Of a stretch of DNA of 64,000 bases, positions 1-64,000 are shown one piece after another; positions within the stretch are counted from its first letter, which is position 1, and the number at the start of each line of letters is the position of its first letter. Both the position numbers and the translations under genes were made by a program. Under the pieces are notes generated by a model. The model saw nothing but the letters and a program-made list of their open reading frames with translations. It did no database searches and was not told where the DNA came from. The DNA is from an uncultured delta proteobacterium (GTDB lineage: Bacteria > Myxococcota_A > Polyangia > Fen-1088): the NCBI GenBank assembly GCA_963796685.1, contig CAWCMR010000025.1, positions 800,001 to 864,000 on the forward strand, written 5' to 3'.

Positions 1-317
1 GACGGGTCCTGTCGGGCGCTGCCCTGAGACTCGCCGTTCCATGCCGTCGGTGAGAGGGATCTACCCCAACCCCAGCGGAATAGAATGCGAACATGGGCAG
101 TTGATCCCAGGCGCAAGAAGCCTACCCATCATCCAACCCCCACCTGCCAAGTCAATTTTTTGCTTCCTGATTTTTCCCAATAATTGCAAGCATATTGAAG
201 CATTTGCCAGGTTGGCGAAGGATTCTGGCCCAGGCAATACCTAGACTATATTAGTGAGCTAATTCACATATAAACTGAAGCATAATGCCTGTAACCCCGC
301 TTGACTAAAGGCTTCTT

Positions 318-1142
318 TTGAGCGATAACGCGCTTGTCAAGAGACGGTTCAGCCAGGAGAAGGAGTGGACGTCCATGGAAGCGAGGTTGTTCGAGCTTGA
401 CGCGAAAATGGGAATGCTGGCCGACAAGGCGAGCGGTTTTCCCGACAAGGTCACGAGTGACTACCAGTACAAGCTGGATATCTCGTGGCTGTTCCACGAC
501 AACGCCCTCGACGGGGTCGTGCTTTCCTATTCCGAGCTGAAAGCCGCCATCGACCAGCGGATCATCAGCGACGTTTCGCTGATTCCGACCTACGAGGAGG
601 TCCGCACGCACAAGCAGGCCGCAGACTACCTGCGCGAGCTCGCCCGGGCGAAGAAACCTCCGGCCGTGGACCTGGAATTCATCCGCAAGCTCTACGCCCT
701 GGTCACACCCGACGCGGCGGCCAAGGGCTGCCCGTACCGCAAGGAGAACCCCTTGCACCGGCTCTACTACCACGAGATCTGCCCGCCCGAGAAGATTGTG
801 TACCAGATGCGCAAGCTGGGCGAGTGGCTGGAATCTTCGGAGTATACGTCCCTGCATCCCGTGGTCGCGGGGACCCGCCTTCAGCTCAAGCTGCTGCGCG
901 CCTATCCGTGGACCAAGAACACCGGCAAGGTCGCACGATTGCTCACCAATTATGTGCTCCTACGCGCCAAGTACCTGCCTGCCATCATCCACTCCATCGA
1001 TCGGCAGCGCTACTACGAGGTGCTTCGCCACGACAACGACGGCTTGCTCGGCTTGGTCGTCGAATCGCTCGAAAACGGCATCGATACCACGACCAGGTTC
1101 TTCGACGAGCTTGGCGGCATCAAGGCCCGGCGAGCAAGCTAG
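318..1142 (+). CDS. Fic-domain protein with degenerate active-site motif
   Basis: Fic-like core (ELARA..VDLEFIRKLYALV, YRK, PPEKI, HPVVAG) and motif YPWTKNTGKVARLL in place of HPFxxGNGRxxR. Alternative ATG at 375 with AGGAG upstream. Confidence 0.75.
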   Translation: MSDNALVKRRFSQEKEWTSMEARLFELDAKMGMLADKASGFPDKVTSDYQYKLDISWLFHDNALDGVVLSYSELKAAIDQRIISDVSLIPTYEEVRTHKQAADYLRELARAKKPPAVDLEFIRKLYALVTPDAAAKGCPYRKENPLHRLYYHEICPPEKIVYQMRKLGEWLESSEYTSLHPVVAGTRLQLKLLRAYPWTKNTGKVARLLTNYVLLRAKYLPAIIHSIDRQRYYEVLRHDNDGLLGLVVESLENGIDTTTRFFDELGGIKARRAS

Positions 1143-1279
1143 CAATCTCGCCCCGCTTTCTTGGGTCTTGCTGCGGTTGGCGTAAGATCGACCCCAGGCC
1201 GTTGGCACGCGATGCTGGCGGTGGGGTCGGGTGACTGTCGTCAGCAGTCGCATCCCCGCGCTGGAAGGCGAGTCAGGGC

Positions 1280-3349
1280 ATGAACACACTTGCGGATCAA
1301 GTCGTCGAGCTCACCATCGCGCTGGTACGCGCCCTCGGTCGCGTGGCCCAGTACGACCCGGCCAAGCCCAATTTCCCTCGCCTGCGCGCCCGTCTTCTGA
1401 AAGAGCTTGGACGCTTGCATAGGACGCAGCCCGAAATCGGCTATATCGTCGGCCCACCCGCGGTGGCCGGCGGCCCGCCCGAAGTCTGGGTCGATGGCAC
1501 GTCGCCCCAGCGTACGGAGCTGCGCCGCCTCGTCGGACCCTCCATCGGTGGGGCCTTTGTCCTGCAGCTCCTCGAGTACCTGCAGCATCGCGGGATCGTA
1601 GCCCTGGGTTTCGCCCGCGGCGTGACCGAGCCCGAGTGGAACGCGTTCTTGGAAATCGCGGCCGTTCCACCGGTGGAGAAATCGCCGGCCGGCGAGGGCC
1701 GCCGCCTGGGCCGTGCCCTGCTCGAGAAGAAGGTGGCCCACATCTCCATCGTTTGCGAGAGCGAGCAACCTCCGGTCAAGCCCGACCTGCCCTGGTATGT
1801 GCGTCTGGCGCTTGCCCGGTTGGCGCACGACCTGCGCACCGCGATCACGTTGGGCGCCACCACGCCGGATGCCCTGTTTGGTCAGAGCGAACGCCTGGTC
1901 GCCGGCATGGCCTATTCGTACTTTCGCAAGTTCGATGTGCTCGAGCAGATGCTCTTTCACTGCAAGACTGTCGACCAGATGGTTCGCGATCTGCCCGCTC
2001 TGCGCGACGTCCACGCCGTGGACATCCTTCTGGGCGGCTTGCCCGCCATTTCCTTGCACGGGACGACCAACCTCATCCTCAAGGAGTCGGGCGGCGCCAA
2101 CGATCTGCCGCCCGAGCCCGCGGCGTCGGTTCTACGCGCCATCTCCGAGCGCATGCTCAGGATGCCGTCCTCGCGCCAGGTGGACGAAACCTTGCGCACG
2201 ATGTGTCGGCGCAAGATCGTGGCCATTACGCGCCTGCCGATCGAGCTGCAAGAATGGGTCTTGGCCGAAAACTGGGTCGAGGGCCTGCGCACCGACATGG
2301 GCAAGGAGCCCCCCAAAGGCAGCGCCGACAGCAACCCCGTGCGCATCCTGCAAAAGGGGGCGCGCTACGCGTTCATCCAGGGCCTGCCGGTCCAGGCCAC
2401 CGGCATTCTCGAGCGCATCAAGAACGTGGCACCCAAGGCGGTTCCCGAGGTCTTCGACGTTCCCACCGTCGAGGCGGTGCTGACCTCGTTTCCCGACGGC
2501 AAGGACGACCGTCGTGCGGTTCTCATGTTGCTCGATCAGGGCGGCGATACCGCCGCCGATTCGGTGGCCTCGGTCATCCTCGGCGGCGAGCCCAAGGTGT
2601 GCGAGGCAGCGGCGTGGATCCTGACCGAGATGAAGAACCGCGGCGTGGCGGCGACGCTGCGTGCCCTGAACCAGGACATCGAGAAGGAAGAGACCGCGCG
2701 CATGCTCATCGCGTGCGTGACCGGCAAAGCGCCGGAGAGCGCGGCCGATGTGTTCATCCGCCAGCTCAAGCACAAGTCCGCGCGCGTGCGGCGAGATGCC
2801 TTGACAGCTCTTGCGTCGGCGTGCCCGCCGGCCGCGGAAACCTACGTGGCGCTGGCCCTGGCCGATCCGGACGAGAGCGTGCGAATCCGCGCCCTGCTCT
2901 TGTGTGCCAACACGGGCGTTGGCAGCGAAAAGGTCATCCCGCGTGCCATTCAACTGGTGGCCAAGGATGCCCGCGGGGCTCCGCCCCAGGTCGTGCGCGC
3001 CGCTATCGAGGTCGTGGTGCGGCGTCGCGAGGCCGGGGCCCTGCCCATCGCCGAGGCGGAATTCGCGCTGTGCAGGCTGACCACACCCATAGGTTTCTTC
3101 GGCCGATTGATGGGCCAGAAGTCTCCGCCGGCCACGGTGATGGTGACCGCGATCGCCGCGCTTGGACGCCTCGGCACCGATCGCGCGAACAAGCTGCTCA
3201 CGCGCTTGAGCCACAGCAAGGATCCCGACATCGCGCAAGCCTCCCGTCGAGAACTGGATGACAAGGGCGGTCGCGGCCCCATGACCCCCATGCCCATGGT
3301 GGACAGCAGCGTCCTCCATATCGCAAGGAAGCCGCCTTCGGCGGGCTGA
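1280..3349 (+). CDS. HEAT-repeat protein
   Basis: 689-aa ORF with C-terminal HEAT-like repeats (LKHKSARVRRDALTALA, LADPDESVRIRAL). Confidence 0.7.
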   Translation: MNTLADQVVELTIALVRALGRVAQYDPAKPNFPRLRARLLKELGRLHRTQPEIGYIVGPPAVAGGPPEVWVDGTSPQRTELRRLVGPSIGGAFVLQLLEYLQHRGIVALGFARGVTEPEWNAFLEIAAVPPVEKSPAGEGRRLGRALLEKKVAHISIVCESEQPPVKPDLPWYVRLALARLAHDLRTAITLGATTPDALFGQSERLVAGMAYSYFRKFDVLEQMLFHCKTVDQMVRDLPALRDVHAVDILLGGLPAISLHGTTNLILKESGGANDLPPEPAASVLRAISERMLRMPSSRQVDETLRTMCRRKIVAITRLPIELQEWVLAENWVEGLRTDMGKEPPKGSADSNPVRILQKGARYAFIQGLPVQATGILERIKNVAPKAVPEVFDVPTVEAVLTSFPDGKDDRRAVLMLLDQGGDTAADSVASVILGGEPKVCEAAAWILTEMKNRGVAATLRALNQDIEKEETARMLIACVTGKAPESAADVFIRQLKHKSARVRRDALTALASACPPAAETYVALALADPDESVRIRALLLCANTGVGSEKVIPRAIQLVAKDARGAPPQVVRAAIEVVVRRREAGALPIAEAEFALCRLTTPIGFFGRLMGQKSPPATVMVTAIAALGRLGTDRANKLLTRLSHSKDPDIAQASRRELDDKGGRGPMTPMPMVDSSVLHIARKPPSAG

Positions 3350-3561
3350 GAATGTATAGTCCGGCCTACCCTCCCACTTCCAGGCCCATGCCTGCGCCCT
3401 GCCTCGCGCCGTGAATCCACGCCTGTGATCTCGGACGGTGGGCTATAATGAAAGAATATCCACGTCGCAGCAAAGGCGGCGCGAAGGTTTCACAGTTCCC
3501 AGGTAGCAAAGTCCAAGTGTTCCGTCGGGAAGAGCCCAGTACCACGACGGGGAGGAGCACG

Positions 3562-6500
3562 ATGCGCAGGATTCTCGTTTTCGTCGGCATGATCGGATCC
3601 ATCGGTGCGTGCGTGGATCTCAGCAAGCCTGAGAAGGTTGCCGAGTGCGCGAAGGACAATACTTGCGTCAATGCCTCCCTCGTGGACAGCGGGAGCACGC
3701 GCCCGGATGGCAAGAAGGACGGGAATCCGTACATCGAAGGGTCGATGGACGCGGAGAGCCCAGGCCCCGACGCCGTTGCCCCAACCGATGACACGTCCTC
3801 CATCAATCCCGCGATCGACGCCGGGGAGCTTCCCGACCTGTCGATCTCGGACACGATCGTGCCCATCCTCGACGATGGCTCCGTGCCGGACGCACCGGTG
3901 ATTCTCGGCGATGGCCCGATTCCCGACACCCCCATCATCGCCGACGTGCGGAACGACGTACCTGTCACGCGCGATGTCGCAGCGGGGATCTGTGCTTCAG
4001 GTGGTGTGATCCAGCCCGCCGGAACCGTTTGCCGCCCCGCTGCCGGGTTATGCGACGTCGCCGAAACCTGCGACGGCGTGAGCGCCGACTGCCCACCCGA
4101 CAAGCTCGCGTCCGCCGGGACAGAGTGTCGAGCCGTCGGTGGCGACTGTGACATCCCGGAATCCTGCTCGGGCACCAGCCCGGACTGCCCGGCCGACGGG
4201 TTCAAGCAAGCTGGCGCGGTTTGCCGACCGGCGGTGCCAGGCGGGTGCGACGTCGCCGAAAGCTGCACCGGCACCGGCGCGGCCTGCCCGGCCGATTCAC
4301 TGGCGCCAGCAACCACCGTGTGCCGGGCATCGACGGACAACAACCAGTGCGACCCGGCCGAGCTGTGCACGGGTGCGAGCCCGAGCTGCCCGGTCGATGT
4401 GTTGTACAGCCGTCCTGCCGTTCCTGGCAACGTCGCGGCGGCCCCGGGAACGCTTCAGGCCAGCATCTCGTGGAGCGCAGCCACCGGTGCCACAGGCTAC
4501 AATGTCAAGCAGAGCACCACGACCGGGAGCGGCTATACGACGCTCGGGACCTCACCCACGGCAAGCGCTTCGCCTTACGTCGACACGGGCTTGACAGGGA
4601 GCACGACCTATTACTACGTCGTCTCGTCCATCGATACGATCGCGACCTGCGAATCGGCCAACTCAACCGAGGTGTCGGTGGTTCCCGCTGGCGCGTGTAC
4701 CGCTCCGAGTCCACCCGCCATCAGCGCGACACCTGGTAACGGCGTGATCTCGCTGTCATGGCCAGCGGTGACAGGTGCCGTCTCATACTCGGTTTCGCGC
4801 AAGGTTACCCCGGGGACAGCCGACTACGCCATCATCGCCGCGGCCATCACGACCATGAGCTACAACGACAGTGCCGTACAATACGGAACAAACTACTCCT
4901 ACGTGGTGACGGCCAGCAACGGTACGTGCAGCTCGGGCAACTCGAACGCGGTCGTGTCGTCGCCGCTGTGCACGCCGCCGGCAACCGCTCCCACCGCCTT
5001 GTCGGCTGCCATCCCGAGCCTCGGTGGCCAAGTCACACTGAACTGGACCGGGTCCGCTGACGCGCAAACCTACCAAATCCTACGTAAGCTCCACGCCAAC
5101 ACGAGCTACGTCCAGATCGGCCAGGTAAGCGCCGGAACCCTGACCTATTCGGACAGCGGACTGACCAATGGGCAAAGTTACGACTATGTCGTCACCTCGA
5201 ACAATGGAACCTGTGCGTCGACAACTTCCAACGTGGTCACGGCGGTGCCCCAGTGCTCCGTTTCGGCGCCGGTCTTCCGAACCCCGGCAACAGTCGGCGA
5301 CAAGGAAGTCGACCTGAGCTGGAGCACATCGGCTGGCGCAATCAATTACACGCTTTCGCGCAAGCTGACTTCGGGTTCAACCTACGCCGTGATCACGACT
5401 CCAGCGATCACGGCCACATCCTATGCCGACAAGGATGTGGCCTTGGTCAATGGTACGTCCTATGACTACGTGGTCCGGGCCAGCAATGGCAATTGCGCCT
5501 CGGCCAACTCCGCTCCGATCTCCGCGACGCCGATTTGCACGCCACCATCCACACCTGGCACGTTGGTTGGAACGCCCGGCAACGCGACGGCGACACTCAC
5601 CTGGGGCGCCTCTACGCCAGCGCCAGACTCGTACACTGTCCAGCGCAAGGTCGGCTCGACCGGAACCTATGCCGACCTCGGTACGACGACGAACGGTACG
5701 ACCACCAGCTACGCGGACAACACCGCTGTCAACGACATCACCTACTTCTACCGCGTCCGCGCCAACAAGGGCTCGTGCAGCTCGGGCTACGACGCCGAGG
5801 TTTCGGTCACGCCAACCTTCTGCCCGCAGGGAGCGTCGGGAACGCCGACCCTGACCATCACCAGCAGCACGCAGATCAAAGTGGACTGGACCGCATCCAC
5901 GCCCGCTCCCGCGAGCTACAACATCGGACGCAGCCCGGACGGCGTTGCCTACACATCGGTTGGCAGTGTCGCCGGAGCGAGCCTGACGTTCACGGATCCC
6001 TCGGCGGGCCTGCTCATCGGTGCGACCTACTACTACCAAATCACCGCAGTCGGTGCCTCGTGCTCCACCACCTCGGCCGCTGGCTCCATCGTGCTGGCGT
6101 GCCAAACGCCGGGGGTTCCCGTGCCAACCGCCGCGAGCTCGGCCGGGGCAATCTCCATCTCGTGGCCCCCGGTCACCGGCGCGACAGCCTATTCGGTGAC
6201 CCGCAGTCCGTGTACGGGCGGCACTTGTCCGGTGGTCAGCGCCAACCAGACATCCGCCACGTTCACGGATCCGGCAAGCGGGCTGACCAACGGGACGACG
6301 TACTCGTACCAGGTCACCGCGAGCAATGCCGACCATCAATGCGTATCGGACCAGTCGGCCGCGGCCTCGGCAATGTCCTGCACGGTGCCGGTCGTGCCAG
6401 TTGGAGTAGGCGCCAGGCGGACCGGCAACAAGCAGGTCACGATTTCATGGACGAATTCGTCAGGTGCGAGCTACTACGACGTACTCCGCAGCACCACGAG

Positions 6501-6945
6501 CGGCTCGGGTTATGCATCGGTCGGGCACGCGGCGGGCACACCGTTCCTGGACAACACGGCCGCGAACGGGACCGTGTACTACTACGTCGTGGCAGCGAAG
6601 AGCGATGCCGCCGGAAATTGCCCTGCTTCCGGCAATTCCGCGCAGGTTACCGCGCCTTCTTGTACGGTGGGCGGCTGCGCCACCGGGACCCAATGCTCCC
6701 TGTCCTTCAGCAACGTGGATACGCGAAACGGTTACTGCTGGATCACGTGCGACACGGGGTTGGCAGGAACAGGCAACTGGAACTTCGGCAACAGCGGCAC
6801 GCTCTACGTCAACAACGCTACACCCGCCAGCGGCACCGCGCTTCCGGCCGCCGTCAACTCTGGGCTTGCGTTTTATTTCTCCCCGAGCACCCACAGCGAC
6901 AGTTGGTATGGCATGTGGAATGGAACCGGAGCCACCTGCCCCTAG
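3562..6945 (+). CDS. Large surface lipoprotein with 4 disintegrin-like repeats and multiple fibronectin type III domains
   Basis: GGAGGAG at 3551, signal peptide with lipobox IGAC, CRxxxGxCDxxExCxGxxxxCPxD repeats, FN3 repeats (LSW..GA.SY.V.R, Y.D.GL.NG..Y.Y.V.A). Confidence 0.8.
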   Translation: MRRILVFVGMIGSIGACVDLSKPEKVAECAKDNTCVNASLVDSGSTRPDGKKDGNPYIEGSMDAESPGPDAVAPTDDTSSINPAIDAGELPDLSISDTIVPILDDGSVPDAPVILGDGPIPDTPIIADVRNDVPVTRDVAAGICASGGVIQPAGTVCRPAAGLCDVAETCDGVSADCPPDKLASAGTECRAVGGDCDIPESCSGTSPDCPADGFKQAGAVCRPAVPGGCDVAESCTGTGAACPADSLAPATTVCRASTDNNQCDPAELCTGASPSCPVDVLYSRPAVPGNVAAAPGTLQASISWSAATGATGYNVKQSTTTGSGYTTLGTSPTASASPYVDTGLTGSTTYYYVVSSIDTIATCESANSTEVSVVPAGACTAPSPPAISATPGNGVISLSWPAVTGAVSYSVSRKVTPGTADYAIIAAAITTMSYNDSAVQYGTNYSYVVTASNGTCSSGNSNAVVSSPLCTPPATAPTALSAAIPSLGGQVTLNWTGSADAQTYQILRKLHANTSYVQIGQVSAGTLTYSDSGLTNGQSYDYVVTSNNGTCASTTSNVVTAVPQCSVSAPVFRTPATVGDKEVDLSWSTSAGAINYTLSRKLTSGSTYAVITTPAITATSYADKDVALVNGTSYDYVVRASNGNCASANSAPISATPICTPPSTPGTLVGTPGNATATLTWGASTPAPDSYTVQRKVGSTGTYADLGTTTNGTTTSYADNTAVNDITYFYRVRANKGSCSSGYDAEVSVTPTFCPQGASGTPTLTITSSTQIKVDWTASTPAPASYNIGRSPDGVAYTSVGSVAGASLTFTDPSAGLLIGATYYYQITAVGASCSTTSAAGSIVLACQTPGVPVPTAASSAGAISISWPPVTGATAYSVTRSPCTGGTCPVVSANQTSATFTDPASGLTNGTTYSYQVTASNADHQCVSDQSAAASAMSCTVPVVPVGVGARRTGNKQVTISWTNSSGASYYDVLRSTTSGSGYASVGHAAGTPFLDNTAANGTVYYYVVAAKSDAAGNCPASGNSAQVTAPSCTVGGCATGTQCSLSFSNVDTRNGYCWITCDTGLAGTGNWNFGNSGTLYVNNATPASGTALPAAVNSGLAFYFSPSTHSDSWYGMWNGTGATCP

Positions 6946-6948
6946 CGC

Positions 6949-8667
6949 TTACGCGGTCACATACGGCGCGATCTTGGCTGGATCCTTGACCACCAGGTAG
7001 TCCTCGACAAAGAGAGCATCGAGGCCGGTGGTCATGAGGCACTTGATGGCCTCGTCCACGGTGTTGATGATGGGCTCGCCGCGGATGTTGAACGAGGTGT
7101 TGAGCACGCAGTCGACACCTGTCAGGCGGCCGAATTCCTCGATCAGCCGGTAGTAGCGCGGGTTTTGCCCTTCGTTCACGGTCTGCACGCGGGCGGTGCC
7201 GTCGACGTGGGTGATGGCGGGCAGGACCTCGATCATCTCGGGCCGGGTCGGGTAGGCGCGCAACATGTACGGCGAGGGCACGGAGCTTTCGAAGTACTTG
7301 CCGCAGGACTCTTCCAGCACCGAGGGTGCGTAGGGCCGGAAGGGCTCGCGGAACTTCACCGTGGCGTTGAGCAAGTCCTTCATGTCCTTGCGGCGCGGGT
7401 CGGCCAAGATGGATCGGTTGCCGAGTGCGCGCGGGCCGAATTCGGCGCGGCCCTGGAACCAGGCGATGATGAGCCCGTCGGCGATCATGCGCGCGGCGGT
7501 CAGCTCGGGCTGCTTCAGCGTGTGGTAGCGAAGCTGGCCGCGATCGAGCACGGCGCGCACCTGCGCGGGTGTGAACCCGGTGCCGAGGTACTCGCTGGCG
7601 ACTTCCATCGAGCGTTTCCCACGGTTCAGGATGTGCTCCACGACCAGCGCGGCGCCCACCGACGTGCCGGTGTCGCCCGCCGCCGGATAGAAGAAGAACC
7701 TCTCGAAGTCGGTCTCGCGCTGGAGCCGGCCGTTGGCCACGCAGTTGAGGGCCACGCCGCCCGCCACGCACAGGTTCTTGGCGCCGGTCAGGTTTCGCGC
7801 CAGCCGCGCCAGGTGCAGCATGGCTTCCTCGGTCACCGCCTGCAGCGCGAACGAGATATCCTCGTACCGCTTGTCGACCGCGCTCTCGGGCAGGCGCGGC
7901 GGCCCGAGCAAGGCCACCAGCTTCTCGCTGTAGCGGTGCGGGCGGTCGTGGAAATACTCGAAGAAGGACAGATCGAGCTCGAAGCCGCGCTCGGTGAGGG
8001 CGATGAGCTTGCCCAGCTTGCCCACGTACTCGCTGTCGTGCCCGTACGACGCCAGCCCCATGACCTTGCCTTCGCCGCTGTTGGCGCGGAACCCCAGGTA
8101 GTCGGTCAGCGCGGCGTAGAGCGAGCCGATGGAGTGGGGAAAATCGATCTCGGCCAACAGGTCGATGGTCGCCCCTTGCCCGCGGTAGATGGTCGTGGAC
8201 TGGCGTTCGCCGTAGCCGTCGGCGGTGAGGATGGCCGCGTCCTCGAAGGGCGAGGTGAAGAACGCCGCGGCCGCGTGGCACAGATGGTGCGTGATGTAGT
8301 GGATGGCCAGCTTGTGCCCCGAAGCCAGGTGGACGGTCTGCTCGACGCTGTTGACCCGTTCGCCCAGCTTGGGGATCAGCCGCGAAGGAACGCCGTAAAG
8401 GTACTCCAGGTGGTGGCGCACAGAGCCAACCATCCGGCGCGGAGGCGCCTCGGCGTGGATGCCGGGGTTCCAGAAAAAGCCGATGGCATCGAGGTCGGCG
8501 AGCTTCAGCCCATGCGTCTTCAGACAAAAATCGATGGCCTTGTCGGGGAAGCCGGCATCGTGCTTGAGGCGCGTGAAGCGCTCTTCTTGGCTGGCGGCGA
8601 CGACCCGGCCGTCGACCACCAGGGCTGCGGCCGCGTCGTTGGAATGGTTGATGCCCAGGATCTTCAT
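6949..8667 (-). CDS. Carbamoyltransferase, NodU/CmcH family
   Basis: MKILGIN..NDAAAALVVDG, QEERFTRLKH, HHLCHAA, GEGKVMGLASYG, GGVALNC, EFGPRALGNRSILA, VKFREPFRP, LNTSFN. Confidence 0.92.
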   Translation of the reverse strand: MKILGINHSNDAAAALVVDGRVVAASQEERFTRLKHDAGFPDKAIDFCLKTHGLKLADLDAIGFFWNPGIHAEAPPRRMVGSVRHHLEYLYGVPSRLIPKLGERVNSVEQTVHLASGHKLAIHYITHHLCHAAAAFFTSPFEDAAILTADGYGERQSTTIYRGQGATIDLLAEIDFPHSIGSLYAALTDYLGFRANSGEGKVMGLASYGHDSEYVGKLGKLIALTERGFELDLSFFEYFHDRPHRYSEKLVALLGPPRLPESAVDKRYEDISFALQAVTEEAMLHLARLARNLTGAKNLCVAGGVALNCVANGRLQRETDFERFFFYPAAGDTGTSVGAALVVEHILNRGKRSMEVASEYLGTGFTPAQVRAVLDRGQLRYHTLKQPELTAARMIADGLIIAWFQGRAEFGPRALGNRSILADPRRKDMKDLLNATVKFREPFRPYAPSVLEESCGKYFESSVPSPYMLRAYPTRPEMIEVLPAITHVDGTARVQTVNEGQNPRYYRLIEEFGRLTGVDCVLNTSFNIRGEPIINTVDEAIKCLMTTGLDALFVEDYLVVKDPAKIAPYVTA

Positions 8668-8852
8668 GGTCGACCTCGCTAGCACCGCCAGCCTCGTGGG
8701 ACTGGCCTGGCCCAAGGACGGTAGCGTGCCCCACCGTTCCGGTCAAAGAACGACCTGATTGCGGCGCTGTCGTACCGGAGGTGCAGCGCATGGTCCCGGC
8801 ATGACCCGAGAGCGCGGGGTTCGCAGCTGCCATCGGGATCAGGACATGCTAG

Positions 8853-10211
8853 GTGTCTGGTTCCGTGCAGTCCCCTCCGGAGCCCGCAGTCGAAACCAGC
8901 CGCATCCCCGATGCCGACGCCTTGAATTGGCTCTTACGCGTCGCCATCGTCGTAAGCCTATTCTTGCTGGTTTGGAGCACTATCCGCAGCAACGCTCTCT
9001 TGCCGCTCCTTGCCGCCGCCCAGGCCCATCGCTGGGGCGGTCTCGTCGTGCGTCCCAGCGTGCTGTGGGCTCTCTCGGGCACCGTGCTGCTCGTGCTGCG
9101 CACCCTGCTTTGGTTTCGCTACCGAGCCGCTCCGTCGGTCGGTCCGGACGAGGCGCCGTTGCTGTCGGTCGTCATTCCCGCCTACAACGAGGGATCCATG
9201 GTGCAACAAGCCATCGACTCGGTGGCCGAGGCGAGATACCCGCGCGACCGCGTCGAGATCTTCGTCGTCGACGATGGCAGCACCGACGACACCTGGGAGC
9301 ATATCCAGGCGGCGGCTGCCCGGCACCCGGGGGTGGTCACTGCCCTTCGTTTGCCCAAGAACCGCGGCAAGCGGGCCGCCCTGGCCGAGGGCTTCGCCAA
9401 GGCCCGCGGCGAGATCCTGATCACCATCGACTCGGACAGCACCATCGAGCCCAGTGCGCTGCTCGCCATCGTGGGCCCGTTCCGCAACCCGCGCGTGGGT
9501 GCGGTGGCAGGGAAGGTGGCGGTGCTCAATCGCGGGCAGGGGTTGATCCCGCGCATGCTCGCGGTTCGCTTCGTGCTGACCTTCGACCTCTTGCGAGCGG
9601 CGCAGTCGAGCTACGGCACGGTCTACTGTTGCCCGGGGGCCTTCACGGCCTACCGGGCCAGCCTGGTGCGAACGTTTCTCGACAAGTGGACGGGGCAAAC
9701 CTTTCTCGGGGCTCCCTGCACCTTCGGCGAAGACCGGGCGCTGACCAACTATGTTCTCGCCGCCGGCTTCGACACCGTCTATCAACGTAGCGCCGTCGTG
9801 CACACGGTGGTTCCCACGACCTTCCGCCGGATGTGCAAGATGTTCCTGCGCTGGGACCGCAGCTACGTGCGCGAGGAGATCCGCTATGTCGCCATCCTGT
9901 GGCGCAGACCCGCACACGCCCTGGCCATGTCGCTGCTCGAGACGCTGGTGAACAACCTGCGCTATCCGATTGGTTGGGCAAGCCTGGCGCTGCTTGCCGC
10001 CATGGTGCCCTCCCACCCGCTCGTGCTCTTGCGCTTGCTTTCGGCCATCGGCATCTTCGCCGGGTTCAACATGCTCTATTACCTGCACAGCGAGCGCTCG
10101 GTGGACTTCGTCTACGGCATTCTCTACGCCTACCTCTCGTTCTTCGGCCTGTTCTGGATCTTCCCCTATGCCATGGTCACCGTGCGGGCTCGCGGATGGC
10201 TGACCCGCTGA
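8853..10211 (+). CDS. Processive GT2 glycosyltransferase, hyaluronan synthase/NodC-like
   Basis: VIPAYNE, DDGSTD, DSDS, CCPGAFTAYR, GEDRALTN, LRWDRSY; flanking TM helices. Confidence 0.85.
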   Translation: MSGSVQSPPEPAVETSRIPDADALNWLLRVAIVVSLFLLVWSTIRSNALLPLLAAAQAHRWGGLVVRPSVLWALSGTVLLVLRTLLWFRYRAAPSVGPDEAPLLSVVIPAYNEGSMVQQAIDSVAEARYPRDRVEIFVVDDGSTDDTWEHIQAAAARHPGVVTALRLPKNRGKRAALAEGFAKARGEILITIDSDSTIEPSALLAIVGPFRNPRVGAVAGKVAVLNRGQGLIPRMLAVRFVLTFDLLRAAQSSYGTVYCCPGAFTAYRASLVRTFLDKWTGQTFLGAPCTFGEDRALTNYVLAAGFDTVYQRSAVVHTVVPTTFRRMCKMFLRWDRSYVREEIRYVAILWRRPAHALAMSLLETLVNNLRYPIGWASLALLAAMVPSHPLVLLRLLSAIGIFAGFNMLYYLHSERSVDFVYGILYAYLSFFGLFWIFPYAMVTVRARGWLTR

Positions 10212-10295
10212 GGGGACCCGGACCGGGTGCGCGCGCCCCCATCGAACGCCAACACGGAGGTGCGGCCAAAGGAGGACCCTGATAGTCTCCGCCCG

Positions 10296-11729
10296 ATGAG
10301 CGACATGGACAAGATCGACAAAGCCGGGTCGGCGCCCAAGGCCGGCGGCCGCGGTGCGCGTTTCGGGGCCGCCATGGACGAGGCGGCGGCGGCGTTGAAC
10401 GCAAGCGTGGAGTTCGACAAACGCCTGCTGCGCGACGATGTGCGCGGCAGCCAGGCCCATGCCCGCATGCTGGCGGCCGTGGGGCTGATCTCGGCCGACG
10501 ACGCCAAGCAAATCGTCGCCGGTCTGGATCGCGTGGCGGGCGAATTCGAGCGGGGCGAGCGCACCATGGATCCCGCGCTGGAAGACGTGCACATGAACGT
10601 CGAGAGCCGACTCATCGAGCTCATCGGCGATGCCGGCCGGCGCCTGCACACGGCGCGCAGCCGCAACGACCAGGTGGCCACCGACATGCGCCTCTTCGCC
10701 CTGTCGTCGGCCAGCGCCATCGTGATCGCCATCGACAAGGCGCGCGTGGCCATCTGCCGGCGCGCGCGCGAGCATGCCGCCACGCTCTTGCCCGGCTATA
10801 CCCACCTGCAGCGCGCCCAGGCCATCACGCTTGGCCATCACCTGCTCGCCTACGCGGAAATGCTCAGCCGCGATCGCGGGCGCTTTCTCGATGCCGCCCG
10901 CCGTGCCTCGGAGTGCCCACTCGGCTCGGGCGCGCTCGCGGCCACGTCGCTGCCCATCGATCGCGAGGCGACCAGCGCGGATCTCGGTTTCGCCGCGCCC
11001 ACGCGCAACAGCCTGGACGCGGTTTCGGATCGCGATTTCTGCGCCGAGCTGGCCTTTGCCTGCGCGCTGCTGGGCGTGCACCTATCGCGCCTGGGAGAGG
11101 AATTGGTGCTGTGGTCGACGACGGAATTCGGATTCGTGCGACTGGGTGAAGGGCATTGCTCGGGCAGCTCGCTCATGCCGCAAAAGCGCAACCCCGACAT
11201 CGCCGAGCTGATGCGCGCGAAACCCGGTCGGCTCATCGGCGATCTGGTCGCGCTGCTCACCGTGAGCAAAGGCCTGGCCCTGGCCTACAACAAGGATTTG
11301 CAAGAAACCCAGGAGCCCTTCTACGATGCCATCGAAACCACGCGGCTCGTGCTGGAGGTCCTGCCTCGCCTCATCGCCGGCCTGGAGTTCCAGCCCGAGC
11401 GCATGAGGGAGGCGGCCAGCGATCCGGCCCTTGGCGCGACCGATCTGGCCGAGCACCTGGTTCGCGAGGATGTCCCCTTTCGCAAGGCGCACGAGATTGT
11501 GGGCAAGCTGGTGCGCCACGCGGAGCAGCTCGGGGTTTCCCTGCGCGACGTGCCCGAGCACGAGCTGCCGCAGATCGCGCCCGAGTTGCACGCCGCCTCC
11601 TTGCAGTCGCTCAGCCCGGCGCGAGCCGTGGCCGGCCGGGCCGTCATCGGCGGACCCGCGCCGGCACAGGTCACGCGTCAAGTGCAACGCCTGACCGCCG
11701 AGCTCAAGGGCCTGGGCTACGAAGTGTAG
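10296..11729 (+). CDS. argH: Argininosuccinate lyase
   Basis: EDVHMNVE, LHTARSRNDQVATD, PGYTHLQRAQ, GSSLMPQKRNPD, YNKDLQE. Confidence 0.95.
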   Translation: MSDMDKIDKAGSAPKAGGRGARFGAAMDEAAAALNASVEFDKRLLRDDVRGSQAHARMLAAVGLISADDAKQIVAGLDRVAGEFERGERTMDPALEDVHMNVESRLIELIGDAGRRLHTARSRNDQVATDMRLFALSSASAIVIAIDKARVAICRRAREHAATLLPGYTHLQRAQAITLGHHLLAYAEMLSRDRGRFLDAARRASECPLGSGALAATSLPIDREATSADLGFAAPTRNSLDAVSDRDFCAELAFACALLGVHLSRLGEELVLWSTTEFGFVRLGEGHCSGSSLMPQKRNPDIAELMRAKPGRLIGDLVALLTVSKGLALAYNKDLQETQEPFYDAIETTRLVLEVLPRLIAGLEFQPERMREAASDPALGATDLAEHLVREDVPFRKAHEIVGKLVRHAEQLGVSLRDVPEHELPQIAPELHAASLQSLSPARAVAGRAVIGGPAPAQVTRQVQRLTAELKGLGYEV

Positions 11730-11762
11730 AGGGTGGTTCATCGTGCCGTGGCCGTCGCGACC

Positions 11763-12281
11763 TTACAAAGGCGGCCCCATGGTTGCGACATGGAACTCTT
11801 CGGCTTTAGCCGACTTGTAGAATTCGGCGACCAGCCGCGTTCGGCCTTCATCGTTCAAATGCGACAGCACCTCGCGAAAGGCGGCGTCCTCCACCTCGGT
11901 CCATTCTCTACGGCCTCTGGCACCTTCCAGAATCTGCCGACCACGCTCCGCCGCAATCTCGGACTCCTCGAAGGTGGTGCCGGTCGCTCTCGCAGCCAAG
12001 CCCGCATCATCCCTCTTGCCGGGAGCCAGCAACGCCATGCCGTCCTTCACGGCACGCTCTACCAGGAGCCCGAGCGCCGCTTGATCCAGAGCTTGCGGTA
12101 CGCACCCTCCGCCGGTAGGACGCTCGCTCGCCAGACCCTCGAGGCGCTGATTGAGCTCGGCAAGTTCTGCTTTCCATTCAGCTGTCTCGCCTTTGCCGGT
12201 TGCTCGCCCCAACCAAAAGGCCACCCCGCACAACCCGGCACACAACAAAAGCACAGGTCCTGTGCCCGATGATTGTCTCAA
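11763..12281 (-). CDS. Hypothetical membrane-anchored protein
   Basis: N-terminal hydrophobic helix then coiled segment; follows upstream gene by about 7 bp. Confidence 0.5.
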   Translation of the reverse strand: MRQSSGTGPVLLLCAGLCGVAFWLGRATGKGETAEWKAELAELNQRLEGLASERPTGGGCVPQALDQAALGLLVERAVKDGMALLAPGKRDDAGLAARATGTTFEESEIAAERGRQILEGARGRREWTEVEDAAFREVLSHLNDEGRTRLVAEFYKSAKAEEFHVATMGPPL

Positions 12282-12288
12282 GACTTAC

Positions 12289-14289
12289 TCACAGTGGCTG
12301 TCGGGCGACGATGCCCCAGCACCATTGTCGTCCAAGGCGATCGATCGCGCAGGGGTAGTTTATTCCCGTCCCGATCTGCGTGAACGAGACGCCCGGAGGC
12401 GGCGCCGTCTGGCCGAATTCGCTGCTGCCCCAACAGGTAAGGCTACCGTCGCTTACCCTGAGCGCACAGGCGTAGTTGCCACCCGTGCCCACGGATGAGA
12501 ACGATCCCTCGGGCGGCGTGCTTTGCCCATGGTCGTCGAGCCCCCAGCACACGACGGCGCCGTCGCTCTTCTTGATGGCGCAGGTACTGAACTCGCCCGA
12601 GCTGAGCATGTCCCACGTCTCGCCGGAAGGTGCGCTGCTCTGGCCATATTGGTTGTCGCCGAAACAGGCAATCGTTCCATCCGTCTTGATACCGCAGGTG
12701 TGATTCAGGCCCGCGCTTACCAAGGTGAACAGCGCCCCGGAAGGTACCGCGGTCTGGCCGTACTGGTTGCTGCCGAAGCAGGCAGCCGTTCCATCGCTCC
12801 GGGTGCCGCAGGTGTGCTGGCCGCCCGCGCTGATCGAGGCGAACGGCCCTGCCGGTGGCGAAGCCTGGCCCCGGTCGTTCGCGCCCCAACACGCGATGCT
12901 GCCATCGCCTTGCTGGATGCCGCACGTGTGGCTGCCGCCCACGCCGAGTGCGGCAAACCGGCCGGCAGGCGGCGTGCTCTGGCCATCCCCGTCGGCGCCC
13001 CAGCAGCTGACCGTCCCGTCGCCTGCAAGGACGCAGGCGTGATTGGCTCCCACGCCGACCGAATCGAGGCCACCAGGAACGGGCGGCGAGCTCTGGCCCT
13101 GCAGGTTCTCCCCCCAGCAGACGACCGTTTCTCCAGGAGTAAGGCCACAGGTGTGAATCCCGCCCGCGCTCAACGCGGTGAAGGTCAGCCCTGGCGGTGC
13201 CGAAATCGGAGCCGAGCTTTGTGCGAGCAGGACGGCGGGCCAACAAGTGGCGGTTCCTGCGCTGTCGAGGCCGCAGGTGTGCCCGCCGCCCGAGGTCAGC
13301 GTGGAGAGGACCACACCGGATGCCGGCCAGCTTTGGCTCGTGGCCTTGTCACCCCAGCAGGTTACCGTGCCATCGTTCCGCTCGAGGCCACAAGTGAAAT
13401 AGTTGCCCAAGCTGAGCGAGGCAAAGGCAACCCCCGCAGGTGGCGTGCTCTGGCCGAGGTCGTTGCGTCCCCAACACAAGGCCGTTCCGTCGCTTTGCTT
13501 GATACCGCACGTGTGCCAAGCGCCCGTCGTGATCGACGCGAACGGCACATTCGCAGGTGGCACGCTCTGTTGGTAGTCGTTCTTGCCCCAGCAAACCGCC
13601 GTGGAATCGTCCTGCTTGATACCGCAGGTGTAGCTCTCCCCTGCGCTGACCGAGGCGAACGGCAGATTCGGGAATCCTGTCGACTCGCCATCGCCGTCTT
13701 CTCCCCAGCACGCCAAGGTCGCCCCGCTTTGTTGGATGCCACAGACGTGCGTCGCTCCTGCGCTGATCGACCGAAACACGATCCCGGAGGGTGGGTTGCT
13801 CTGGCCATAGTAGTTGTCACCCCAGCACGCCACCGTTCCATCGGTGCGTATGGCACAAGTATTGAGTGCGCCCGCGCTCAATTGGACGGGGTGACCAAAG
13901 GTCGCCGCGACCGTCTCGTCCGCGTCCATCGCCACCGAACAGGTTCCGGTTCCGCTGCAGGCACCCGACCACCCGGTAAACTTCGAGCCACTCTCGGGAC
14001 GGGCGGTCAGGGTAACCAGGGCATGGCCAGCGAAGCTCGCACGGCATTGGGTTCCGCAGTCGATGCCGGCTGGTTGTGACGTCACGGTGCCCAGGCCGAT
14101 GCCCGTCTTGCTGACCTCGAGGCTGTGAACGTTCGGGCCGCTGTCGGCCGGCGTGAACGTTCCAGCGTCGGCCATGGGCCGCATCGAGGGTGGGACGGTT
14201 TCGCCGAGCGAAGTTCTGAATCCACACGAAGCGGTGAGCATCAGGACCTGCGTCGCCGCAAGCAGTAGTTCGACTCTTGCCAAGTGCAA
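12289..14289 (-). CDS. RCC1/BLIP-II-like repeat lipoprotein with InlB-B-type repeat domain
   Basis: Lipobox TASC, GTVTSQPAGIDCG..F.GWSGAC domain, about 14 repeats of SAGxxHTCGxxxDGxxxCWGxNxxGQSxPP. Confidence 0.85.
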   Translation of the reverse strand: MHLARVELLLAATQVLMLTASCGFRTSLGETVPPSMRPMADAGTFTPADSGPNVHSLEVSKTGIGLGTVTSQPAGIDCGTQCRASFAGHALVTLTARPESGSKFTGWSGACSGTGTCSVAMDADETVAATFGHPVQLSAGALNTCAIRTDGTVACWGDNYYGQSNPPSGIVFRSISAGATHVCGIQQSGATLACWGEDGDGESTGFPNLPFASVSAGESYTCGIKQDDSTAVCWGKNDYQQSVPPANVPFASITTGAWHTCGIKQSDGTALCWGRNDLGQSTPPAGVAFASLSLGNYFTCGLERNDGTVTCWGDKATSQSWPASGVVLSTLTSGGGHTCGLDSAGTATCWPAVLLAQSSAPISAPPGLTFTALSAGGIHTCGLTPGETVVCWGENLQGQSSPPVPGGLDSVGVGANHACVLAGDGTVSCWGADGDGQSTPPAGRFAALGVGGSHTCGIQQGDGSIACWGANDRGQASPPAGPFASISAGGQHTCGTRSDGTAACFGSNQYGQTAVPSGALFTLVSAGLNHTCGIKTDGTIACFGDNQYGQSSAPSGETWDMLSSGEFSTCAIKKSDGAVVCWGLDDHGQSTPPEGSFSSVGTGGNYACALRVSDGSLTCWGSSEFGQTAPPPGVSFTQIGTGINYPCAIDRLGRQWCWGIVARQPL

Positions 14290-14294
14290 TCACC

Positions 14295-15620
14295 TCACGG
14301 GGTTAGCCGCCCAATCTTGTTCCCGGTCGACTCCGCGAACCAGATGTTGTCATCGGGGCCATAGGTGATGCCATAGGGGCCGCTGTTCGGTGTCGGCACG
14401 GTGTACTCGACAGTCGCCCCGGCGGTCGAGCTGCGGCCGATCTTGCTGGCACGCGATTCCGTGAACCAGAGGTTGCCGTCGCGCCCGGCCGCGATACCCA
14501 AGGGACCGCTGTCCGCGGTGGGAATCGGCCATTCGGCGATGGTGCCGGCGATGGTGGCGCGTGCAATCTTGTTTCCGCTTTGTTCCGCGAACCAGAGGTT
14601 GCTGTCCGGTCCCCCTGTGATGGCCATGGGGGCGCTCGTGGCGGTCGGGACGTCATACTCCGTGATGGTTCCTGCGGTGGTCATGCGCGCCAGCTTGTTG
14701 GCGCCGGATTCCGTGAACCAGAGATTCCCATCGGGGCCGGCCGCGATACCTCGGGCCTGGTTGTTCACGGTCGGAACTGTGAATTCCGCGATCGTACCGC
14801 CGGTCGAGATGCGACCGACCTTGCCGGCCGAGTACTCGGTAAACCAAAGGTTGCCGTCGGGCCCAACCGCGATGTCCACCGGCTCGCACGCGCCCTCGGA
14901 TAGCGCGAATTCGGTGATCGTCCCGACCGTCGTGATACGACCGATCTTCCCGATGCCCGATTCGGCGAACCAAAGATTTCCGTCGGGCCCCAAGGTGATG
15001 CCCATGGGTTGGGCAGCGGTGGAAGGGAGGGGAAGCTCGGTGATAACCCCCGAGGGCGTGATGCGGCCGATCTTGCCCCCGCTGTATTCGGTGAACCACA
15101 GGTTGCCATCCGATCCGACCGTGATGCCCACCGGGTAACTGGCCGAGGTCGGAATGGGGAATTCGACAATGCCCTGAGGAGCGCCATCAAGACCTCCGCC
15201 ATCGGGACCGGCATCGAGGCCGGCATCGGGACCCGTGCCGCCCGTGCCGGTGACTCCGCCCGTGCCAGCGCCACCCGTGCTGCGGGTACCTCCGGTGGCG
15301 AAGATTCCCCCACTCCCCGAGGTCCCCCCGGTTGCCACCGAGCCATCGCCGGCATCGTTACCCCCGGAGCCTGAGCTGCCTCCCGTTGCGGGTATGTCTT
15401 CGGCCGCATCCCCGCCGCTCCCCGCGCTGCCGCCACCGCCTGCCAGGACGTCGCCGGGCGCCCCATCGAGAACCGTGGCGCCACCTCCCCCGCCGTAGGC
15501 ATCGAAAGCCTCGATGACCACGGCGTCGAACCTGCTGATCCCGACCAGGGTATGATGCGCATCGCACGCGCAAAATGCGAGCAACGCCGCTGCAAGCAAG
15601 GGAATTCTGAATTGGGCCAT
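14295..15620 (-). CDS. Virginiamycin B lyase (Vgb)-like beta-propeller lipoprotein with Gly-rich linker
   Basis: Seven repeats of PxGIxxGPDGNLWFTExxxxKIGRIT; signal peptide with Cys; GTGG linker. Confidence 0.85.
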   Translation of the reverse strand: MAQFRIPLLAAALLAFCACDAHHTLVGISRFDAVVIEAFDAYGGGGGATVLDGAPGDVLAGGGGSAGSGGDAAEDIPATGGSSGSGGNDAGDGSVATGGTSGSGGIFATGGTRSTGGAGTGGVTGTGGTGPDAGLDAGPDGGGLDGAPQGIVEFPIPTSASYPVGITVGSDGNLWFTEYSGGKIGRITPSGVITELPLPSTAAQPMGITLGPDGNLWFAESGIGKIGRITTVGTITEFALSEGACEPVDIAVGPDGNLWFTEYSAGKVGRISTGGTIAEFTVPTVNNQARGIAAGPDGNLWFTESGANKLARMTTAGTITEYDVPTATSAPMAITGGPDSNLWFAEQSGNKIARATIAGTIAEWPIPTADSGPLGIAAGRDGNLWFTESRASKIGRSSTAGATVEYTVPTPNSGPYGITYGPDDNIWFAESTGNKIGRLTP

Positions 15621-15641
15621 GACGGACTCCTTGGGCTGCTC

Positions 15642-16664
15642 TTAGTGGGCCCGCAGCCCGCCAACCTGCCCGTCTTTTGCACTTTCCACGGTTTCGAGCC
15701 AACGCCGAGCCCACGCGGCGTGCGTTCCATTGGGAAATCGTTCGAGATAGCTCTGCAGATCCCGACTCGCCTCGACTCGCTCCCCCAGCTTGATCTTGCA
15801 CGCGCCTCGGCCGTAAAGCGCTCGTTCCAGCAGGGCCGCATCCGAGCCTCGGGTCAGGACCGCCGTAAAATCCTGCTCGGCGCTCCCGCAATCGGTACGA
15901 GACCGAAGCTCGCCCCGGATGACCTGCAGCTCGGTCGAGCGATGATGCGCGTCCAAGGGCAGGGCCTCGAGCGCGGCCAGGGCATCGCCCGTGCGGTCGA
16001 GCGAGAGCAGGGCATCCACGCGCGCGAAACGAGCCTCGCGGCCAAGCTCGCTGGCGGGAAAGTGCTCGATCCAGGCGTCGAGCGCCAGCAGGGCGGCGGC
16101 CGGATCGTGCTTCAGGCGCAAGAGCCCAAGTGCCCGATCGAGCGCAAGGGTCTCCTCCGAGGCGGCGGTTGGTGCCGGAGCGGGACTGCCGCCGACCACG
16201 GGACGACCGGCAAGGCGAGCCAGGCGGCGCGGGCGCTCGCTCACGGAAGCGGCGGCCATTTCCCTCTCGCCCGGTTCCGCGGCCTCATCGGCCGTGGCGT
16301 CGGGTGCAGCGTGTGCATCGATCGAAGCGAGCGAAGCGAGCGCCCCTTGGGCCGGAGGCGGTGCCGGCTCGACCGCCCCCGCAGTCAAGGAATGACCGAA
16401 CCAGCCGGCCGCGCGCGCCGCCTGATAGGCCTTCACCGTAGCTACGCCCACGAGGAGCGTCATCCCGGCAACCGCCAAGCCGAGCCCGAGCGTGGCGTGG
16501 CACCGGTGCCGCCGGTGCGGGTAGCATGCCTGTTCCATCCGCGCCAGCTGAGGCTCGTCCGGCGCGAGCGAGCCACGAATGAACGCGGCGGCCCGATCCT
16601 CGGGACCGTCTCCAGGTCGGCGATCACGCCAACGCAGAATCGACTCGCATGGGTTCTGCTTCAT
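15642..16664 (-). CDS. Membrane-anchored TPR protein, putative anti-sigma factor
   Basis: ATGA overlap with sigma gene, single TM, C-terminal TPR-like helices (HFPASELGREA, YLERFPNG). Confidence 0.65.
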   Translation of the reverse strand: MKQNPCESILRWRDRRPGDGPEDRAAAFIRGSLAPDEPQLARMEQACYPHRRHRCHATLGLGLAVAGMTLLVGVATVKAYQAARAAGWFGHSLTAGAVEPAPPPAQGALASLASIDAHAAPDATADEAAEPGEREMAAASVSERPRRLARLAGRPVVGGSPAPAPTAASEETLALDRALGLLRLKHDPAAALLALDAWIEHFPASELGREARFARVDALLSLDRTGDALAALEALPLDAHHRSTELQVIRGELRSRTDCGSAEQDFTAVLTRGSDAALLERALYGRGACKIKLGERVEASRDLQSYLERFPNGTHAAWARRWLETVESAKDGQVGGLRAH

Positions 16665-17317
16665 GGCCTCTCCTTCGCTTCCCAAGCACGCAGTTGCCGG
16701 ATGAACTTGCGCCTGGCCCGGCTCAGGCGGGTCCACACCGTGCTTACTCGAGTACCCGTGATCTCCGCGATGCGCTCGCCGGAGATGCCTTCCAGCTCGA
16801 ACAAGATGAAGGTGGTGCGATACGCCTCGCCCAGCTCGTCCAAGAGCTGGTACAGAATGCGCGTGCGCTCGCGTGCCTCGAAAAGCACCTGTGGATCGGG
16901 CGGAGACTCGGGCGATGTCCAAAATTCAAGGCGCATCCGCCCGCGGCTCGGATTCTGCCCTCGCCCGGTCACCCAGGACCACCAGCGCGCCTGTTTGCGC
17001 CGGTCCTGTACCACGCGCACGGTGATCTCGTAGAGCCAGGTCGTGATTTCCGCCTCGCCCCGGAATTGGGGCAGCTTGCGCCTCACCACGAGAAATACGT
17101 CCTGGACCACATCCTCGAAATCGCCACCCGGGCCGAGCAGGCGCAGCGCCCAGCGCGCCACGGTCTTGAAGTGCGCCCGATACACGGCCTCGAAGGAAAT
17201 GGTCACCGAGCCCACCTGCGCGCCGGGCAACGATGGCGAGGACACCGCAAGCGGTGCAAGGTGGAGCTCGGAGGCAGCGGGTTCGGGCACAACATCCTGT
17301 CTGTGGCCCGAGCCCAT
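16661..17317 (-). CDS. ECF RNA polymerase sigma factor
   Basis: Region 2 (FEAVYRAH, EDVVQDVFL, TWLYEIT) and region 4 (FILFELEG.SGERIAEITG..VSTVWTRLSRAR). Confidence 0.9.
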   Translation of the reverse strand: MGSGHRQDVVPEPAASELHLAPLAVSSPSLPGAQVGSVTISFEAVYRAHFKTVARWALRLLGPGGDFEDVVQDVFLVVRRKLPQFRGEAEITTWLYEITVRVVQDRRKQARWWSWVTGRGQNPSRGRMRLEFWTSPESPPDPQVLFEARERTRILYQLLDELGEAYRTTFILFELEGISGERIAEITGTRVSTVWTRLSRARRKFIRQLRAWEAKERP

Positions 17318-17324
17318 GGCAACC

Positions 17325-18225
17325 TTACCGGGCGGCCTGGATTCGGCCCCATGCCAAGCCGATGCTGGCGAGCCCTTCCAGCCGTTGGATCTCTTGCTCG
17401 CGCGTCGCGGGCGAGCCGTACACGACCTCGCTGCGCGTCCAATACAGAGCGCCGAGGTCGAGCCAGGCAGCAAACCGGTCGGTCACCCAGCCGGACAAGC
17501 GAATTCCCGCAGTCACAGCCGGCCAGAAGCTGAGGCTCGACCGGTTCTCGGAAAAGCCCGCCCCTCTGACCGCAAGCCACCCGAGCGCCAGACCGCCGTG
17601 CAGGTCGAGGAGCGCTCGGCCAGGTTGCCAGCGCCAGTCGATTCTCGGGACCGCCGAACCAGCGTCGCCAGCGAGCCTGACCCACGCCGAGGTCGAGGGT
17701 GCGCACGCCCTCGCCCGCCACGAACAGTCGCAGGCCTGGACCCGCGCCGCGCGGGAGCCAAAGAGCGGCGATGGTCCCAGCAACGGCGGGCGTGCCGGCT
17801 TGCGAGACGGCGGCGCCGAGGGCGAGGTCCCAGGAGGCTGCAGGAGGTGGAGCCGCCAGTGGAGGAATGACGATGGGCTCGGCATGGGGCCGCGCGAACT
17901 CGGGATGCACATCGCTCGTCCAGCTCGCGATCACGACGGCCACCAACTCCACCAGCTCGGCGCACGAGCCCGCTCCGTCGAGCACGCGCTCGGCAATGAC
18001 GGCCCCCTTGTCATTGGTCAATTCGATGCGCACCTTCTTGCCCACATGTTCCACCTTCGCCAGGTCTTGCCCGACCGTACCGGGCGACGCCGGCAGGATG
18101 CTTGCCAGCGCCTGCTCCACCTGCGCGCCCGAGGGACAGCTTTCGCTCTCGACCCGTACGGGCAGCGCCGCGAGGAAAAGCGCAAGGGCGAAGCCGGCGG
18201 CAGTCACGCAAAGCTCACTCGGCAA
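17325..18225 (-). CDS. Exported hypothetical protein (possible C-terminal beta-barrel-like region), frameshifted near 17643
   Basis: Signal peptide ORF joins a second frame (IDWRWQPG...GLAWGR) after removing one base. Confidence 0.55.
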
Positions 18226-18535
18226 GCGGTCTCTTCGCAGCTGAGCAAGCGAAGCTCGCCCTCGAAAAGCTCAATCAGCTTCTCGCTGCTCTCGACAACC
18301 GAGCAGATCTCGGGAGGGCTCGCTGCGCACATGGCGCCGATAGGCGGGGGCTAGTGTACAGCATTCGAGGGGATTGTGGTCAGCACGCCCTCCCTGGGCG
18401 ACAGGGCCGGCCGCGGCATCATGAAGGTGGCGAGCTGCAGCACCTGACCGCCGAGCCCGAGGGCCTAGACCACGAGGTTCAGCCGACCGTTCGATGCGCT
18501 TTGATTTCACGGGGCCGAGTGGTATTGGGTCACGC

Positions 18536-20242
18536 ATGACTCTCGCCCAGACACCCAGGTATTGCCGCCACTTGGCCGCAACGCTCGCTTGCCTGGCGGC
18601 CGGCTGCATCGCCCCGGATCGAACGGCGAGAGGGCAAAGCCCGAGCATCGCGGCCTCGTCCCCCGGCGTCGCGCACATCGAGGCCGAAAGCATGAAGCGC
18701 AGCGGGGGCAACTCCTTGTCGCGCCCAGGCTGGAGCGGCGCCATTCTCTACGAGAACAAGGACTCGCTGAAGACGTTCTTCACCTTCGGCGCGGCGGGGC
18801 GCTGGCGCATCGACGTGCGCGGAGCTTCCAGCGACAAGCATCCGGCCGGGGTCACCGTGTTCGTCGACGGTCAAGCGCGTGCATCGGGCTGGTTCCTGTC
18901 CCGCACGCCCCAGGTCCTTCCCCTGGTCGTCGACGTGGACACGGCCGGCACGCACGAGGTGCGCCTGGGCCAGACCACCGACGTGGGCGAGAACGATGCC
19001 TACATCGACTGGATCGAAGTGCAGTGGGCGGGCAGTGCCATGAAGGCCCCGACACGGCCGGCGACCGGAGCCGTGGCTTCGGGACATTGGCGCAACCTCT
19101 TCGTCGAGCGGGGCTATGCCGAAGCGGAGGTATCGCGCAAGATCGAGAATGCCTGGCAAAGCCTGTTTCACGGCGATCCCGACCGCGAGGCGGTGTATTT
19201 CGAAAAGGGACAAAACGCCGACGGACCGCTCGCCTACGTCATGGACGTCGGCAACGGGGACGTCCGCAGCGAGGGCATGTCCTACGGGATGATGATCGCG
19301 GTGCAGCTGAACCACAAACACGAGTTCGATGCGCTGTGGAATTGGGCCCACACCTTCATGGCCCACCCGGATCCCAAGGATCCGGTGCACGGCTACTTCT
19401 CCTGGCAGATGCATCCCGACGGCAAGATCATGGATCCCATGCCGGCGCCCGACGGCGAAGAGTACTTCGTCACGGCGCTGTACTTCGCGGATGCGCGCTG
19501 GGGCAGCGGCAAGGGAATCTACGACTACCACGCCGAGGCCGACCAACTGTTGCGCGCCATGCGCTCACGCGCCGTCATCGGCACGGTGACCTCCGTGTTC
19601 AATGCCGAGCGCAAAGAGGTGCGGTTCACCCCCAACATGCAGGATTTCGCCAGCAACGGGGACCACACCGATCCGTCCTACCATCTGCCGGCTTTCTACG
19701 AGGTGTGGGCGCGCGTGGGGCCACCCTCCGAGGCGGCTTTCTGGCGCGAGGCCGCTTCGACCAGCCGTGACTTCCTCGAGCGCGCGGCGAACCCGAAGAC
19801 GGGCCTGGTGCCGGACTACGCCGAGCTCGACGGTCGGCCCAAGCCGCGCAAGAACGATCCGGGAGGAGCCGATTTTCGTTACGACGCCTGGCGAGCCGCC
19901 ATGAACTGGTCCGTGGACGATGCCTGGTGGGCCGCCGACCCGCGCGCGCGCGCCCGCAGCGACCGGCTGCAGACGTTCTTCGAACAGCAGGGGCTGTGGA
20001 CCTACGTCAACCTCTACCACCTCGACGGCCGGCCGATTGGGAAGGATCATTCGCCGGGGCTCGTCGCGACCAACGCGGTGGCCAGCCTGGCGGCCACGAA
20101 CGTGCGCGCCTGGCGATTCGTCGACGAGCTGTGGAGTGCAAGAGTGCCGCACGGGCTGTGGCGCTACTACGACGGCATGCTGTACATGATGGGCCTTCTG
20201 CACACGAGCGGGCAGTTTCGCCCGTACTTCCCGCACCCTTAA
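18536..20242 (+). CDS. Glycoside hydrolase family 8 (xylanase/Rex-like) with N-terminal carbohydrate-binding module
   Basis: DVRSEGMSYGMM, PAPDGEEYF, TDPSYHLPAFYE, FRYDAWR, RYYDGMLY; N-terminal IEAE...YIDWIEV CBM; lipobox AAGC. Confidence 0.9.
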   Translation: MTLAQTPRYCRHLAATLACLAAGCIAPDRTARGQSPSIAASSPGVAHIEAESMKRSGGNSLSRPGWSGAILYENKDSLKTFFTFGAAGRWRIDVRGASSDKHPAGVTVFVDGQARASGWFLSRTPQVLPLVVDVDTAGTHEVRLGQTTDVGENDAYIDWIEVQWAGSAMKAPTRPATGAVASGHWRNLFVERGYAEAEVSRKIENAWQSLFHGDPDREAVYFEKGQNADGPLAYVMDVGNGDVRSEGMSYGMMIAVQLNHKHEFDALWNWAHTFMAHPDPKDPVHGYFSWQMHPDGKIMDPMPAPDGEEYFVTALYFADARWGSGKGIYDYHAEADQLLRAMRSRAVIGTVTSVFNAERKEVRFTPNMQDFASNGDHTDPSYHLPAFYEVWARVGPPSEAAFWREAASTSRDFLERAANPKTGLVPDYAELDGRPKPRKNDPGGADFRYDAWRAAMNWSVDDAWWAADPRARARSDRLQTFFEQQGLWTYVNLYHLDGRPIGKDHSPGLVATNAVASLAATNVRAWRFVDELWSARVPHGLWRYYDGMLYMMGLLHTSGQFRPYFPHP

Positions 20243-20302
20243 AGTTGGCGCCGGCCGTGCCGATACTGTCTGTGAAGCACGACAACAGGTGGGAGCATTC
20301 CA

Positions 20303-20500
20303 GTGGCCAGACAACGAGACAATTTGGGCGAGCTCGAGTCATTCCAATCGCGACTTGCATCGCTCGCGCAAGAAACCACGGACTATCCGCTCGAATGCTC
20401 CATCGGTAGCTACGAGCTTCTCTTCGAATCGCGCGACGATATCGAGATCGTCCTCGACAATCTCAGCGAGGAGATCTCGATTTCGCGCAAAGCTGCTTGA
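20303..20500 (+). CDS. Small acidic hypothetical protein
   Basis: 65-aa ORF with GGGAG upstream and protein-like composition in an otherwise intergenic gap. Confidence 0.45.
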   Translation: MARQRDNLGELESFQSRLASLAQETTDYPLECSIGSYELLFESRDDIEIVLDNLSEEISISRKAA

Positions 20501-20583
20501 CGCACCGCCGCACCGAGTACCGCTGGCGAACCGTCACCAGGAATGCGCGCGTTCAGGGCTGTGTCGAATGGCGGCCCAGCTCA

Positions 20584-21276
20584 TCAGAAGGGATCGGCAA
20601 CCTGTGCGAGCTGCCACAGCTCGATGAACTTCGCACGCACCCAGGGGTGAAGGTCGTCCGCCACGCTCGATGGAAGGCGTGCGCTCTTGATGAGCTCCTG
20701 GACGTCGACGAGATCCTTCCCTCGGTGGGCAGCGACCATGCCGGAGGCCAGCTTCAGCTCGAGAAACCGTGGCATGGGCAAGAGCGAGAAGCGTTCCCCT
20801 CGCAGAGCCACCGTCGCCGGATCGGGAAAGGCGATCGGCTTCGGCTTGTCGTCGCCGGGAAAGCGACCCGTGCTCAGCACATCAATGTTCACGCCGTGCA
20901 ACGTATCGAGAAGCTTGCCCGTCCCGGGGACTCGTTCCGCGTAGCCGTTGCCGAGATGCCTGCGCTTGAATTCGGCAAGATGCTCGTCGCGCATGACGAG
21001 ATCAACATCGACCGTGACCCGCTTGTGGCCGTACTCATTGAGTGCGAAGGCGCCGATGATGGCATAGGGAAGGCCATCGTCTTCCAAGATGGAGGCGAGC
21101 CGATAGAGCGCGAGTTGCGCGTCTGCTTGTCCCATGAAGAACCTCCCGCAATAGTCCGCTCCCTCGACGAACCGGGCCTCCGCCTGCGCTGAAAGCCGTC
21201 CAGCGCCCCATGATACGGAGGAAACGGAGGGTGCGGGAATGTCGGGTCCCGATGGAGGCGCGAGGAGAGTCACCAA
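20584..21276 (-). CDS. Nucleotidyltransferase-fold protein (AbiEii/DUF6036-like)
   Basis: YAIIGAFALNEYGHKRVTVDVDLV, IDVL, LELKLA..R.KDLVDV; true start may be further downstream. Confidence 0.75.
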   Translation of the reverse strand: MVTLLAPPSGPDIPAPSVSSVSWGAGRLSAQAEARFVEGADYCGRFFMGQADAQLALYRLASILEDDGLPYAIIGAFALNEYGHKRVTVDVDLVMRDEHLAEFKRRHLGNGYAERVPGTGKLLDTLHGVNIDVLSTGRFPGDDKPKPIAFPDPATVALRGERFSLLPMPRFLELKLASGMVAAHRGKDLVDVQELIKSARLPSSVADDLHPWVRAKFIELWQLAQVADPF

Positions 21277-21344
21277 CAGCAGGATACCACGGCCTTTCGC
21301 AGAGAGCCGTGGGCGTTGGAGTCGCGAGGTGGTACCGTGGCTGC

Positions 21345-22484
21345 ATGGTCTTGAGGGTTCGTGCTGCCGGCGCCGTCGCGGTCATGACGCTCGCCGGTGT
21401 TGTCGTGTGCGACTGTGGGGGCTCCTCGTCGGAGAATGCCAACCAGACACCGCCGACCATCCCCCAGGACGGGCCGCCCGCCGGCTACCCGGACGGACAC
21501 GCGGTCATCCCGGCCGAAGGGCAAGCCGAAAACGTGTCCTCGCCGACGACGGTCATTGGAACGGGCACTCCCGAGAGCTGTACCGGCGATGCATTCGTGA
21601 ACGCGGTCGCGAACGGCGGCATCATCACCTTCGACTGCGGGCCGGATCCGGTGACCATCGTACTCACCAAGACCGCGAAGGTGTTCAACGACAAAGGTAC
21701 CAAGCTGGTGATTGACGGCGGTAACAAGGTGACCCTGAGCGGTGGCGGCACGACGCGCATCCTGTACATGGCCACTTGCGACAAAGCGCAGGTCTATCCG
21801 CCGGGGCCGGGCGACTGCAACACGAACCCGGGCGTCCAGCTCGTCGTGCAGAACCTCACGTTCGTCGACGGCAGCGCGAAAGGCATTCCCGAGGGCTCGA
21901 ACAACGATGGCGGAGGGGGCGCGATCCACGCGCAGGGCGGAAGCCTCAAGGTGGTGGGCTCGCGCTTCTTCAACAACGTGTGCGACGACCTCGGCTCCGA
22001 TGTCGGCGGCGGCGCGATTCGCAAGCTCGACTATCTGGTGGCGCCGGGCGCCGGCCCGAGGCGTCCGGTGTGGATCGTGAACAGCACCTTCGGCGGCAAG
22101 CCCGGTTTTGGCAACTCGTGCGCGAACGGCGGCGCGCTCAGCAGCATCGGCGTGTCGTGGAACATCCTCAACACCCTGCTGTCGGAGAACACCGCGGTCG
22201 GCCACGGCGCGAACAGCGGCCAAGGCGGAAACGGCGGCGCCATCTACAACGACGGCAACGAGATCGTCCTCAACATCACCAGCAGCCTGATCGAGAACAA
22301 CGCCGCGAACGAAGGAGGCAGCGCGGTCTTCTTCGTCAGCAACGATCAAAGCGGCTCGATCACGATCACGGACTCGATCACCCGCAACAACCCGCGCGGC
22401 ACGTTCGAGACCCCCGACTTGCCCGGCTTCTACGTCATCGCCAAGAATCCTGCCCAGGTCATCAACTCGCAGATACTCCGCTGA
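21345..22484 (+). CDS. Secreted pectin-lyase-like beta-helix lipoprotein
   Basis: GGIITFDCG, IDGGNKVTLSG, repeated GGGAI / FxNN motifs. Confidence 0.7.
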   Translation: MVLRVRAAGAVAVMTLAGVVVCDCGGSSSENANQTPPTIPQDGPPAGYPDGHAVIPAEGQAENVSSPTTVIGTGTPESCTGDAFVNAVANGGIITFDCGPDPVTIVLTKTAKVFNDKGTKLVIDGGNKVTLSGGGTTRILYMATCDKAQVYPPGPGDCNTNPGVQLVVQNLTFVDGSAKGIPEGSNNDGGGGAIHAQGGSLKVVGSRFFNNVCDDLGSDVGGGAIRKLDYLVAPGAGPRRPVWIVNSTFGGKPGFGNSCANGGALSSIGVSWNILNTLLSENTAVGHGANSGQGGNGGAIYNDGNEIVLNITSSLIENNAANEGGSAVFFVSNDQSGSITITDSITRNNPRGTFETPDLPGFYVIAKNPAQVINSQILR

Positions 22485-22602
22485 GCACCTCGGCAGCGCT
22501 GTGCGGAGCAAGCTCGAGGGACCGGCACGCGTCCGGCGAGCTGAAGCTGGCTTCGGACATGGCCGTCACGCGGGATTTGGGCAGGTGAGCGCGCATCGCT
22601 TC

Positions 22603-22632
22603 TTGACATGCAAGTAATTACTTGCATATTGT
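22603..22632 (+). promoter_or_regulatory. Sigma70-type promoter overlapping a perfect 20-bp palindromic operator
   Basis: TTGACA at 22603; ATGCAAGTAATTACTTGCAT at 22608-22627; TATTGT at 22627. Confidence 0.75.
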
Positions 22633-22639
22633 CCGTGCT

Positions 22640-22966
22640 GTGAGCGACGCGGATTTGCTGTTCAAAGCACTGGCCGACCCGGGGCGACGGAAGCTGATGG
22701 ACCGTCTGCACGCCCACGACGGCCAGACGTTGAGCGAGCTCTGTCGGCACTTGGACATGACTCGGCAGGGTGTGACCCAACACCTCGCCGTGCTCGAGGC
22801 GGCGAATCTGGTGGCCGTCGCGTGGCGTGGGCGCGAGAAGCTCCACTTTCTCAACCCGGTGCCGCTGCAAGTAATCTACGACCGCTGGATTTGCAAGTTC
22901 GAGCGGCCGCGCCTCAAGGCGCTGCGCGACTTGAAGCGCCGTCTGGAACAGGACGGCGAAGACTGA
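22640..22966 (+). CDS. ArsR/SmtB family transcriptional regulator
   Basis: FKALADPGRRKLMDRL, MTRQGVTQHLAVLEAANLV, GREKLHFLN. Confidence 0.9.
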   Translation: MSDADLLFKALADPGRRKLMDRLHAHDGQTLSELCRHLDMTRQGVTQHLAVLEAANLVAVAWRGREKLHFLNPVPLQVIYDRWICKFERPRLKALRDLKRRLEQDGED

Positions 22967-22976
22967 CACCCCCAAC

Positions 22977-23450
22977 ATGGAGAACACCATGAACACAACG
23001 AACCGAAGCCACTTCGTCTACGTCACCTATATCCGCACCACGCCGGCCAAGCTTTGGGAGGCGCTGACCCAACCGAAGTTCATCCGCCAGTACTGGTTCG
23101 ACTTCACCATCGAGTGCGACTGGAAGAAGGGCTCGTCCTGGAAAATGGCGAGCCCGGACGGTACCCTGACCGACGCGGGCCAGATCCTGGAAATCGATCC
23201 GCCCCGGCGCATGGTCATCCGTTGGCAGCACGAGTGGAAGCCCGAGCTCAAGGCCGAAGGCCCGGGTCGCTGCACCATCGAGCTCGATCCCGTGGACAGC
23301 GCGGTGAAGCTCACCATCACCCACGAAATCGAGCGCTCGGATTCCAAGCTCATCGCGGCCGTGTCCGGCGGTTGGCCCAGCATCCTCTCCAATCTGAAGT
23401 CGCTGCTCGAAACGGGGCAGGTCGCCCTCACGGCCCATCCTGGGCATTAG
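22977..23450 (+). CDS. SRPBCC/AHSA1 family protein
   Basis: FVYVTYIRTTPAKLWEALT, DPPRRMVIRW, GGWPSILSNLKSLLETG. Confidence 0.9.
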   Translation: MENTMNTTNRSHFVYVTYIRTTPAKLWEALTQPKFIRQYWFDFTIECDWKKGSSWKMASPDGTLTDAGQILEIDPPRRMVIRWQHEWKPELKAEGPGRCTIELDPVDSAVKLTITHEIERSDSKLIAAVSGGWPSILSNLKSLLETGQVALTAHPGH

Positions 23451-23790
23451 CGGGCGGCTAGGCGTAATGCCGTTCAGATAAGCCTTGGAAAGTGCTGTTA
23501 GGCGACCCGCCGGCTTCGGCGTGGCGGGTCCTGTCAGCTCGGGTTTGCTCCCCGTCGTGTGCTGCGGTCGATTCAATTCGCAAACTGCACAAAGCGACGA
23601 TCCCGGAGTGCGCCTGCAGCACAGGCGGCACGCGACCTCCGCGCACGACGGGTCCCCTCCCTCGCAGCCACCCGCCACGCCTGCGCCAGCTCGATGCAGA
23701 GCAGTTTCCATCGGATGAGATCATCGCCCCATGCGAAATAGGGTCGGTCGACCACGAGATGAGTATACCCGGAATGCTTGGGGCTTCGAG

Positions 23791-24573
23791 CTAGTCCTTG
23801 GTGCTCGGCCTCAGTCGCACGGGCACGCCGCGCCCGCGCAGGTAGTCGCGCGCTTGGCCGACGGTGTACTCGCCGAAGTGGAAGATCGATGCTGCCAGCA
23901 CGGCGTCGGCGCCGCCTTGGACCACGCCCTGGTACAGGTGCTCCAGATTGCCGACACCGCCCGAGGCGATGACGGGAATGGGCACGCGGTCGGCCACGGC
24001 GCGGGTGAGCTCGAGGTCGAAGCCGTCGCGCGTGCCGTCGCGATCCATGCTGGTGAGCAGGATCTCTCCCGCGCCCAGCTCGGCCATGCGCACGCACCAG
24101 GCGATGGCATCGAGCCCGGTGCCCTTGCGTCCGCCATGCGTGAAGACCTCCCATTCACCCGGGCGGTCCGGGCGCCGCCGAGCATCCACCGCAACCACCA
24201 GGGCTTGGCTGCCGAAGGCGTCGGCCACGCGGCGGACGAGCTCGGGATCGTGGACGGCGGCGGTGTTGATGCCGGCCTTGTCGGCACCGGCGAGCAAGAG
24301 CGCGCGCACGTCCTCCACGCTGCGCACCCCGCCCCCGACGGTGAGCGGCAGGAAGACCTTCTCGGCGGTCATGCGCACGACATCGAACATGGTCGCCCGT
24401 CCGTCGGACGAGGCGGTGATGTCGAGGAAGCAGATCTCGTCCGCGCCCTGGCGGTCGTACTCGGCCGCGACCTCGACGGGATCGCCGGCGTCGCGCAGCT
24501 CGACGAAGCGCACGCCCTTCTTCACGCGGCCAGCGTCTACGTCCAAACACGGGATGATCCGGCGCGCCAGCAT
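23791..24573 (-). CDS. hisF: Imidazole glycerol phosphate synthase cyclase subunit
   Basis: [52 protein letters not shown]. Confidence 0.96.
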
Positions 24574-24578
24574 GGGGC

Positions 24579-25313
24579 CTACCTCCCCCTCGCCGCGGCT
24601 GCCACCAGGGCTTCCTCGATGGTGAACAAGCCTTCGTAGAGCGCTTTGCCGATGACGACGGAAGTCGCGCCGGTCTTGCGCACCTGGTGGATGTCGTCGA
24701 GCTTCGACATGCCTCCCGAGGCGATCACGGCGCAGGGCTTGATGGTGGCGGCCAGGCGCGTGGTGGCTTCCAGATTGGGTCCGGTTCGCATGCCGTCGCG
24801 GCCGATGTCCGTGTACAGCACGGCCGCGGCGCCGGCGTTCGCCACCTGCAGTCCGATGTCCACCGCATCCGAGTCGGTGTCTTCCTTCCAGCCCTCCACC
24901 GCGACCTTGCCCGCGCGTGCGTCCACCGCGACCACGATGCGGCTGGGGTAACGCTTGCACGCCTCCTTGACCACCTTGGGCGTCTTGATGGCCGCGGTTC
25001 CCATCACCACGAACCTGGCACCGAGCGAGAGGATGCGCGCACAGGCCTCCAGGGTGCGAATGCCACCGCCGATCTCCACCTGCATCTCCCCGGCCGCAGC
25101 CAGGATCTTCCGGATGGTGTCGTGGTTGTGCTTGGCCCCGCCCGACAGGGCGGCATCCAAATCGACGACGTGCAAGCGCGACGCACCCGCGGCGGCGAAC
25201 CTGCGCGCCAATTCCCAGGGCGCGTGCGAGTAGATTTTGGCGCTCTCCGGGCGACCTTGTTCCAGGCGCACCGCTTTTCCGTCAAGCAGATCGATGGCGG
25301 GAAATATTTGCAT
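24579..25313 (-). CDS. hisA: ProFAR isomerase
   Basis: [49 protein letters not shown]. Confidence 0.95.
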
Positions 25314-25324
25314 GGGGTTTGGCC

Positions 25325-25958
25325 CTAAAGGGAGACGAAGCGCGCGAGCAACGACAGCCCCGCGCGCTGGCTTTTTTCGGGGTGAAACTGGCAAGCGAAG
25401 AGATTGTCGCGCGCGACCGCCGCGCAGAAACGCTGGCCGTGCTCCGCGACCAGGGCGACGTCGCGCGCGTCGTCGGGCACGGGATAGTAGCTGTGCACGA
25501 AGTAGAAATAGGTGTCGTCGGCGGTATCGGCGAGCAAGGGCGAGGTGGCCCCGCCAGGTGGCCTCTGGCAGGCATTCCAGCCCATGTGGGGGACCTTGAG
25601 TGGTGGTGCGATCTCTGAATCTCACCACCTTGCCGGGCAGCACGCCGAGGCCCGCGCACCCCGGTTCCTCTTCGCTGCTGGGAAAGAGCAGCTGCAAGCC
25701 CATGCAGATACCGAGGTAGTCCTTGCCCGCCCGAATCGCCGAAAGCACGGCGTCGCGCAGTGAGCCCCCGTCGCGCATCAGCCCGGCCATGCACGCGCCG
25801 AAGGCGCCCTGGCCCGGCACGACCACCTTGTCTGCGGTCGCCACCCGGTCCGCATCCCGGGTGACGAAGGCATCCCCTCCAGCCAGGGCCAAGGCCTTCT
25901 CGACGCTGCGGAGATTGCCGCTACCGGGGTCGACGATTGCGATGCGAGGCTTTGCCAT
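25325..25958 (-). CDS. hisH: Imidazole glycerol phosphate synthase glutaminase subunit, frameshifted near 25605
   Basis: GNLRSV, PGQGAFG, LGICMGLQLL in one frame; PHMGWN, YFVHSY, QFHPEKS in the next. Confidence 0.9.
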
Positions 25959-25983
25959 CGGCGAAGTGACAGGGACGGCCGGG

Positions 25984-26577
25984 TCAGGCCGTCAATGTCC
26001 CTTTGGTGGAAGGCACGCTGACCTCGCGCGGATCGATGGCGAGCGCCACGCGCAAGGCGCGGGCGAAGGCCTTGAACAAGGCTTCCAGAATGTGGTGGGC
26101 GTTCTCCCCGTAGCGCACTTCCATGTGCAGGTTGCACAGGGCGGCCGAGGCAAAGCCCGAAAAGAACTCGCGCGCCAGCTCGGCGTCGAAGCTGCCCACC
26201 CGGCGTCCCTTGAGCGCATCGGCCTGGTACACGAACGCGGCCCGGCCGCCGAAATCGACCGCCACCCGCGCCAGGGACTCGTCCATGGGGACGGTGGCGT
26301 CGCCATAGCGAAAGATCCCGCGCCGGTCGCCCAGCGCCTGGCGCACGGCCTGCCCAAGGCAGATGCCGGTGTCCTCGACGGTGTGGTGACCGTCGACCGG
26401 AACATCCCCGCGCGCGTCGATCTTCAAGTCGATCAGGCTGTGGCGGCCGAACGCGTCCAGCATGTGGCCGAAGAAGGGCATGGGCGTGGCGATCTCGGTG
26501 TCGCCGGTGCCGTCCAGGTTCACCTCGACCTTGATCTGGGTTTCCTTGGTGGTTCGCTCGATCTCTGCCCGACGCAT
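25984..26577 (-). CDS. hisB: Imidazoleglycerol-phosphate dehydratase
   Basis: RTTKETQI, FFGHML, HHTVEDTG, PMDESL, NAHHILEALFKA, PSTKG. Confidence 0.96.
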   Translation of the reverse strand: MRRAEIERTTKETQIKVEVNLDGTGDTEIATPMPFFGHMLDAFGRHSLIDLKIDARGDVPVDGHHTVEDTGICLGQAVRQALGDRRGIFRYGDATVPMDESLARVAVDFGGRAAFVYQADALKGRRVGSFDAELAREFFSGFASAALCNLHMEVRYGENAHHILEALFKAFARALRVALAIDPREVSVPSTKGTLTA

Positions 26578-26766
26578 GGCCTCTCCACTATGGCGGTCGT
26601 CGGGCCCGAAATCAAACCTTGCGACGCAAGGCCGCAGATTTCACGTCGCGCCGACGGCAATGACAACCGGCCACGGCCGCGGTCACGACCTGCCGCGGCT
26701 ATCACGGGATTAGGGAGCACACGAACCCTGTAGAGGAATCGTGAGATTGGCTTTAGGCTTGGCCGC

Positions 26767-27543
26767 GTGCGCAGCCTGCTCTTGCTTGCCGTTGTCACGG
26801 GCGTTCTCACGGGCGTTCTCACGGAATTGTCCGGTTGCCGGGTGTTGACCAGCGGCCTGTCCGGCGATGCCGGACCGTCCGAATCCCCGGATATGTCCCC
26901 GGTTCTCGACGTGTTCGTGGGTCCGGTGGACGCGCAAACGGCCATCGACGTCGGCGAGCCGCCCGGCGTGGCGGGCGCGCCGGACATCGTCGGCTGCTCC
27001 GATGGGACGCGCGAGGGCTTCCGCGATTACCTCGACTGGCCGGAGATCGCGGGATGCGCAGGGGCCTTCGACCAGCCCGGCGTTCTCGGTGGCTCGCCGG
27101 ATCTCCAACCAACCTGCGACCTATTGGCCGGTGACACCAACAGTAACCGCGAGGGGATAGGCTGCAGCGCCGCGGATCTCTGTGCCGCGAACTGGCACGT
27201 TTGCCACAACGGTGTCGACGTCGCTGCCCATTCGCCGAGTGGCGGTTGCGAAGGTTGCGTGCCGGCTGACGAGCCACGGTTTTTCCTGGTTGCCTCGGGC
27301 GCATCGGCCATGGGGATTTGCTCGCCGGATCCGCAGGAGAGCAACGACCTACACGGCTGCGGAGGGCTCGGCCAACCCGAAGCCGAGAGCTGCGCGCCAC
27401 TGGGCCGCCGCATGGGTTTCGCCGACTGTCTGGCGACGGATGGCGTTTGGAGCTGCGGAACCCAGGACGACAGCTTGCAGGAAGCCAGGGTCGTCACCAA
27501 GCCGGAGATATCCTTGGGCGGGGTGTTGTGTTGCAAGGACTGA
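26767..27543 (+). CDS. Cys-rich secreted lipoprotein
   Basis: Signal peptide with LSGC; GCSDGTREGF, DLCAANWHVC, GGVLCC terminus. Confidence 0.65.
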   Translation: MRSLLLLAVVTGVLTGVLTELSGCRVLTSGLSGDAGPSESPDMSPVLDVFVGPVDAQTAIDVGEPPGVAGAPDIVGCSDGTREGFRDYLDWPEIAGCAGAFDQPGVLGGSPDLQPTCDLLAGDTNSNREGIGCSAADLCAANWHVCHNGVDVAAHSPSGGCEGCVPADEPRFFLVASGASAMGICSPDPQESNDLHGCGGLGQPEAESCAPLGRRMGFADCLATDGVWSCGTQDDSLQEARVVTKPEISLGGVLCCKD

Positions 27544-27599
27544 CGAAGGCCGGGGTTGACTCAAGGCAGCTACCTTGCCCGAATTTGAGCTATTCTCCC

Positions 27600-28133
27600 A
27601 TGCGGGTGAGACTGATGAAGATCTCCAGCTTGGTTCGCGGCGGGAAACTGGTCGCGTTGGCAATGGCGGTTTGGGCGAGCGCCTGCACCATCAGCGATAC
27701 CGGTCTCGGCCAGCCACCCGACGCGGGCCAGAGCGGGCTGGCCGTTTGTCCAGCGGGACTGACGGATCAGGCCAACTGGCCAGCGGGTACAAGCTACACT
27801 TCCTGCGCCAAGCCCTGCGGCCCGGACGACATCGGAATCAGAAGCTGCAGCCAGACCGACAAGTCGACTTGTCTGGCGCCCGGCGGCTGCGTATGCCTGG
27901 AATCGCCCTGCGTTGCCTGCGCGAGCTGCGCGTTGCGCAGCAATTCCGACTGTTACCTGCCCACCAATGCCGTATCGGTCCCCGCATGCGCAAAGGAGGT
28001 CACCCAGGGTGGGGCGTGCGCCCCGGCATGCGGCAAGATCCTGTGCCTGGAGGCCGATGGTAAGACCGGGTGCCTGTGTAACGCCCAGGGCAAGTACGCC
28101 TGTGCGACCTGGGCTGAAACAACCTGGAAATAG
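27600..28133 (+). CDS. Cys-rich lipoprotein
   Basis: Lipobox ASAC; very high Cys density. Confidence 0.6.
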
Positions 28134-28207
28134 CCGTTTCAGCATTGACGAGACCGGGAGGTACTGGGAAACTGCGCCCTCTTCGTAACCCCAAGGGAGA
28201 TCACCGC

Positions 28208-29392
28208 ATGTCCGAGTTCTTGTTCACTTCCGAGAGCGTCACCGAGGGCCATCCCGACAAGCTGTGCGACCAGGTTTCCGATGCCGTGCTCGACGCCTGC
28301 ATCCGCGAAGACAAGACCAGCCGCGTGGCCTGCGAGACGCTGACCAAGACCGGCTTCGTCATGGTCGCGGGTGAAATCACCACACGGGCTCACCTGGACT
28401 ACCCCGCCCTCGTGCGCGATGTGGTCAAGGGCATCGGCTACGAAGACTCATCCATGGGGTTCGATTACAAGACTTGCGGCGTCCTGGTCGCGGTCGAGCA
28501 GCAGTCGCCTGACATCGCCCAGGGCGTGGATGGCCATGGCGTCTACACCCAGAACGAGCTCGGCGCCGGCGACCAAGGCATGATGTTCGGCTACGCTTGC
28601 AACGACACACCTGAGCTGATGCCTCTACCCATCATGCTGGCGCACCGGCTGGCCGAGCGCCTGGCTTCGGTGCGCAAGGACGGGACCGTGGATTTTTTCC
28701 GGCCCGACGGCAAGAGCCAGGTCACGGTTCGCTACGACGAGGATCACCGCGTTCTCGGCATCGACACCATCGTGGTCTCGACCCAGCACAGCGAGAGCGT
28801 GAGCTACAAGAAGCTCAAAGAAGCGGTGATGGACGAGGTCGTCAAGCCCGTGGTCTCGGACGACCTGGTCAACCGCAAGACCAAGTACTTCATCAATCCC
28901 ACCGGCCGTTTCGTGGTGGGCGGCCCCATGGGCGACTCGGGCCTTACCGGCCGCAAGATCATCGTGGACACCTACGGTGGCATGGGCCGACACGGCGGCG
29001 GTGCCTTCTCGGGCAAGGATCCCTCGAAGGTCGATCGCTCCGCGTGCTACTACGCGCGCTACATCGCCAAGAACGTCGTGGCGGCCAAGCTCGCACGCCG
29101 TTGCGAGGTCCAACTGGCCTATGCCATCGGCGTGGCCAAGCCCGTGTCCCTGCTGGTCGACACCTTCGGCACCGGCGTAATGCCGAACGACCAACTTTCC
29201 AAGATCGTGGAAGCCAATTTCGATGCCCGTCCGGGCGCCCTGATTGCCGAGCTCAACCTGCGCCGTCCCATCTTCCGCAAGACCGCCGCCTACGGCCACT
29301 TCGGCCGCTCCGACAAGGATTTCACCTGGGAGCGCACCAACAAGGCCGCCGCCCTACGCGCGGCCGCGGGTGGGCGCAAGCCAACCAAGTAG
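28208..29392 (+). CDS. metK: S-adenosylmethionine synthetase
   Basis: [48 protein letters not shown]. Confidence 0.97.
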
Positions 29393-29424
29393 CCTCTGCC
29401 CGAGCGCCGTCGGGTCCGCCCCGG

Positions 29425-29470
29425 GCACAAAAAGAGCCGCGGTCTTCGACCTGCGGCTCTTTTTTTGTGC
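29425..29470. terminator. Bidirectional intrinsic terminator
   Basis: GCACAAAAAGAGCCGC-GGTC-TTC-GACC-T-GCGGCTCTTTTTTTGTGC between convergent genes. Confidence 0.85.
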
Positions 29471-29512
29471 GTAACAGCCCGGCGCGAGCCGGGCCCATGC
29501 CAGGCGTGAGGG

Positions 29513-30055
29513 CTAGTCGATGCCGCCGTCGAGCTCGCCGCTGTCCATCTCGGTGTCCATGGCGGCTGTATCGATAGCGGGGGCATCCATTGCTTCGTCC
29601 ATCGCCGCGTCCAAGCTGGGGCCGACGGTGTCGAGTGCCGCGCCATCGAGGAGAGGCGGGGTGTCCAGCTTGGGGCCGCCATCGAGGCCGGGGAGATCTT
29701 CATTGATGGGTTTGTCGGTGGGGGCATCCAGCTTGCCGTCGGGGTGTCCGCCGTCGAAGCCAGTGCTACCGCCCGTACCGGGCGCGCCGCCCGTACCGAG
29801 CGCGCCGCCCGTGCCGAGCGCGCCGCCCGTACCGAGCGCGCCGCCCGTACCGAGCGCGCCGCCCGTGCCGAGCGCGCCGCCCGTGCCGAGCGCGCCGCCC
29901 GTGCCCTTGGCGCCGCCGGTCGAGCCGGAATCGCTCTTGCCGTCACTCGCAGCGTCAAGTTTCTTACCGGTGGTATCGTCGCCACAGCCGACCGCGAAGA
30001 CGCCAAAGCTCAGCAATACGCCTAAACCAAGCACGAAAATCGAATTACGTTTCAT
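29513..30055 (-). CDS. Low-complexity Gly/Asp-rich lipoprotein
   Basis: Signal peptide with AVGC; (GTGGAL)x6; acidic tail. Confidence 0.7.
   Translation of the reverse strand: MKRNSIFVLGLGVLLSFGVFAVGCGDDTTGKKLDAASDGKSDSGSTGGAKGTGGALGTGGALGTGGALGTGGALGTGGALGTGGALGTGGAPGTGGSTGFDGGHPDGKLDAPTDKPINEDLPGLDGGPKLDTPPLLDGAALDTVGPSLDAAMDEAMDAPAIDTAAMDTEMDSGELDGGID
29769..29905. repeat. 18-bp tandem repeat (about 7 copies) encoding GTGGAL
   Basis: Unit CCGAGCGCGCCGCCCGTR directly visible. Confidence 0.9.
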
Positions 30056-30213
30056 GAGTCCTCTCCTGAAAATAACAAAGAAAGATTGTCGCCATCATAG
30101 ACGCCTTCGAGGAATTGACAACCCCCAAACAACGGGCACGAACGACACCCCTTCCCCAGTGGGGGCCAGGCCGCAAGTCGTTGGGATTACAGCAATTATG
30201 GGCCAAGAGACGG

Positions 30214-32040
30214 CTATGGATGGGAGTGCTCGGGCTCACTCGGTCCACCCGCCTCCTGGGCCGCGCCTTCGGACTCTTCCGCCTCGCCGCCAGTTTCGAG
30301 ATCTTCGCCCGGGATGGTTGCCTCGTCCGGAAGTGGACCTTCGGCCTTGCGCGAGAACCTCATCATGGCGTTGACCGCGCTCACCTGGGCGGCACGCACG
30401 CTGGGCACTGCACGCCACCTCTGCCCTTCGACCAAGATCGAAAACACCAGGACGTCCGTCCCATCTCCCACGTATCCGGACAGGCACGAGACTCCGGTCA
30501 GCGTGCCGGTCTTGGCGCGCACGTGATGGGCCGCCAAGGAACCGCGAAAGCGATTTCGGGTGGTCCCGTCCACGCCGCCCACCGAAAGCGACTGCATCAT
30601 TTCCGGACCGATGCGCGGGTCGAAATAGATCTGCCGCAAGAGCTCGGCCATGCCCGCAGCCGTCACGCGATTCTGGTGACCCAGGCCCGACCCGTTTGCA
30701 GGCACGTACGCGGCAGAGGGCACGCCAAGGTCCGCCAGCGACTCGCGCAGGACACGCACGCCCTTCGCGGTGGTCGGTGTCCCACCCAGGACCTCGGCGC
30801 CGACGGTTTCAAGCAGCCGCTCTGCCCATTCGTTGTCCGAGGCCTTGTTGACCCTACGCAGGAGGACAGCGAGGGGATCCGATTCATGAAGGGCCAGAAG
30901 CTCGGTCGGGCTTGTCGATATCGGCTCGGCCAACGGCGGCGAGCTGTCACCGCCTGGTGGAGCAAGCGCGACCATCGCGCCTTCGAGACTGGGCCGGCTC
31001 GAAACCCGCGAGCGGCCCTGGCCCGAATAGACACCAGCGACGCCGCCCACGTCGATGCCGGCCGCCAGGAGCGCCTGGCGAAACAGAAAGGCGGCGTAAA
31101 AGGGCGCGCTGGGTGGCGGCTGGCGAATGACGACCTCGCCCTTGGCGATGGAGATTCTTCCGCCCACCACCACCTGAAATCGGTGTCCCGCCCGCTCGAT
31201 GTCCACCTTCAGGCGATTCCTGCCCCGGGCACGGGTTTCGGCCTGATTGACGACGACGAAGGCATCCGAGGCAGGGCGAATGGAAACCGAGGGACGGCTA
31301 CCTACCTTGCCGCCAGGGCGGACATGCACTTCGAAAGCGCTGGAGCCCACGCGCAAAGAGGGACGCCCGCCCTGCCCGAATTCCTCCGCGCCGATACGCC
31401 GAGGGTCGCCCAGGATGTCGCCGGAAACTCGGATCACACCCCTGGTGGTGGCCAGCGCTTGGGCCAGGGCATCGATGTCGTGAGCGCGCAAGGACGGATC
31501 GCCGCTGCCGCGAATCACCAGATCTCCCGCGATGACCCCGGCGGCGTCGGGCTCGGCCCCGGTCACTTCGGTGCGATAGCGATAGTTGCTGCCCAGGCGC
31601 AGAAGGGCGGCGGACGTGCCCAGCACCTTCTGATTGGATGCGGGATCCATCAGCGTGCCGCTGTGCCAGCCGAAAAGCGCGCGACCCGTGAAGAGATCCA
31701 CGACCCGTATGCCCACGCGCAAACGGCCGAGCACCTTTCCGTGCACGATGCCATCGAGCGCTTCCTGCAAGCGCGTGATGCGCTCGCGATCGGGATCGGT
31801 CGCCGCTGGTTTGGCGACCTCGTTGGCGGGGATCGGCGCGGGCCTCTTCGCGGTGCTGGTGGGCTTGCAAGGCAGTGCCTTGGCGGATGGGCGCCTCTTG
31901 CTGTCAGTATGTTTACCCTTGCTTTGAACCTTGGTCGCGGGCTTGACTCTGGCCTTGACCGTGGCCTTCTGCGATTTCGCCGTCCCAGCCCAACCCGGTT
32001 GGGCGAAAAACAGGGCGAGGGCGAAGCAAAGCTTCTTCAT
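30214..32040 (-). CDS. dacB: D-alanyl-D-alanine carboxypeptidase/endopeptidase (PBP4, S13)
   Basis: PASNQK (SxxK), GSGDPSL, SDN, NGSGL, AKTGTL; Lys-rich N-terminal linker. Confidence 0.9.
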   Translation of the reverse strand: MKKLCFALALFFAQPGWAGTAKSQKATVKARVKPATKVQSKGKHTDSKRRPSAKALPCKPTSTAKRPAPIPANEVAKPAATDPDRERITRLQEALDGIVHGKVLGRLRVGIRVVDLFTGRALFGWHSGTLMDPASNQKVLGTSAALLRLGSNYRYRTEVTGAEPDAAGVIAGDLVIRGSGDPSLRAHDIDALAQALATTRGVIRVSGDILGDPRRIGAEEFGQGGRPSLRVGSSAFEVHVRPGGKVGSRPSVSIRPASDAFVVVNQAETRARGRNRLKVDIERAGHRFQVVVGGRISIAKGEVVIRQPPPSAPFYAAFLFRQALLAAGIDVGGVAGVYSGQGRSRVSSRPSLEGAMVALAPPGGDSSPPLAEPISTSPTELLALHESDPLAVLLRRVNKASDNEWAERLLETVGAEVLGGTPTTAKGVRVLRESLADLGVPSAAYVPANGSGLGHQNRVTAAGMAELLRQIYFDPRIGPEMMQSLSVGGVDGTTRNRFRGSLAAHHVRAKTGTLTGVSCLSGYVGDGTDVLVFSILVEGQRWRAVPSVRAAQVSAVNAMMRFSRKAEGPLPDEATIPGEDLETGGEAEESEGAAQEAGGPSEPEHSHP

Positions 32041-32754
32041 TGGCTCACACAGCGAAAGCCCAGGTCGGCGTCGCGGTAGCCGGGATCCCAGGCGTTGCGA
32101 TTGGCGGCGCGCGGTTCGACGAAATAGCTGCAGCACGAGCCGCCACGTACGACGCGGCGGGAAGGATCGCGATCGTACCTGTCCGCCACCCACTCCCACA
32201 CGTTGCCGGCCATGTCGAGCACGCCGAACGGGCTCGCTCCTTGCGGATAGCTGCCGACGGCCACGGGCTTGCCGGGATTCTTGCCCGCGCACGGTCCCTC
32301 ATTTTCGAAATTGCCCCAGTTGGCGTGGGCGCAATCGAGCTCCTTGCCCCAGGGAAACTCACGGCCGTCGCCGCCGCGGGCGGCCTTTTCCCATTCGTCC
32401 TCGGTGGGCAAGCGTCCGCGAGCGAAGGCGCAGAAGGCACGCGCCTCGCTCCAATTGACGTTGGTGACGGGGGAGCTCCGGCTCGGTCGTCAGATCGCCG
32501 ACCAGCGGCTTGCAGCGACGGGCGGCCACGCAGCGCCCGTACATGGCGCGCGTGACCTCGGTGCGGTCGATGTGAAAGGCCCGCAGCCTGATCACCTTCA
32601 CCGGCCGCTCGTCGTACGCGCCCTGGGTCGAGCCGCGCGCAAAGGGGCCGGCGGGGACAAGGACGCGATCGGTTTTGTCGCCTGCAGCACGCGAGCCATC
32701 GGGCCGCGCCATGGACAACAGAAGAACCCCGACCACCAGCCACGGGCGACTCAT
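32037..32754 (-). CDS. FGE-sulfatase (SUMF1/EgtB/PvdO) domain protein, frameshifted near 32470
   Basis: VPAGPF, DERP, IDRTEVT then LPTEDEWEKAARG, DMAGNVWEW, RGGS, GFRC. Confidence 0.85.
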
Positions 32755-33002
32755 GCACACCCCCCGGCCAGCGCCAGTTTTTTCGCGCGCGGCAGTCTCT
32801 TGATGGCGGCTTCCCGACGCAGCGCCGCCGTTTGGCTCGACTTGCGCTCGCTGTGTACGAGGGCAACGGGCCCGCGGCCCCGGGTGTAACGCGCGCCCTT
32901 GCCCTGGTTGTGCTTGGCCAGACGAGCGGCCACGTCACGGCTGACACCCGTGTACAGTGTGCCGTCGCGACAGCGCACGACGTAGACGAACCAGATGGCC
33001 AT
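32751..33002 (-). CDS. GIY-YIG nuclease family protein (UPF0213)
   Basis: WFVYVVRCRDGTLYTG, HNQGKGARYTR, ALRREAAIK. Confidence 0.9.
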   Translation of the reverse strand: MAIWFVYVVRCRDGTLYTGVSRDVAARLAKHNQGKGARYTRGRGPVALVHSERKSSQTAALRREAAIKRLPRAKKLALAGGCA

Positions 33003-33169
33003 ACCTCGGAGTCACTATGACCAGCCCGGGTCGGCCTGGCAAATTCCGTGAGTACAGAGGGCACAGAGGGGGAGGAGAGCGCGCGGAGGAAGGCAGATGA
33101 GCCGGGGCGATTGCCCGCGACCACGGGGTCGCTTCTAGCTCGGCTGGCGTCGTTGTATGGTGCTGGACC

Positions 33170-35518
33170 ATGAGACCGCGAACCGTCGCTGCCCTCTTCG
33201 TTGCCGTCTCCGTTTTGTCCGGCGACGCCGTGCTCGCGCAGAAGGCGCCCGTGACTTCGCTGCCGTACCGCGATCCCAAGCTGGCAGTCGACGCGCGGGT
33301 GGCCGACCTGCTCGGGCGCATGACGGTGGCGGAAAAGGTCGCCCAGCTGCAATCGCTCAACTGGGAGCACAGCTACGTCTACGACGCCAAGTCGCGGCTC
33401 TTCTCGCCCGAACGGGCGCGCGCGCTCATGCCGCACGGGATGGGCGAGATCACCCGCCCGGGCGACAGGCACGATGCGCGCGAAGCGACGGAGATGGCCA
33501 ACGCCGTGCAGAAGTTCCTGGTCGAACGGACGCGCCTCGGGATCCCGGCGATCTTGCACGAGGAAGGCTTGCACGGCTTCGTCGCGCCAGGGGCCACCAG
33601 CTTTCCGCAAGCCATTGCCCTGGCGGCCACCTTCGATCCGGCGCTGCTCGAGGAGGTGTTCACCGTGGACGCACGCCAGATGCGGGCGCGCGGCGTGCAA
33701 CAGGTGCTGGCCCCGGTGGTCGACGTGGCCCGCGATCCGCGCTGGGGACGCATCGAGGAGACCTACGGCGAAGATCCCTATCTCGTCACACGCATGGGCG
33801 TCGCGGCCGTGAACGGTTTGCAGGGCCGGCGCGCATCGGCCGACGCGCCCATCGACGGGACGCACGTCATGGCTACCCTCAAGCACATGACCGGACACGG
33901 CTACCCGGAGGGCGGACGCAACACCGCGCCTGCCATCGCCTCGCCGCGCATGCTGCGCGAGGTGTTCTTCCCACCTTTCGAGATGGCGCTTCGCGAGGCC
34001 CACGCGCTCTCGGTGATGGCCAGCTACAATGAAATCGACGGCGTCCCCTCGCACGAGAACCGCTGGCTTCTGACCGACCTCCTGCGCGGCGAATGGGGCT
34101 TCCGCGGCGTGGTCGTCTCGGACTACTTCGGCATCGCCGAGCTCGAGCGCAGGCACCACGTGGTCCCGGATCTGCCGAGCGCCGGGCGCACTGCGCTCGC
34201 AGCCGGCGTCGACGTCGAGTTGCCCGAGCCCGAAGGCTACGCATCGCTCGCGACTGACCTCGCGGCCGGGCGCATCCCGCGGGCCCAGCTCGACCAGGCG
34301 ACCTCCCGCGTGCTGCGCGCGAAGTTCTTGCTCGGCCTGTTCGAGCAGCCCTATGTCGTGAACACCACGCTCGAGCCCGAACGGCACTCGGACCGGGCGC
34401 TCGCCCGGCGCGCCGCCGAAGAAGCCATCGTGCTGCTCAAGAACGAGGGCGGCCTGCTACCCCTCGATGCCAAGCGCCTGAAGTCGATCGCAGTCATTGG
34501 TCCCAACGCGGAGGTGTGCCGGCTGGGCGGCTACAGCGGAAAACCTGACAAGACGGTCAGCATTCTCGATGGCCTCCGCGCCCGTCTCGGTGAGCATGTC
34601 AAGGTCCTTGCGGCGAAGGGTTGCGACCTGACCACGGGTCAGCGCGGCTGGCACGACGACCAGGTGACCCTGGCCGATCCAGCCGACGACGCGCGCCTGG
34701 TCGCCGAGGCCGCCCGGCTGGCCAAGTCAACCGACGTCACGGTGCTGGTCATCGGTGAGAACGAGCAGCTCTCGCGCGAAGGCTGGACCGACAACCACCT
34801 CGGCGACCGCATGAGCCTGGAGCTCGTGGGCGCGCAGATGGCTCTGGCCGGCGCCGTGCTGGCCAGTGGCCATCCCAGCGTCGTGGTGCTCATCCACGGC
34901 GGCCCGCTCGCCATTCCCGAGCTCGCGCGGAAGGCGCCCGCCATCCTGGACGGCTTTTACCTCGGCGAGGAGACCGGGACGGCCGTCGCGAGCGTGCTCT
35001 TCGGCGATGCGAACCCAGCCGGCCGTCTGCCCTGGACCGTGCCACGGGCTACTGGCACGGTGCCCGTCTACTACGACCACAAGCCGTCGGCCGAGCGCCC
35101 CTACCTGTTCGAGACGCCCGGTCCGCTGTGGGCCTTCGGCCACGGGCAGAGCTACACCACCTTCCGCTACGATCCCGTCAAGGTGCGTCCGGCGCGCATC
35201 GCGCCCGACGGCCAAACCACCGTGTCCGTGAACGTGACCAACACCAGCAAGCGTGCCGGCGACGAAGTGGTGCAGCTGTACGTCCACGACGTCGTCGCCT
35301 CGATCACTCGCCCGGTCAAGGAGCTGCGCGGCTTCGCGCGCATCCATCTCGAAGCGGGCGAGACGAAACGCGTGGACTTCAAGCTCGGCCCGGCGGACCT
35401 GGGTCTGTGGAATCTCGACATGAAGCGCGTGGTGGAACCCGGCAAGTTCGACCTCATGGTCGGCGCCAGCTCCGCTGACATCCGCCAGCGCGCCACCTTG
35501 GAAGTGGGGAGATTCTAG
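33170..35518 (+). CDS. Glycoside hydrolase family 3 (beta-glucosidase/xylosidase)
   Basis: EEGLHG, RDPRWGRIEETYGEDP, KH, VMASYN, GVVVSDY, IVLLKN, FN3-like C-terminus. Confidence 0.93.
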   Translation: MRPRTVAALFVAVSVLSGDAVLAQKAPVTSLPYRDPKLAVDARVADLLGRMTVAEKVAQLQSLNWEHSYVYDAKSRLFSPERARALMPHGMGEITRPGDRHDAREATEMANAVQKFLVERTRLGIPAILHEEGLHGFVAPGATSFPQAIALAATFDPALLEEVFTVDARQMRARGVQQVLAPVVDVARDPRWGRIEETYGEDPYLVTRMGVAAVNGLQGRRASADAPIDGTHVMATLKHMTGHGYPEGGRNTAPAIASPRMLREVFFPPFEMALREAHALSVMASYNEIDGVPSHENRWLLTDLLRGEWGFRGVVVSDYFGIAELERRHHVVPDLPSAGRTALAAGVDVELPEPEGYASLATDLAAGRIPRAQLDQATSRVLRAKFLLGLFEQPYVVNTTLEPERHSDRALARRAAEEAIVLLKNEGGLLPLDAKRLKSIAVIGPNAEVCRLGGYSGKPDKTVSILDGLRARLGEHVKVLAAKGCDLTTGQRGWHDDQVTLADPADDARLVAEAARLAKSTDVTVLVIGENEQLSREGWTDNHLGDRMSLELVGAQMALAGAVLASGHPSVVVLIHGGPLAIPELARKAPAILDGFYLGEETGTAVASVLFGDANPAGRLPWTVPRATGTVPVYYDHKPSAERPYLFETPGPLWAFGHGQSYTTFRYDPVKVRPARIAPDGQTTVSVNVTNTSKRAGDEVVQLYVHDVVASITRPVKELRGFARIHLEAGETKRVDFKLGPADLGLWNLDMKRVVEPGKFDLMVGASSADIRQRATLEVGRF

Positions 35519-36547
35519 CGCGCGCACACGCCCACTCCATCGGGGCGGCGCGCGCAGAAACCCGCGGAACAGTCCGTGGGCAGTGCGCAGAACGGATGGC
35601 GCGCGCCGGGCCCAAGGCAAAGAGGCAGGCCATCGCCGCGGTCGGCGCAGTGTTGACCAAACGGGCAAGCAGCGTCGGACTGGCACAAGGACGCGAGCGG
35701 AAAATCGATGACCACGCCGTAGACCTGAGGTGGCCCATAGCGCAGCCAGCGGATGACGGCGCGCCTTGGAATGGGCGGCGGCGCCACCGCTGCCACCGCC
35801 GCCTGCTCTTCCCGCTGTTGTCGTGCCGCCTTCTCCTCGCGTTCGCTCGCCTCGCGCTTGCTGGCCGCGTGCGCGGCCGCGATCGAGATCGGCCGCCAAA
35901 GCGAGATCGAGGCGCCCGTCCGAGCCGATGCTGATTGCGGTGGAGTGCCTTTCCAGGAACGCGACCAGCGCAGGTAGCTCGGACTCGGCAAGCCACCCAT
36001 CCACCGCAACGTGGACGAGCAAGGTCTCGCTGTCGGCCAGCAATTCGATTTCGGTTCCCGCCGGGCAGGAGGTCTTGAGTGTCAGGGTTCGGGTGGACCC
36101 GGCGCCGGACTTGACCAGGGTCATGTGGCGAATCTCGGGCTTGATGGTGAAGCTGCGATAGAGCCCCCAGGCAAGATCGACCCCCAAGGGCACGAGGAAC
36201 CACGGGCTGCGGAATGCCTTGTTGCCGATAGCCACGGCGGGAACGAAGATGACGCCTTCGAGTCCCGTCGCGATCCACATCATGGGCGCGATACCGTTGG
36301 GGAAGACCGTCTCCATTTCCACCGAGGAGCCGCGTACCCGCGGAGAATCCCGGTACGAACAGACGAGTCCGTGTTCACGGTCAAGCTTTACCTCGCGCGA
36401 GGACTCGCCCGGGCCGACCGGAAGCGCGGTGCCGGACAAGGTGGGACTTTCACCGGGGCCAACCGCCAGATAAATCAGATCGGACGAGATGGCGCAGCCC
36501 GAGGCGGAAAGCAGCGCCAGTGCGACGCCCATCGTGGCGCATCTCAT
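35515..36547 (-). CDS. Hypothetical lipoprotein with Cys-rich C-terminus, frameshifted near 35890
   Basis: Lipobox ASGC; second frame continues to CQSDAACPFGQHC. Confidence 0.55.
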
Positions 36548-37272
36548 GGCGTCCTCCGGGCGCCCGCCGGAGCGACCGAGACCACGCGAGGGATCTCGGG
36601 CAGGTCGCCGCCCCCGATGGCAAGGGCAATGGCGAAAGCCTCCTCGCGGGCAATGGCTGGGGGGATCTTGACGGTAACGTTCGGCCGCTGCTGGTCGGGA
36701 CATTTCAGGTTGTCGGCGCGGCGTTCGGACTCGACGTCTGGTGTGACCACCGCCGAGTCCCTGTATGAAATAGTCCAGGTGACCTTCAGGTTCACGCCGT
36801 GCGATGCCGAGCCTGGACCGCGGGTGATGTTCGCGCCGCCAGTTCCGAGCTGACAAGCCACCGAGGGATCCAGATGCAGCCGCAGCTGGGCCGAGCACTC
36901 GCAGCCCTGGGTGCCGGGCAGCCATTCGGAGATGAATCCACTGCCGAGGCTGGAGGCGCCTATGCGCCAGCCCCCCGGATCGGTCAGCACGGAAACCAGC
37001 GTGGCGAATTCCTGCGGGGTCACGCCATAGATGTCGAACACCGCGCGCGTATCGTCGTACACGATGCGCGCCGTGATGCCCAGGATGGACAGGCGGTGCC
37101 ACCAAGCGGTCTCGAATTCCTCCGTCCGTTCGGGCAGCGACGAGGCAAAGAGGACGATGCGACCGGCGTAGGGGATGTTCCAAGCCGGCGGCGGTCCGGA
37201 CGGATTGGGCTCGGTAACCACGGTCGCGCAGCCGAGGGCGACGAAGACCAAAACCGTGACCAGCCGATTCAT
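36544..37272 (-). CDS. Lipoprotein with weak SecD periplasmic-domain resemblance
   Basis: Lipobox ALGC; RLSILG..FDIYGV and EEAFAIALAIGGGDLP. Confidence 0.55.
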   Translation of the reverse strand: MNRLVTVLVFVALGCATVVTEPNPSGPPPAWNIPYAGRIVLFASSLPERTEEFETAWWHRLSILGITARIVYDDTRAVFDIYGVTPQEFATLVSVLTDPGGWRIGASSLGSGFISEWLPGTQGCECSAQLRLHLDPSVACQLGTGGANITRGPGSASHGVNLKVTWTISYRDSAVVTPDVESERRADNLKCPDQQRPNVTVKIPPAIAREEAFAIALAIGGGDLPEIPRVVSVAPAGARRTP

Positions 37273-37299
37273 CCCCCAAAAGCTACACGAGCGCGGCCC

Positions 37300-37490
37300 C
37301 GAGCGGCAATTTGGTTGACCTATCGGTTTCGATCGTGGCCAGGAATTCGAGCCAATGAGCTTGCAGTGTCTTGTACAGCAGCGTCGTTTCTGGCTGCCGG
37401 CGCGCGTACGCCCCTGCGCCGTGCGCCGGCGCGTGACAGACCGTGGTTGCGCCTTGCGACTGCATCCACGGGTGCTATCGGTCTGTCCGA
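37300..37490 (-). mobile_element. IS91-like transposase N-terminal remnant with upstream hairpin
   Basis: YARRQPETTLLYKTLQAHWLEFL resembles N-termini of IS91-family transposases; GACAGACCG...CGGTCTGTC inverted repeat at 37435-37487. Confidence 0.55.
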
Positions 37491-37525
37491 GCTTCCCCAG
37501 ATCAGGGAGCCGAAGGTCCCCGAAG

Positions 37526-38572
37526 CTACGCGGCCGCGCTCTCGGCGCTCGCAACCGGCGCCGGCGCGCCGAGCCTCGCATTCTCCGCCTTGCGCAGGGC
37601 GACCAGTTTGTCGCGGAGCTCGGCCGCCAGCTCTGGATGCTCGGCGAGGTACTGGCAGGCCTTGTCGCGTCCTTGGGCGATGCGCTCGCCGTTCCAGGCG
37701 TAGTAGGCGCCGGACTTCTCGATGAGGCCGGCCTCGCTGGCCAGGTCCACGATCTCGCCGACGGCGGAAATGCCGGTGCCATAGGTGATCTCGAATTCGC
37801 ACTCGCGGAAAGGCGGAGCGACCTTGTTCTTCACCACCTTTACGCGCGTCTTGTTGCCGACCACTTGCTCGCCGTTCTTGACCGTGCCGGTCTTGCGGAT
37901 GTCGAGGCGGACGCTGGCGTAAAACTTCAGCGCGTTGCCGCCCGTGGTGGTTTCGGGGTTGCCGTAGACCACGCCGATCTTCTGCCGGAGCTGGTTGATG
38001 AACACCACGCAGGTGTTGTTGCGGCAGGTGGCTGCGGTCAGCTTGCGCAGGGCTTGGCTCATGAGGCGGGCTTGCAAGCCCATGTGGGAATCGCCCATCT
38101 CGCCTTCGATCTCGGCCTTGGGCACGAGCGCGGCCACCGAATCGACGACGATGAGATCGACGGCGCCGGTGCCGACCAGCTTGTCGGCGATCTCCAGGGC
38201 CTGCTCGCCGTGATCGGGTTGCGAGACCAACAAATCCTCGATGCGGACGCCGAGCTTGCGCGCGTAGGTGACGTCCAGGGCGTGTTCGGCGTCGATGAAG
38301 GCGCACACGCCGCCCGCCTTCTGCGCCTGCGCGATGGCGTGCAAGGTCAGCGTGGTCTTGCCCGAGGACTCGGGGCCGAAGATCTCGACCACGCGTCCGC
38401 GCGGCAGGCCGCCCACGCCCAGGGCCAGGTCGAGGCCGACCGAGCCCGTGGGAATGACGTCGATGTCCTCGGCCTCGCCACCGAGGGACATGATGGCGCC
38501 CTTGCCGAATTGCTTCTCGATGGCCGCGAGCGCGCTGGAAATGGCTTTCAGTTTCTCTTTGATGGTGGACAT
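37526..38572 (-). CDS. recA: Recombinase RecA
   Basis: [57 protein letters not shown]. Confidence 0.98.
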
Positions 38573-38574
38573 TT

Positions 38575-39075
38575 CTAATCTCCTTCGTTAGTTGGGTGAA
38601 CCACAGAGGACACAGAGGACACAGAGGACACAGAGGACACAGAGGACACAGAGACGGACTTCGGAGGTTTCAAACGACGAACTCCGTGTTTGAGCAGGCC
38701 GACGTTGAAGTTGATGAGGAGGCCAAGCGGAAGCCCGGAGAGCTTCAGATAGGACAGGAGCTGCGCACTGTGGAGAGCCACCAGTTGGTCGACCGCCTTG
38801 ACCTCGACGATCAGCACATCGTCGATGACCAGATCGAGACGATATCCACAGTCCAGTCGCGAACCTCGATAGACAACGGGGAGTTTGCGCTGGCGCTCGA
38901 CCCGATGTCCCTGAGAGACAAGCTCATGGGCTAGGCAAATCTCGTACGCCGATTCCAAAAGTCCCGGGCCCAGAAACCGGTGAACTTCAATGGCACTTCC
39001 GATTACCGCCTCCGAGATCCGGTTCAACCCGTCCTTTCCGACCTCTGTGTCCTCTGTGTCCTCTGTGGTGAACAT
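38575..39075 (-). CDS. GxxExxY protein (PD-(D/E)XK nuclease family)
   Basis: [44 protein letters not shown]. Confidence 0.93.
38602..38653 (+). repeat. 9-bp tandem array (CACAGAGGA) x5.8
   Basis: Directly visible. Confidence 0.95.
39042..39067 (-). repeat. Inverted 9-bp array (CACAGAGGA) x2.9
   Basis: CCTCTGTGTCCTCTGTGTCCTCTGTG, the reverse complement of the left array. Confidence 0.95.
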
Positions 39076-40577
39076 CAAGCAGTCTCCCTATCTAGAAACC
39101 GGTACTGCAACGCCTCGGCCACGTGCGGGCCACGGACACTGGTGGAGGCCTCCATGTCGGCGATGGTGCGCGCCAGCCTGCGCACGCGTTCGATGGCCCT
39201 CGCGGACAGAGCCAGACGCTCGACCGCGCGTTCGAGGAGGCGGTGGCCGTCGCCGTCGAGCACCGCAACTTTTGCCAGGTCGGGCGTGCTCAGGCGCGCG
39301 TTCGGCCGCGGGCCGCGGTCCAGCTGTCGGCGGCGCGTATTTTCCACCCTGGCGCGGACGTCCACGGTGGCCTCGCCCGTTTTGCTCGACGACAGCTCGC
39401 GGTAGGCCAGGGCAGGCACCTCGACGTGCATGTCGATGCGGTCGAGGAGCGGTCCGGACAGTTTCGCCCGGTAGGCGTTGATGGCGGACTGCGAGCAGGT
39501 GCAGGTGCGCAAGCGGTTGCCGAAGTGGCCGCATGGACACGGATTGAGCGCGGCCACCAGCATGAAGTCCGCCGGAAAGAGCACCGTGCGCCGCGCGCGC
39601 ACCACGGCGATCTCGCGCTCTTCGAGAGGCTGGCGAAGCGCCTCCAGGGCCGGCCGACTGAATTCGAGCAGCTCGTCGAGGAAGAGCACGCCGTTGTGGG
39701 CCAGCGAGATCTCGCCCGGCCGCACCGACGGTCCGCCGCCGGCCAGGCCCGCCACGCTGACCGTGTGGTGGGGCGCGCGAAAAGGCCGCTCGGTGACCAG
39801 GGATCGTCCCGCCAGCATGCCGGCGACGGAGTACACCATGGTGGTTTCCAGCGACTCGTCGAAGGTCAGGGCGGGCAGAAGGCCCGGCAAGCGTCGCGCC
39901 AGCATGGTCTTTCCCGACCCGGGCGGCCCGACGAAGAGGATGTTGTGACCTCCCGAGGCCGCGATCTCGAGAGCCCGGCGCGCGATCTCTTGGCCGCGGA
40001 CGTCGGCCAGGTCGGCGCCCGAGGTGGGCAGAAAAGCAGGCGGCGTCGCCGGCTCGATTCCGGTCGCTGTTCCCTGCAAGGCCTCGATGAGCTCGCCGAG
40101 ATGTCCGACAGGGATGACCGAGCAACCACCCACCACCGCGGCCTCGGAAGCGTTTTCCCTGGGCACGAACAAGCGCGGGATGGCGCGCGCCCGGGCGTAG
40201 GCGGCCATGGGCAGCACGCCGCGTACGGGACGCACGCGCCCGTCGAGGGCCAACTCGCCCACGAACATCGCGCTCTCGTTCACCTCGGGCGGGATGGCGC
40301 CCGCAGCGGCCAGGATACCCACGGCGATGGGAACGTCGAAGGCGGCCCCGTCCTTGCGCAAATCGGCTGGCGCCAGGTTCACGGTGATGCGACGGAGCGG
40401 GTACTTGAAGCCACTGTTCTCGATGGCGCCGCGAATGCGGACGCGGCCTTCCTTCACGCCGGCATCCGGCAGGCCCACGATGCGGCAGCCGGGCAGGCCG
40501 TTGGCCACGTCCACCTCGACGTGGATGGGCGCGGCCTCGATGCCGACGACGGTTGCGGAGAGAACGTGAGTAAGCAC
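39075..40577 (-). CDS. comM: YifB/ComM family Mg-chelatase-like AAA+ ATPase
   Basis: IVGLPD, ITVNLAPADLRKDG, GPPGSGKTMLA, RPFRAPHHT, HNGVLFLDE, NPCPCG, SGPLLDRID, ARTIAD. Confidence 0.93.
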   Translation of the reverse strand: MLTHVLSATVVGIEAAPIHVEVDVANGLPGCRIVGLPDAGVKEGRVRIRGAIENSGFKYPLRRITVNLAPADLRKDGAAFDVPIAVGILAAAGAIPPEVNESAMFVGELALDGRVRPVRGVLPMAAYARARAIPRLFVPRENASEAAVVGGCSVIPVGHLGELIEALQGTATGIEPATPPAFLPTSGADLADVRGQEIARRALEIAASGGHNILFVGPPGSGKTMLARRLPGLLPALTFDESLETTMVYSVAGMLAGRSLVTERPFRAPHHTVSVAGLAGGGPSVRPGEISLAHNGVLFLDELLEFSRPALEALRQPLEEREIAVVRARRTVLFPADFMLVAALNPCPCGHFGNRLRTCTCSQSAINAYRAKLSGPLLDRIDMHVEVPALAYRELSSSKTGEATVDVRARVENTRRRQLDRGPRPNARLSTPDLAKVAVLDGDGHRLLERAVERLALSARAIERVRRLARTIADMEASTSVRGPHVAEALQYRFLDRETA

Positions 40578-40589
40578 GTGGCGGAGTAA

Positions 40590-40606
40590 AGCGAGAACGG
40601 TGCCAA
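40590..40606 (-). promoter_or_regulatory. Candidate sigma54 (-24/-12) promoter
   Basis: Minus strand TTGGCACCGTTCTCGCT, i.e. GG-N10-GC. Confidence 0.45.
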
Positions 40607-40765
40607 GGCTTGCCCGCGCCGTTCATCGCCGGTTTCGTGCGACCTTCGTCGGCGTGAAACGCCGGCGCGACCGGGCTCCGTCCGGGTGCTGTCCACCTTT
40701 CGTCCGGTTCCCGGCCGCCGCCGTCCGACTGTCGTCAGGCTGGCCCCGGTCCAGACCACGGGCTG

Positions 40766-41437
40766 CTAGGTATCGCAGGTACCGCCAGCCCACACGAAGA
40801 TGTCGGGCTCGCGGGTGCGCGCGCAGCGCAAGCCACACAGCCCGGCCGCGAATCCGAGGGTTTTCTCGGCAAAGAAGTTGAGGTGGGTCGCGTCGCGCGC
40901 GTACCACCACGACGCCACCTCGGCCACGGACGGATAGCATTGCGTGCGCACCACGACGCGCCCGTCGGGCTCGAGGCAATGCTTGAGCCTCCGCATCTCG
41001 CCGCGCAGATCGCGCAGGTGCTCGATGACCTCGCATACGACGACGATGTCGTAGCGGCGGTCGAGCGCGGAAAGACCCTTGCCGTACAGCGGATCGTAGG
41101 CAGCGCAGTCGAATCCACGCCGGCGCAGAAGGTCCGCGAGCACGGCGTTTTCTCCGCTGCCAAAATCGAGCACGCGTGGTGCCGCGATTCCGATCTCCGT
41201 CACCACGTCGGCGACCTGCCCCAGGAAATTGACGTAGCCTTCGTTCGAGGGCGAGTTGTCGTGGTGGGCGTAGCGTGCCCGCTCCTCGTCCTCGCTCGGC
41301 CAGAATTCGCCGGGCACGAACACCAAGCCGCAATTCGGACAATGGACGAACGCCCTGTGCTTGTTCCGTCCCGCCGGTACGCAAGCCGAAGCCACGCACA
41401 GCTTGCAAGCACCGGGGGTCGAGAGCCCGCCTGTCAC
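40766..41437 (-). CDS. Class I SAM-dependent methyltransferase with N-terminal CxxC pairs
   Basis: CKLC, CPNCGLVF, ERARY.HH.N, VLDFGSG, YDP, EVIEHL, WWYARDATH. Confidence 0.85.
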   Translation of the reverse strand: MTGGLSTPGACKLCVASACVPAGRNKHRAFVHCPNCGLVFVPGEFWPSEDEERARYAHHDNSPSNEGYVNFLGQVADVVTEIGIAAPRVLDFGSGENAVLADLLRRRGFDCAAYDPLYGKGLSALDRRYDIVVVCEVIEHLRDLRGEMRRLKHCLEPDGRVVVRTQCYPSVAEVASWWYARDATHLNFFAEKTLGFAAGLCGLRCARTREPDIFVWAGGTCDT

Positions 41438-42165
41438 CAGCCGCATGTCGTGACGACGTCGCTCGGCCCTGCACCCCTGCCGCAACCGTTCGTCCCGCAC
41501 AGTCCGCTGGTGCATTCCTCGTCAAAAGTACAATCCTGGCCGTCGGCTGTCTGGGCCACACACTTGCTGCCGTTGCAACCGGCCCCGGCCACGCACTCCG
41601 AGCGGCCGCCAGGGTTGGTGTCGCAAGCCTCGCCGATACTGGCTGGCGCCGAGCACACGTGCATGGCAGACGGACAAACATTGGGCACCCTGCACTCGGC
41701 GTGTTGCGAGCAGGATTGGCCGAGCTCGGACTGGCCCACCACGCAGTGCTGGGTGCTGTCGCAGTAGGCGGGATCTTCGCAGCCACCCGTGTCCGAGCCG
41801 CAAGACTCGCCGACCTTGGCTATCGGCAGGCAGACGATGTTGGTCAGACTGATGTCGGTGGCCGTGCAGCGCGTGCCCGGCCGGCACACGGGCGAGAAGT
41901 TGCCGGTGGTGGAGCAGTCCTCGCCTGCTTCGAGATCGGCCACGCACAGAGGCTGCTCGCTCTGATCCGTGCAGCGGCACTCGACCACCTTGCCGGCCAC
42001 GGCCTGGCAGTCATTGAAGGCCGTGCACACGCCGCCGAGTTGCACCGAGCCCGGTACCACGCCCGCTTTCTTGGCGGCGGAGTCGCAGGTCGTCAAAGTG
42101 ACCACGCCCACGGCAGCAGCCCCCAGGCATAGCAGGGGAACGATCTTGGCAAGGAGTGTGGTCAT
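41434..42165 (-). CDS. Cys-rich repeat lipoprotein (Dickkopf-like GxxC repeats)
   Basis: Signal peptide; repeated GE.C.....C....C units. Confidence 0.7.
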   Translation of the reverse strand: MTTLLAKIVPLLCLGAAAVGVVTLTTCDSAAKKAGVVPGSVQLGGVCTAFNDCQAVAGKVVECRCTDQSEQPLCVADLEAGEDCSTTGNFSPVCRPGTRCTATDISLTNIVCLPIAKVGESCGSDTGGCEDPAYCDSTQHCVVGQSELGQSCSQHAECRVPNVCPSAMHVCSAPASIGEACDTNPGGRSECVAGAGCNGSKCVAQTADGQDCTFDEECTSGLCGTNGCGRGAGPSDVVTTCGW

Positions 42166-42336
42166 GGTGCGGTCGCTGGTGATTCGCCTGTTAGACCACG
42201 GCCGCGCTGATTCTATTCACCCCCGGTCCCGGCTCACCCATGCGCCGGCTTCGCACAGGGCTCTTGCTGTGATCGCTGTCGCTTCAATTCGTCCCGGGGC
42301 AAGGGTACTCTTGCAGGCAAAGGATCGGAGCCGATC

Positions 42337-42939
42337 ATGAAAGAGCGCGATATCAGAGACCACATCAATGCCTTTCTCCGAACCAGGCTCCAGAGTTTGG
42401 TGGTGCCTGCTTCGATGGGGATCGGGCTTGCCCTGGGGGCATGTGACACCTCGGCGCTGACATCCAACCAGGATGGCTCCGGGGACGTTTCAGCCATCCA
42501 GCCCAGCTCCGGCGGTGCTGGTGGCGGCCTGACCGGGGCGGGCGGATCGCTCTATGGGCTCGGAGGATCCACGAACCCCGGCCATGGCGGGTCTGGGGGT
42601 GGCTCCGGTGGCTCCGCGGGTGCCGGCGGCTCCGCGGGTGCGGGTGGTGGCTCGGGGGGGGCTGGCGGTGGCGGTTTGACCGGGGTGGGCGGAATGGTGT
42701 ACGGAACCGGAGGATTCCCCTACTCTAGCTCGGGTGGTGCCGGTGGTGGCTTGGCCGGGGCGGACGGAACGGTGTATGGAATGCCGGGATTCAAAGACGC
42801 CGGCCCGTCAGGTAGCGGCGGCGCGATCGATTCCGGGGTCATTCCCGAAGCAGGCAAGGGCGATGCGGGGCACAAGGCAGACGCCCTGGTTTCGGAAGCC
42901 GGGGTTGCCTCGCCACCCGACGGTTCTATGAATGAGTAG
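42337..42939 (+). CDS. Gly-rich lipoprotein with three XYG cassettes; putative radical SAM substrate
   Basis: Lipobox LGAC; repeats ending SLYG, MVYG, TVYG. Confidence 0.75.
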   Translation: MKERDIRDHINAFLRTRLQSLVVPASMGIGLALGACDTSALTSNQDGSGDVSAIQPSSGGAGGGLTGAGGSLYGLGGSTNPGHGGSGGGSGGSAGAGGSAGAGGGSGGAGGGGLTGVGGMVYGTGGFPYSSSGGAGGGLAGADGTVYGMPGFKDAGPSGSGGAIDSGVIPEAGKGDAGHKADALVSEAGVASPPDGSMNE

Positions 42940-43005
42940 ACCATGCTCGCCGCTCGAAGATGACTTTGGCAGGCCCGCGGCCGCGGCTCGTAATCGAGAA
43001 GAACC

Positions 43006-44148
43006 GTGATCGAAGTCTTGGCGCAGGTCGGATTCTTTCCCCACACTTGCGTGTGGGAGCTGACGCTGGCGTGCAACATGCGGTGCAAGCACTGCGGCTC
43101 CGTCGCCGGCAAGCGGCGTGCGGACGAGCTATCGCTCGACGAGTGTTTGCGCGTGGCTGGCGAATTGGTGGCGCTGGGATGCCAACGCATCACCCTGATC
43201 GGCGGCGAGCCAATCCTCTACCCGGGCTGGCACGAGGTGGCCAAGCGTCTGGTCGAGCTGGGAGCCCAGGTCAACATGATTTCGAACGGCCTGACCTGGT
43301 CGCCCAAACACCTCGAGCAGGCGAAGGCGGCTGGGCTGTGCGCGGTGGGCTTCAGCCTCGACGGTTTCGAGAAGGAGCACGACGCGTTCCGGGTGCCTGG
43401 CTCGTTCGCGCGGGTGGTGCGCGCCATCGACGATTGCGTGGCGGCCGGCATGCGCACGGCGGTGAACACGACCATCAACCGGCTCAATCAAGGTCTCCTC
43501 GCGGAGATGCGCACCTTCTTGATGGAGCACGGGGTTTTCGCCTGGCAACCGCAGCTGGCCACCGCCGCGGGGAACATGGGAGAGCACCGCGAGCTGCTCG
43601 TGCGTCCGGAAGATCTGTTGTGGCTGGTGCCAAAAATCGCGGAGCTGTGCCTGATCGACTGCCCGGAATTCGAGATCTGCGTCGGCCACAACATCGGCTA
43701 CTTCGGCAATCCCGAATCGGCCCTGCGCGCCGCGGATGTCGCCCTACCCTTTTGGCTCGGGTGCCGAGCCGGTTGCCAAGTGATCGGGATCGAGAGTGGC
43801 GGAGATGTGAAGGGCTGCCTCTCCTTGCCTTCGTCGGTGCACGGCGAACGTCGCTTCGTCGAGGGCAACGTGCGGGAGATGGGTCTAAGCGACCTTTGGA
43901 ATCGCGCGGACGCTTTCGCGTACAACCGGTGCTTCCAAGAACGGCAGCTGTGCGGCTTCTGCCGCGTTTGCCGCTTTCGCGACGTGTGTCGCGGCGGCTG
44001 CAGTTGGGCTTCCTATGCCCAGGGCGGCCGCGGCAACGAGCAGTGCTTCTATCACCAGGCGGTCAAGCACGGGCGCCTCGATCTGCTCGCCGAAGCGCCG
44101 ACCGCGGAAGAAAAGAGTTACTTCGAGGGCGGCGTCCCGGTGCGCTGA
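43006..44148 (+). CDS. Radical SAM/SPASM maturase, PlpX splicease-like
   Basis: VWELTLACNMRCKHCGS.AG, TLIGGE, NIGYFG, WLGCRAG..IGIESGGDVKGCLSLP, CRVC.FRDVCRGGCSW. Confidence 0.88.
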   Translation: MIEVLAQVGFFPHTCVWELTLACNMRCKHCGSVAGKRRADELSLDECLRVAGELVALGCQRITLIGGEPILYPGWHEVAKRLVELGAQVNMISNGLTWSPKHLEQAKAAGLCAVGFSLDGFEKEHDAFRVPGSFARVVRAIDDCVAAGMRTAVNTTINRLNQGLLAEMRTFLMEHGVFAWQPQLATAAGNMGEHRELLVRPEDLLWLVPKIAELCLIDCPEFEICVGHNIGYFGNPESALRAADVALPFWLGCRAGCQVIGIESGGDVKGCLSLPSSVHGERRFVEGNVREMGLSDLWNRADAFAYNRCFQERQLCGFCRVCRFRDVCRGGCSWASYAQGGRGNEQCFYHQAVKHGRLDLLAEAPTAEEKSYFEGGVPVR

Positions 44149-44155
44149 GCTTCGG

Positions 44156-47084
44156 TTACCGCCGCACGAACAGCTTCAACTTCCCGATGCCGACGCCCGG
44201 GAGGTAGTGGGCAAGCAGAAACTGGTGCAGCTCGGGAAAGCCGGTCAACGACTGGGCACTGTCCAATCTGTCTCCGGTCACGAAGGGGAAGACGTCATTC
44301 TCCTCGACCACGACGACCGAAGGCGGGTGGCTGGTCAAGTCCGCCATCAAGCGCGGGCGATACCGGCCGCCCCATGCAACCCGTTGTGGGACGTCGTAGA
44401 TGTAGGGCGTCGAGGATGCCCGTCCGGCCAAGTCGTAGATGACGGGTTCGAACCCCCAGACGTAGATCGGCTGGTCGGGAGGTGTATTGCGCACAATCCA
44501 GCTCGCGATCCTGCGGTTGTCGCCCGCGCTCACGTTTGACGCCGAATGAAGACGGTCCATCAGGTCTTGGCGCCGCTCGGCGTTTGCGAAGACGGACTGT
44601 GAACGTACGCGGTTGCGCGCCCAAAACGAGGCGCGATACGGCGGAAGAATCCTTTCGTCCTTGAGCAACAAGAGAACGCCGACCAGCGCGAGCACCGGCA
44701 GAAGGTGCGTCCGCAGGCGTGTCCACAACTTCCACAATCCCCACCCGGCGGGCAACCCGAGCAAGAGAACGATGGCTGCGTAGTGATACGGGAAGAACTT
44801 GGCTTGGAGTGCGACACCGATGATGGGAAAGAAGGCGACGGCAAGGACATGCAGAAGACCCAGGCGCTCGCGCGCGGCCAAGATGGGCAGGGAGAGCGCG
44901 AACAGAATACCGAAGGCATCGTGGCGGGAAAACCCGAACAGCGACTCGGTCCACGCGCGCGTGAAGAGCGCGAGGGCATCGTGTTTCCGATATCCCAGCT
45001 TGGTGTAGCTGGGCACGAACCGGAACAGCGTGTCGACCATCGCGGGCATGGCTCCCTTCGCGGCGATGTAGGACCCGACACATGCCAGCGGAAGCGCTGC
45101 CCCGAGGGCGATGAAGAAGAGCGGCCCCGCGCTGGCTCGCAGTCGGGCGAGGCGCCCGCTCGATCCGGCTGCGCGCGCATGGCCGAGCAAGAACGGGGTC
45201 AGCACCACGGCCCCGGCCAGTCTGCGGCTTGAGCACCCCAGCCATCCCGTAGCCCACGCCTACCAGCAGCCAGAGCGCCTTCTGCGCGGCCCCACCACGG
45301 TTCGGCAAGGTGGCGCGCTCGCTGGAACATAAGACCAGCGCCCAGATCAGGAAGAGGCCCGCAAAGCCTTCGGGCTGTGCCGTGCTCCAGAATTCGAGCT
45401 GGACGTAGGCCATGACCGACAGGGCAACGGCGGGCAAGGCCGGGCGCCACGAACCGACCCAACGTTTGCAAAGCACGAGGAACGCGGGAAAAAGGGATAG
45501 AAGCCCGATCGCCTCCACGATACGAATGCCGACCATGCCTCGGCCGAACAGAAGGCGAGCGACGGCGTAGACGAAGAAGATCCCCGGTGGCTTGAAATCC
45601 CAAGCGTCTCGGTAGGGCGCTCCACCCTCGAGCATGGTTCGCGCCACGACGGCGTAGATTCCCTGATCGCGGCCATACTGAAAGAGCAAAAGGTGAGCGA
45701 CGAGATAGAGGGATAGCAAGACGCAGGCGACCAGCCCCGCCGCCTCCACCCGCGCTGCGACAGCGTGCGGGAGCGGGATCAACCATCGGCCAAGCCGCCG
45801 CACGCGCTCGGCAAAGACTCTCATGGATGCTTCACCCGCCAGCATGACCACCCAGACCACGCTCAGCAACGCGGCACCCGCGAACACGTAGGAGGCAGTC
45901 AGAAGCGCCGCTGCATGCCGCAAGCCGCGGACCTCGAAATAGCTGGCCATGAGAACGGCCGAAAGGGCAAGGGTGCGCGCGACCGTGCTCCCTGTTTCCC
46001 CGATGGTGGGCGGCAGGTCCGCGAGTCGCTGGCAAAGCAACGCCAGGCAAAGGATCGCGGGGGCGAACTGGTGCTCCCACGCGATGGGCGCCGCCAGGGT
46101 CGCGGCCAGCCAGGCCAGACCCATGACATCCGCGCGCAGGCTCGCGTCGCGAGGCAAGGCCCGAATGCGGAGCGCAAGGTAGAGGAGACTCAGGCCGCCG
46201 AGGCAGAGCGAAACCATACGCGCGGCGCTGCTCAACGGCGCGACCACGAGATGGGCCGCCAATTCCGGGTGAAGCAAACGGGCCACCACCCCATTCCACG
46301 ATTGGTTCGAGTAGTAGGCGTAGCCGGACGAGAGCGCCGGTAACACCCGAGTCAGGTAGTCCACGTTCGCGGACCAGCCTGCGTAGGCGACCGACACCAG
46401 GGCAAGCCCGAGACCCGACAGCAAGGTGCTGACCAGCGTTCGGCGCGCGTGCCAATAGAGCAGCGGCACCATGAGCACCAGGGTGGGATGGAGCGCGACC
46501 GCCAAGGCCACGGCGACCCCGGCGACGACCTCCTTTCCCCTTTGCATGGCCACCAGGCTGGCGCCGAGCAGGACGGTGATGAGCATCGTGGTCTGGTTGT
46601 GCTCGAGGGCGCGCATGAGCGGCTGCCAGAGCAGCAACGCGAGCGCGAGGACGCCAGCGCGCCAAGCCGATGCCATGGTCGAGGCGCGGGTGGGCCGCAC
46701 CAGCAGCGCCAGCAGGACAAAGATCGCCGCGAACAGACAGCGATTGGCCATGAACAGCCAAGCAACGGCGTCATAAGGTGAGAGCCCGGCGAGCGGCCGG
46801 TAGAGCAAGGCGGAAAGCGGCGCGGAGGTGAAGGACGCCCCCTCGGCGGGGATCGTCGCGTACATCGGCTGCCCCCGGGAAGCACGCAGGGCGGCCTCGG
46901 CAGCGGGCCACACGTCGCTGATGTCCGTGCCTTCGATCCGCCAAAGGCTGGTCACGGCGTCCCATCCCGCGTTGCTTTCACTGCTGACGCGGGTCTGGAT
47001 GAATCCCAACAGAACGCCCAGCAGACCGAGCAGAAGCGCTTGGCGCGCGAAGGTACGCTGACCCAACCAAGAGAGCTTCATCAT
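44156..47084 (-). CDS. Fused double GT-C membrane glycosyltransferase (GT87-like + ArnT/PMT-like), frameshifted near 45222
   Basis: N-half polytopic with NQS and WEH motifs; C-half GRDQGIY, PYRDAWDFKPPG, KFFPYHY, IYVWGFEP. Confidence 0.7.
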
Positions 47085-48850
47085 CGACGCCTGAGCCGTG
47101 AGAGCGCCCGCCTGAACTGTCCGAGATCGATGGCCGAGTCCGGTCTCACCCACATCCCGGCAAGGGTGGGCTCGTACCCGAGGCTGCTCAGCTCCGAGCG
47201 CCCCGCTACGCCCTGGTCCACGGTGAGGAACCACGGCGTCTGGACCAGGTCCGGTCTGAGCCTGCCCACGCTGTACGCGTAGTCCCACTTCGTGTGCCCA
47301 GGATAAAAGGGTAGGTGCGACGGGAGATGCGCGATCACCGGGTCGTTCTTGCCGAGCAAGTCGACCGACTGCGCGCGCGAAAAATAGGGGATCGCTCCGG
47401 CCGCGACGACGGCCACCGAGGCGTGCGGAGCGAGCGCTTCCCTCAGCGCCAGTCCCGTGCGCGTCAGCGTCGCATCCTCGCCGACGCCAGGGGCGTTCTC
47501 GGACAGCCACCCCGAGACAGGCGTGCCGTCGAGGGCAACCAGCAAACCAAGCGACAAGAGGACAGGGAGCAGTCCACCGCGCAGATGTCCCGTCTCCGGG
47601 AACCGCCTGAACAGATAGGAGCCCAACAGCCAAAGAGCGATGATTTCCACCGCACCGAGCGGCACCGGCGCTTGTACCAGACCGGCGTGCGGGGCGCCGC
47701 CGACAGGCTCGACCTTGACGACCGTCGCCAGGCCGACGGCAGCGGCGCAGGCGAGCAGGCTTGCCACCGCGGCGCTCGCGCCGATCGTCCACCGCGCGAT
47801 GTTGACCAGGCCAGCGGACGCGAGAATCAAGAGCAGCGGAACCATCGGGGTGATGTACCGGTTGCTGTAGAGCATCCACTCCCACGCATCCCCGCCGACG
47901 AACACCGAGTACATCGCCGCGGTCGCCACGAGGAGCGCCAACAACAGCGGCTCGCGCGCCGGCCCCCGACGCGGCAGAAACACGAACGCGGCGGCGACCG
48001 TGGGCGCGAGCAGGTGAGCGAGCTCCAATTCCGCAAGGGCTTTCAGCCCGCGGCCGAGGCGCGCCCCCGGCGCGATCCCCGTCATCTTGAGGTAGTAGGT
48101 GTTCGGGAGCAGCGCGTGGTAGTAGCCTTCGCGAAAGACGGCCAGGGCAACGAGAGGAATCGCGATCGCCGCAGCCACGGGAAGGCCGACGCGGCGCCAT
48201 TCCGCGCGTGGCAGAGCAGCCGCCAGCCAAAGCGCGATCACCACCACCGGCAGGGTCGCATCATCGCGGGTGAGCTCCGCGGCGGCGAACAGCACACACA
48301 GGACGGCGATGTCGCGCGGCCGGCGATGTCGCCGGATCTCGAGCGCCGCGAGGGTCGCGGACGAGACCAGGAAGGTCAGCACTCCGACCTCCATCCCCCG
48401 CAGCGTCCAGAAGACGAGCGGGTAGTAGAGCGCTGTCAACGACATCGCCAGAAGCATTGAAAGACGGCTTCCTGTCAGCAACCGCGCCAGCTTGCCCACG
48501 ACAAGAACGTTCGCGAGCAACAGCACGGCGCCGGTGCTCATCACGGCGAGCGAAATCGTCGGCTCGGGCAGACGGAGAAGATGGAGCACCGTCATCCACA
48601 ACGTCCACAAGAGGTTGGAATACCCCTCCACCGGCGCCCCATGGGGGTTCCACATCAGGCCGAGACCCTCGGCAAGGTTGCGTGCGTAGCGCATGGAGAT
48701 CATCGCGTCGTCGAACAACGAGAAGTACGTCCGGCCATCCACCTCGAACGCCGATCGCGCGATGAAGACCACCGACACGGCGGCGCTCGCCAGGAGGACC
48801 AGCGCGGTCGCCAAGTTGACGCCGCGAGAACGAGTCGACTCCTCGGACAT
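47081..48850 (-). CDS. GT-C membrane glycosyltransferase (arabinofuranosyltransferase-like)
   Basis: DDAMISMRYARNLAEG.G..WN..VEGYSN.LW, GME, LPNTYY.K, GGD, AGAIPY, DLLGKND, GHTK. Confidence 0.8.
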   Translation of the reverse strand: MSEESTRSRGVNLATALVLLASAAVSVVFIARSAFEVDGRTYFSLFDDAMISMRYARNLAEGLGLMWNPHGAPVEGYSNLLWTLWMTVLHLLRLPEPTISLAVMSTGAVLLLANVLVVGKLARLLTGSRLSMLLAMSLTALYYPLVFWTLRGMEVGVLTFLVSSATLAALEIRRHRRPRDIAVLCVLFAAAELTRDDATLPVVVIALWLAAALPRAEWRRVGLPVAAAIAIPLVALAVFREGYYHALLPNTYYLKMTGIAPGARLGRGLKALAELELAHLLAPTVAAAFVFLPRRGPAREPLLLALLVATAAMYSVFVGGDAWEWMLYSNRYITPMVPLLLILASAGLVNIARWTIGASAAVASLLACAAAVGLATVVKVEPVGGAPHAGLVQAPVPLGAVEIIALWLLGSYLFRRFPETGHLRGGLLPVLLSLGLLVALDGTPVSGWLSENAPGVGEDATLTRTGLALREALAPHASVAVVAAGAIPYFSRAQSVDLLGKNDPVIAHLPSHLPFYPGHTKWDYAYSVGRLRPDLVQTPWFLTVDQGVAGRSELSSLGYEPTLAGMWVRPDSAIDLGQFRRALSRLRRR

Positions 48851-48895
48851 TGAATGGCCTGGTCCCTTGCCTGGATCCATCCGATGGTACCCAGG

Positions 48896-49282
48896 CTAGC
48901 GCGCGGGAAGCGGACGCGGTGGCGGCGGGGGCGGCGGCAGTGGCGGCGGAGGTGGCGGCGGGGGCGGGGGCGGCGGGGGCGGGGGTGGCGGCGGCGGCGG
49001 CGGCGGCAAGCGAGGCGGGGGGATCGGCATGCCGGCGTTGGACGTTGGTCGGAATAGCTGCGGCGGTCGCCCGTTTTCCGTCCGAGGCTGCACGCTCGCC
49101 TCCGACTTCGGGGCGCGCGTAACCGACGGCCACAGCCACAGGACAATGCCCACGATCGCCAGGCCCAGGGACAACCCGGCGACCTTGCCCGCCGCGGGCC
49201 ATCGCATGAACAGCCTGGAAACGGCGGCAACGGTCAACCCGAGACCACCGAGCACGACGAGCATGATGCCGGGGGATTGCAT
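48896..49282 (-). CDS. Small two-TM protein with polyproline tail
   Basis: Two hydrophobic helices then P22-L-P7. Confidence 0.55.
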   Translation of the reverse strand: MQSPGIMLVVLGGLGLTVAAVSRLFMRWPAAGKVAGLSLGLAIVGIVLWLWPSVTRAPKSEASVQPRTENGRPPQLFRPTSNAGMPIPPPRLPPPPPPPPPPPPPPPPPPPPPPLPPPPPPPRPLPAR

Positions 49283-49472
49283 GGCCGTGAATAGTAACCC
49301 AAACGCGAACCCCTTGCCGGACCGCCCCGAGGAAACGCGTGGGTTAGCGGCAAGTATCCTGGGCGTATCCCTGCCACGAAGGGCGGGCAAATTGTGCAGC
49401 CGCCAAGGCCCGTTCGTCTCATGAGTCGTTGCTGGCCTTGCGCCACGCGGACAGACTTGGATCGGTTCGGCG

Positions 49473-50231
49473 ATGAGCAACAGCAACCCAGAGGCCTTCG
49501 AGATCGAGATAGCGGCGTTGAGCGATGCCGGCACCGAACGGGGCCACAACGAAGACCACTGTGGCAAGTACATCAAGAGCAAGAGCAGCGGCTTGGTCGC
49601 GGTGGCGGACGGCATGGCCACCCTCGAAGGTGGAGACCTCGCCAGCCAACGGGCCATCCTGGCGCTCATGCGCTCGTTCCGCGAGCTTGCCCCGGGCATG
49701 ACCCAGGCGCAGCGACTGGTGCGCGCGGCCCGCAACGCCAACTACGAAGTCTACGACATGGCCTTGGTCGTTCCCCAGTTGCGCGGCATGAGCACGACCC
49801 TGACCGCGGTGGCGGTCAACGAAGGCGACCTGACCGCCGCGCACGTGGGCAACAGCCGCATGTATTTGATCCGCGATGGCTACATCAACCAATTGAGCAA
49901 GGACCACACCGTCGGCGCCGAGGCAGCGGCGGCGGAAGGCCACTATGCGCTCAAGGACAGCCACGTGCTCACGCGAACCCTGGGGCGCGAGCTGATCCTC
50001 CCCATCGATTTGTTCGAGCTCGATCTCGTGCAGGGCGACGTGGTGCTCCTTTGCACCGACGGCCTATACCGCGTGTTCGAGGATCTGGAGATTGCGGAGC
50101 TCGTCAAGGGCCTCGATGCCGCCACCGCGTGCCGCAAGCTCATCGACGAGGCCAACGTCGTCGGCACCATCGACAACGTCACCGTCGCGGTCGTGCGCGT
50201 GATCGGCGAAACGCCCGGAACCCGACGCTGA
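49473..50231 (+). CDS. PP2C-family Ser/Thr phosphatase
   Basis: SDAG..R.HNED, VADGM, AHVGNSRMY, DH, LLCTDGL, DNVT. Confidence 0.9.
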   Translation: MSNSNPEAFEIEIAALSDAGTERGHNEDHCGKYIKSKSSGLVAVADGMATLEGGDLASQRAILALMRSFRELAPGMTQAQRLVRAARNANYEVYDMALVVPQLRGMSTTLTAVAVNEGDLTAAHVGNSRMYLIRDGYINQLSKDHTVGAEAAAAEGHYALKDSHVLTRTLGRELILPIDLFELDLVQGDVVLLCTDGLYRVFEDLEIAELVKGLDAATACRKLIDEANVVGTIDNVTVAVVRVIGETPGTRR

Positions 50232-50243
50232 CCTGAAACGTGT

Positions 50244-50429
50244 TCAGTGTTTGAACGCACTCCAGATGCCAAGGGCGCCACAGACAACCATTCCGATTAT
50301 GAGAATCCCGCGCGCGCTTTTCATCAGGTGGGTGCCCGCCACCGGTTTGCCTCCCTTCGGCGTCCGGTGACTGAGAACCACGGCGACCACGAAGAAGACC
50401 GTTAGACCAAGCCAAACGAGCGAGCTCAT
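50244..50429 (-). CDS. Small membrane protein
   Basis: 61 aa; two TM helices around PKGGKPVAGTHLM. Confidence 0.6.
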   Translation of the reverse strand: MSSLVWLGLTVFFVVAVVLSHRTPKGGKPVAGTHLMKSARGILIIGMVVCGALGIWSAFKH

Positions 50430-50564
50430 GCAGAAAGCCTAGGGCTCTTCGCCGACAAGGCGACCTTTTCTTGCCTAAGTCCCCAGGACTTTCAGGTCCG
50501 CACGGAGTTCTTGCCGCTCCTACCGAGCCCGCCGCGATAGAATCAGCCTGCAAACCGGCCACTC

Positions 50565-51473
50565 ATGAAGATCGTCAACCCTCGCATCGTCCACGTCCTC
50601 AAGAACCCGGTCGCCTTCGCGCTCCAGGTCCTGAAGGCCTTCCAAGCGAACCAGGGCCTGCTTCTCGCCGGCGCGGTCGCTTACTACGCGCTGCTCTCCA
50701 TCGTGCCGCTGCTCATCCTGATGGTGATCGCGCTATCGCAGGTGATCGACCAGGACGTGCTCTTGGCGACGTTGCGCCAGGCGCTGGAATACGTGGTGCC
50801 GGGCGAGGGCAAGGCGGTGGTGGCGGAGTTGCGGACGTTCCTCGCTCACCGCGAGGTAATCGGCTGGGTACTGCTCATCACGATGCTGTTCTTCAGCTCG
50901 CTCGGCTTCAAGGTGCTGGAGAGTGCAATCTCGGTAATCTTCCTGCACCGCGTGACCAAGCGCAAGCGGCACTTCCTCGTATCCCTGCTGCTGCTGCCCT
51001 TTGGCTACATCTTCTTCATCGGCGCAGCGCTGTTCGTGGGCACGTTCGTGCTCGCCGACCTGGTGACGATAGGCGGCGCGAATCTTGCCATTCTGGGGCA
51101 TAGCTGGTCGCTGAGCGGCTTCTCGCGCTTGCTCATCTACGTCGCCGGCGTGACCGTGGAGATTCTGCTCATCTCGGCGATCTACTACTTCATGCCGGTA
51201 GGCAGGCTGTCGGCGCAGCACGCGCTGATCGGCGGCGCCACGGCGGGTCTGCTCTGGGAATTCATCCGCCGTGGGTTGCGCTGGTATTTCGGCACGCTGT
51301 CGCAAGTGAGCGTGGTGTATGGCTCGCTCACCACGGGCATCGTCCTGCTGCTTAGCCTAGAAATGGCCGCCACGCTGCTGTTGCTGGGCGCGCAGGTGAT
51401 TGCGGAATACGAAAGGATCGAGACCGGCGAAGCGGAGAAGCCGCGGGGGCCGATGTCGGCCGATGGCCTCTGA
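50565..51473 (+). CDS. YihY/virulence factor BrkB family membrane protein
   Basis: AGAVAYYALLSIVPLL, IYYFMP, VYGSL, LLLGA. Confidence 0.88.
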   Translation: MKIVNPRIVHVLKNPVAFALQVLKAFQANQGLLLAGAVAYYALLSIVPLLILMVIALSQVIDQDVLLATLRQALEYVVPGEGKAVVAELRTFLAHREVIGWVLLITMLFFSSLGFKVLESAISVIFLHRVTKRKRHFLVSLLLLPFGYIFFIGAALFVGTFVLADLVTIGGANLAILGHSWSLSGFSRLLIYVAGVTVEILLISAIYYFMPVGRLSAQHALIGGATAGLLWEFIRRGLRWYFGTLSQVSVVYGSLTTGIVLLLSLEMAATLLLLGAQVIAEYERIETGEAEKPRGPMSADGL

Positions 51474-51906
51474 ATCAGACGACCCTGGACATCCATTGTC
51501 TCCAGGCATTCCAGACCGTGATGTGCGACGACTACTGGAGTTGGAGCTTCTGGGCGGTGAGCACCCCGGCCATAGACGCGCCGATCGATGCCGCCAGCGA
51601 CTGGTAGCACCTTTCCGCCTTGGCCATTCCTTCTCTTTCTCGCCCCCCAACCAGACCGCCGGATCTAGCCAGCGTTTGGAGGGTTTGACCGACGGTCCGC
51701 CGGGGCGGTCACGGTCGACCATCGCCGGGATACCGCGACGTCAAGCGCCGGGGCCCGTCCGGGCCACACCCGCCGGGCGTCGACCTCGCGACCGCTGCCA
51801 TTAGGGGCCTGGAAAAAATTGTCTGGAGGCGAACGCCTCGAACGTTTAGGTGGCAAGGAGGCAGCGGAGACCCTCAACCAAGCCGCTCCTCCAAGGAGGA
51901 AGATCC

Positions 51907-52359
51907 ATGGATATCATCATCGGCATCGAGATCGAAACCACCGCGCAAAAGCTCTTCGAAGCGCTCACGACAGCCTCGGGCATCGCCGCCTGGTGGACCA
52001 AGGCCAAGACGCAGGCCGCCGTTGGCGCCATCAACGAGTACGCCTTCGGACAGGGAACGGTCACGTTCCGCGTGGACAAGTTGGAACCCAACAAGGCGGT
52101 CGGTTGGTCCGCACAGGACGTCCCGCCCGACTGGAAGGGCACGCGGGTGCTCTTCGAGCTGAGCGACGGCGCACGGGCGGGGGCCGTCACCCTGCGGTTC
52201 AGTCACGCGGGCTTTCCGGCCATGACCCCAGTGGTCGCGTTCACCAACTACGCGTGGGCGCAGTTCCTGCGCAGCCTCAAGCTCTTCCTCGAGACCGGCA
52301 TCGGCGAACCATTCGGATCGCCTGCGTCCATCGCCGCGGGGACCACGCCTCGTCGGTAG
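51907..52359 (+). CDS. SRPBCC domain protein
   Basis: AGGAGG RBS; LFEALTT..GIAAWW, WKGT.V.FEL, WAQFLRSLK..LETG.G.P. Confidence 0.85.
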   Translation: MDIIIGIEIETTAQKLFEALTTASGIAAWWTKAKTQAAVGAINEYAFGQGTVTFRVDKLEPNKAVGWSAQDVPPDWKGTRVLFELSDGARAGAVTLRFSHAGFPAMTPVVAFTNYAWAQFLRSLKLFLETGIGEPFGSPASIAAGTTPRR

Positions 52360-52421
52360 TTCGCAACCACGCCCATCCCATTCGCATCCATTTACGAAAG
52401 CAGAGACAAGAGGTAGCGCCA

Positions 52422-53387
52422 ATGGCAAAAGTCATCTTTGGAAACCATATGTCGGTCATCGTTCCACGCGCAGACCGGGACGCCGTTAAGAAATTCTATT
52501 GCGAGGCCCTGGGTGCCGTCATCACCAAGGCCGAGGACGACAGGGACTGCATTCGCCTGGGTGATGATTTCTACATCGTCCTCTATGGGGATGTGCCCGA
52601 CGCGAGCGAGTTCCTCCGCAGCGCGAGAGCGGTCTGGCTCGAGCTCAAATCGGACGATGTCGATGCGCTTGCGCGCAGAATCCTCGATGCTGGCGCCAGG
52701 AAGTTGGAGGTTCCGGATCCTCACCTCTATTTCCAGGCGCCCGGTGGTCAATGCCTCCGGCTGGTCGGGATCGATGAAGATCTCTCTTCCTATGAAGGGT
52801 CTGGGAAAGGCCCAGACGTCAAGGCTCACCTCGCCGCGCGCTCCGCCGCCAGCGGAGCGTCCGAGAAGGGTGCCTCGAAACCAGCGCAGCGACCCAAGAC
52901 CGCCAACCTAAGCGCAGCCGATGCCGCTCGCGCAATCACCGACAACGAGATCGTGCTCGCGACCGTAGAGGTTCCCGTGGCACCCGAACGTGCGCTGCGC
53001 GCGTTGATGACGAACGAGTGCGAAACGTGGTGGGGAGCAGCCGGCGTGTACACGATCGAGGCATTTCGCGCTGATCTCCGCCAGGGAGGACACTGGAGCC
53101 TGGTCATCCGCCTTCCCGACGGAACAGCCCTGCCTTCGAGCGGCGAATTCGCGGAAGTCGCGCCCAACAAGATCGTCCAAACACGGCGCTACGACTTCGA
53201 TCACCCTACCCTCGGTCGGCGCGTGACCAAGGTGACGACGCACTTCCTGCCCGTCGACCGAGGGACGCGAATCGTCGTCCGGCACGAAGACTTTGGCGGC
53301 AGCGAACCCGCGGTCGAGCACGCAGGCGGCTGGGAGAGAATGCTCGATTGGTTGGGGGCCTATCTACGATTGGAGCCGGGCGCGTGA
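52422..53387 (+). CDS. VOC/glyoxalase-SRPBCC fusion protein
   Basis: N-terminal KFYCEALG...YFQAPGGQ; C-terminal DLRQGG.W, HAGGWERMLDWL. Confidence 0.75.
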   Translation: MAKVIFGNHMSVIVPRADRDAVKKFYCEALGAVITKAEDDRDCIRLGDDFYIVLYGDVPDASEFLRSARAVWLELKSDDVDALARRILDAGARKLEVPDPHLYFQAPGGQCLRLVGIDEDLSSYEGSGKGPDVKAHLAARSAASGASEKGASKPAQRPKTANLSAADAARAITDNEIVLATVEVPVAPERALRALMTNECETWWGAAGVYTIEAFRADLRQGGHWSLVIRLPDGTALPSSGEFAEVAPNKIVQTRRYDFDHPTLGRRVTKVTTHFLPVDRGTRIVVRHEDFGGSEPAVEHAGGWERMLDWLGAYLRLEPGA

Positions 53388-53409
53388 TGGCAAAACAAGG
53401 AGTAAGAGC

Positions 53410-53754
53410 ATGAATGAGTATGTGTTTCTTTACCGTCGGCCGGCCAAGGACCGGACGGTGCAACAAATGCAAGAGTCGATGGTGAAGTGGCAGGCGTGGT
53501 TCAAGCAGATGGGAGACAGCGGCCACCTCGCCAACTACGGCCAACCCCTCGACACCAAGGGTGGCCGCGTGGTGAAGGACAAAAAGGGTAGCTACACCGA
53601 CGGCCCGTACGCCGAGACCAAGGACCTCGTCGTGGGATTCTCCGTCATCCGGGCCAGGGACTACGACGAGGCCGTGGCGCTCACCAACGGGCATCCCATC
53701 TTCGATCAGGACGGCATGATCGAGATCCGCCCTGTGTTCAAGATGGAAGCGTGA
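53410..53754 (+). CDS. YciI/DGPF-domain protein
   Basis: TDGPYAETKDLVVGF, IEIRPV. Confidence 0.88.
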   Translation: MNEYVFLYRRPAKDRTVQQMQESMVKWQAWFKQMGDSGHLANYGQPLDTKGGRVVKDKKGSYTDGPYAETKDLVVGFSVIRARDYDEAVALTNGHPIFDQDGMIEIRPVFKMEA

Positions 53755-55010
53755 AGCTCGACAGCGCATTCTTCCGGCAGGAGGCGGCGCGACTGCTCGC
53801 GGCGCTGACCCGCGCGTTCGGCATGGAGAACCTCGCCCTTGCAGAGGACGTCGTGCAGGAGACGCTGGCCAGCGCGTTCGAGGCTTGGAGCTACCAAGGC
53901 GTGCCACCCCACTACAGCGCCCTGCTCATGACAGCGGCCAAGAACCGTGCGCTGGACGTCTTTCGACGGCAGCGCACGGCTAGGAAGTTCGGCCCCGCGC
54001 TGCAGTGGCACATCGAGAGTGCGTGGGCGCTCGAGCCCGCACTGGACGCGATGTTCTTGCCTGATGCCCTCAAGGATGACGAGCTGAGGATGATGTTCAC
54101 CTGTTGCCATCCCGGGCTCGACGAGGACGTGCAGGTCGCGCTCGTGCTTCACTTGCTCTGCGCGCTTGGCGTCGACGAGATCGCGAGCGCATTCCTCGTG
54201 TCGCCTGCGGCGATGCAAAAGCGCATTTTCAGAGGCAAGAAGGTGCTGGCAGAGGCCGGGAACCTGTTCGAGCTCGGCCGCGCGGACTTCTTGCCCCGCC
54301 TCTCTGCTGTCCATCGTGCGCTCTATTTGCTCTTCAACGAGGGGTATCACGGCGCATCCGCGCTCGCGGTCGTGCGTGAGGATCTATGCAAGGACGCCAT
54401 GCGCCTGGTCCGGCTCCTGGTCGACCACGCGCCGTCGGCGACACCGACCACCCACGCGCTTGCTGCGCTCATGTGGCTCCTGGCCGCTCGCCTGCCGGCG
54501 CGAATTGATGAGGCAGGGAACCTCAGGGATCTATTCCAGCAGGACAGATCCTTGTGGGACACGCAGCTGCTTGCCGAGGGGATGCGCCTGCTCGAGCTGA
54601 GCGCGAGCGGCGCCGAGGTAACGGCGTATCACATCGAGGCCGGCATCGCCGGCATGCACGCCACAGCCGGCGACGCCAGCGAAACGCCCTGGGGGAAGAT
54701 CGTCGAGCTCTACGACGTGCTCATCAAGATTTGGCCATCTCCCGTGGTTGCTCTGAATCGAGCCATGGCGATCGCGCAACACCAGGGGGCGAAGAAGGGT
54801 CTCGCGGCTGTGCAAGCCATCGAGAACAAGGGCCGACTTTTCGCCTACCCGTTCTACGCCGCCGCGCTTGGCGAGCTCCAGCTCCGATGCGGACAGGCCA
54901 AGGTGGCAGCCGAACACTTGCGCCAAGCGCACCGACTCGCGCGAAATGAAGGCGAGCGCCGGTTTCTGGAAGCTCGCATCGCGGAATGTGATCGAAAGTC
55001 GCTGTCGTGA
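53751..55010 (+). CDS. ECF42-like sigma factor with C-terminal TPR extension
   Basis: LAEDVVQE, DDELRMMFTCCHP, EIASAFLV, YLLFNEGY, QDRSLWD, SPVVALNRA. Confidence 0.9.
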   Translation: MKLDSAFFRQEAARLLAALTRAFGMENLALAEDVVQETLASAFEAWSYQGVPPHYSALLMTAAKNRALDVFRRQRTARKFGPALQWHIESAWALEPALDAMFLPDALKDDELRMMFTCCHPGLDEDVQVALVLHLLCALGVDEIASAFLVSPAAMQKRIFRGKKVLAEAGNLFELGRADFLPRLSAVHRALYLLFNEGYHGASALAVVREDLCKDAMRLVRLLVDHAPSATPTTHALAALMWLLAARLPARIDEAGNLRDLFQQDRSLWDTQLLAEGMRLLELSASGAEVTAYHIEAGIAGMHATAGDASETPWGKIVELYDVLIKIWPSPVVALNRAMAIAQHQGAKKGLAAVQAIENKGRLFAYPFYAAALGELQLRCGQAKVAAEHLRQAHRLARNEGERRFLEARIAECDRKSLS

Positions 55011-55080
55011 CCCCCGCCCGCGTGTCACTTCCCAGCTCTCCGTCAAGATCACGCCGGCCGGGACGCGCAGGTAGGGCCTT

Positions 55081-55947
55081 TCACCGTGGCCACGGCAGCA
55101 GCGCGGGCGTCTTCTTCATGTGCTCGGCCCAGGCGGGGTGGCGGGAAAGCATGCGGCGGTCCATCCAGGGCACGCTGACGAGCACGAAGAGCAGCGTGAT
55201 GGAGAGGGGACCGACGATCGACCAGGCCCAGCCGGGCTGGGCAGCCACGCCGAAGAGAAACAGTCCCCACCAGAACAGGATTTCCCCGAGGTAGTTCGGG
55301 TGGCGGCACGCTGCCCACAAGCCCTGGTCGAGAATTCCGCCCTCGTCGTGCGGCGAGCGCAGGAAGCGGCGCAGTTGACGGTCGGCGACGGTCTCGATGG
55401 CGATGGCCAGGCCCGCGATGAGCGCGGCGGCGAGATCGACGATGCCGAACCCGGGCCGCGTGAGGGCCGGAAAGATGGGAATCACCCCCAGGAAGACCCA
55501 GGCCGTCGGCAGGACGTGAATCGAGGCCAAGCTGGCCGGCCAGTACGCCTTGCCGGTCTTGGCGCGGATCTCGACGTAACGAAAATCCTCGTCGGCCGGG
55601 CCGCGCCAGCGCAGGGCCCAATTGGCGGTAAGGCGCGCGCCCCACATGGCCAGCAGCGCGAGAACCACGAGCTGGCGCAAGCCGTGGTTGGCGCCCGCCG
55701 CGACGGTCCAATAGAGAGCGATCGGCAAGGGCGCCACGCTCCAGTACGGATCGTAGACGCTGGAGTTGTCGAGCGCGACGCTGAAGGCGAACACGACCAG
55801 CGTGGCGGCAAGGTCGGCGACGGCGGCGATCCAGATCGGGTGCAGGCCCGCTGCCGCGCGCCCGACGGCGAGGGCCACCACCAGAGCGACGACATACGCC
55901 ACCGCGACGAAGGCTTGTCCGGCAGGTTTGGATCGCACGACACGCAC
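55081..55947 (-). CDS. DUF1295 / steroid 5-alpha-reductase-like membrane protein
   Basis: NSSVYDPYWS, WGARL, EDFRY, ETVADRQL, GLW..CRHPNYLGE..FWWG. Confidence 0.88.
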   Translation of the reverse strand: MRVVRSKPAGQAFVAVAYVVALVVALAVGRAAAGLHPIWIAAVADLAATLVVFAFSVALDNSSVYDPYWSVAPLPIALYWTVAAGANHGLRQLVVLALLAMWGARLTANWALRWRGPADEDFRYVEIRAKTGKAYWPASLASIHVLPTAWVFLGVIPIFPALTRPGFGIVDLAAALIAGLAIAIETVADRQLRRFLRSPHDEGGILDQGLWAACRHPNYLGEILFWWGLFLFGVAAQPGWAWSIVGPLSITLLFVLVSVPWMDRRMLSRHPAWAEHMKKTPALLPWPR

Positions 55948-55951
55948 GGGG

Positions 55952-56752
55952 TTATCCTTGGGACTCGCCGTACAACTTGCGCGTCGCCCGGCCCATGATT
56001 CGAATGGCCGTCCGGCGCGGCAGCAGGCGCTCCATGATGAAGGCCGAACATCGGTAGAACGCGCCCGGAACCACGCTCGGGCCGCGGCCCAGGCACGCGA
56101 GGGTCTTCTCGGCGACGTGGTTGGGATCGAGCAGGGGAACTCGGCTCGGGCGCGGCTTGGAGGCGGCATATCCGGGCGTGCGCGTGGCCCCGGCGCGACA
56201 GGCGACCACGTGTACGCCGCTGCCCGCAAGCTCGTCCCACAGGGCTTCGGCCAAGATCGAGTTGAAGGCCTTGGACGCGGCATAGGCGGCGATCCACGGT
56301 CCGCCCTGCGAGCCGGCCGTGGAGGTCATGAGCACGATGCCCCCGCGCCGTCGCGCGGTCATGGCGCGTCCGAAATGGTGCGAAAGAACGAGCGGCGCGC
56401 GGCAATTCACGTCGATCACGCGCAGGTGCTCCTCGACGGGATGGTCGAGAAAGGGGCCGATGGTCGAGAAAGCGGCGTTGTAGACCAGCATGCCGACTTC
56501 GAGCTCTGCGGTGAGGTCCTGGACCTGGGCCAGCCCATCCGGCCGCGCCAGATCCATGGCCAGGGTGCGCACCTCGATGCCGTGGGCGCGGCGCAGGTCG
56601 GTGGCCAAAGTGTCCAGGGCGGCCTGGCCGCGCGCGATGAGCACCAGGTCGAGACCACGCCGCGCGAGCTGCCTGGCGAACGCCTCGCCCAGCCCGACCG
56701 AGGCGCCGGCGATCATGGCCCACGGGCCGTACTGCTCGCGAAAGGTGCTCAT
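55952..56752 (-). CDS. Short-chain dehydrogenase/reductase (17beta-HSD/ketoacyl reductase-like)
   Basis: YGPWAMIAGASVGLG, YNAA, YAASKAF. Confidence 0.9.
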   Translation of the reverse strand: MSTFREQYGPWAMIAGASVGLGEAFARQLARRGLDLVLIARGQAALDTLATDLRRAHGIEVRTLAMDLARPDGLAQVQDLTAELEVGMLVYNAAFSTIGPFLDHPVEEHLRVIDVNCRAPLVLSHHFGRAMTARRRGGIVLMTSTAGSQGGPWIAAYAASKAFNSILAEALWDELAGSGVHVVACRAGATRTPGYAASKPRPSRVPLLDPNHVAEKTLACLGRGPSVVPGAFYRCSAFIMERLLPRRTAIRIMGRATRKLYGESQG

Positions 56753-57273
56753 TCCGTGGGCATCACCAAATCTTCGCTGAACGGGTGCTCTTGGCATGCC
56801 ATCCGCCAGAGCACGATCATGGGAACGACGATCCAGGAGGCGTTCGCCGCCGACACGACAAGGGGACGCGGCGAGGCGTGCGCGCCCAGCCATTCGTCGA
56901 AAAGGATGATGGTCACGTTGGCCAACATCATCCCGGACCACAGCACCGACGGAAGGCGAATCCACTCGCGCCCGCGGACAAAGGCATAGGTGGCCGCAGC
57001 GTAGAAGGGCCCGAAGAGCAAGACGTCGATCCAGATGGTCGCGCGATACCAGGCCGGGCGCGCCCACAGCAAGGGATCGTAGGTCTTCTCCCACCAGTGA
57101 ATCAACGCGAGGGCGCTGCGTGGGGGCCAGATAGGACGAACGAAGGAAGCCGGATTGCCGATGACGATCTGCTCGAGGCTGATCACGTAGCTGACGAACA
57201 CCAGATTGACGATGAAGAAGCCCAGAAGCCCGATGTCGAGTGGCCGGCGTTTGAGGGGAATGGGCAGCCGCAT
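56749..57273 (-). CDS. EXPERA (EBP/TMEM97-like) domain membrane protein
   Basis: Four TMs, RRPLD, YDPLLWARP.W, IWIDVLLFGPFYAAATYAF, N..WIVVP. Confidence 0.7.
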   Translation of the reverse strand: MRLPIPLKRRPLDIGLLGFFIVNLVFVSYVISLEQIVIGNPASFVRPIWPPRSALALIHWWEKTYDPLLWARPAWYRATIWIDVLLFGPFYAAATYAFVRGREWIRLPSVLWSGMMLANVTIILFDEWLGAHASPRPLVVSAANASWIVVPMIVLWRMACQEHPFSEDLVMPTE

Positions 57274-57343
57274 GGTGCGAAGACTACTCCAAGCGCTGGC
57301 GCAAGTCGCATTCTGGTGAGGTGTTTGGCATCCTACGGTGATC

Positions 57344-58352
57344 ATGACGACCTTACTCGTGCTGCAGCTCCTTCTGGCCACGGAGCTCCCCGACCTCCGT
57401 GCAATGGACCAAGATCGAGACCCCCTTGCCCAAGGCGAGCGGCTTCGTCTCGCTCGACTATTTCGCCGCCGAGCGAGGCGCCGGCCGGGTTTGGATACCG
57501 GCGGGCAACACCGGCTGCGTCGACGTGCTGGACGTGGCCACCCGAAAAGTCACCTGCATCGAGGGCTTTGCCGTGGCAGAGCGCGAGCGACATGGAAAGG
57601 TTCGACAGCTCGGTCCGAGCGCGGTCAGTCTGGGCGATGGCCGCGCCTTCGTCGGCAATCGCGCCAGCGCGGAGCTGTGCGCGGTCGACACGCACAAGCT
57701 GGTCAAGACCGGGTGTACCACCTTGAGCGCCCCCAGCGACGGCGTTCAGTATGTCGCGGCCACCAAGGAGGTCTGGGTGACGACCCCCAGCGACGCATCC
57801 ATCACCATCGTGGACGTCAGCGATGGCGACCGGCCGAAACAGAAGGCCCGCATCGCCCTTCCCGGCGAGCCCGAGGGCTACGCCGTGGACGCCGCGCGCG
57901 GCCTCTTCTTCACCAACCTGGAGGACAAGGACAAGACGCTCGTCATCGATGTCAAGTCGCGCAAGATCGCGCACACGTGGAGCCCACGCTGCGGGCCCAA
58001 CGGTCCGCGCGGCTTGGCGTACGACCGACGCCGCCGATTTCTGTTCGTCGCCTGCACGGATCGTGCCTTGGTCTTGGATGCGGCCCACGGTGGCGCCCTG
58101 CTCTCCACGCTGGAAACCGGCGCAGGGGTCGACAACATCGACTACCTCGATACCCGGCAGACCCTGTACGTGGCGGCCGGAAAGTCCGCCCGCTTGACGA
58201 TCGCCCACGTGAATGATTGGGGCGCGCTCCAGGCGATGGCCACCTTGCCCACGGTAGAAGGCGGCCGGGTCGTGGTGGTGGCCGGGGACGGGACCGCCAT
58301 CGTCGGCGACCCCGAGCACGGCGGCGTTCTCATGGTCGCGCCGCCCCACTGA
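57344..58352 (+). CDS. YncE-like beta-propeller protein, frameshifted near 57390
   Basis: Signal peptide frame joins propeller frame (LDYF, PEGYAVD, FTNLED, GLAYD, GAGVDNI). Confidence 0.7.
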
Positions 58353-58432
58353 TACACAATCTCCGAGGGAATTGAATCGAGTCCACCTGGGGAACGTCTA
58401 GAAGTACAATAACCAGACTTAGGGAGGTTCGC

Positions 58433-59201
58433 ATGCACGCTACACGTTCACGGCAGAGTCGCTTGGCAGGAATCTTCGGCATACTTACGCTGTTCGGCGC
58501 CGGGTGTGGCGGTGGCGGGGGACATTCCGGGGGACCTGGGACGGGAAGCTCGTACGCCAGCTTCGCGTGGAGCATCTACGATATCGAGGACACCACCTAT
58601 GTCTCTCCCTTAAGCTGCGCCGCAGTCGGAGCCTCAAGTGTCGTCGTGACCCTCACGGACCAGCAAACCGGGGCCGTCTATACTCAAGATCCGGTCAGCC
58701 TGCGCCGGTGCGAACATGGAGATGTCGACCGCCTACGTTCCTGCTGGGGACTATTCGGTGGGGTTCGATCTGTACGGCGATCCTGCGATCTACGGCGACG
58801 CGACAACCCTGCTCGACAGCTTCGATGCAACCGGCGTCTTTCATCTCTACCCGGGTTTGAACGACTTCAGAGGCACTCTTGCTTCGTTCATTACCCAGTC
58901 TTTCGTTGTCGGCTGGAGCATCTACGCCCAGGGAATCCCCACATCCTGCTCCTACGTCGGAGCCAACTCCGTTGATTTCGATTTCGAGACGGATCTCAGC
59001 AGCGCCCGCATCACCTCGACCTTCGATTGCAACCAGGGTTCGGGGATCAGCTTCTCCATCCCTTTTGAGGCAACCTCGGCACAGTGGCAAATGTACGCCG
59101 TCGATATCCATGGACAGGACATCGCAAGCCTGGCCGGGGGAGCGGTGCCCGTGCCCGGCAACGTAGATATCCACCTGGGCACGCAGCCTCTCAGTTTCTA
59201 G
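58433..59201 (+). CDS. Hypothetical lipoprotein, frameshifted near 58700
   Basis: GGGAGG RBS, lipobox GAGC; two similar WSIY...SC..VGA units across the two frames. Confidence 0.6.
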
Positions 59202-59287
59202 AAGACCCGGCGCTACCCCGTTGGTAAGTCCTCTGTGGCGCCTTTCGAGTCCCCGTCCCGCGACTCGTGTTAGCGTGATCTTTCACC

Positions 59288-60826
59288 ATGAACCTGGGCC
59301 AGCATCTCGTTGACCTGACCGAGGCCGGTCCCTTCACCGGGGCCGGCATGAGCCTGGTCACCGCGCTGGGTGCCCTGGTCGTTCTGCTGTTTCTGCGCCG
59401 GCTGCTCCCGCCTGAGAACCGCGACCACGGCGGCGTGCTCAAGATCTTTCTCGCCGTGGGCGCGCTGCTGGCGTTCGTGCGCCTGGGCTTGCTCACTCTC
59501 GGAGTCGGTCTTCCGGCCATGGGCCGCCTGCTCACCATGTTGTCCACCTTCTTCGTGGCCATGGGGGTCATCGGCACCGCGGTGATGGGCGTGTTCGAGA
59601 TCCTGCCCCGTCGGGCCAATATTCGTTTCCCGGTGCTCTTGCGCGATCTCGTCCTGGTGCTCGGGTTCGTGGTGGTGATCGCGGGCGTCCTCGGGCAAAG
59701 CGGCGTGGACGTGGCGTCGATGGTGACCACCTCCGCGGTGCTGACCGCCATCCTCGGCTTGGCCCTGCAGAGCACCCTGACCAACCTCTTGGCCGGCATC
59801 CTTTTGCACGTGGACCGCTCGCTCGGCGTGGGCGATTGGGTCCAATTCGGCGAACGCAAGGGGTGCATCATGGAGATCCGTTGGCGCGCGACGGTGTTGC
59901 GCACCACCGACGGCGATACGGTCATCATTCCCAACGGGCACATCACCGCGCAGGAGGTTTACAATTACTCGCGACCGTTGCCGCGCCACCGCGCGCAGGT
60001 TCGCATCGGCTTCCACTACCGCCATCCACCCAATGAAGTCCGCCGCGCGCTCGTCGAGGCCGCGCGCGCGACGCCCGAGGTGCTCTCGGACCCGGCGCCA
60101 GACTGTTTCCCCGTCGAATTCGGCGACTCGGCCGTCGTCTACGCGCTTCGTTACTGGATCGATCGCCTCGACCGCGACGTGGATATTAAGGGCGAGGTGT
60201 TGGCTCGCGTCTGGTATGCCGCCCAGCGCTGCGGGCTCGAGATTCCGTTCCCCATCCGCACCCTTCATCAAGAGAGCAAGGTTGCGGAAGAGGCAAGGGT
60301 TTTGCCCACGCCCGCGCTTCGCCAGCGCATTGCGGTCTTGGAACGGGTCGATCTGTTCTCGACCCTGGAGCCCACCGAGCGCGAATTGCTGGCTAGGGGT
60401 CTGCACGAAAAGCGCTTCGCGGCGGGCGAGGCGCTCATCCGGCAAGGTGCGGCCGGCGACTCCATGTTCGTCATCGCCGAGGGGCGTGTGCACGTGACGC
60501 TTGGCCAAGACAACATCAGTACGACCCTGGCCTCGCTGGCGGCGGGTGATTTCGTCGGCGAGATGTCCCTGATGACGGGCGAGCCGCGCGCCGCGACCTG
60601 CCTGGCGGCCACGGACGTCCTGTGCTACGAGCTCGACCACGCGACCTTGCAGAAGGTGCTGACCACCCGGCCCGCCATCGCGGATCAGATGTCGACGCTG
60701 CTGGCCGCGCGCCAGGAGGGGCTGGCCCGCAAAGGTGGCGAGATCTCCGCAAAAGCTGCGTCGAGAACACCCGAGCACCACCGCGCCCTCGGCGAGAAGA
60801 TCCGGCGCCTGTTCAATCTGTCGTGA
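59288..60826 (+). CDS. MscS mechanosensitive channel with cyclic-nucleotide-binding domain
   Basis: GLALQSTLTNLLAG, VGDWV, IIPN, EIPFP; cNMP domain RQG..GDSMF, GEMSL..GEPRAAT. Confidence 0.9.
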   Translation: MNLGQHLVDLTEAGPFTGAGMSLVTALGALVVLLFLRRLLPPENRDHGGVLKIFLAVGALLAFVRLGLLTLGVGLPAMGRLLTMLSTFFVAMGVIGTAVMGVFEILPRRANIRFPVLLRDLVLVLGFVVVIAGVLGQSGVDVASMVTTSAVLTAILGLALQSTLTNLLAGILLHVDRSLGVGDWVQFGERKGCIMEIRWRATVLRTTDGDTVIIPNGHITAQEVYNYSRPLPRHRAQVRIGFHYRHPPNEVRRALVEAARATPEVLSDPAPDCFPVEFGDSAVVYALRYWIDRLDRDVDIKGEVLARVWYAAQRCGLEIPFPIRTLHQESKVAEEARVLPTPALRQRIAVLERVDLFSTLEPTERELLARGLHEKRFAAGEALIRQGAAGDSMFVIAEGRVHVTLGQDNISTTLASLAAGDFVGEMSLMTGEPRAATCLAATDVLCYELDHATLQKVLTTRPAIADQMSTLLAARQEGLARKGGEISAKAASRTPEHHRALGEKIRRLFNLS

Positions 60827-61034
60827 TTCGGCGCCCCGAATTTCATGGCCGGCACGCGGTCAGGTGTCCGCACCGTGGCTGGCGGCCCGCGTGAGCGAAG
60901 GAATGGGGCGAGGGTGTGAGCGCTGCGCGGGCCGCGCACGCTCGCGCGAGCCGCCCGCACAGGCCGGGACACGCTGGTCGCTACCGCACCGCTCACGGGC
61001 TCGCCGGCCGACCTGCGCTGACCCTCGCAAATAG

Positions 61035-61158
61035 TCGTCGTACGGGTGAAGACATGAGCACCGCGGATGTGGAGGTGCCGGTTGCGGAAGGTCTGATCGA
61101 CATCGAGGGAACCTCGAACGCGAGCAGGGTGAAGAACATCGCCTTCCAAGGCATCACC
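61035..61158 (+). pseudogene. Short fragment resembling a beta-helix (GH141-like) protein
   Basis: GEDMSTADVEVPVAEGLIDIEGT..SRVKNIAFQGIT without plausible start or continuation. Confidence 0.35.
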
Positions 61159-61747
61159 TCTCCGCCTCCACATGCTCGGCCAAGGCGCGCTCGATGCGGC
61201 GGTCGGGGATGAGCCACAGAACGGCCACGGCGAGGTAGAGGGCGTTGGCGAGCCAGGTGCTGACGAAGGCGAGGGCGATGGCGGCGAGGTAGGTCACGGG
61301 CGAGAGCTTGCCTTTGAGGTCGCGGCCGACGGCTGTGGCGAGCAGGGAGGAGGGGCCGTGGCGGGCGATGATGGCGCGTTGGAGGATGTAATACGCGATG
61401 GCGGCCATGAACAGGACGAACCCGTAGACGGCGGCCGGGGTGGCGTCGAGGTGGTGCTCGCCCATCCAGCCGGTGGTGAACGGAAACAGGGAGAGCCAGA
61501 ACAGGAGATGCAGGTTGGCCCACAGGATGCCGCCGCTGACGTGGCGAACGGAATGAAACAGGTGGTGATGGTTGTTCCAGTAGATGCCCACGTAGAGGAA
61601 GCTGAGCACGTAGCTGGCGAAGATCGGCAATAGGGGCCGCAGCGCTGCCAGGCCCGTGCCCCGCGGGACTTTCAGCTCCAGCACCATGATGGTGATGATG
61701 ATGGCCAGCACGCCATCGCTGAAGGCCTCGACACGGTTGCGCTTCAT
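61154..61747 (-). CDS. TMEM175 family potassium channel (DUF1211)
   Basis: RVEAFSDGVLAIIITIMVLEL, YWNNHH, LFPFTT. Confidence 0.92.
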   Translation of the reverse strand: MKRNRVEAFSDGVLAIIITIMVLELKVPRGTGLAALRPLLPIFASYVLSFLYVGIYWNNHHHLFHSVRHVSGGILWANLHLLFWLSLFPFTTGWMGEHHLDATPAAVYGFVLFMAAIAYYILQRAIIARHGPSSLLATAVGRDLKGKLSPVTYLAAIALAFVSTWLANALYLAVAVLWLIPDRRIERALAEHVEAER

Positions 61748-61874
61748 CCGCAACGAACGCTAGCATACGCGGGTTCCCGAGCCACGACTGGGGCCCGGAC
61801 GCGGGAGCACGTAACGGACCATTTGGCCGTCGCCTTCCATCGACGGGGATCGTCTCAAGCGCGGTCTCGATCGT

Positions 61875-63176
61875 CTACGACACGACGGCCGGGCTGGTCT
61901 TGGGCGCAACCTCGGTAGCGGCGGCGACCGCCAGGTCGGCGTGGCCGTAGGTCGAGCTGCCGATGGAGTAGCCTTCCTCGCCGTGCAGATTGATGTCGAG
62001 GCCTTCGCGCTCTTCATCGGCGGTGACGCGTAGGCCGACAGTGGCGTCCACGACCTTCAGGATGACCAGCGTACCGGCGACCGAGAACGCGACGGTGACG
62101 GCGACCGCCAAGAGCTGCTTGCCCAGGAACGTGGCATCGCCGGTGATGAGCCCATCCGCGCCGCTGGCGTTCCAGGCCTTGGTCGCGAACACGCCGAGCA
62201 GGATGGTGCCGACCGCGCCGCCCACGCCATGAACGCCGAAGGCATCCAAGGTGTCGTCGTAGTTGAGCTTGCTCTTGAGCATGACGGCGCCGTAGCAGGC
62301 GAGTCCTGCGGCCGTGCCGATGGCGATGGCACCCATGGGGCCGACGAAGCCCGAGGCCGGGGTCACGGTGGCAAGACCGGCGACGAGGCCCGAGGCGAAG
62401 CCGAGCGCCGACGCCTTGCCGTAGCGGATCACGTCGATGAGCATCCACGCCGTGCCGCCCGCGGCCGCCGCCAGCTGGGAATTGACCAAGGCCAGGGTGG
62501 CGATGCCCGAGGCGCCGAGCGCGCTGCCGCCGTTGAAGCCGAACCAGCCGAACCAGAGAATGCCCGCGCCGAGCAGCACCATGGTCAGGTTGTGGGGAAG
62601 GCTGCGCTCGCGCGGATAGCCGATGCGCTTGCCCACCACCAGAGCCACGACCAGGGCCGACACGCCCGAGCTGACGTGGACCACGATGCCGCCCGCGAAG
62701 TCGAGCACTCCCATCTTGGCCATCCAGCCGCCGCTGCCCCAGACCCAGTGGGCCAGGGGATCATAGACCAGGGTCGCCCACAGGATGGTAAACAGGGCGT
62801 AGGCCGAGAACTTGAGACGCTCGGCGTAGGCGCCCGAGATGAGCGCGGGGGTGATGATGGCGAACATCATCTGGTAGGCGAAGAACAGCATGTGCGGGAT
62901 GGTGTCGCCCTGGCGCGGCGCCAGATCCACGCCGCGCATGAACGCAAAGGACAGCCCCCCGATGAGACCGCCATGATCGGGCCCGTAGGCCAGCGAATAC
63001 CCGAAGAGCGTCCATTGCAAGGTCAGAAGGCCCAGCACCACGAAGCTGTGCATGAAGGTGGAGAGGACGTTCTTGGTGCGGACCAGGCCGCCGTAGAAGA
63101 GCGCCAAGCCGGGCATCATGAGCAACACGAGCCCTGTCGAAATGAGCATCCATGCGGTGTCGCCGGTATTGATCAT
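61875..63176 (-). CDS. amtB: Ammonium transporter
   Basis: GDTAW, PGLALFYGG, QMMFAIITPAL, DFAGG.VVH, WFGWFGFNGGS, DDTLDAFGVHG. Confidence 0.96.
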   Translation of the reverse strand: MINTGDTAWMLISTGLVLLMMPGLALFYGGLVRTKNVLSTFMHSFVVLGLLTLQWTLFGYSLAYGPDHGGLIGGLSFAFMRGVDLAPRQGDTIPHMLFFAYQMMFAIITPALISGAYAERLKFSAYALFTILWATLVYDPLAHWVWGSGGWMAKMGVLDFAGGIVVHVSSGVSALVVALVVGKRIGYPRERSLPHNLTMVLLGAGILWFGWFGFNGGSALGASGIATLALVNSQLAAAAGGTAWMLIDVIRYGKASALGFASGLVAGLATVTPASGFVGPMGAIAIGTAAGLACYGAVMLKSKLNYDDTLDAFGVHGVGGAVGTILLGVFATKAWNASGADGLITGDATFLGKQLLAVAVTVAFSVAGTLVILKVVDATVGLRVTADEEREGLDINLHGEEGYSIGSSTYGHADLAVAAATEVAPKTSPAVVS

Positions 63177-63386
63177 GTCGAGCAGGTTGCATCCAGGAAA
63201 AAACCGAGAAAAGTGCAGGTTTCATACGACTTGCATAATTTGCCTTGGCGACACTCGGAAGTAACCGCGATTTATTCATTCAGATACTTGAAAGAAACAA
63301 TAGCCTTCGTCACGGCGTGTTTCCGTCCGTTCTTGGTTGTATTCGCGGGTGGCGCGCATGGTTTTGACACGTTATAGACAGTCGCG

Positions 63387-64000
63387 GTGAACCAGCAGGG
63401 TGACACGCCGGCCGTTGCTTGTCGGGGCTTGCGCAAAGTCTTCGACGGCCGGCATGGGCTCTTTCGCAAGCCCTCGCCCGCCGTGGTCGCCGTCGATGGC
63501 CTGGACCTGCGCATCGAGCGTGGGGAGTGCTTTGGCTTGCTGGGGCCGAATGGCTCAGGCAAGACCACGACGGTCGAAATGCTGGAAGGCCTGCTTGCGC
63601 CCAGCGCGGGGGAGGTGGAGTTGCTGGGCCTGCGCTGGCAAAGCCATGAGGACAGATTGCGCGAACGCGTGGGCGTGGCCTTGCAAGAGACCCACTTGCC
63701 CGAGAAGCTGATGGTCGAAGAGCTGCTCACGCTCTTTCGCAGCTTCTATCGCAGGCCGCGCCCGCTGGCGGAGCTCCTGGCAGAGGTCGAGCTCGAGGAG
63801 AAACGGCGCTCGTGGGTGGGCAAGCTGTCGGGCGGGCAGCGCCAGCGATTGGCCATCGCATGCGCCATGGTGGGCGAGCCCGAAGTGCTCTTCCTCGACG
63901 AGCCGACCACAGGGCTGGATCCGCAGTCGCGACGCCAGGTGTGGGGGCTCGTCTCCGCCTACCGCGCGCGCGGCGGCACCGTGGTGTTGACCACGCACTA
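63387..64000 (+). CDS. ABC transporter ATP-binding protein (runs off window)
   Basis: GPNGSGKTT, LSGGQRQR, LFLDEPTTGLD, TTH. Confidence 0.92.
   Translation, partial: MNQQGDTPAVACRGLRKVFDGRHGLFRKPSPAVVAVDGLDLRIERGECFGLLGPNGSGKTTTVEMLEGLLAPSAGEVELLGLRWQSHEDRLRERVGVALQETHLPEKLMVEELLTLFRSFYRRPRPLAELLAEVELEEKRRSWVGKLSGGQRQRLAIACAMVGEPEVLFLDEPTTGLDPQSRRQVWGLVSAYRARGGTVVLTTH

Follow-up and report, generated by a model that had tools for sequence, protein, structure and literature searches.

The open reading frame (ORF) between comM and recA in the window, by which we mean the whole stretch of 64,000 nucleotides that was analysed, belongs to one copy of a very widespread family of cassettes of about 0.47 kb that is, as far as we know, uncharacterised. 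The cassette consists of a gene for a GxxExxY protein with a PD-(D/E)XK nuclease domain between inverted arrays of short repeats. Arrays of the same kind are also dispersed as gene-less hairpins almost only in genomes carrying the gene, and this points to a kind of mobile DNA not yet described. We consider the chances about even that the nuclease works together with hairpin repeats of its own in a partnership resembling REPIN-RAYT or an autonomous element with its MITEs. In the literature searched on GxxExxY/PDDEXK_3, on the repeat sequences and on links between nucleases and REPs, no description of such a cassette-hairpin system was found, and searches with the repeat strings of the arrays returned unrelated eukaryotic reports only.

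Structure of the cassette and its protein

On the minus strand the genes follow each other in the order comM/YifB, GxxExxY ORF and recA, with these features:

39075..40577, minus strand: comM, gene of a YifB-family Mg-chelatase-like AAA ATPase, upstream neighbour of the cassette ORF (TIGR00368, 565 bits)
38575..39078, minus strand: GxxExxY ORF, 167 aa from TTG at 39078; ATG at 39075-39073; stop codon TAG at 38577-38575
38674..39018, minus strand: PD-(D/E)XK (GxxExxY/PDDEXK_3) domain, residues 21-135 (TIGR04256, 140 bits)
37526..38572, minus strand: recA, downstream neighbour (TIGR02012, 543 bits)
38580..38586, minus strand: recA Shine-Dalgarno sequence GAAGGAG, overlapped by the 3' end of the cassette ORF (from the sequence)
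38600..39069, no strand: whole cassette, 470 bp with both arms included (inverted pair 38600-38638 / 39031-39069)
39042..39067: array on the 5' side of the gene, 2.9 copies of a 9-bp unit, coding strand CACAGAGGA, translated as TTEDTEDTE
38602..38653: array on the 3' side of the gene, with the 9-bp unit in 5.8 copies and in the opposite orientation to the other arm, translated as (SVS)n
39068..39073, no strand: GTGAAC on the comM side, GTTCAC when read on the coding strand, where it agrees fully with the family terminal consensus TTnAC
38596..38601, no strand: GTGAAC on the recA side, matching three of the four consensus positions of the family terminus

The original prediction had described this layout correctly: the 26-bp terminal inverted repeats made of the two 9-bp arrays, the GTGAAC on both sides of the unit and the translation of both arrays at this locus are all present. 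The arms are perfectly inverted over 26 nt, and the best extended pair reaches 39 nt at 90%. Also as predicted, the ATG of the ORF overlaps the comM stop codon (TGA, 39077-39075) by one base, the A being common to both, and the ORF runs past the recA GAAGGAG to a TAG 2 nt before the recA ATG. An 18-mer from the array had seven matches in the window and none in 100 shuffles. Arrays of this kind are often translated into spurious low-complexity tails (e.g. TEDTED, SVSSVS) and give antisense ORFs as well, such as the HRGHRG ORF at 38596-38934.

The ORF matched TIGR04256 with 140 bits (cut-off 35) over profile positions 2-114 of 116, and as the match spans residues 21-135, both arrays lie outside the domain. 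The name-giving motif is here G39xxE42xxY45 and the PD-(D/E)XK catalytic residues (D...ExK; E42, D82, E92 and K94) are intact; G39, Y45, E92 and K94 were invariant among 10 sequences, and E42 and D82 were conserved in at least 90%. The AlphaFold model (pLDDT 82.7, core above 90) has a restriction-endonuclease-like fold, with 3ijm as the best structural match (Z 8.5), followed at Z 6-7.6 by the type II restriction enzymes BpuSI, SwaI and BglII and by Cas4 and Hjc. Foldseek against the PDB gave weak PD-(D/E)XK matches only (best E-value 5e-3), and a sequence search of the PDB with the protein gave no match. This is the sole ORF of the cassette and it falls in none of the recognised transposase families (DDE, Y1, serine, Y2); we know of no precedent for transposition by a PD-(D/E)XK protein on its own. 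The family (GxxExxY/PDDEXK_3, PF13366) is very common and without known function, and between phyla, archaea included, its members share 49-65% identity. In the 2012 PD-(D/E)XK survey it is entered as 'Unknown', with multiple transfers (PMC3424549).

The same architecture was found in other organisms. Among 78 GxxExxY loci, drawn from archaea and many phyla, 42 had flanking inverted repeats with a score of 15 or more, compared to 16 of 229 shuffled pairs. Nearly all of the repeats in the 42 loci were triple-heptamer arrays. An arm normally has three heptamers (CRCRRAG and relatives) spaced 8-10 bp, and on its outer side, before the first heptamer, stands the terminal consensus TTnAC. Sorting the loci by exact heptamer for comparison with the protein tree was given up because 46 of the 78 had mixed heptamers. 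The median unit length was 466 bp in 65 loci from other organisms, and gene-bearing cassettes were seen also in archaea. The 9-bp repeats had been predicted to preserve the reading frame by design, a claim that the comparison does not support, as the first in-frame ATG came after the 5' arm in 40 of the 65 loci, the stop codon came before the 3' arm in 53, and in many loci the array units were of 8 bp.

The predicted placement within operons was, on the other hand, supported as the typical one: in 22 of the 25 loci with neighbours identified on both sides, the cassette lies inside an operon in the operon's orientation. Neighbours were identified by Pfam, in the first 34 of the 65 loci, since orientation of the flanks from the longest open frame proved unreliable in GC-rich DNA and was dropped. 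This position in sense orientation could also mean that nothing moves here. In that case the arms would form a stem in the mRNA through which the operon transcript and the nuclease ORF are processed, stabilised or gated in translation, and the hairpins elsewhere would be REP-like regulatory or terminator structures. Long stems are possible, and on inspection many loci have, directly before the start codon, a purine-rich 5' arm similar to a Shine-Dalgarno sequence. However, mismatches between the arms had no bias towards G:U on the sense strand (96 vs 95), which favours a role at the DNA level over an mRNA stem. Rfam gave no match at the gathering score, only generic hairpin (miRNA-precursor) matches far below that threshold at three loci (L034, L169, L170). 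The patchy, horizontal distribution and the insertion polymorphism described below likewise speak against an mRNA stem, and we regard this explanation as very improbable.

Gene-less hairpins and their association with the gene

In this genome the 18-mer had 95 matches at about 60 loci, compared to none for the reversed control. Gene-less hairpins of about 100 bp, with inverted arms 43-63 bp apart, make up 25 of the 60 loci, and by inspection they resemble the cassette beyond the arrays, to about codon 22 and over the last ~12 nt before the 3' array. Only one intact gene is present. The genome has in addition a second, degraded GxxExxY subfamily with a different array of its own (26 matches vs 0 in the control), and two other genomes (G037 and G019) have yet other arrays; the gene subfamilies thus have their own arrays. 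On contigs from three peat metagenomes and a soil metatranscriptome, depth was 390-1550 over the arrays and 0-20 over the gene body. Among these public runs all shares were at most 0.12, and the joints seen were those of other gene-less hairpins and not excision of the comM-recA locus; the single RNA library consists of contigs only, from which transcript ends are absent.

The arrays and the gene occur together. Within the genus, the eight gene-bearing genomes had 24-296 array matches and the five without the gene 0-16. Across 251 genomes of the phylum the gene is carried by 39 in a patchy distribution, and at least 15 triple-heptamer matches were found in 17 of these 39 compared to one of the 212 gene-less genomes (Fisher p = 8e-15, a value that overstates the evidence because related genomes are not independent samples). 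All nine of the 251 genomes with at least 40 matches carry the gene. Fewer than 15 matches were found in 22 of the 39 gene-bearing genomes, counts that may be too low as the pattern covers CRCRRAG-type arrays only. The number of matches is far above twice the gene copy number (e.g. 107 matches with one gene). Outside the phylum, an Acidobacteriaceae chromosome had 73 matches, Horticoccus 50, a Chloroflexia MAG 160 and Stieleria 21, with none in the controls. One genome (G032) is an exception, with 102 triple-heptamer matches, mostly hairpins, and no GxxExxY gene detected at 91% completeness.

In a rival reading, to which this exception lends support, the arms belong to a hairpin element that is moved or maintained by other machinery (perhaps a recombinase or transposase of the host or of an IS), and the nuclease is no more than its cargo, with a role in defence or addiction for instance. 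This genome has a four-helix-bundle gene (TIGR02436) between hairpin arrays of another type, which shows that a small ORF can be flanked by arrays without coding for a nuclease, and such genes may themselves be cargo; hairpins as well as the gene module also ride inside other TIR elements with target duplications. Against this, the gene and the arrays strongly co-occur and are lost together, and different gene subfamilies have different arrays. A RAYT/Y1 transposase, the only candidate enzyme examined as the mobiliser, was rejected as it does not track the arrays: none was found in this genome (G000; no match to PF01797 at 88.6% completeness), in G003 or in G009. We consider cargo status unlikely, and prefer the reading in which the hairpins belong to the nuclease.

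History and mobility of the cassette

In the genus, the cassette lies at comM-recA in seven of 13 genomes, with remnants in three more, and gene-less genomes lie at scattered places in the comM+recA tree. In G009 a comM-linked recA was not found, only a paralogue. The comparison of comM-recA junctions in relatives, which the original prediction had proposed, gave five empty ones, the gene-less one of G007 with a single TCAC at the corresponding place; three of the five hold deletion remnants, each different. The copy in the window is an old resident, ancestral in the genus, with no sign of recent movement, and the claim of a recent insertion at this site is not supported, as the gene is syntenic in the genus and these three junctions show deletion. 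The alleles have a history of their own: between G000 and G002 the flanks are 88% and 94% identical and the cassette 65%, whereas between G000 and G006 the flanks are 74% and 88% identical and the cassette 82%. Congeners have exchanged cassette alleles, and some lineages have lost the cassette by deletion.

These observations also fit a homing-endonuclease-like gene, whose nuclease would cut cassette-free junctions or those with rival alleles. The cassette would then be copied in by homologous recombination via the conserved flanks, the gene-less hairpins being decayed relics or targets that the enzyme does not mobilise. Presence or absence at one fixed site between conserved genes and allele replacement at odds with the flanks are what such a gene would give, internally deleted gene copies exist, and PD-(D/E)XK homing endonucleases are known (I-Ssp6803I). 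Related taxa moreover reuse the same junctions: trpD-trpC in L096 (L150 and L160 by eye only), carA-carB in L105 (L137 by eye only) and tRNA synthetase-arginase in L091 and L101. Homing nevertheless leaves unexplained why the three-heptamer arms are conserved across phyla, why hairpins are 30- to 100-fold more numerous than genes and how the cassette spread to unrelated junctions across phyla, and we give it a low probability.

The direct repeat GTGAAC had been taken for a target duplication, and this interpretation is not supported. In 55 related loci the flanks are inverted (TTnAC before the heptamers, GTnAA after them), a direct repeat of at least 4 bp at the heptamer boundary was found in none of the 55, and there was no enrichment at any offset. 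An 8-mer test for target duplications gave no signal either (3 of 65 loci vs 6 of 320). Congeners with other alleles have ATCAC...GTGAAAA and lack the direct repeat, the pair in the window being an exception. Of the marks of a classical TIR transposon, the cassette has the terminal inverted repeats and lacks the target-site duplication; of the two features that the original prediction had proposed to look for in other GxxExxY loci, inverted arrays were found (42/78) and target duplications were not (0/55). The full model of the original prediction, a discrete insertion that duplicated GTGAAC and whose frame-preserving 9-bp repeats were recognition ends keeping translation coupled, can point to a 6-bp direct repeat that is real, to the single TCAC of the G007 junction and to an ORF that reads through both arrays in all seven syntenic copies of the genus. 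Yet the inverted flanks, the congeners without the repeat, the arrays elsewhere that are usually untranslated and often of 8-bp units, and the ancestral position of the locus largely refute it, and we give it hardly any credence.

Evidence for movement comes from the hairpins, which some congeners have and others lack at orthologous sites. The clean cases, sites 1 and 4, are composite MITEs of 227-250 bp with their own outer inverted repeats and the hairpin inside. Sites 3, 5, 6 and 7 show presence and absence with diverged or imprecise boundaries, and no clean junction, filled versus empty, was recovered for the core hairpin among the congener sites compared. One congener (G004) had a burst of 53 matches, which is an element of about 640 bp with a different 23-bp terminal repeat and target duplications of 9-10 bp; it is probably moved by other machinery. 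The idea of a selfish, mobile cassette is supported in its general form, given the patchy distribution (39/251), the 49-65% identity across phyla, the burst in one congener and the many gene-less derivatives, and is not supported as a claim of recent insertion here.

Proposed mechanism and comparison with known systems

It is plausible that the arrays are putative recognition ends of the nuclease, which may bind or cleave the arms and in this way drive their spread. In such a mechanism the nuclease would recognise the arms and make DNA breaks, and arm-bounded units would be copied to new intergenic sites without target duplication. The hairpins of about 100 bp, which have these arms and no gene, would be non-autonomous derivatives, for which the nuclease is supplied in trans. 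The cassette, which has no evident promoter, would be expressed by read-through of the host operon; at comM-recA its ORF would be translationally coupled to comM, with the recA ribosome-binding site left intact. A stronger version of this, which we offer tentatively and hold to be less likely than not, is that GxxExxY proteins, with nothing but the PD-(D/E)XK domain, represent a transposase or mobilising nuclease of a new class, that the operon-dwelling, read-through-expressed cassette of ~466 bp is the smallest autonomous prokaryotic mobile element known, and that it seeds and maintains REPIN-like triple-heptamer hairpins in at least five bacterial phyla.

A conserved DNA partner for GxxExxY would explain where the many short hairpin repeats of peat and soil bacteria come from, would give a function to the orphan family GxxExxY/PDDEXK_3, and would make available a very small nuclease whose putative DNA target is defined and looks programmable.

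Several known systems share features with the cassette. Free-standing homing endonuclease genes are small, lie between conserved genes, are patchy in relatives and have alleles that differ from their flanks, and the GxxExxY gene is alike in each of these respects; to our knowledge, however, they have neither conserved terminal repeat arrays nor a large population of gene-less derivatives. The TIGR02436 cassettes (four-helix bundle, '23S rRNA intervening sequence protein') also have a small ORF within inverted repeats and hairpins built from short tandem units (two loci, one genome), but the protein is unrelated, has no nuclease motifs and goes with another array sequence. Elements of the IS200/IS605 type are very small, with hairpin-forming ends, no target duplication and ties to palindromic repeats. 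The cassette resembles them in all four points, although IS200 is larger than ~466 bp, the catalytic protein is unrelated and the cassette is symmetric with identical inverted arms. As with MITEs and their autonomous parent, gene-less units far outnumber the gene-bearing unit and internally deleted intermediates exist; in contrast to MITEs, the cassette has no known transposase family and no target duplication was found, and some hairpins are themselves passengers inside true MITEs with TIRs and target-site duplications.

In REPIN-RAYT a low-copy gene is flanked by a repeat that is also dispersed as gene-less hairpin doublets, the RAYT stays in one extragenic space per lineage, and the repeats dwindle after gene loss (PMC3116915, PMC3337134, 10.1101/2021.07.10.451892). 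The GxxExxY gene differs in having a PD-(D/E)XK fold where RAYT is an HUH/Y1 (IS200-like) transposase, in its triple heptamer arrays where REPIN-RAYT has a single REP palindrome, in its position, usually inside operons, and in being patchy and clearly transferred between phyla, so that its inheritance is not strictly vertical. It is alike in being low-copy and flanked by a repeat dispersed as inverted doublets, in keeping to one extragenic space within the lineage and in the lower number of arrays where the gene has been lost, and the repeat population is tied to the gene, here as a correlation with G032 as the exception. The cassette would be a second, independent example of a nuclease that resides in a genome together with a population of repeats of its own, with an enzyme other than RAYT.

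The cassette at the comM-recA junction

In the window, comM/YifB, the GxxExxY ORF and recA are consecutive on the minus strand, and the ORF contains two inverted arrays of a 9-bp unit.

Features of the focal locus
39075-40577, minus strand: comM/YifB (TIGR00368, 565 bits)
38575-39078, minus strand: GxxExxY ORF of 167 codons (TIGR04256 at residues 21-135, 140 bits, cut-off 35)
37526-38572, minus strand: recA (TIGR02012, 543 bits)
38602-38653: array of the unit CACAGAGGA, 5.8 copies
39042-39067: array of CACAGAGGA inverted, 2.9 copies

The sequence features reported here in the original prediction were all borne out. Complementarity between the arms is perfect over 26 nt and reaches 90% across 39 nt (38600-38638 and 39031-39069), GTGAAC flanks the cassette on either side, the ATG of the GxxExxY ORF overlaps the comM TGA by one base, and its TAG lies 2 nt upstream of the recA ATG and downstream of the recA GAAGGAG. 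The 18-mer of the arrays occurs seven times in the window compared to none in 100 shuffles. The arrays also produce plus-strand antisense ORFs (38596-38934, and 38980-39405 with ...LCVLCVLCG...), mechanical by-products that annotation might mistake for genes. A single degenerate half-array, TACAGAGGGCACAGAGGGGGAGGAGAGCGCGCGGAGG, lies at 33050-33090; no inverted partner is evident, and it is probably a decayed hairpin.

The GTGAAC pair had been taken for a target duplication, and this part of the prediction was not supported. The comM-side copy is the exact terminal consensus of the family and the recA-side copy fits it at three of four consensus positions, while congeners with other alleles have ATCAC...GTGAAAA instead, and the pair is therefore, in our reading, no target duplication. 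The termini are inverted, and direct repeats of at least 4 bp were found at the heptamer boundary in none of 55 loci, with no enrichment at any offset. A local duplication may have taken place in the lineage of the focal allele, as the gene-less G007 junction has a single TCAC at the corresponding place. The specific model of the original prediction, a discrete insertion here that duplicated GTGAAC and has frame-preserving 9-bp repeats as recognition ends, is, in our opinion, highly improbable.

The order comM-GxxExxY-recA is present in six of the 12 congeners (G002, G003, G004, G005, G006 and G010), always with inverted arrays at either end and with the ORF reading through them. In five congeners comM adjoins recA without the gene.

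Gene-less comM-recA junctions among congeners
G001: about 39 bp; ORF start and beginning of the first heptamer left
G011: about 145 bp; 3' end of the gene and its array left
G008: about 89 bp; 3' array left
G007: about 41 bp; no trace
G012: about 45 bp; no trace

In G009 a comM-linked recA was searched for and not found, and both of its GxxExxY genes belong to another subfamily. Gene-less genomes are scattered among the carriers in the DNA tree of comM and recA, where well-supported branches force at least three changes, and the cassette is therefore ancestral in the genus and has repeatedly been lost by deletion. Its inheritance is not simply vertical, as the cassette alleles are discordant with their flanks.

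Pairwise identities of the last 450 nt of comM, the first 450 nt of recA and the cassette
G000-G002: comM 88%, recA 94%, cassette 65%
G000-G006: comM 74%, recA 88%, cassette 82%
G005-G003: comM 94%, recA 90%, cassette 65%
G010-G005: comM 76%, recA 88%, cassette 85%

The discordance points either to allele exchange at a fixed site or to an old polymorphism sorted differently among the lineages. Homing-like replacement via the conserved flanks is an explanation that we regard as rather unlikely. Elsewhere in the genomes of the genus and its relatives lies a second recA paralogue (L067, L069, L070, L072 and L083-L086), with 65-73% identity to the recA of the window.

Architecture of the family and its protein

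A survey with one genome per species gave 79 GxxExxY loci (protein identity 49-65%) in Acidobacteriota, Verrucomicrobiota, Planctomycetota, Chloroflexota, Bacteroidota, several proteobacterial classes, Chlamydiae-like organisms and two archaeal MAGs. This array-bounded architecture holds across the family: a flanking inverted repeat with a score of at least 15 was found in 42 of 78 usable loci compared to 16 of 229 shuffled pairings, and with a score of at least 12 in 61 of 78 compared to 29 of 229. Nearly all of these repeats are three heptamers (CACAGAG, CGCAGAG, CACGAAG, CGCAAAG and similar) with spacers of 1-3 nt, and the length and sequence of the spacers are mirrored between the arms of one element and differ from element to element. 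In 65 loci the median unit length is 466 bp (range 410-619), and the focal unit measures 466 bp between its outer heptamers; both ends carry the same consensus, inverted, in which TTnAC precedes the first heptamer. Of the 65 loci, 40 have their first in-frame ATG downstream of the 5' arm and nine have it upstream, and the stop codon precedes the 3' arm in 53, so that translated arrays, as in the focal genus, are the exception.

Neighbouring genes were sought with Pfam at the first 34 of these 65 loci and identified on both sides in 25, on one in seven and on neither in two. The suggestion that the cassette invades operons proved to describe a family trait, since both neighbours are co-oriented with it in 22 of 25 loci, the others being one divergent and two convergent pairs. 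In many cases the two co-oriented neighbours are successive genes of a single pathway or complex: trpD-trpC, trpE-trpG/D, carA-carB, hisH-hisA/F, leuC-leuD, motA-motB, fliH-fliI, sbcD-sbcC, sufB/D-sufS, queC-queE, and an ABC-transporter ATPase with its permease.

An alignment of 10 GxxExxY sequences showed no variation at G39, Y45, E92 and K94, and conservation of at least 90% at E42 and D82. AlphaFold modelled residues 17-142 with confidence and both translated arrays as disordered, and the model is closest in structure to 3ijm, a restriction-endonuclease-like protein (Z 8.5, rmsd 3.3, 100 aligned residues), followed by type II restriction enzymes, Cas4 and Hjc (Z 6-7.6). The predicted fold is that of a generic PD-(D/E)XK DNA nuclease, without a close solved relative. 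A purely RNA-level or regulatory structure is very unlikely to be the explanation: arm-to-arm transition mismatches in the 65 loci split evenly into 96 sense-strand G:T-type and 95 A:C-type, so that selection for a sense-RNA stem is not visible, and no Rfam family matched the arms. The mirrored spacers and the lack of strand bias agree with DNA-level recognition or pairing.

Dispersed arrays, gene-less hairpins and their carriers

In the focal genome (7.3 Mb in 26 contigs, 88.6% complete) the 18-mer has 95 matches with at most two mismatches, compared to none for the reversed control, and 138 with at most three, grouped in 60 loci. Both arm orientations are present in 27 of the 60; in 25 of these the arms are 43-63 bp apart, forming hairpin units of about 100 bp, and the remaining two are one locus with 235-bp spacing and the focal locus itself. 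By inspection, the sequence shared by hairpins and cassette reaches past the arrays, as far as codon 22 or so of the ORF at one end and over the final 12 nt or so ahead of the 3' array at the other, and the hairpins look like the cassette minus its middle. A single GxxExxY gene is intact in the genome, besides two internally deleted fragments of another subfamily (GPGFLES), L002 (G000:C25:1266996-1267124) and L003 (G000:C13:521578-521679). Both are bracketed by a different inverted array, of GGAAGCCAGGAAAGCAGGAAG type, which is also dispersed (26 matches, none for the reversed control).

Within the genus, matches to a two-unit pattern (controls 0-1) number 151 in G000, 133 in G002, 62 in G003, 24 in G004, 296 in G005, 55 in G006, 170 in G009 and 150 in G010, all with the gene, and 16 in G001, 5 in G011, 2 in G012, 1 in G007 and 0 in G008, which are without it. 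In an even sample of 251 genomes of the phylum (39 with the gene, 212 without), at least 15 triple-heptamer matches were found in 17 carriers and one non-carrier (Fisher p = 8e-15, kinship ignored, and therefore overstating the evidence as the genomes are related), at least five in 26 carriers and seven non-carriers, and at least 40 in nine genomes from at least eight families, all carriers. Matches far exceed two per gene copy (107 with one gene, 180 with three). In the genomes behind five loci of the cross-phyla survey there were 73 in an Acidobacteriaceae chromosome, 50 in Horticoccus, 160 in Chloroflexia, 21 in Stieleria and 0 in Flavobacterium, with all controls 0. Against the link, G032 (91% complete) has 102 matches, mostly hairpins spaced 49-82 bp, and no detected GxxExxY gene; G082 has 35, but mostly in direct repeats; and 22 of the 39 carriers have fewer than 15. 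At least some carriers have array types outside the search pattern (GGGAAGGC three times in G037, CGCCAAG three times in G019). In public runs (contigs only, small shares, with no bearing on the focal locus), three peat metagenomes and one soil metatranscriptome had a summed contig depth of 390-1550 on the two arrays compared to 0-20 on the gene body, and the joints seen were gene-less hairpins of other loci or organisms.

Hairpin presence varies at orthologous sites among congeners. Sites 1 and 4 are cleanly empty in G002 and G010, and the insert is a composite MITE of 227-250 bp with the CACAGAG hairpin inside its own outer inverted repeats, TAGAGCACCGAACG ... CGTTCGGTGCTCTA (G000:C26:34331-34549, L167; G000:C15:146404-146652, L166), of which G000, G002 and G006 have many copies. 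At sites 3, 5, 6 and 7 G000, and often its sister G002 as well, has core hairpins that are missing or decayed in others; their boundaries have diverged and no duplication is visible. G004 has 53 GxxExxY matches, of which the near-identical copies (e.g. L048, L054, L056 and L058-L063) form an element of about 640 bp with a 23-bp terminal inverted repeat GGGTGCCTCCCTGAAACGGGGGC and target duplications of 9-10 bp, enclosing the gene and its own inner arrays. Truncations or frameshifts affect many of the copies, no transposase could be assigned to the element, and it is also found in a public MAG labelled uncultured delta proteobacterium (L156, L162). Hairpins and gene modules can thus travel as passengers of other elements. 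An unrelated short repeat family lies at about 3141-3350 of L167 (G000:C26:33141-33350), with many copies in G004 and G002 and numerous 60-200-bp matches in the congener comparison.

Candidate mobilisers and known systems

No Y1/RAYT transposase was found in the array-rich G000, G003 and G009, and array-poor genomes gave weak or unrelated matches. IS200-type (Y1_Tnp) genes in seven near-identical copies were seen in G010 alone among the congeners (L214 and six further places), and they have no relation to the heptamer arrays. That the cassette rides as cargo in an element which something else moves seems to us improbable, though a four-helix-bundle gene of the focal genome (TIGR02436, '23S rRNA intervening sequence protein' family; G000:C5:241166-241405, L212) is likewise flanked by hairpins, of a different short tandem unit of GTGGCCGTGGTCGTGGCC type that also abuts one CACAGAG hairpin (G000:C25:1617333). 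In view of this gene, such arms may belong to a broader cassette class with the ORF as cargo, and array-flanked small ORFs may form a wider class.

A partnership of the nuclease with its own arms has, in our judgement, an even chance of being the correct explanation. The enzyme would recognise the triple-heptamer arms, and its breaks would let units bounded by such arms, gene-bearing or gene-less, be copied to places in intergenic DNA with no duplication. Gene-less hairpins would rely on the nuclease in trans, and the cassette would be kept where read-through from the host expresses the nuclease.

The cassette is not a classical IS, as it has neither a known transposase nor a target duplication. 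No published description of the GxxExxY gene with arrays was found in main texts, mostly outside subscription journals. It is a tentative and rather doubtful idea that GxxExxY is a categorically new class of transposase carried by the smallest autonomous prokaryotic element. Although the enzymes differ (PD-(D/E)XK in GxxExxY, HUH/Y1 in RAYT) and the GxxExxY system, unlike REPIN-RAYT, is not strictly vertically inherited, REPIN-RAYT is the closest in working (10.1101/2021.07.10.451892): in both, a resident gene is flanked by its repeat, hairpin doublets are dispersed, and the repeats decay after the gene is lost.

Follow-up and report, generated by a model that had tools for sequence, protein, structure and literature searches.

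A splicease-related radical SAM/SPASM enzyme paired with a predicted Tyr-Gly repeat lipoprotein in a Polyangia-type myxobacterium: possible tyramine-type splicing before export

RESULTS

A lipobox protein gene precedes a radical SAM/SPASM gene

We analyzed a 64,000-nucleotide stretch of DNA (the window), in which two neighboring open reading frames on the forward (+) strand form the locus described here. The upstream frame (42337..42939) begins with ATG and encodes a Gly-rich lipobox protein of 200 amino acids with three Tyr-Gly cassettes, homologues of which lie upstream of related radical SAM genes; we refer to it as the precursor. The downstream frame (43006..44148) begins with GTG and encodes a radical SAM/SPASM enzyme of 380 amino acids, which its domains and its position in trees relate to the spliceases and which contains no TPR domain. 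An earlier note on this DNA had described the 200-residue frame with its L-G-A-C lipobox and three Tyr-Gly repeats, all of which we recovered, and recomputing the distance from the precursor stop to the enzyme start gave the same 66 bp. We also agree with it that no PlpY-like gene, protease or exporter adjoins the pair. Neither a sigma-70-like promoter nor an intrinsic terminator was found between 41900 and 44500, a search that is uninformative for this organism.

The alignment of 19 precursors (A1) and the complex model described below delimit a leader and signal peptide at residues 1–36 (42337..42444). It consists of a charged, probably helical N-region (five K/R and three D/E in residues 1–19, net charge +2), a hydrophobic stretch of 18 residues and the lipobox (residues 33–36), which is closed by Cys36 (42442–42444). 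M1, R7, P24 and C36 are invariant in A1, so that the lipobox Cys is kept in 19/19 precursors; the N-terminal leader is strongly conserved, and the tail is variable and built of Tyr-centred repeats. The precursor is predicted to be a bacterial lipoprotein from the lipobox motif and its conservation. No Pfam or NCBIfam family matched it or four of its relatives, even at E 10, and every one of the 19 public relatives with a window-type leader is unnamed or annotated as 'hypothetical'.

Each of the three cassettes is a direct repeat of 79 nt, with 63–73% identity to the reference copy. Cassette 1 (42505..42583; direct repeat family D2, also placed in the complex model) contains Tyr73 in the context L-Y-G (codon at 42553), cassette 2 (42652..42730) contains Tyr122 in V-Y-G (42700) together with the non-motif Tyr129 (42721), and cassette 3 (42727..42805) contains Tyr147 in V-Y-G (42775). 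Gly therefore follows the first, second and fourth of the four Tyr codons. Because the mature precursor is 36% Gly and three of four Tyr residues were followed by Gly in 13% of 100,000 shuffles (P = 0.13), the Y-G count in this protein alone is not beyond chance. Among the 19 public proteins that share the leader, Gly follows 70 of 83 Tyr residues at a Gly fraction of 0.32 (binomial P = 1.5e-22, a value overstated because the sequences are related). Judging from these comparisons, the Y-G signal stems from the repeat structure and the relatives rather than from the count in a single protein.

Across the precursors compared, the position after Tyr (+1) is occupied by G, M, S or A and the next (+2) by A or G, and the preceding position (–1) is variable. 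Next to Tyr there is no other conserved residue whose side chain could take part in a reaction; this pattern is easier to reconcile with chemistry confined to Tyr and its backbone than with a cross-link between side chains. A triceptide-like side-chain cross-link was considered and ranked low, since no partner residue is conserved. The aligned precursors also contain no conserved cleavage motif between cassettes.

The enzyme is related to spliceases and scores below their curated cut-offs

The enzyme matched Radical_SAM (PF04055, E 7e-24) and SPASM (PF13186, E 2.7e-6; residues 253–322, 43762..43971). In an alignment of 35 enzymes (A2), the cysteines of the CX3CX2C motif for the radical SAM cluster (C23, C27 and C30; 43072..43095) are invariant, as are C253, C271, C319, C322, C328, C332 and C347 in the SPASM region. 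The radical SAM core, the CX3CX2C motif and the auxiliary-cluster cysteines expected of spliceases are accordingly all present.

Among NCBIfam models, the best were TIGR03913 (261 bits, spanning profile positions 16–354 of 477) and TIGR04103 (243 bits), followed by a family with 123 bits. TIGR04103, which we take to be the PlpX splicease model, presumably corresponds to IPR026482. Both scores are far below the curated cut-offs, which are 591.75 bits for TIGR03913 and 725 bits for the TIGR04103 equivalog. Eight enzymes located beside precursors with P-L-Y-G repeats or NHLP-type A-Y-G precursors scored 216–264 and 194–254 bits against TIGR03913 and TIGR04103, respectively, and the window enzyme scores in the same range. 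PlpX itself is a member of IPR026482 (PMC11002830). The earlier note had matched the enzyme's motifs to the PlpX/PcpX family; checked through the NCBIfam models only, this kinship held insofar as the two nearest models are TIGR03913 and TIGR04103, and did not extend to either cut-off. No close structure was found in the PDB, where the best matches were SkfB (E 2e-32) and PqqE, covering the radical SAM core only.

A complex model places the leader and a cassette on the enzyme

We modelled the precursor together with the enzyme and obtained a score of 0.84, compared with 0.51 for the best of three controls; in a calibration run without ligands, 116 of 157 solved complexes attained the mark used for such models, as did 2 of 215 mismatched pairs, and our job used its own alignments and included ligands. 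The runs shared at least 68% of contacts, with a partner pLDDT of at least 51. In the model, leader residues 1–18 contact enzyme residues 1–8, 233–249, 323–327 and 362–363, and residues 62–79 of cassette 1 lie inside the barrel, close to the GGE and cluster motifs; the leader is thereby placed on the SPASM side and the cassette in the barrel. This arrangement is compatible with a suggestion of the earlier note, that the signal peptide may double as the leader.

Nineteen enzyme positions separate the Y-G type from the Y-M type found in related loci (see below). Eleven of them coincide with one of the 35 cassette contacts of the model, and the 23 leader contacts include none (Fisher P = 3.7e-8, for a single phylogenetic split and a modelled interface).

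The pairing is conserved, and the residue after Tyr is not

A homologue of the enzyme at E ≤ 1e-60 was found in 162 of 301 genomes of the class, often in several copies. The precursor and enzyme genes are all that related loci have in common; no other neighbor is shared, and neither a leader protease nor an exporter of a classical RiPP cluster is conserved beside the pair. A leader-bearing precursor lies directly upstream of the enzyme in 11/11 loci of one set (L001–L011) and in 14/29 of another (L093–L121), which agrees with the expectation in the earlier note of upstream lipobox proteins with a conserved N-region. In 13 of the 29 (L102, L107, L108, L111–L116, L118–L121) no precursor was found within 500 nt upstream, and two more (L093 and L117) are cut at the edge so that the upstream region falls outside. 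In L113, a divergently transcribed lipobox protein with Y-G-I-P repeats takes the place of the upstream precursor. Conclusions are drawn from inspected frames, and the precursor comparison leaves out four loci in which wrong frames had been picked (L013, L120, L129 and L131); automatic neighbor labels were used for tree annotation only, and they are noisy because stop-to-stop frames give spurious 'Yx' in low-GC loci.

Distant relatives of the enzyme (33–44% identity) are mostly located beside peptides with tandem P-L-Y-G repeats or proteins with Y-G-A/L-P repeats. For example, most of 28 such loci (L013–L040) have an adjacent frame with at least one Y-G, and many of these encode short peptides with 2–7 tandem repeats. 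TIGR03913-like enzymes of other Myxococcota, which form the sister clade in our trees, are accompanied by proteins that combine a zinc ribbon and a lipobox with Y-G-A/L-P repeats.

An X-Y-G precursor adjacent to the enzyme, as known for spliceases, is present in the window with three sites. However, Gly after Tyr, which would be expected of orthologous splicease systems, is not conserved in the sister lineages (enzymes 50–77% identical), where the repeat is Y-M/S/A-A-P and the residue after Tyr is mostly Met and also Ser, Ala, Ile, Leu or Gln. Y-M, Y-S, Y-A or Y-I dominates in 16 of 19 unique non-window precursors; the others are L001, L099 and the truncated L009, which has one Y-S and one Y-M. 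In L105, five Y-M-A-P sites share one precursor protein with a single L-Y-G-V-P site, which suggests that the two site types are equivalent. In the trees, the Y-G subclade of the window is nested within the non-Y-G sister lineages (AU P = 0.001), and the outgroup clades are all paired with Y-G precursors; on this topology, the window subfamily has returned to Y-G. The earlier note had made its reading depend on YG motifs being conserved beside homologous enzymes. The window subfamily does keep Y-G, but the sister lineages, with Y-M, Y-S and Y-A in their neighbors, partly take that support away.

A TPR domain or partner gene is present in the closest sister lineages (58–77% identical enzymes), and it is homologous to the C-terminal TPR region of distant enzymes of about 510 amino acids. 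No TPR match was found anywhere in the window, and the comparison indicates that its subclade has lost the TPR partner. Enzymes of this subclade are 71–88% identical to that of the window over the full length (L001 and L099) and 80% identical in L093, whose locus starts at the gene.

DISCUSSION

Proposed pathway

Comparison of loci and trees shows a gene for a predicted cytoplasmic enzyme of the splicease-related clade paired with an upstream lipobox-protein gene. Because this enzyme is paired with a predicted lipoprotein bearing three Tyr-Gly sites, an envelope protein of this bacterium probably has its backbone edited before it is exported. We favor, at a probability of roughly 0.55, the view that the two genes of this Polyangia-type myxobacterium form a protein-maturation system, predicted to splice a lipoprotein by tyramine-type chemistry ahead of export and to use the signal peptide as the leader. 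Before the precursor leaves the cytoplasm, its N-terminal helix (residues 1–18) would bind the enzyme on the SPASM side, and one cassette after another would enter the barrel. At Tyr73, Tyr122 and Tyr147, a tyramine equivalent would be excised and the backbone rejoined, leaving alpha-keto-beta-leucine at site 1 and alpha-keto-beta-valine at sites 2 and 3, each preceding a Gly. Still unfolded, the modified Gly-rich chain would then pass through Sec, Cys36 would be lipidated and signal peptidase II would remove the leader, and the system could do without a RiPP protease or exporter of its own. The outcome would be a flexible protein, anchored in the envelope by its lipid and bearing up to three electrophilic ketoamides; a role as a tethered inhibitor of Ser/Cys proteases or as a reactive handle is a guess.

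This is in outline what the earlier note had proposed. It is partly supported: family kinship, the modelled leader and the Y-G of the subfamily fit it, but the missed cut-offs and the sister-lineage motif do not. Against splicing, the X-Y-G motif is not kept in the sister lineages, the enzymes are only 33–44% identical to those associated with Y-G peptides, and the window enzyme is without the TPR of its closest sister lineages and of the distant 510-residue enzymes. The sister motifs imply that the clade either tolerates residues other than Gly, a property that the literature cited here does not describe for spliceases, or performs another reaction.

The latter possibility, that the same pairing serves a different chemistry on Tyr (epimerisation, beta-hydroxylation, side-chain cleavage of the ThiH/HydG type or a cross-link of the Tyr ring) in a clade that diverged from the spliceases, would account for the 16 of 19 precursors without dominant Y-G, for scores below both equivalog cut-offs and for pocket residues that changed along with the motif. 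We nevertheless regard it as rather unlikely, as every outgroup clade pairs with Y-G precursors, the window subfamily returned to Y-G and L105 mixes L-Y-G-V-P with Y-M-A-P as if the sites were equivalent; moreover, a cross-link would lack a conserved partner, with Gly, which has no beta carbon, at +1 or +2. A separate question concerns topology. In related systems long N-terminal domains precede the hydrophobic stretch (zinc ribbons, and about 130 amino acids in another locus of the same genome, L084), which is unusual for Sec/Lsp signal peptides and would suit a type II membrane protein with an uncleaved signal anchor, a cytoplasmic leader and an outside tail. The window N-region, however, has only about 19 residues with a net charge of +2, a Cys in lipobox context directly follows the hydrophobic stretch in all 19 aligned precursors, and most precursors of the TIGR03913-like clade have such a Cys as well (e.g. 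L-A-G-C, I-A-A-C and L-T-A-C), so that we consider an anchor improbable.

The substrates of distant relatives are short multi-core peptides that carry GG-type leaders, and the window cassettes are repeated like those of multi-core precursors; the Gly-rich protein could in this respect be the scaffold of a classical RiPP from which unlinked proteases release short modified peptides. The conserved lipobox, as the protein's own export route, together with the lack of a conserved protease or exporter beside the pair and of a conserved cleavage motif between cassettes, makes this highly unlikely. Least credible, and scarcely worth retaining, is an adjacency without functional link or a decayed enzyme copy: the lost TPR partner could be read in this way, but the pairing is kept across loci while other neighbors change, all cluster cysteines are intact and invariant, and the subclade retains the high identities given above for L001, L099 and L093.

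Implications

Returning to tyramine-type splicing, we know of no other route to beta-amino acids in ribosomal products. In the literature cited here, the natural end products of such splicing have not been found in native hosts (PMC9811515). A lipoprotein substrate, if true, would give the modification a cellular address, the envelope, with built-in export and leader removal, and would mean that it serves proteins as well as secreted peptides. In the full-text literature, we found no paper on TIGR04103, TIGR03913 or TIGR04133 and none that connects spliceotides with lipoproteins or tyramine excision with myxobacteria; the types of Scott et al. 2022 lie outside this comparison. Published genome mining for spliceases counted Y-G motifs (PMC10849128) and would therefore miss systems with Y-M/S/A. 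Sister lineages with such sites would widen the sequence rule for genome mining and would supply protein engineers with spliceases that tolerate new sites.

More tentatively, and with some doubt, Polyangia and other Myxococcota might possess a widespread pathway in which a Sec/lipoprotein signal peptide acts as a RiPP leader and splicing occurs at Tyr-Gly as well as Tyr-Met/Ser/Ala, Gly not being required and the pocket being retuned with the core, to yield multivalent ketoamide envelope lipoproteins. If true, natural backbone splicing would be seen for the first time in structural or defensive proteins instead of secreted peptides, through a pathway undescribed so far.

Comparison with known systems

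The type I spliceotide systems of cyanobacteria, PlpX/PlpA and PcpX/PcpA, resemble the window in that a radical SAM/SPASM enzyme adjoins an X-Y-G precursor, and TIGR04103 is one of the two best models of the window enzyme. The hydrophobic residue before Tyr and its context also resemble the splice tags P-L-Y-G-L-P and A-G-Y-G-V-V (PMC10533398). In contrast, the window has neither PlpY nor a nearby epimerase or other maturase, its score of 243 compares with a cut-off of 725, and its precursor is a lipobox protein rather than of the Nif11/NHLP type, with a product that probably stays a protein. The absence of PlpY does not count against the proposal, since binary spliceases do without it and rely on a leader helix (PMC11414181). 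In the binary type II systems of Rheinheimera, RhaX/RhaA and RcsX/RasX, the enzyme is activated when this helix, a part of the precursor, binds to it (PMC11414181, PMC11626197). The window likewise has two components, and its model has the leader helix bound and the core in the active site, the same layout as in published AlphaFold models of RhaX-RhaA (PMC11414181). It differs in that the leader would also be a Sec/lipoprotein signal peptide, and in having a Gly-rich tail with three sites instead of a short disulfide-bridged peptide core.

TIGR03913, the 'GDL motif peptide-associated radical SAM/SPASM maturase', is the best-scoring model of the window enzyme, and its cut-off was passed in none of 201 Myxococcota genomes searched. 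Its look-alikes in Myxococcota (about 390–420 amino acids, about 36–40% identical in the best-aligned segment) also have lipobox proteins with Tyr repeats as partners, theirs reading Y-G-A/L-P followed by acidic residues; these precursors have a zinc ribbon at the N-terminus and an acidic tail, whereas the tail in the window is Gly-rich. The TPR-fused radical SAM/SPASM enzymes of about 510 amino acids (Firmicutes, Bacteroidales, Spirochaetes and others), which lie beside tandem P-L-Y-G-I peptides, share the same two top models and 33–44% identity with the window enzyme, but the latter is without TPR, and the peptides that serve as precursors of the former are short and have GG-type leaders. 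These TPR-fused enzymes are probably included in the types of Scott et al. 2022. Finally, anSME is a cytoplasmic radical SAM/SPASM enzyme that modifies signal-peptide-bearing sulfatases before export. The window system would resemble it in changing a signal-peptide-bearing protein before export, and there is a weak PDB match to 4k37 (E 1e-5); the anSME reaction, however, yields formylglycine at a single site and involves no leader-helix recognition.

Precursor and enzyme genes in the window

An earlier note had described a lipoprotein gene with Tyr-Gly repeats followed by a radical SAM/SPASM gene, and its coordinates and motifs for this pair all proved correct when the ORFs, Tyr codons and lipobox were rechecked in the window. 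The precursor ORF (42337-42939, forward strand; 200 aa) is separated by 66 bp from the enzyme ORF (43006-44148, forward strand; 380 aa, GTG start). The precursor consists of a charged N-region of approximately 19 residues (5 K/R and 3 D/E), an 18-residue hydrophobic stretch terminating in L-G-A-C (Cys36), and a mature part containing 36% Gly. Three of its four Tyr codons (42553, 42700, 42721 and 42775) are followed by Gly, and the three Tyr-Gly sites lie in 79-nt direct repeats (42505-42583, 42652-42730 and 42727-42805, forward strand). Because this frequency of Y-G arises in 13% of 100,000 shuffles and is thus not beyond chance alone, the case depends on comparison with relatives. The enzyme contains Radical_SAM and SPASM domains, and its CX3CX2C motif and auxiliary-cluster cysteines are intact and invariant in 35 relatives.

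Upstream of the precursor, a divergent gene (41434-42165, reverse strand) encodes a Cys-rich protein of 243 aa with a lipobox-like N-terminus of its own; it matched neither a Pfam nor an NCBIfam family, and lacked counterparts at related loci. Elsewhere on the reverse strand, an ORF (38575-39078) between recA (37526-38572) and a ComM-like gene (39075-40577) encodes a protein ending in a run of Ser-Val-Ser repeats; the run stems from a short tandem repeat in the DNA (38596-38660), which reads as His-Arg-Gly repeats on the opposite strand. Another ORF (48896-49741, reverse strand), with a run of >30 Pro at its C-terminal end, is possibly a spurious reading frame, the DNA being GC-rich.

Conservation of the two-gene module

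A homologue of the enzyme was found in 162 of 301 genomes of the class (E <= 1e-60), often in several copies. All of the 11 loci L001-L011 (enzymes 65-88% identical) contained, directly upstream, an ORF bearing the same leader and a Tyr-repeat tail, and at L012 the frame was disrupted. A class-wide search added 29 loci, of which 14 had a precursor ORF upstream, two were cut at the locus edge, and 13, mostly from a separate clade of 45-51% identity plus L102, L107 and L108, had no precursor ORF within 500 nt upstream. At L107 (319-1479) and L108 (99-1166), whose enzymes are 50-53% identical, the place of the Tyr-repeat precursor is taken by the gene for a 355-386-aa protein with a HExxHxxGxxH zinc-protease motif. 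The expectation that homologous loci would carry an upstream lipoprotein with a conserved N-region was borne out at 11/11 and 14/29 loci, but Y-G-dominated precursors occurred only in the window, L001 and L099.

Removal of duplicates left 19 unique non-window precursors; in an alignment of 18 of these with that of the window, M1, R7, P24, C36 and D46 were invariant, and tails varied freely in length and composition. The flanking recA, ComM-like, methyltransferase, Cys-rich protein and membrane protein genes had no counterparts at the other loci. Only the two genes of the pair are thus conserved as a module, with no other gene common to the loci.

A 174-235-aa TPR protein, homologous to the C-terminal extension of distant enzymes of ~510 aa, is encoded directly 3' of the enzyme at L002-L011, and its sequence is fused to the enzyme at L082, L101, L103 and L104. 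No such sequence was found in the window, L001, L093, L099, L102, L105-L110 or L083. Since the TPR part is absent in the window, L001, L093 and L099 but kept in most relatives, its distribution indicates loss in the window subclade.

The genome of the window itself encodes a TPR-fused paralogue (61% identity), a paralogue of 56% identity with its own precursor, and a tandem rSAM/SPASM pair (42-43% identity) behind a 366-aa lipobox protein (contig 5, ~387-392 kb, reverse strand; L084 1429-3671). This protein comprises a cytoplasmic N-domain of ~130 aa, a lipobox-like stretch, Gly-rich repeats and a C-terminal domain ending with Tyr motifs, and the locus appears to be another system of this kind, on a larger scale. 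An apparently orphan precursor (contig 6, ~19.1-19.8 kb, forward strand; L091 1387-2040) combines the conserved leader with Y-S/M/V-A-P repeats; no rSAM gene lies within 3 kb of it, and the TPR-fused paralogue (contig 25:1585424-1586563) may serve it in trans.

Family placement of the enzyme

The best NCBIfam model for the enzyme was TIGR03913 ('GDL motif peptide-associated radical SAM/SPASM maturase'), with 261 bits against a cut-off of 592. Next came TIGR04103 ('nif11-class peptide radical SAM maturase 3', which we take to correspond to IPR026482), with 243 bits against 725, and then TIGR04133 (123 bits). With both top scores under the cut-offs, the enzyme is a neighbour of these equivalogs and a member of neither; the splicease placement proposed earlier is supported in part. 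PlpX, the founding splicease, is assigned to IPR026482 (PMC11002830). A PDB search returned no close relative, the top match being SkfB over the core only.

A relative was encoded in 203 of 248 candidate stretches, and 80 loci were retained. Loci of 33-44% identity belonged to Firmicutes, Bacteroidales, Spirochaetes, Desulfobacterota and Methanosarcina, and Y-G occurred in an adjacent ORF at most of the 28 that we inspected (L013-L040). Many of these ORFs encode short peptides in which a GG-type leader precedes 2-7 P-L-Y-G-I/V repeats in tandem, and others NHLP-type precursors with A-Y-G-V. Eight of the associated enzymes scored in the same range as that of the window (TIGR04103, 216-264 bits; TIGR03913, 194-254 bits). 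In one Spirochaetales MAG, the gene immediately before the rSAM gene (L022 807-1382) encodes a membrane-anchored protein of 191 aa that has two Y-G-I sites and a C-terminus resembling a dockerin; this protein is a further candidate substrate of protein type outside Myxococcota.

TIGR03913-like enzymes occurred in 52 of 201 Myxococcota genomes (E <= 1e-100), none passing the cut-off; their partners begin with a zinc ribbon, continue with a hydrophobic segment ending in a lipobox, and have an acidic tail with repeated Y-G-A/L-P. A divergently transcribed 322-aa lipobox protein at L113 (479-1447, strand opposite to the rSAM gene) alternates Y-G-I-P sites with Cys-rich D-N-D-x-D-G repeats; in such a protein the splice-like sites would lie between folded domains.

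Evolution of the Tyr motif and the modelled substrate pocket

All 19 public proteins with the window-type leader are unnamed or 'hypothetical'; they contain 1-7 copies of a G-S/T-hydrophobic-Y-G-x-G-G cassette, and Gly follows 70 of their 83 Tyr. The sister lineages instead repeat hydrophobic-Y-M-A-P-M-P, and their Tyr is also followed by Ser, Ala, Ile, Leu or Gln; the L105 precursor combines one L-Y-G-V-P-M-P with five Y-M-A-P sites. In enzyme trees (FastTree, 115 rows; IQ-TREE, 36 rows), the window enzyme grouped with L001, L093 and L099 (support 99), and this Y-G subclade was nested within successive Y-M-type clades, to which together the Y-G-A/L-P Myxococcota clade was sister, with Y-G peptide clades further out. 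A tree uniting the Y-M rows without the Y-G subclade was rejected (AU test, p 0.001), this group having been defined once the first tree had been seen and including the own-genome TPR-fused copy, a row without an adjacent precursor. If the tree is rooted outside the Polyangia clade, Y-G would have come first, then Y-M/S/A, with a return to Y-G in the window lineage. As the residue after Tyr would thus have changed both ways while the pairing persisted, the comparison argues that the enzyme requires Tyr and its backbone, not Gly.

We modelled the enzyme with precursor residues 1-90, SAM and three 4Fe-4S clusters in a single job, supplying alignments of 35 enzymes and 19 precursors. The complex scored 0.84, compared with 0.51 for the best of three controls; in calibration the mark was attained by 116/157 solved complexes and 2/215 mismatched pairs, which is only a rough guide here given our own alignments and ligands. 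Contact agreement between runs was at least 68%, and partner pLDDT at least 51. To our knowledge no splicease structure has been solved, which makes a pass through memorised structures less likely, but the complex remains a model. In the model, leader residues 1-18 contact enzyme residues 1-8, 233-249, 323-327 and 362-363, and residues 62-79 (cassette 1, Tyr73) contact the barrel at 13-16, 32, 61-65, 88-92, 112-115, 152-154, 178-186, 223-229, 251-259 and 271-273. Richter et al. (PMC11414181) describe the same layout for binary RhaX-RhaA, modelled with AlphaFold, and report experiments in which the enzyme was activated by the leader helix.

In an independent comparison, nineteen enzyme positions separated the four Y-G-type from the 14 Y-M-type enzymes. 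Eleven belong to the 35 positions that touch the cassette in the model, and none to the 23 that touch the leader (Fisher 3.7e-8, an overstated value because a single evolutionary split is involved). This distribution matches a conserved leader and a core pocket that would have been retuned upon core change.

Proposed mechanism and alternative explanations

The mechanism that we prefer, with moderate confidence, accommodates the observed pairing, leader conservation, lipobox, Tyr-centred repeats and family relationship, and would run as follows. The cytoplasmic enzyme would bind the leader helix, and each cassette would be threaded into the active site, where a tyramine equivalent would be excised at Tyr73, Tyr122 and Tyr147 to leave alpha-keto-beta-Leu and alpha-keto-beta-Val residues. 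Sec would then export the modified chain, lipidation would take place at Cys36, and signal peptidase II would remove the leader, a route that would explain the absence of a RiPP protease or exporter beside the pair. Anaerobic sulfatase-maturating enzymes provide a precedent for modification before export. By analogy with the pharmacology of ketoamides and of three to four tested spliceotides (PMC9811515, PMC11626197), and on that basis only, the product might be a tethered Ser/Cys-protease inhibitor.

The main rival to tyramine splicing is another Tyr-centred reaction, a doubtful but serious possibility favored by two points: sister lineages lack Gly after Tyr, and the enzyme scores low against the family models. 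A side-chain cross-link is unlikely, as the sites lack a conserved partner residue and many have Gly at +1 or +2. Long N-terminal domains in related systems would suit a signal-anchored membrane protein in place of a lipoprotein, but the lipobox Cys is invariant, and we consider this improbable. A classical RiPP with released peptides fits the data poorly and is very improbable, and a non-functional adjacency of the two genes, which also fits them poorly, is hardly credible.

Comparison with known systems

Published work already covers spliceases, binary systems that lack a Y protein, and protein substrates (PMC11414181, PMC9811515). In the large mining study of Scott et al. 2022, as described in PMC10849128, enzymes were chosen by Y-G-rich neighbors across 189 genera and 27 pairs were confirmed; myxobacterial lipobox precursors may already be among their types. 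In a full-text literature search, we found no paper that links spliceotides to lipoproteins or tyramine excision to myxobacteria, and none naming TIGR03913, TIGR04103 or TIGR04133. Four features appear to be new: a signal peptide that, in our model, would act as the leader; the Y-M/S/A sister systems, which would escape Y-G-based mining; a TPR partner that is fused, separate or lost; and a modelled pocket that co-varies with the core.
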